From NCBI GenBank assembly GCA_040752415.1, contig JBFMGU010000248.1, positions 1 to 15,912 of the forward strand: 15,912 nucleotides of DNA, read 5' to 3'. Of this stretch, positions 1-15,912 are shown one piece after another. Position 1 is the first letter of the stretch, and each line of letters starts with the position of its first letter. This stretch comes from Myxococcota bacterium. GTDB lineage: Bacteria; Myxococcota; JACRCW01. The notes under the pieces were generated by a model that was given only the letters and a program-made list of their open reading frames with translations, ran no database searches and was not told the DNA's origin. Position numbers and translations under genes: made by a program.

Positions 1-290
1 GTGCGCGTGGACCCTTGACGGTTGTCCAAACCGCTCGACGCTGACCAGGGCGGCGAGGGCCCGCCGCACTCCAGGTCGTGGTCCGCTGGACGCGGTCAGG
101 ACCAGATGGGCAACTCATCTTGACGCAGCCCCTGACACCCGCCGACACGGAGCGGAGCGACGGTGCGAGGGGCGGGGCCGCTGGGGGAGATGGTGGTGGT
201 GAGCCGTCCGCCTTCGGCCGGGTGCGCTCCGCCTCCGCCCACGCCGCAGGCCGGGCTTGCTCGGGAGGGCCAACGTCCCCACAAGCATCC

Positions 291-1604
291 ATGAACCGTG
301 TGCGCGGGCTCGGTGGTCTCGCCGTCCTCGTTGCCATCACGCTGGCGTCGACGCTGGCGCGGGCGGACACGTCACGCCCGGTGGCCATCATGCGCCTGGA
401 TGGCACGGTGGACCCCGGCTCGCTGCGCTACCTGGAGCGCGGACTGCACGACGCGGCGGAGCATGACGCGGCGCTGGTGATCCTGGAGCTCAACACGCCG
501 GGTGGCCTCCTGGTCTCGCTGCGCGAGATGACCACCGCCATCACCACGTCGACGGCACCGGTGGCGGTGTGGGTGACGCCGCCGGGAGCGCACGCTGCGT
601 CGGCGGGATTCTTCCTGGTGCTCGCCGCCGACGTGGCGGCCATGGCACCGGGCACCACCACCGGCGCGGCGCACCCGGTGGCCATTGGCCCCGGCGGCCC
701 GAGTGAGGACGGGGAACCCAGCGCCGCCATGCAGAAGGCCGCCCAGGACGCCGCGGCATTCGCGCGCACGCTGGCGCAGCAACGGGGTCGCTCGCCCGAG
801 CACGCCGAGGCGGCGGTCCTGGAGTCGCGCTCCTTTGCGGCGCATGAGGCGCGAGCCATGGGGTTGGTCGACGTGGTGGTGAACACGCGTGAGGAGCTGC
901 TTGACTGGCTGCACGGCCGCACCGTCCGCCGACTCAACGGCTCCACGACGACGCTGCACCTGCGCGACGCGCCCCTGGTGGACCTCTCGCCAAGTTGGGC
1001 GGAGCGCGTGCTGATGCGCCTGGGCAACCCGGAGCTGGCCTACCTGCTCTTGCTGGTGGGGCTGCTGGCCCTGATGACCGAGCTGACCAACCCGGGCATG
1101 GTGATTCCGGGTGTCGTCGGAGCGTTCTGCCTGTTGCTGGGGCTGTACGGCTTCTCGGTCATTCCGGTCTCGGCGGTGGGCGTGCTGCTGGTGCTTGCCG
1201 GTCTTGCGTTGTTGGTGGCGGAGGTGTTCGTCATCAGCCACGGGCTGCTCGCCGTGGGCGGGCTCACCGCGTTTGTCCTGGGCTCCCTGATGCTCGTCGA
1301 CACGCCGGTGCCGGAGTGGCGCGTGGACCTGGTGGTGGTGCTGCCCGCCGCGCTGGTCATGGCCGCGGTGATCCTGTTGCTTCTGCGCCAGGCCTTCCGG
1401 CTCCGCGGAGTGCCGGCGCTCACCGGCGTCGACGCGATGGTGGGCGAGGTTGGCGAGGCGGTCTCCCCGTTGAGCCCCGACGGGAAGGTGCGGGTGCACG
1501 GGGAGTACTGGGATGCGGTGGCCACGCACCCCGTCCCCGACGGCGCGCACGTCCGCGTGGTTCGCATCGAGAGTGGCCGGCTGCACGTGGAGCCGACGCC
1601 GTAG
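291..1604 (+). CDS. nfeD: NfeD family membrane-bound ClpP-class serine protease (long form)
   Basis: Signal peptide ([25 protein letters not shown]). Protease-domain motifs [14 protein letters not shown] (Ser) and QKAAQD (Lys). Then a TM bundle (ELTNPG...AEVF) and a C-terminal OB-fold [12 protein letters not shown]. Lies directly upstream of an SPFH gene. Start moved from 78 to the ATG at 291. Confidence 0.93.
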
Positions 1605-1612
1605 GAGGTGAC

Positions 1613-2440
1613 ATGGGGTTCTTGTCGTCGGAGTTCGTGGGGATCCTGGTTGCGTTGGCGGTGGTGCTCTTCTTCCTGACCCGCTGGATCAAGGTGTTGC
1701 CCGAGTACCAGCGCGGCGTGGTGTTCCGCCTGGGACGCGTGTTGGCGGAGCCCAAGGGACCGGGGCTGGTCCTCATCTTCTGGCCCATTGACCGCATGGT
1801 GCGGGTGAGCCTGCGTACCGTGGTGGAGGACATCCCACCGCAGGACGTCATCACGCGCGACAACGTCTCCATCAAGGTCAACGCGGTGGTCTACTTCCGG
1901 GTGCTCAATCCCATCGCCGCGGTCATCGAGGTGGAGAACTATCTCTACGGCACCTCGCAGCTGGCGCAGACCACGCTCCGTTCCGTGCTGGGCACGGTGG
2001 AGCTCGACGAGCTGCTCTCGGAGCGGGACAAGATCAACCTGCGCCTGCAGACCATCATCGACCGGCAGACCGACCCGTGGGGCGTGAAGGTCGCGCTGGT
2101 GGAGGTGAAGCACGTGGACCTGCCGTCCGAGATGCAGCGGGCCATGGCGCGCCAGGCGGAAGCGGAGCGTGAGAAGCGCGCGAAGGTGATCCTGGCCGAC
2201 GGTGAGTACCTGGCCGCGCAACGCCTCTCCGACGCTGCGGAGATCATGGACCGCCAGCCGGGCACCCTGCAGCTGCGCTACCTGCACACGTTGCTGGACC
2301 TGTCCGCGGAACGCAGCTCCACCATCGTGTTCCCGGTGCCGGTGGATACGCTGCGCTCCTTCCTGGAAGTGGAAGCGCGGGGCAATGGCGTGAAGCAGCG
2401 GCCTGCTCCGTCGACGCCACGGCCCAGCGCGCCCAGCTGA
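1613..2440 (+). CDS. SPFH/Band 7 stomatin-like (slipin) protein
   Basis: GGAGGTG RBS at 1604-1610 and ATG at 1613. N-terminal TM helix, then [56 protein letters not shown] and LQLRYL. Confidence 0.95.
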
Positions 2441-2448
2441 GTGAAGGA

Positions 2449-2880
2449 TCAGTGCCGGGCGGCGACCACGAAGCGCGCGCCAAAGCGGACCAGCCGGCCG
2501 GAGAGCAACCCGTCGACAGCGTCGAGCAGCGTGTCCGGACGGAAGGGGCGGGTCAGCACCAGGTCACATCCCGCGTCAATGGCGCGCTGGTGCTCCTCGA
2601 CGGTGTTGAGCCCGGTGACGGCGAGGATGGGCGTGCGCCACGTCTCGATGTGGGCGCGCAGGCAACGCGTGGCCACAAAGCCGTCCATCACCGGCATGAC
2701 CAGGTCCATCACGATGAGCGCGGGCCCAAGGCGGATGGCCTGCTCCAGCGCCTCCCGCCCGTTGGTTGCCTCCTCGACGTGAAAACGCCGGCGCAGGATG
2801 TTCCCCGCGACGTGTCGTCCCAGGTCGCTGTCATCAACGACGAGGATGACCGGCCCTCCCGACGCTCCCACCAGTCCCAT
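2449..2880 (-). CDS. Single-domain response regulator (CheY/DivK-like receiver)
   Basis: ILVVDD, IVMDLVMPVMDG (phospho-Asp), PILAVTG and AGCDLVLTRPF. The start at ATG 2880 was chosen from the domain boundary and is uncertain. Confidence 0.88.
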   Translation of the reverse strand: MGLVGASGGPVILVVDDSDLGRHVAGNILRRRFHVEEATNGREALEQAIRLGPALIVMDLVMPVMDGFVATRCLRAHIETWRTPILAVTGLNTVEEHQRAIDAGCDLVLTRPFRPDTLLDAVDGLLSGRLVRFGARFVVAARH

Positions 2881-2982
2881 GTCCCGCCTCACCTGGCCGC
2901 ACCGTCGCGGCGCCCCGTCCAACAACCGCTGACGTCGCGCGCGCATTCCTTGGCGGCGGTGACATCTCTGCAACAGGGTGCC

Positions 2983-3381
2983 TCACGCCCAACCCTGCGC
3001 CTGCAGGAGCGCCATGACCCGGGCGCGGACCTCGTCGCGGATTTCGCGCACGCGCCCCACCGGCTTGCCCTTGGGATCCTCCAGCGGCCAATCATCACGT
3101 GCGAGGCCGGGCACGTATGGACACGCCTCGCCGCAGCCCATGGTGATGAGCATCTGCGCCCCGGCGGCCAGCTCGTCGGTGAGCTTGCGTGGTGTAGCGC
3201 CGCTGAGGTCAAGGCCCACCTCCCGCATGGCCTCCGCCACCTCGGGATGGACGCGCGGCCCGGGTTGCGTGCCGGCGGAGATGGCGCGCGCACGCGCGGG
3301 GTTGCACAGCGCATTGAAGAACGCCGCGGCCATCTGCGAGCGACCGGCGTTGTGCACACAGGCGAAGATCACGGTCTTCAT
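2983..3381 (-). CDS. arsC: Arsenate reductase, LMW-PTP (thioredoxin-type) family
   Basis: P-loop CVHNAGRSQ, plus SAGTQP, ITMGCGEACP and DWPLEDP. ATGA overlap with the aquaporin stop at 3378-3381. Sits in an ars operon. Confidence 0.94.
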   Translation of the reverse strand: MKTVIFACVHNAGRSQMAAAFFNALCNPARARAISAGTQPGPRVHPEVAEAMREVGLDLSGATPRKLTDELAAGAQMLITMGCGEACPYVPGLARDDWPLEDPKGKPVGRVREIRDEVRARVMALLQAQGWA

Positions 3382-4106
3382 GGGGACTCCTCGGGGAGCG
3401 CGGGGTGGGCCAGCACCACGTCGGCGGCCACCGAAGGCGTGGGCGGCAACATCCAGTGGAACAACGCCGTGGCGCCGGCCGCGCCCACCAGTTGCGCCAG
3501 GATGAACCCGGGCACGTCCTCGGGGCGGATGCCGGCGAAGGTGTCGGTGAGCGCGCGCGCCAGCGTCACGGCGGGATTGGCAAACGAGGTGGACGCGGTG
3601 AACCAGTACGCCGCGGTGATGTACGCACCCACCGCAAAGGGAACCACCGCGGCCTTCACCCTCGAGCAGCCCCAGATCACGGCGAGCAGGCCGAACGTCG
3701 CCACGCACTCGCTGAACATCTGCGCGCGACCCTCCCGGACATGCTGCGACACCTGCGCCACCGGCAGGGCAAACATGACGTGGGCGGCGAACACGCCCAG
3801 CACGGCGCCCAGCACCTGCGCGCCGATGTAGACGGGTGCTTCGCGCCACGGCAGACCGCGCTCCCACGCCGCGGACAATGTCACCACCGGATTGAAATGC
3901 GCCCCGGAGATGGGCCCGAACGTGAGGATCAACGCCACCAGGGCGGCACCCGTGGCCAGCGTGTTGGCGAGCAGCGCCAGGCCCACGCTTCCGCCGCTGA
4001 GCCGCTCACCCATGATGCCGGAGCCCACCACCGTGGCCAGCAGCAACGCGGTTCCGGTGCCCTCCGCCACCACGCGTCGCGTGAGGGAGAGGGAGACGCT
4101 GCTCAC
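3378..4106 (-). CDS. MIP/aquaporin family channel, AqpS-like (probable arsenite channel)
   Basis: AEGTGTALL, ISGAHFNPVVT and AYWFTASTSFANPAVT with six TM segments. GTG start overlaps the arsI stop (GTGA, 4103-4106). Confidence 0.92.
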   Translation of the reverse strand: MSSVSLSLTRRVVAEGTGTALLLATVVGSGIMGERLSGGSVGLALLANTLATGAALVALILTFGPISGAHFNPVVTLSAAWERGLPWREAPVYIGAQVLGAVLGVFAAHVMFALPVAQVSQHVREGRAQMFSECVATFGLLAVIWGCSRVKAAVVPFAVGAYITAAYWFTASTSFANPAVTLARALTDTFAGIRPEDVPGFILAQLVGAAGATALFHWMLPPTPSVAADVVLAHPALPEESP

Positions 4107-4564
4107 GACCGTGCGCCCTTGAGCGCGTTGAGCACGCCGCCCTTCACGGTCACCGTGGGCGCGCAGCACGCCGCGGCCTTCTCCGGTGAAGCCTCGCCGT
4201 ACACGGTGGACTCGCCCACGGTGTGGAACGCTTCCCACGCCAGGCCCGCCGGATCATGCACCCAGCCCTTCTCGCTCTGGGCGTAGCAGCAGGTGGTGTT
4301 GCCCTGCTCCAGCAGCTCCCCCGACGACGCCATGCGGCCGTACACCTCCTGCAGCTCGTCGCGGCTCTCCACCTGGATGCCCAGGTGATCCACGCCCACC
4401 TTCTGCCCGCGCGCCGAGATGGCGAAGTTCACGCGCGGATCCTCCAGCATCCACTTGGCGTAGTCCGGCTTCTTCACGGTGGGCGCCACGCCGAACATCC
4501 CGGAGTAGAACCGCACTGCGTCGTCGAGGTTCTCCACCGCCACGTGCACGTGGAAGCGCTTCAT
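4103..4564 (-). CDS. arsI: ArsI/CadI family VOC metalloenzyme (C-As lyase-like)
   Basis: MKRFHVHVAV, KPDYAKWMLEDPRVNFAIS, DHLGIQV and TTCCYAQSEKGWVHDPAGLAWEAF (His/His/Glu plus vicinal Cys). AAGGAGG RBS and ATGA overlap with arsR. Confidence 0.92.
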   Translation of the reverse strand: MKRFHVHVAVENLDDAVRFYSGMFGVAPTVKKPDYAKWMLEDPRVNFAISARGQKVGVDHLGIQVESRDELQEVYGRMASSGELLEQGNTTCCYAQSEKGWVHDPAGLAWEAFHTVGESTVYGEASPEKAAACCAPTVTVKGGVLNALKGARS

Positions 4565-4908
4565 CGTCTTTCCTCCTTGCCTTTCTTCGTCCGTTCCGTG
4601 GGGGTTGGGCAGCATTCCCCGGGCTGCTCCGCGCAGCAGTTGTCCATCAGGAAGCCCACCAGCGCGTCCATCCTCGGGTAGTCCGCGGAGTAGATGATGG
4701 ACCTGCCTTCCCGACGTGAGCTCACCAACCCGGCATGCGAGAGCTGCGAGAGATGGAAGGACATGGTGGCGGGCGGAATGCCCAGGCGCTCCGCCATCTC
4801 ACCGGCCGCCATTCCCTGCGGGCCGCGTCGCACCAGGAGGCGGAACACGGCCAGCCGGGACTCATGGGCCAGCGCCGACAACGCCGTCACCACGTCCGTG
4901 GATTTCAT
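4561..4908 (-). CDS. arsR: ArsR/SmtB family repressor, C-terminal Cys-site type
   Basis: LSALAHESRLAVFRLLV, wHTH ATMSFHLSQLSHAGLVSSRREGRSIIYSA and C-terminal NCCAEQPGECC. First gene of the ars operon. Confidence 0.95.
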   Translation of the reverse strand: MKSTDVVTALSALAHESRLAVFRLLVRRGPQGMAAGEMAERLGIPPATMSFHLSQLSHAGLVSSRREGRSIIYSADYPRMDALVGFLMDNCCAEQPGECCPTPTERTKKGKEERR

Positions 4909-4928
4909 ATTTCCAGTAATATGGAAAT
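4909..4928. promoter_or_regulatory. Probable ArsR operator (7-6-7 inverted repeat)
   Basis: ATTTCCA-GTAATA-TGGAAAT, a perfect AT-rich palindrome in GC-rich DNA, directly abutting the arsR start codon. Confidence 0.8.
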
Positions 4929-4944
4929 GTTGGTGCCGTGTCAA
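4916..4944 (-). promoter_or_regulatory. Sigma70-type promoter of the ars operon
   Basis: Minus strand reads TTGACA (4944-4939), a 17-nt spacer, TATTAC (4921-4916), 7 nt, then ATG. Confidence 0.7.
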
Positions 4945-5029
4945 CACCGCGCTGCGCGAGCCGGGTGACGCCGTGGCTCATGCGGCGGGCCAATCCGAAC
5001 TCGAGCGCCACTGCAAGCGCAGATAATTC

Positions 5030-5059
5030 TTGAAACCACAAACGCCCGTGCTCTAACGC
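5030..5059 (+). promoter_or_regulatory. Possible weak sigma70-type promoter of the divergent operon
   Basis: TTGAAA (5030-5035), 18 nt, TAACGC (5054-5059), ending 5 nt before the ATG at 5065. The -35 lies in an AT-rich patch, but the -10 match is poor. Confidence 0.25.
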
Positions 5060-5064
5060 CGGGC

Positions 5065-5550
5065 ATGACCACGTCCTCGTCGGAGCGGCCGCACGTCCCG
5101 CTGAGTGCCATTGCGGCGTCCATCCATCCTGAGCGGCTTCAGGCCGTGCTGGCGCCCTGGCTCCCCGACCCGGCGGACCGCGCCTTCGTGGTGCGTTGCC
5201 TGGTCCACGAGGGTCCCCACCACCACCGCGGCGCGAACTACGTGCTCATCTCGCTGCTGGGCCTGCTCGTCGAGGCCGTGGGAGTGGGTGCGGTGGACCC
5301 CGACGCTCCCTCCGCGCCGGTGCCCATGCGGCTGCCGCCGGACCTGTTGGAGCACAACCCGCAGGGACATTTTCCGCTGCGCCTTCCGCTTGCGCCGCTG
5401 AGACGCCTGGCGCCGGAGGGCTCGTCGGAATTCCAGGCCATGGTGGATTGCCTCACCGACGGGCCACCGCAGCACGCGCTCGCCAACGCGGCCACGGTCG
5501 CCATGATCGGCGCATTGTTGGACAAGCTTGCTGGAGGCCGGCACGGATGA
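5065..5550 (+). CDS. Hypothetical protein with duplicated C-L-x(1,2)-[DE]-G-P-x-x-H-x-x-A-N motif
   Basis: 161 aa with GC3-rich codons. ATGA overlap with the next gene. Internal repeat RCLVHEGPHHHRGAN / DCLTDGPPQHALAN. Confidence 0.85.
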   Translation: MTTSSSERPHVPLSAIAASIHPERLQAVLAPWLPDPADRAFVVRCLVHEGPHHHRGANYVLISLLGLLVEAVGVGAVDPDAPSAPVPMRLPPDLLEHNPQGHFPLRLPLAPLRRLAPEGSSEFQAMVDCLTDGPPQHALANAATVAMIGALLDKLAGGRHG

Positions 5551-6182
5551 GCGCGCTGCCCGGCGGACTGGAGCAGGCCTTCCGTCTCGCCGCCGGCGAG
5601 CTGGGGATGTGCACCGCAAGCTGGCTCTTCACCGCGCAGCTGGGGGCCGCGGGTGGCCAGGCCATGGTGGCGGCGCTCCGCGACGAGCTGGGTCGCACGT
5701 TCCCCGTCCTGGATTTCGTGGCCACGCGCTGGTTGCGCGGGGAGGCGCCGCTGGCTCCCGTGTCGGAGCGCGTGGTGGAGCGCTGCCGTGGCGTGGAGCA
5801 GCTCCTGGTGGTGGGCCTGGAGACGTCGTTCCTGGATCCCCTGCTTCCGTTGCTGGGCGGCGTGCGCGTCTCCATCCTGACGGAGAGCCCGTTGAAGGTG
5901 GACTGGCGTCGGGTGGTTGCCAACCTGGGCCACGACGTGCGCCCCGTGGGTCTGGCCGACTTCCAGGTGCTGGCGGGCCGCCGCAGCGCGCTGCTGACCT
6001 TCCTCTACGGGCGTCACGGCCGCACCACACACGTCATGCCCGCCTGGTTGCGTGTCATGGGAGCGGATGTGCGCACGCAGTTCCGCACCATCGTGGGCTG
6101 GGACGTGTTGGGCGCGCCCATGTACGTCTACCCGCGCTGGCTCTTCGAGATTCCCTCCGACGACTTCACGGACCTGCTCTGA
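5547..6182 (+). CDS. Hypothetical alpha/beta protein (possible eIF-2B/NagB-RpiA-like fold)
   Basis: GGAGG RBS at 5533-5537 and ATG at 5547 overlapping the upstream stop. 211 aa with a helical N-terminus and alternating beta/alpha C-terminus (LLVVG, VSILTESP, ALLTFLYG). The fold call is a weak inference. Confidence 0.8.
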   Translation: MSALPGGLEQAFRLAAGELGMCTASWLFTAQLGAAGGQAMVAALRDELGRTFPVLDFVATRWLRGEAPLAPVSERVVERCRGVEQLLVVGLETSFLDPLLPLLGGVRVSILTESPLKVDWRRVVANLGHDVRPVGLADFQVLAGRRSALLTFLYGRHGRTTHVMPAWLRVMGADVRTQFRTIVGWDVLGAPMYVYPRWLFEIPSDDFTDLL

Positions 6183-6185
6183 ACC

Positions 6186-7514
6186 ATGCATCCCCAGGCC
6201 ATCCTCACCGCCATTCTCGTCGTGACGTTGCTGCTGCAGGCGGCGGTGCCGCGGATGCGCCTCGTGATCGTGAACGCGGGTGCGGCGCTGGCGTGCCTGG
6301 CCACCTCGCTGCTGGGCCTGGCCACCACCGGGACGCTCCTGGCGGAGGTGCCCTGGGACGTGCTGGTGATCCTCGTGGGGCTGGGGCTGCTCTCGGAGAT
6401 GATGGCGGAGTCGCGGCTCTTTGGTCTGCTCGCGGTGGCAAGCACGCGGCTGAGTCGTGCCAATCCGCGCAAGGTGCTGCTGGCGTTTTGCGTGGGCATG
6501 TACGCGGTGAGTGGGCTGGTCAACAATCTCACCGCGCTCATCCTGGTGCTGCCCATCCTCCACATCCTGCTGCAGCTCATGAGCGTGGACCAGCGTTACA
6601 CGTCGTGGTGCCTGGGCGCGCTGCTGGTGGCGTGCAACCTGGGCGGCGCGGCCACGCCCATTGGCGACTTCCCCGCCATCCTGCTCCTCGGCCGCGGCAG
6701 CATGGACTTCACCGCGTATCTCTCGCTGGCGCTGCCCACGACGTTGGTGGCCCTGGTGATCCTCCTGCTGCTGGTGCTCTACGTGGTGAGGCCGGACCGC
6801 ACGCTGGGCCACGGTGAGGCTTCCTCCCGACTCAGCGTGGCGGTGATGTCGGCGCTCTACCGCAACACGAGGCTGGACTGGCGGGTGCTCGCCCCCTCGG
6901 CGGTCATGCTCGCGGTGATGCTGGTGGGCTGGACCGTGCTGCCCCGGGAGAGCGGCATGACCCCGGAGCTCATCTGCTGGCTCGGCGTGGGGACGGCGCT
7001 GCTGCTGCGACCCTCCCTGGGTGAGGTGCTGATGCGTCGCCGGGTGGACGTGGAGGCCGCGCTCTTCCTGCTCGCGCTCTTTGTCATGGTGGGCGCGGTC
7101 CGACGCAGCGGCATGTTCAAGGACGTTGCCGCCATGCTGGCCGAGCTGCCCGCGCCGCCGCTGGCGCAGCTCCTCGTGTTCCTGGTGCTGGCGGGCATCC
7201 TGACCGGGTTGTTCTCCGCGGGTCCCAGCATGGCGGCGTTGTTGGACGTGGCGGAGTCCCTGGCCCAGCGCATGGATGGCCCCGCCGTGTACGTGGGATT
7301 GGCGTTGAGCGTGTGTGCGGGCAGCTCGCTGTTCCTCACTGCCGCCACGTCGGGGCCCATGGCGCAGGCGTTGACTGAACGGGCCGAGCTCAAGGACCAC
7401 CGGGGCCAACCCCTGGCCTTCGGCTTCTTCCACTTCCTGCCCGTGGGAATGGTGGGCTTCTCCGTCATCCTGCTCGTGGGCATCGCCTTTGCGCTGTGGC
7501 GCGTGGGCTTCTGA
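6186..7514 (+). CDS. ArsB/NhaD (ion transporter superfamily, CitMHS/SLC13/P-protein-like) permease
   Basis: 442 aa with about 11-12 TM segments. Motifs VPWDVLVILVGL, SGLVNNLTALILVLP, ACNLGGAATPIGDFPAILL and VDVEAALFLLALFVMVG. Starts 3 nt after the upstream stop. Confidence 0.88.
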   Translation: MHPQAILTAILVVTLLLQAAVPRMRLVIVNAGAALACLATSLLGLATTGTLLAEVPWDVLVILVGLGLLSEMMAESRLFGLLAVASTRLSRANPRKVLLAFCVGMYAVSGLVNNLTALILVLPILHILLQLMSVDQRYTSWCLGALLVACNLGGAATPIGDFPAILLLGRGSMDFTAYLSLALPTTLVALVILLLLVLYVVRPDRTLGHGEASSRLSVAVMSALYRNTRLDWRVLAPSAVMLAVMLVGWTVLPRESGMTPELICWLGVGTALLLRPSLGEVLMRRRVDVEAALFLLALFVMVGAVRRSGMFKDVAAMLAELPAPPLAQLLVFLVLAGILTGLFSAGPSMAALLDVAESLAQRMDGPAVYVGLALSVCAGSSLFLTAATSGPMAQALTERAELKDHRGQPLAFGFFHFLPVGMVGFSVILLVGIAFALWRVGF

Positions 7515-7530
7515 CGACCTCAACTCGCCC

Positions 7531-9234
7531 TCACTGGATGTGATGGGCGCCGGACTTGCGGGCTTCCCGGGTGCCCATGAGCTGCACCACCTGCTGCCGC
7601 GAGGTTGCGCCACGCAGCGCCTCACGCTGCGGCGCCGTCACCACGGAGCGCACGATGGCGGAGTGCAGCTCCAGCGCGCGCTGCGGGGAGTGACGTGGCA
7701 GGAGCAGGAGGAAGACCAGTCCGGCGGGAACGCCGTCAGGCGCCTGGAAGTCGATTCCCCGCGTCGAGACGCCCAGTCCCAGCATGGGGCGGAACAGGCC
7801 GTCCACGCGGGCATGCACCAACGCCACTCCGTCGGAGAGCGCGCCAAAATCGCGAGGCTGGCTGGCGATGATCTCGTCGGCCAGCGCACCCGGATCCAGC
7901 GGGGTGCCGGCGGCCAGCTCCTCGGTGATGTGACGCACCGCCTGCTCGGGTGTGGCGCCGCGCAGCCGTGGGACGAAAGCGCCGCGGGAGATGAGGCCCA
8001 CCAGGTCCACCGGCACGTTGCCGCGCATCAGCCAGCCCATGGCCGGTCCCGCCATCAACGACGTCACCAGCGCCATCAGCAACAGCGCCACGAACAACGG
8101 CTCGTCAATCAGGCCGGCCTCCAATGCGGCCATGGCGAACACCATGCCCATGGCGCCGCGCGCGTTCATGCCAAATCCCACCGCCCACGCTTCACGCACA
8201 TCGGCACCGCTGGCCCGCGCGGCGGCACTGCAGCCCACCAGCTTCACCACGCAACCCACGCCCACCACCAACGCCACCAGCAGCGGGTCCAACGCCGCCA
8301 GGAAATCCACGCGCGTCCCCACCGACGCAAAGAACAACGGGCCCATCACGCTGTGCACCACCTCGCGCAGCCGGGAGCGCGTCTCGTGTGGCACCGCGCG
8401 GGACCGGCCCAGCGCCAACCCGACGACAAACGCGCCGAAGATGTAGTGCACATCCAAAAGCTGCATCACACCCGCGCCCAGGCAGCCCAGCACCACCACC
8501 GCCGCCAGCCCGTGTCCCGGCGCCGTGAGACGACGAGACTCCAACCACGCCAGCGGACCGGGCAGCAGCCGGTGACCCGCCCACAACGCGCCGCCGGTGA
8601 ACACCACCAGGCCCGCGGCGGAGGTCAGCACGTCGCGCCAGCCATGTGCGGCGCCGTCGACACTCTCCGCCACCAGGGAGAACAGCAGCCACGCCACCAG
8701 GTCATTGCCCACCGCCGCGGCCAGCACCACTGCGCCAAACTCGGAACGCAGCAGCCCCAGGTCCAGCAGCGTCTTGGCAATCACCGGGATGGCGGACACC
8801 AGCAGCGCCGCACCCACGAGCCCGGCCAGCAAGAGCTTCTCCTGCTCCGTGCCTCCACGCGTTGCCGCCAGCCACCAACCCAACGCCGCGCCACCCAGCA
8901 GCGGAAGCGCCATCCCGGTGGTGCTGGTCCACGCCACGGTGCGCCAGCGACGGGAAAGGTCCGCCAGGTCCACGTCGGTACCGGCCACCGTCAGCAGCGC
9001 CACGCCGCCCAACAGCGTCACCGCGCCGTGCATCTGCGAAGGGGCGTCGTGGTGGAACAGCTGCATGACGTCGGGATGCAGGCGGCCCAGGACGGTGGGG
9101 CCCAACAACACGCCCGCCATCAGCTCACCCACGACGGCCGGAAGGCGAATCCGCACCGCCAGCGCGCCCAGCACCCGCGCCGTCAACAACAGCAACGCCA
9201 GTGCCACCAGGAAGGTGGCGGTATCCGCACGCAT
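7531..9234 (-). CDS. CPA2-family cation:proton antiporter fused to a C-terminal PTS EIIA type-2 domain
   Basis: LPAVVGELMAGVLLGPTVLG, AAAVGNDLVAW, IFGAFVVG, PLFFASVG and GMNARGAM, followed by a soluble domain with GVALVHAR and GIDFQAPDGVPAGLVFLLL. GGAGG RBS. Confidence 0.9.
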   Translation of the reverse strand: MRADTATFLVALALLLLTARVLGALAVRIRLPAVVGELMAGVLLGPTVLGRLHPDVMQLFHHDAPSQMHGAVTLLGGVALLTVAGTDVDLADLSRRWRTVAWTSTTGMALPLLGGAALGWWLAATRGGTEQEKLLLAGLVGAALLVSAIPVIAKTLLDLGLLRSEFGAVVLAAAVGNDLVAWLLFSLVAESVDGAAHGWRDVLTSAAGLVVFTGGALWAGHRLLPGPLAWLESRRLTAPGHGLAAVVVLGCLGAGVMQLLDVHYIFGAFVVGLALGRSRAVPHETRSRLREVVHSVMGPLFFASVGTRVDFLAALDPLLVALVVGVGCVVKLVGCSAAARASGADVREAWAVGFGMNARGAMGMVFAMAALEAGLIDEPLFVALLLMALVTSLMAGPAMGWLMRGNVPVDLVGLISRGAFVPRLRGATPEQAVRHITEELAAGTPLDPGALADEIIASQPRDFGALSDGVALVHARVDGLFRPMLGLGVSTRGIDFQAPDGVPAGLVFLLLLPRHSPQRALELHSAIVRSVVTAPQREALRGATSRQQVVQLMGTREARKSGAHHIQ

Positions 9235-9375
9235 GCGCTCCCTCCGAAGCGTGGACGTTGTCCCACGTCGGGCACGACACGCGCAGCGGGGAAATCATGG
9301 CCACGCCCGCGGCAACGTCCGGAAACTCATCCGATGCGACCATGGTGCGCTAAGGCCCGCGTGTTGGAGGTGGTC

Positions 9376-10893
9376 ATGACACAAGCACGCGTGCCCCTGT
9401 CCCAGAAGCGGATGGAAGCGTTGGTGCGGGAACGCTTCGCCGGTCGTCGTCTCGTCGTGGTTTCCAACCGGGAACCGGTGGTGCACCAGCGCGGTGCCAA
9501 CGGGAAGCTCAAGGTCCAGCAGCCCGCGGGCGGCCTGACCACCGCCATGCTGCCCATTGTGCAGGCGTGTCGCGGCGTGTGGATTGCGCACGGCAGCGGC
9601 AACGCGGATTTCGACGTCACCGACGCGCGCGACGGACTGGAGTGGCCGCCGGAGAATCCCAGCTTCCGTCTGCGTCGCGTGCGCCTCCCGCCCGACGTGG
9701 AGGCCGGCTACTACAACGGGCTGGCCAATGAAGGCATCTGGCCGCTGTGCCACCTGGCGTACACCGCGCCGCTGTTCCGCCACTCGGACTGGGTGATGTA
9801 CCGCGAGGCCAACCGCATCTTCTCCGAGGCCGTGCTGGAGGAGATTGGCGACGAGCCCGCGGTGGTCTTCAGCCACGACTACCACCTGGGCCTGCTGCAG
9901 CGGATGTTGCGCAACCGTCGCCCCGACCTGCTCATGGCGCAGTTCTGGCACATCCCGTGGCCCAACCGTGAAGTGATGGGCGTGATGCCGTGGATGGCGG
10001 AGCTGCTGCACGGAATGCTGGGCAATGACCTCATGGGCTTCCACGTCCAGCAGCACTGCAACAATTTCCTGGACACCGTGGATCGCGGCATCGAGAGCCT
10101 TGTTGACTACGAGAACCACCGCGCCATCCGCGGGCGGAAGTCCACCTACGTGCGTCCCTTCCCCATCAGCATCGACGTGCACGCGTACCAGCAGACGGCG
10201 GCGGAGAAACCATTCGAGAAGGTGTTCCCGGAGCTGGCGGCGCGCACCCACGGCCAGGTGATGCTCCTCGGCGTCGACCGCCTCGACTACACCAAGGGCA
10301 TTCCGCACCGGCTGCGCGCGTTCGAGTCGCTCTTGGAGCAGTACCCGGAGTGGCGGGGCAAGGCCACGTTCGTCCAGATTGGCGCGCCCTCGCGCACCAC
10401 CATTCCGCGTTACGCCGCACTTGCCGACGAGGTGCAGGCGCTGGTGCGTCAGATCAATTCGCGTTTTGGGGGCCAGGAGCGCTGGACCGCGGTGCACTAC
10501 CTGCCGGAGCACCATGACCGCGAGATGCTGGCCGCGCTGTACCGTCGAGCGGACGTGTGCATGGTGACCTCCCTGCACGACGGCATGAACCTGGTGGCCA
10601 AGGAGTACATTGCCGCGCACGCCGGCACGCCGGGCACGCTGGTGCTCTCCAAGTTCACCGGTGCCGCGCGGGAGCTGCTGGAGGCGTGCCTGGTCAATCC
10701 CTATGACATCGAGGCCACGGCGGCGCTCATCGTCGAGACCTTGCGGATGTCGCCGCAGCAGCGCGCGGACGCCATGCGCCGCCTGTATGAACGCGTCTGC
10801 GCCCACGACGTGTACGACTGGGCCACCGACGTGCTCACCGGTCTCGACGAGGTCTCGCGTCGCCAGGAGGCGCAGGCGTTCCCGGGGAACTGA
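9376..10893 (+). CDS. otsA: Trehalose-6-phosphate synthase (GT20 family)
   Basis: GGAGGTG RBS then ATG at 9376. Motifs LVVVSNREP, AGGL, YYNGLANEGIWPLCH, HDYHL, FWHIPWP, LGVDRLDYTKGI and DGMNLVAKEY. Confidence 0.93.
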   Translation: MTQARVPLSQKRMEALVRERFAGRRLVVVSNREPVVHQRGANGKLKVQQPAGGLTTAMLPIVQACRGVWIAHGSGNADFDVTDARDGLEWPPENPSFRLRRVRLPPDVEAGYYNGLANEGIWPLCHLAYTAPLFRHSDWVMYREANRIFSEAVLEEIGDEPAVVFSHDYHLGLLQRMLRNRRPDLLMAQFWHIPWPNREVMGVMPWMAELLHGMLGNDLMGFHVQQHCNNFLDTVDRGIESLVDYENHRAIRGRKSTYVRPFPISIDVHAYQQTAAEKPFEKVFPELAARTHGQVMLLGVDRLDYTKGIPHRLRAFESLLEQYPEWRGKATFVQIGAPSRTTIPRYAALADEVQALVRQINSRFGGQERWTAVHYLPEHHDREMLAALYRRADVCMVTSLHDGMNLVAKEYIAAHAGTPGTLVLSKFTGAARELLEACLVNPYDIEATAALIVETLRMSPQQRADAMRRLYERVCAHDVYDWATDVLTGLDEVSRRQEAQAFPGN

Positions 10894-10975
10894 CCGCCCT
10901 CACCTTGAACACAGCCATCCCCGTGGCCTACGGAAGCGGCTTGCCGTCCCGGACGGTTTCTCGAGGAGGAAGCCC

Positions 10976-11557
10976 GTGAAGCTGCGTCAGAAGGTCATGC
11001 CGCACCTGTGGTACGCCAAGGAGGCTGAGGCGGCGGCCAGGTTCTATGCGTCCATCTTCCCCAACTCCTCCGTCGACCGGGTGACGTCGCTGCCGGTGGA
11101 TACACCCAGCGGTCCGGCGGGCACGGTGAAGGTTGTGGACTTCAGGTTGTTCGGGCAGCGCTTCCAGGCCATTTCGGCCGGGCCGCTCGATCCCTTCAAC
11201 CACGCCGTGTCGTTTGTGGTGTTGTGCGAGGACCAAGCGGAGCTGGACCGCTACTGGAAAGCGCTGCTCAAGGGCGGCGGTGAGCCCGAGATGTGCGGCT
11301 GGCTCCGGGATAAGTTCGGATTGTCCTGGCAGATCGTGCCCGCGGAGCTCGACGAGATGATGTCGGACCCGGACCGTGAGAGAGCCATCCGTGTCTGCGA
11401 GGTCATGCTGCGCCAGCAGAAGCTGGACATTGGTGCGCTGCGTGCCGCGTACGAGGCTGCTCCTTCCCGAGAGCGCTCGCGGAAGCCCAAGGCGTCCGCT
11501 CGCCGAGCCCGCACCAGCCGGAAGAGCCCTCGGTCAAGGCGGTCAACCGCGCGCTGA
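10976..11557 (+). CDS. PhnB-like VOC family protein (3-dmu-9_3-mt type) with basic C-terminal tail
   Basis: GAGGAGG RBS and GTG start. Motifs QKVMPHLWY, AEAAARFYASIF, FNHAVSFVV, ELDRYW and CGWLRDKFGLSWQIVP. Confidence 0.9.
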   Translation: MKLRQKVMPHLWYAKEAEAAARFYASIFPNSSVDRVTSLPVDTPSGPAGTVKVVDFRLFGQRFQAISAGPLDPFNHAVSFVVLCEDQAELDRYWKALLKGGGEPEMCGWLRDKFGLSWQIVPAELDEMMSDPDRERAIRVCEVMLRQQKLDIGALRAAYEAAPSRERSRKPKASARRARTSRKSPRSRRSTAR

Positions 11558-11567
11558 GAACCGCGGT

Positions 11568-12644
11568 TCAGGGAAGAACGTCGAACGGCTCCGACGAGGA
11601 AGTGGGAGCCGGGGGATTGCTCAGTTTCCTCAGGGCGCCGCTGCACGCGGTCCGTGCGTCGAGGATCTTCACGTGCACGGCGGGCAACAGGTTCGAGGAC
11701 CCGTCGCTGCGCGCGGTCACTCCCAGGACGCGGAACGCCACGGTGCCCCGGTTCTCGCCCTTGAGGCTGCCCTCCAGCGGTGAGCCGTAGCTCATGCTGA
11801 TGTCGCTCTTGAACACCACCGCGCACACGGGCTTTCCCACCAGCAGGCGCAGGCCACGCGCGCGGAGCGGCGTCACTCCTGCAACATGGTCCAGGAGCGC
11901 TTCCCGGTCACCCTGGGAGTCAGGGGTCCCCAGGCCGGCACCCACGTCGTGCGGGAAGGGCAGGCTGGGCCACCCCAGGAAGTTGCGCAGTCCGTCGTTG
12001 GTCGGGCCCGCTGCGCTCCAGTTGGCGGGCGCCGCCGGCAGCGCAAAGAACCCCTCGTCACCCACCTGGCCGGAATACAGCGTGAGCCGTGTGCCCACCG
12101 CGGCACCGGTGAATCTCGCCAGCGGCGCGCGGGCGCCAATGGCGGCGGACGTCTCGTTGATGTCGGCCTCGGAGAAGTTGTTGGGCTCCTCGCCGGTCGT
12201 GATGGCGTCCTCGTCCAGCGCCAACAACACGGGCACCACCGCGCAGGCGTCTCCCACACCGTCGCCGTCGGTGTCTGCCTGGTCGGGATTGGGAACGGAG
12301 GGACAGTTGTCGCAGGCGTTGCCCACGCCGTCGGAATCACGGTCCAGCTGGTCGGCGTTTGCATCGGAAGGACAGTTGTCGCACGCGTTGCTCACGCCAT
12401 CCCGGTCGCGGTCCAGTTTCGTCGTCGGCGCCGGCAGAGTCGTGGTCCCTTTGAGCGCCCAGTCGTCGAAGGAGCTCGCACCCAGCGAATCACGCAAGCC
12501 AGAGCCGTCGGTGTTTGTGGAGCTCACGCCGGCGCAGGGGCCAGGGTCCTCAGTTTGGCTCGTCACCTTGCTTTGTGCCCACGCCAGCGTGCTGGCAACC
12601 GTCACAACCACCGCGATGCTCACGGCGAGCAGCATGGATTTCAT
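11568..12644 (-). CDS. Secreted protein with thrombospondin type-3 Ca-binding repeats and an unassigned C-terminal domain
   Basis: Signal peptide ending in AWA. Repeats [15 protein letters not shown] / [15 protein letters not shown] / [11 protein letters not shown]. Confidence 0.85.
12243..12413 (-). repeat. Tandem TSP type-3 coding repeats (69-nt / 23-aa period, about 2.5 copies)
   Basis: GGACAGTTGTCGCA recurs at 12301 and 12370 on the + strand. The protein shows DxDxDG-x-x-x-ACDNCP units. Confidence 0.9.
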
Positions 12645-12966
12645 CCGTCCCCCCGTTCGCGCTCGGACGACGCTCAGTGCGCGTGGTCGAACGCCGGCTC
12701 CACAACGGGATAAGACTCGGTGTCATTCCCGCCGTCGCCTTTCGCGCGCTTGGAGAACGAGAGCACGCATGTCCCTCCGGCTCACGTTCCACGAGACGTT
12801 CGGCCCCACGCGCGCGCACGCCTCACGGCGTCCATGCGGAACGACGCCTCCGCGCTCCCACGGGATGCCCGTGTCCTTCGTGAACAGCGTGGACGCCCAA
12901 CCTCGGCGTTTCGGATCGTGGTGACGCGGGGGACCTCTGCGGCATGATGCTGCGGGAGCGTGGAGC

Positions 12967-13383
12967 ATGACATCGCGGGTGCGTCGGGTGGAGGTTCGTG
13001 GCCGGGCGGCTCTCGGCGTGGCGCTCGTTGCGCTGGCGGGTTGCGCCACGGGTGAGAAGGCCGGGCGCAGCGTCGAGCAGCAGGAACAGCTGGACCGCGA
13101 CAAGACGGTGGTGGCGCGCGCGCAGGCGCTGGAGCTGGCCAAGGCGGTGGAGATCCACAAGCTCCTCACCGGGCGCTATCCCAGCAACGCGGAAGGCCTC
13201 ACCGCGCTGACCTTGTCGTTGCCGGGTGCGCAGGGGCCCATCCTGGAGCGCTTGCCGCTGGACCCGTGGAAGCAACCCTGGCGTTACGAGAATCCCGGCG
13301 TGCACAACCCGGCCAGCTTCGACCTCTACTCGGCGGGGCCGGACACCTACGCGGGCAACGACGACGACGTGGGCAACTGGTAG
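12967..13383 (+). CDS. GspG (T2SS major pseudopilin)-like domain protein with a lipoprotein signal peptide
   Basis: GRYPSNAEGLTAL and LPLDPWKQPWRYENPGVHNPASFDLYSAGPD...DDDVGNW match the T2SSG domain. The N-terminus is basic plus hydrophobic plus LAGC, with no GFTLIE motif. Confidence 0.85.
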   Translation: MTSRVRRVEVRGRAALGVALVALAGCATGEKAGRSVEQQEQLDRDKTVVARAQALELAKAVEIHKLLTGRYPSNAEGLTALTLSLPGAQGPILERLPLDPWKQPWRYENPGVHNPASFDLYSAGPDTYAGNDDDVGNW

Positions 13384-13390
13384 CCGCGCG

Positions 13391-14860
<1,470 letters not shown>

Positions 14861-14888
14861 TGAGCCTCAGAGCATGGCGACGGCGGGA

Positions 14889-15912
14889 TCAGTTGTGCAA
14901 GTCCATGAAGTACTTCTTCTGCCTCCCCCCCGCCTCCACGTTCAGCTCCCGCTCGATTCCCAGCGCCGGCACCTTGAGCACCAGGCGGTGACGGCCCGCG
15001 GGCAGCTTGAGCGGCGTGGAGCCGGTGGTCCGCCCCAGGTCCTTGTCGCCCAGGGCCAGCCACGCCGGCGGGTCGGACTGCACCACCACGCTCGCGTTGC
15101 CACCCGGATCCTGTCCCACCTCGATGGCCAGCTTGCCGGGGCGGTCGGGCTTGAGGCGCTGGTCGGTGAGCACGGCGTCGTCGGTGCGGACCACCAGGTG
15201 GCGCGCGCGGTCACGCGGCACGGTGAGCTTCTGCGGCGCCTCACCCACCAGCATCCCGTCCAGGTACACCCTGGCACCCGGCACCGACGTGCGCACGTCC
15301 ACCTCTCCGTCGGATTCCAGCTGCAACAGCGCCACCGCCGCGGCCTGGTCCTCCGCCAGCGTGATGGTGGTGTCCTTGCTGCTCTTGCCCTTGGCCGCCG
15401 TCACCTTGTGCTCACCCGGCGGCAGCTCCTTCTCCACGGTGACGGGACTGACGCCAATCTCGTTGCCATCCAGCGTCACCGTGGCGCCGGGTGGAGAGGT
15501 CCGCACCGTGATGGCCACGGCCTTGCTGCCCGCGGTGGCCTGGGCGGCGGCCGCGCCGGAGAAGAAGAAGCTCGCCGAGGGGCCCAGCACGCGTGCAATG
15601 GTGGGTCCGTGCCGCGCCGCCACGAAGTAACACGCCACGGTGGTGGCCAGGAACGCCATGGCCGCGCGACGTCGCACCGTGCCCGGCAGCACCGTCTTCA
15701 GCAGCTGACGTCGACGTGACACCGCGCCGCTGCCAGGACCGATGGCCGGCTCACCAATCACCCACGCGCCACGACGTGCCATCGCGCGCTGGTCGGCGTC
15801 GTACGTCTCCACCGGGCGCTCCAGCAGCTTGCCCACGCGGTCGGGGTGCGGCTTGCTGTCGGGCGCGTCGGGACGGGTGCGCCACTCCTCCACGGCCTCG
15901 GGGCCCGCGGGC
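14889..15912 (-). CDS. PEGA-domain membrane protein, 5'-partial (possibly the C-terminus of a Ser/Thr kinase)
   Basis: The frame stays open to the window edge. A TM helix AAMAFLATTVACYFVAA precedes three PEGA-like units (VRTSPPGATVTLDG, VRTSVPGARVYLDG, VQSDPPAWLALGD...LKLPAGRHRL). Confidence 0.8.
   Translation of the reverse strand, partial: PAGPEAVEEWRTRPDAPDSKPHPDRVGKLLERPVETYDADQRAMARRGAWVIGEPAIGPGSGAVSRRRQLLKTVLPGTVRRRAAMAFLATTVACYFVAARHGPTIARVLGPSASFFFSGAAAAQATAGSKAVAITVRTSPPGATVTLDGNEIGVSPVTVEKELPPGEHKVTAAKGKSSKDTTITLAEDQAAAVALLQLESDGEVDVRTSVPGARVYLDGMLVGEAPQKLTVPRDRARHLVVRTDDAVLTDQRLKPDRPGKLAIEVGQDPGGNASVVVQSDPPAWLALGDKDLGRTTGSTPLKLPAGRHRLVLKVPALGIERELNVEAGGRQKKYFMDLHN

Follow-up and report, generated by a model that had tools for sequence, protein, structure and literature searches.

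A conserved three-gene operon of Myxococcota that may encode a permease gated by two dedicated cytoplasmic proteins

The hypothesis

We describe a genuine, tightly coupled and uncharacterised operon of three genes, here called g1, g2 and g3, in a 15,912-nucleotide stretch of DNA from a Myxococcota bacterium (GenBank assembly GCA_040752415.1, contig JBFMGU010000248.1; "the window" below). Among the loci that we analysed, this genome is the only one in which the module lies beside arsenic genes. In our opinion the module is best read as a permease of cation/proton homeostasis gated by two dedicated cytoplasmic subunits, a reading that we hold tentatively and to which we would give a little less than an even chance.

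If this reading is correct, the operon would be a self-contained, translationally coupled unit for a secondary transporter, g3, and two cytoplasmic partners. The products of g1 and g2 would be made in a fixed ratio with g3 and would sit at its cytoplasmic face as a soluble sensor/adaptor pair. The first would contribute a duplicated helical hairpin with a His motif (and Cys in Myxococcota), which elsewhere may serve as the output domain of a response regulator; the second would be a minimal eIF2B-fold protein, whose invariant patch rich in Arg, Glu and Asp would suit a phosphorylated or anionic ligand. Together they would switch g3 on or off, g1 reporting on metal, redox state or pH and g2 on a metabolite. 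Most likely, the flux would be an exchange of monovalent cations for protons, or a proton- or sodium-coupled one, in the service of Na+/H+, osmotic and alkaline-stress homeostasis and not of arsenic resistance. We infer the physical complex, the gating and the substrate. A more specific version, in which a new His-motif helical-repeat sensor (exchangeable for a phospho-receiver fusion in other lineages) and a minimal eIF2B-fold ligand sensor clamp a MamN-like permease, whose proton/sodium flux backs up antiporters under salt, alkaline or osmotic stress, seems to us possible but doubtful.

The operon and its conservation

The features of the window that matter here are collected in Table 1. An original prediction, made from the letters of the DNA without database searches, had pointed to three tightly coupled genes, the first two overlapping in ATGA and the last two lying 3 nt apart, and every coordinate of it holds. 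The stop of g1 and the start of g2 overlap in ATGA at 5547-5550, with GGAGG 8 nt upstream of the g2 ATG, and only ACC (6183-6185) separates the g2 stop from the ATG of g3. GC at third codon positions is 0.85 in g1, 0.91 in g2 and 0.92 in g3, while that at second positions is 0.46-0.50. Databases hold 452 relatives of g1, 255 of g2 and at least 700 of g3. Because of this high third-position GC, the many relatives and the strict synteny described below, the three reading frames are coding beyond what chance would produce.

Table 1. Features of the window around g1-g2-g3
Feature	Position	Strand	Details
arsC, LMWP type	2983 to about 3400	-	LMWPc PF01451
MIP channel	3378 to about 4100	-	PF00230
arsI/cadI	4103-4564	-	ArsI_CadI_VOC 129 bits, cut-off 116
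arsR (ArsR/SmtB)	4561..4908	-	HTH_20/HTH_5, NF033788 75 bits; first gene of the divergent operon
g1	5065..5550	+	ATG 5065, TGA 5548-5550, 161 aa
g2	5547..6182	+	ATG 5547, TGA 6180-6182, 211 aa
g3	6186..7514	+	ATG 6186, stop 7512-7514, 442 aa
CPA2-type cation/proton antiporter with C-terminal PTS-EIIA(Ntr)-like domain	7531..9234	-	PF00999 161 bits, PF00359; TIGR00932 CPA2, PtsN-like
Trehalose-6-phosphate synthase (GT20)	about 9450-10893	+	GT20 402 bits

That homologues of all three proteins should occur together was a proposed check of the prediction, and the trio does stay together. All 18 fetched Myxococcota loci have the genes in this order on a common strand, as do 42 of the 45 loci of a second scan, queried with a 12-row alignment and including three MAGs of Burkholderiales; the three exceptions are two loci cut by contig ends and one that is degraded. 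Relatives are present in isolates of Myxococcus and Corallococcus. The coupling is kept as well: in 36 of 41 non-redundant loci the g1 stop overlaps with the start of g2 (4 or 1 nt), and in 33 of 41 the g2/g3 junction overlaps, four loci having no valid automatic value for it (among them the window, whose gap of 3 nt was read by eye). A distant example, L088, is a metagenome contig of 45% GC on which a REC-g1 fusion, a g2-like and a g3-like gene follow one another as in the window, with an overlap of 4 nt. Its REC-g1 protein matches the g1 profile with a probability of 96.1% (hhalign, E 3.3e-9), its g2-like protein the g2 profile with 99.3% (E 3.1e-20), and its g3-like protein is 40% identical to g3 (E 1e-93). 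It was the only full-length locus of nine returned by the metagenome scan with the REC-g1 alignment, the other eight matching in the REC domain only.

The prediction also called the operon uncharacterised, and we agree. Neither g1 nor g2 has a model in Pfam or NCBIfam, the relatives of g1 are all unnamed or 'hypothetical', and those of g2 are all 'hypothetical'. The module is likewise absent from the literature that we covered on myxobacterial salt tolerance, on NhaD/arsenite permeases and on eIF2B-like regulators, a coverage lying mostly outside subscription journals.

The three proteins

The product of g1 is soluble and all-helical, with a helix-turn-helix hairpin duplicated inside the protein (internal repeat by hhalign: probability 92.9%, E 3.7e-7; AF2 model pLDDT 93.1). 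Its motifs are C-x4-G-P-x-H-H, C-x3-G-P-P-x-H and a central PP(H/D), and its invariant residues are R39, F41, R44, C45, G50, P51, H53, H54, G56, P91, P92, D132, G133, P134, H137 and N141. Searches at E<=0.01 of Pfam and NCBIfam, ars families included, returned no match to it, 46 relatives gave nothing credible, and the fold search found no match either. A set of 1.84 billion proteins contains just 99 representatives of the family, some of them fused to a REC domain. PF00072 precedes the g1 domain in three representatives (P0441, P0451 and P0452) and in the L088 reading frame at 2208-3179, which is the arrangement of a response-regulator output domain; a Pfam scan found no REC domain in g1 of the window.

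The product of g2 is also soluble and, by its model (AF2, pLDDT 95.6), compact, with an N-terminal helical and a Rossmann-like domain, the two-domain layout expected of the IF-2B family. Foldseek places it with the eIF2B-alpha/beta/delta and ribose-1,5-bisphosphate-isomerase-like proteins at E ~1e-4. Membership by sequence is another matter: at E<=0.01 neither Pfam nor NCBIfam (ars families included) contains a match to g2. Profile searches of PDB sequences with g1 and g2 gave only noise (E >= 0.24) and nothing relevant to the IF-2B family. The invariant residues of g2 are E18, G20, G49, G90, E92, R122, N126, G144, Y154, G155, R169, D174, W185, P196 and R197. The ESM Atlas gave no usable feature matches, and since its own model of g2 has a pLDDT of 0.37, its structural rows were disregarded.

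The product of g3, a polytopic permease, falls within the ion-transporter (IT) superfamily. Its Pfam family is PF03600 (CitMHS), for which it scores 127.2 bits against a gathering threshold of 31.9 (E 1e-36, residues 31-369). Among NCBIfam models MamN ranks best and NhaD next, both far above ArsB, although all three stay well below their cut-offs: 140.6 bits against 500 for MamN (NF040989), 32.7 against 80 for NhaD_1 (NF038006) and 17.1 against 457 for ArsB (NF011980). The L088 homologue behaves alike, with 162.9 bits for MamN and 42.9 against 577 for the NhaD model TIGR00775. The prediction of an atypical permease of the ArsB/NhaD family was therefore apt, and g3, judged by these profile scores, represents a subfamily distinct from ArsB, NhaD and MamN. 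A resemblance of g3 to DASS/SLC13 anion symporters and to PHO90, together with its scores below the NhaD cut-offs, counts against the reading that we favour.

In a predicted complex of g1 with g2 the score was 0.39, the best control having 0.01; this was graded as weak support. Of 157 solved complexes 116 attained that mark, and of 215 mismatched pairs two did, but scores of 0.60 or less came from only 18 of the 157 solved complexes plus both of the mismatches that passed. Contacts agreed between runs to at least 90%, and the pLDDT of the partners was at least 84.

Gene neighbourhood

The neighbours of the module point to ion and osmotic homeostasis. In the window, the antiporter gene is convergent with g3, the two stops lying 16 nt apart, and a trehalose-6-phosphate synthase gene follows. 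Elsewhere the same company recurs. Of 41 loci, 11 (the window, L027, L031, L033, L036, L038, L040, L041, L051, L064 and L073) have a gene for a CPA1/CPA2 or NhaA antiporter at most three predicted ORFs away, and in six of these it directly adjoins the module on the same strand. One locus reads NhaA, g1, g2, g3, Ca2+/Na+ antiporter, with both NhaA and CaCA above the NCBIfam cut-offs. From the 43 such antiporter genes of six genomes (~52.5 Mb), about 0.5 loci would be expected with 14-kb flanks, a fold-enrichment that overstates the number of separate events because related genomes are not independent. Five more loci have only genes of trehalose synthesis, MscS, OpuAC or Nqr. The bias is not universal: in 30 of the 41 loci no antiporter lies within three ORFs, and the three Sorangium loci that we analysed have no ion or osmotic neighbours.

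Alternative readings

It could be argued that the module takes up and metabolises a compound. According to this alternative, g3 is a Na+-coupled symporter of an anionic or phosphorylated metabolite, the import is converted by g2, an enzyme with the eIF2B/MtnA/RBPI fold that has g1 as its partner subunit, and the nearby antiporters recycle Na+. The best match of g3 among PDB sequences is indeed PHO90 (E 8e-8), and the DASS and Na_sulph_symp models give weak matches both to g3 and to its homologue in L088; the Nqr and Na+/Ca2+ exchanger genes nearby would suit a sodium cycle, and the invariant polar residues of g2 could form an active site instead of a sensor pocket. The difficulty lies in g2 itself. 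Isomerases of the IF-2B family use a catalytic Cys/Asp pair, the Cys being essential in MtnA and RBPI. None of the Cys positions in 48 g2 sequences is invariant or nearly so, which argues against an isomerase catalytic Cys; D174 is invariant. Further, g2 is shorter than the eIF2B/MtnA/RBPI-fold enzymes by 60-140 residues, and PF01008 finds none of 48 aligned members at E<=1, no other Pfam family being credible. The REC-fused forms of g1 point to signalling, and scans of the flanks reveal no recurrent catabolic or biosynthetic genes beside the module. On balance we consider uptake with metabolism unlikely.

A second alternative is homeostasis of divalent metals, with g1 as a His/Cys metal sensor or chaperone and g3 moving a metal cation or the proton that offsets metal/H+ antiport, a role suggested for MamN alongside MamM and MamB, which are CDF proteins. 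The His motifs of g1 are indeed a property of the whole family: among 61 members, H53 is kept in 55, His at position 93 in 47 and H137 in 44, and the Asp that the window has at position 93 would replace a metal ligand conservatively. Within the Myxococcota clade Cys45 and Cys129 vary little or not at all; beyond the Myxococcota-type clade they are not conserved (C45 in 40 of 61 sequences, C129 in 22). MamN is the best NCBIfam match of g3, and in L088 a FieF/MamM/MamB-like CDF gene lies two genes upstream of the module on the same strand. However, this is the only one of 42 loci with a CDF or other metal-transport gene nearby, metalloregulators do not recur (the ArsR type occurs only in the window and L029), and a match to MntR was within the noise for helical proteins. 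We therefore regard the metal reading as rather improbable.

Relation to arsenic

The original prediction guessed at a metalloid or oxyanion module made of a Cys/His-binding protein, a ligand-binding or enzymatic subunit and a transporter. Its view of the composition roughly stands, with a small protein that bears Cys and His, a fold of the ligand-binding or enzyme type and an atypical permease, while its view of the role is not supported. The strongest form of that role would make the trio a new module of arsenic, antimony or oxyanion detoxification under ArsR, with g3 as the pump missing from the ars operon. Several observations of the prediction were accurate. The module does diverge from arsR across a spacer of 156 bp (4909-5064) if arsR starts at the ATG 4906-4908; the longest arsR ORF, from GTG 4947, leaves 117 bp. 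The soluble proteins match no ars family, and the ars operon has no Acr3 or ArsB pump, though it does have a MIP channel. The genome as a whole (G000, 96.8% complete) has no Acr3 and no ArsB above the cut-off, its best ArsB match (89.8 bits against 415) being at another locus. One may add that g1 has conserved pairs of Cys, that the Arg-rich patch of g2 could bind an anion like phosphate or arsenate, and that in L088, too, the module is followed by a MIP gene.

Nevertheless, the link is not seen elsewhere. None of the 40 other loci has ars genes within three flanking ORFs on either side (Pfam), so that the window is alone in having ars flanks and the module, with no recurrent place in ars operons, gives no ground for calling g3 an ArsB; the prediction would lapse if homologues were not enriched near metalloid genes, and no enrichment is what we find. 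All that the flanks of those loci show in this respect is one divergent ArsR-type regulator paired with an AHSA1 gene (L029) and one TerB (L067). ArsI, MIP and ArsC of the window have no counterpart (tblastn, E<=1e-5) in any of the 18 or the 45 related loci. The ArsD and ArsA models of Pfam and NCBIfam match neither g1 and g2 nor their 46 and 48 relatives, and a genome search with the ArsB model TIGR00935 (E<=0.001) did not report g3, in line with its 17 bits on the other ArsB model. An aquaglyceroporin is a known substitute for ArsB. The premise of a missing pump is weak because next to arsC the ars operon encodes a MIP of the aquaglyceroporin kind, an exit route of the AqpS type; the MIP proteins of the window and L088 share only 35 bits, too little for orthologues.

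The spacer speaks against ArsR control of g1 too. A perfect palindrome, ATTTCCA-N6-TGGAAAT, directly adjoins the arsR start (4909-4928), and the window has no second copy of it (one match, 0.03 expected; 6 of 200 shuffles reach one). It is likely to be the ArsR operator. It is the sole operator-like palindrome and stands at the arsR end, and ~100 bp separate it from the hexamer that best resembles a -35 element of g1. That hexamer belongs to a weak promoter-like pair, TTGAAA-N16/17-TCTAAC/CTAACG, whose end is ~7 nt away from the g1 ATG; in many related loci a TAnnnT-like box was seen by eye 7-13 nt ahead of the g1 start. No Shine-Dalgarno sequence precedes g1, and a consensus scan of 4500-7800 found no sigma-70 site and no terminator. 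A detoxification module is in our opinion very improbable.

Comparison with known systems

The closest known transporters are MamN and NhaD, which have the superfamily, PF03600 and a length of ~440 aa in common with g3. The difference is that g3 falls far under both equivalog cut-offs and that no magnetosome genes are nearby, a Pfam scan finding no mam genes in the window. To our knowledge, neither MamN nor NhaD has two obligatory soluble partner genes. MamN is described as the homologue of a Na+/H+ antiporter and is speculated to extrude H+ (PMC3905215); its substrate is unproven, and so is that of g3.

The module combines a permease with two soluble proteins in a single operon, one of them small and Cys-bearing, and in this it is like ArsD-ArsA-ArsB, in which ArsD is a metallochaperone, ArsA an ATPase and ArsB an IT-superfamily permease of the ArsB/NhaD kind. 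It differs in that the fold of g2 is eIF2B-like and not that of a P-loop ATPase, that g3 fails the ArsB model, and that the module has no ars linkage across loci.

Our working analogy is with KefF-KefC and KefG-KefB, where a cation/H+ antiporter is activated by a soluble protein encoded just upstream. KefF has the fold of a flavodoxin-like quinone oxidoreductase. The common point would be a secondary cation/H+ transporter that depends on a small cytoplasmic alpha/beta protein of enzyme type from the same operon. However, the Kef transporter is of the CPA2 type with a KTN domain, not of the IT superfamily, the ancillary fold differs from the eIF2B-like one, and here there are two partners, one sometimes fused to REC. 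KefF is called an ancillary subunit in PMC2920069 and PMC10224563. As for the eIF2B, aIF2B-like, RBPI and MtnA proteins, g2 departs from them in lacking membership by sequence, in its shorter length, in having no invariant Cys and in being encoded with a permease.

Implications

No Pfam or NCBIfam model covers two of the three families, and one of these lacks any detectable fold relative. All the same, they are strictly conserved with a permease, not only across Myxococcota but also in some Burkholderiales and in a distant lineage of low GC. If the partners do gate the permease, this would be a new accessory-subunit system for the IT superfamily (ArsB, NhaD, MamN, SLC13), whose regulation is poorly understood, and the module would make the function of MamN-like proteins, so far unproven, accessible in a tractable system. 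The fuller version given above, if true, would offer the first functional handle on MamN-type transporters and the first eIF2B-fold protein acting as a regulator of a transporter. For annotators, neither COG-style names nor one adjacency should lead to an arsenite-pump label for g3; its relatives carry such source names as 'SLC13 family permease' and 'Na+/H+ antiporter NhaD/arsenite permease-like'.

Gene organization

All three genes of the operon lie at the very positions given in the original prediction: g1, encoding a small protein with His motifs, g2, encoding a protein with an eIF2B-like fold, and g3, encoding a MamN/NhaD-like permease. Its ATGA overlap at 5547-5550 is also correct, with GGAGG upstream of this junction, as is the 3-nt gap between g2 and g3, where ACC separates the TGA stop at 6180-6182 from the ATG of g3. 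Third-position GC is 0.85, 0.91 and 0.92 for g1, g2 and g3, in a window of about 70% GC that also holds genes typical of Myxococcota (by Pfam, an FHA-sigma54 activator, a PEGA protein and a T2SS pseudopilin).

A long antisense ORF shows a shadow-frame pattern and no family match. The 1134-aa ORF downstream is a high-GC artefact: at its 5' end it runs across the antiporter gene of the opposite strand, and a trehalose-6-phosphate synthase (GT20) match is confined to its last ~480 codons (~9450-10893, residues 654-1119).

Coordinates of features in the window and in related loci
Feature	Positions	Strand	Remarks
ars operon, arsR - arsI/cadI - MIP - arsC	2983-4908	-	Pfam/NCBIfam
arsR	4561-4908	-	156 bp from g1 with ATG 4906-4908 as start
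Palindrome	4909-4928		perfect 7+7
g1	5065-5550	+	161 aa
g2	5547-6182	+	211 aa
g3	6186-7514	+	442 aa
Antisense ORF	5238-7625		shadow-frame pattern
Long ORF	7489-10893	+	artefact
CPA2-type antiporter	7531-9234	-
L088, CDF - 115-aa ORF - REC-g1 - g2-like - g3-like - MIP	523-6057	+	metagenome contig
L067, second permease	3536-4840	+	Burkholderiales MAG
L087, decayed module	8804-10097		Polyangium MAG
L043, upstream set	4575-8471
L074, upstream set	2925-6890

Conservation of the module

The module is real and conserved and, as far as our searches reach (most subscription journals lie outside them), undescribed in the literature. Its database relatives (452 for g1, 255 for g2) are all unnamed or "hypothetical"; Myxococcota supply most of them, and some come from MAGs that bear the label Planctomycetota. 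Homologues of the trio indeed stay together. Order and strand are kept in 18/18 fetched loci (tblastn), and in a second scan, of species-representative genomes, 42 of the 45 loci have all three genes in order, 11 of the 45 being on the same contigs as first-set loci. The other three are L084 and L086, cut by contig ends, and L087, a degraded remnant, in which g1 is reduced to its C-terminal third and g2 to 28 residues, and g3 is split in two and lacks its first 67 residues. Three second-scan loci come from Burkholderiales MAGs (L067, L070, L078), and the module has therefore crossed phyla. It is patchy, since g2 is present in 22 of 401 sampled genomes of the phylum (a count that takes in the genome of the window, a second sampled genome, G195, and one marginal partial match) and, within one family, in 17 of 172 genomes; the 18 fetched loci belong to this sample.

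Across 41 non-redundant loci, the overlap between g1 and g2 measures 4 nt in 32 and 1 nt in 4; for g2 and g3 the figures are 29 and 4, four loci, the window among them, being miscomputed. Such translational coupling would be expected for subunits made in fixed proportion.

The permease and its neighbours

The original prediction of an atypical ArsB/NhaD-family permease agrees with our searches. The g3 protein matches CitMHS (PF03600, 127 bits) and scores below the NCBIfam cut-offs for MamN (140.6 bits, cut-off 500), NhaD_1 (32.7, cut-off 80) and ArsB (17.1, cut-off 457); thus it belongs to the ion-transporter (IT) superfamily, outside its characterised families. Among PDB sequences it matches only the SLC13-type domain of yeast PHO90 (E 8e-8), and sources label its close relatives "SLC13 family permease" or "Na+/H+ antiporter NhaD/arsenite permease-like protein".

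Flanking ORFs, at most three per side and delimited with a simple GC3-based ORF picker, were considered at 18 + 22 loci, and their 98 + 116 proteins were scanned against Pfam. Twelve of the 45 second-set loci were omitted (two short contigs, three truncated or degraded loci, and seven Sorangium chromosomes, close kin of three analysed). A gene for a PF00999 (CPA-type) or PF06965 (NhaA) antiporter lies within three ORFs at 11 of 41 loci, and in 6 of the 11 it is directly adjacent and on the same strand. About 0.5 of 41 would be expected for 14-kb flanks, given 36 PF00999 and 7 PF06965 matches in six genomes (~52.5 Mb; ~0.8 per Mb). Since related genomes share ancestry, independent events are fewer than loci; a repeated association is argued for by the antiporters differing in family, side and orientation. 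At L036 the order is NhaA - g1 - g2 - g3 - Ca2+/Na+ antiporter, with ORFs that overlap or abut, and both flanking proteins exceed their NCBIfam cut-offs (NhaA 401 vs 254 bits; CaCA 242 vs 180 bits). Ion or osmotic neighbours are absent from the three analysed Sorangium loci and from many others.

Ion and osmotic neighbours of the module (U1-U3 and D1-D3, ORF positions upstream and downstream)
Neighbour	Loci
Antiporter, U1	L033 (also D1), L036, L038, L064, L073
Antiporter, U2 / U3	L031 / L041
Antiporter, D1	window (convergent), L027
Antiporter, D2 / D3	L051 / L040
Trehalose genes	window, L031, L034, L082
MscS	L042, L043
OpuAC	L040
NqrA and NqrC-like	L047
TrkA	L064
Usp	L042, L071
Na+/Ca2+ exchangers	L036, L073
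F-type ATPase a and c subunits	L083
Second IT-superfamily permease	L037, L067

In our opinion the best-supported reading, tentative as it still is, is that g3 takes part, as a permease, in the cell's cation/proton economy and is under the control of two cytoplasmic partners dedicated to it. By analogy, the module would work most like KefF-KefC, a transporter with a soluble partner, or ArsD-ArsA-ArsB, a transporter with soluble partners, being a member of neither.

The second permease gene at L067, of the CitMHS family, comes after g3 in the same orientation, and the two overlap. The antiporter in the window carries a fused C-terminal PTS-EIIA(Ntr)/PtsN-like domain. According to PMC11808508, free unphosphorylated PtsN of E. 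coli binds and inhibits the K+/H+ antiporter YcgO; the window protein seems to contain a PtsN-like regulator as part of the transporter itself.

The putative soluble partners

Most invariant residues of g2 (48 sequences) are charged or polar (E18, E92, R122, N126, R169, D174, R197); R176 and R180 are conserved at 90% or more, no Cys is conserved, and most invariant residues are kept in a 25%-identical homologue. The AlphaFold model from the same alignment has a mean pLDDT of 95.6, and 0/48 relatives match PF01008. We read these residues as a putative pocket for an anionic or phosphorylated ligand, either sensing or catalytic. A catalytic pocket would suit an uptake-plus-enzyme module, which we consider rather unlikely: a regulatory role is favoured over a metabolic one, because g1 occurs fused to a response-regulator receiver domain (REC) and the trio is kept in the distant locus L088.

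The receiver domain precedes the g1 domain in three distant representatives, and g1 can thus be connected to a two-component phosphorelay. In L088 (45% GC, listed genes all on one strand), REC-g1 matches the g1 profile with an hhalign probability of 96.1%, the g2-like gene overlaps it by 4 nt (probability 99.3%), and the g3-like product has 40% identity and 162.9 bits to the MamN model. Given this full context, the trio is ancient. The CDF and MamN-like genes of L088 recall the magnetosome mamAB gene set; no further mam genes turned up on this contig.

Complex prediction lends weak support to g1-g2 binding: the score is 0.39 (best control 0.01; grade "weak support"), where the mark is reached by 116/157 solved complexes and 2/215 mismatched pairs, and scores of 0.60 or less comprise just 18 of the 157 and both passing mismatches. 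At least 90% of contacts are shared between the runs, and partner pLDDT is at least 84. The prior for binding is already favourable because g1/g2 adjacency is invariant.

L043 and L074 share a same-strand upstream set that consists of a GGDEF-hemerythrin protein, a histidine kinase with PAS and receiver domains and, directly before g1, an uncharacterised ORF of 150-172 aa; the set may be a dedicated signalling input.

An exhaustive profile search for g1 brings up just 99 proteins among 1.84 billion representatives. Within g1, the alignment of residues 42-75 with 126-158 has a local score of 51 (shuffles 26 +/- 5, of which 1 in 500 came this high), and profile-profile comparison supports this internal duplication (probability 92.9%, E 3.7e-7). 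Among 61 sequences of at least 140 aa (window g1 and 60 of the 99), G50-P51 and H53 are kept in 55-59, P92 in 57, G133-P134 in 53-57 and H137 in 44; position 93 is His in 47 and Asp in the window, C45 occurs in 40 and C129 in 22. Three Pro-His motifs therefore mark the family, Cys being an addition of the Myxococcota clade. A site that senses metal, pH or redox state is plausible. A metal site, like the FieF/MamM/MamB-like CDF transporter of L088, would fit a divalent-metal module, which we consider somewhat less likely still than uptake plus enzyme.

The ars operon and the spacer

That the module serves arsenic, as originally proposed from its adjacency to the divergent ars operon, is now very improbable: within three ORFs on each side (Pfam), ars genes occur beside it in the window only and at 0 of 40 other loci. 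The tie comes from a chance arrangement of genes at this one locus. At L029 a divergent ArsR-type regulator is accompanied by an AHSA1 gene, and at L067 a divergent TerB gene lies upstream.

The ars operon does lack Acr3 and ArsB, as predicted, and a search of the 96.8%-complete genome (11.0 Mb) found no Acr3 and no ArsB above cut-off. The operon can do without a pump encoded on the far side of the spacer. An ArsI/CadI-family VOC enzyme (129 bits vs cut-off 116) is encoded 3' of arsR, followed by a MIP channel and a low-molecular-weight-phosphatase-type ArsC; the operon resembles an arsenate detoxification route of the AqpS type to which a C-As lyase-family enzyme is added.

The predicted 156-bp spacing holds if arsR starts at the ATG. 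The sole operator-like palindrome, ATTTCCA-N6-TGGAAAT, a candidate ArsR operator, occurs once in the window, abuts this start codon, and lies ~100 bp from a TTGAAA hexamer upstream of g1. The alternative start GTG 4947 would place the palindrome inside arsR. A consensus scan of 4500-7800 found no promoter or terminator. In many loci (window 5030-5064; 90 nt upstream of g1 in L043-L087; judged by eye), a TAnnnT-like box, such as TATGAT in L043 and L074 or TACGCT in Sorangium loci and L082, stands 7-13 nt before the g1 ATG without a Shine-Dalgarno sequence, which suggests a g1 mRNA with a very short leader or none.
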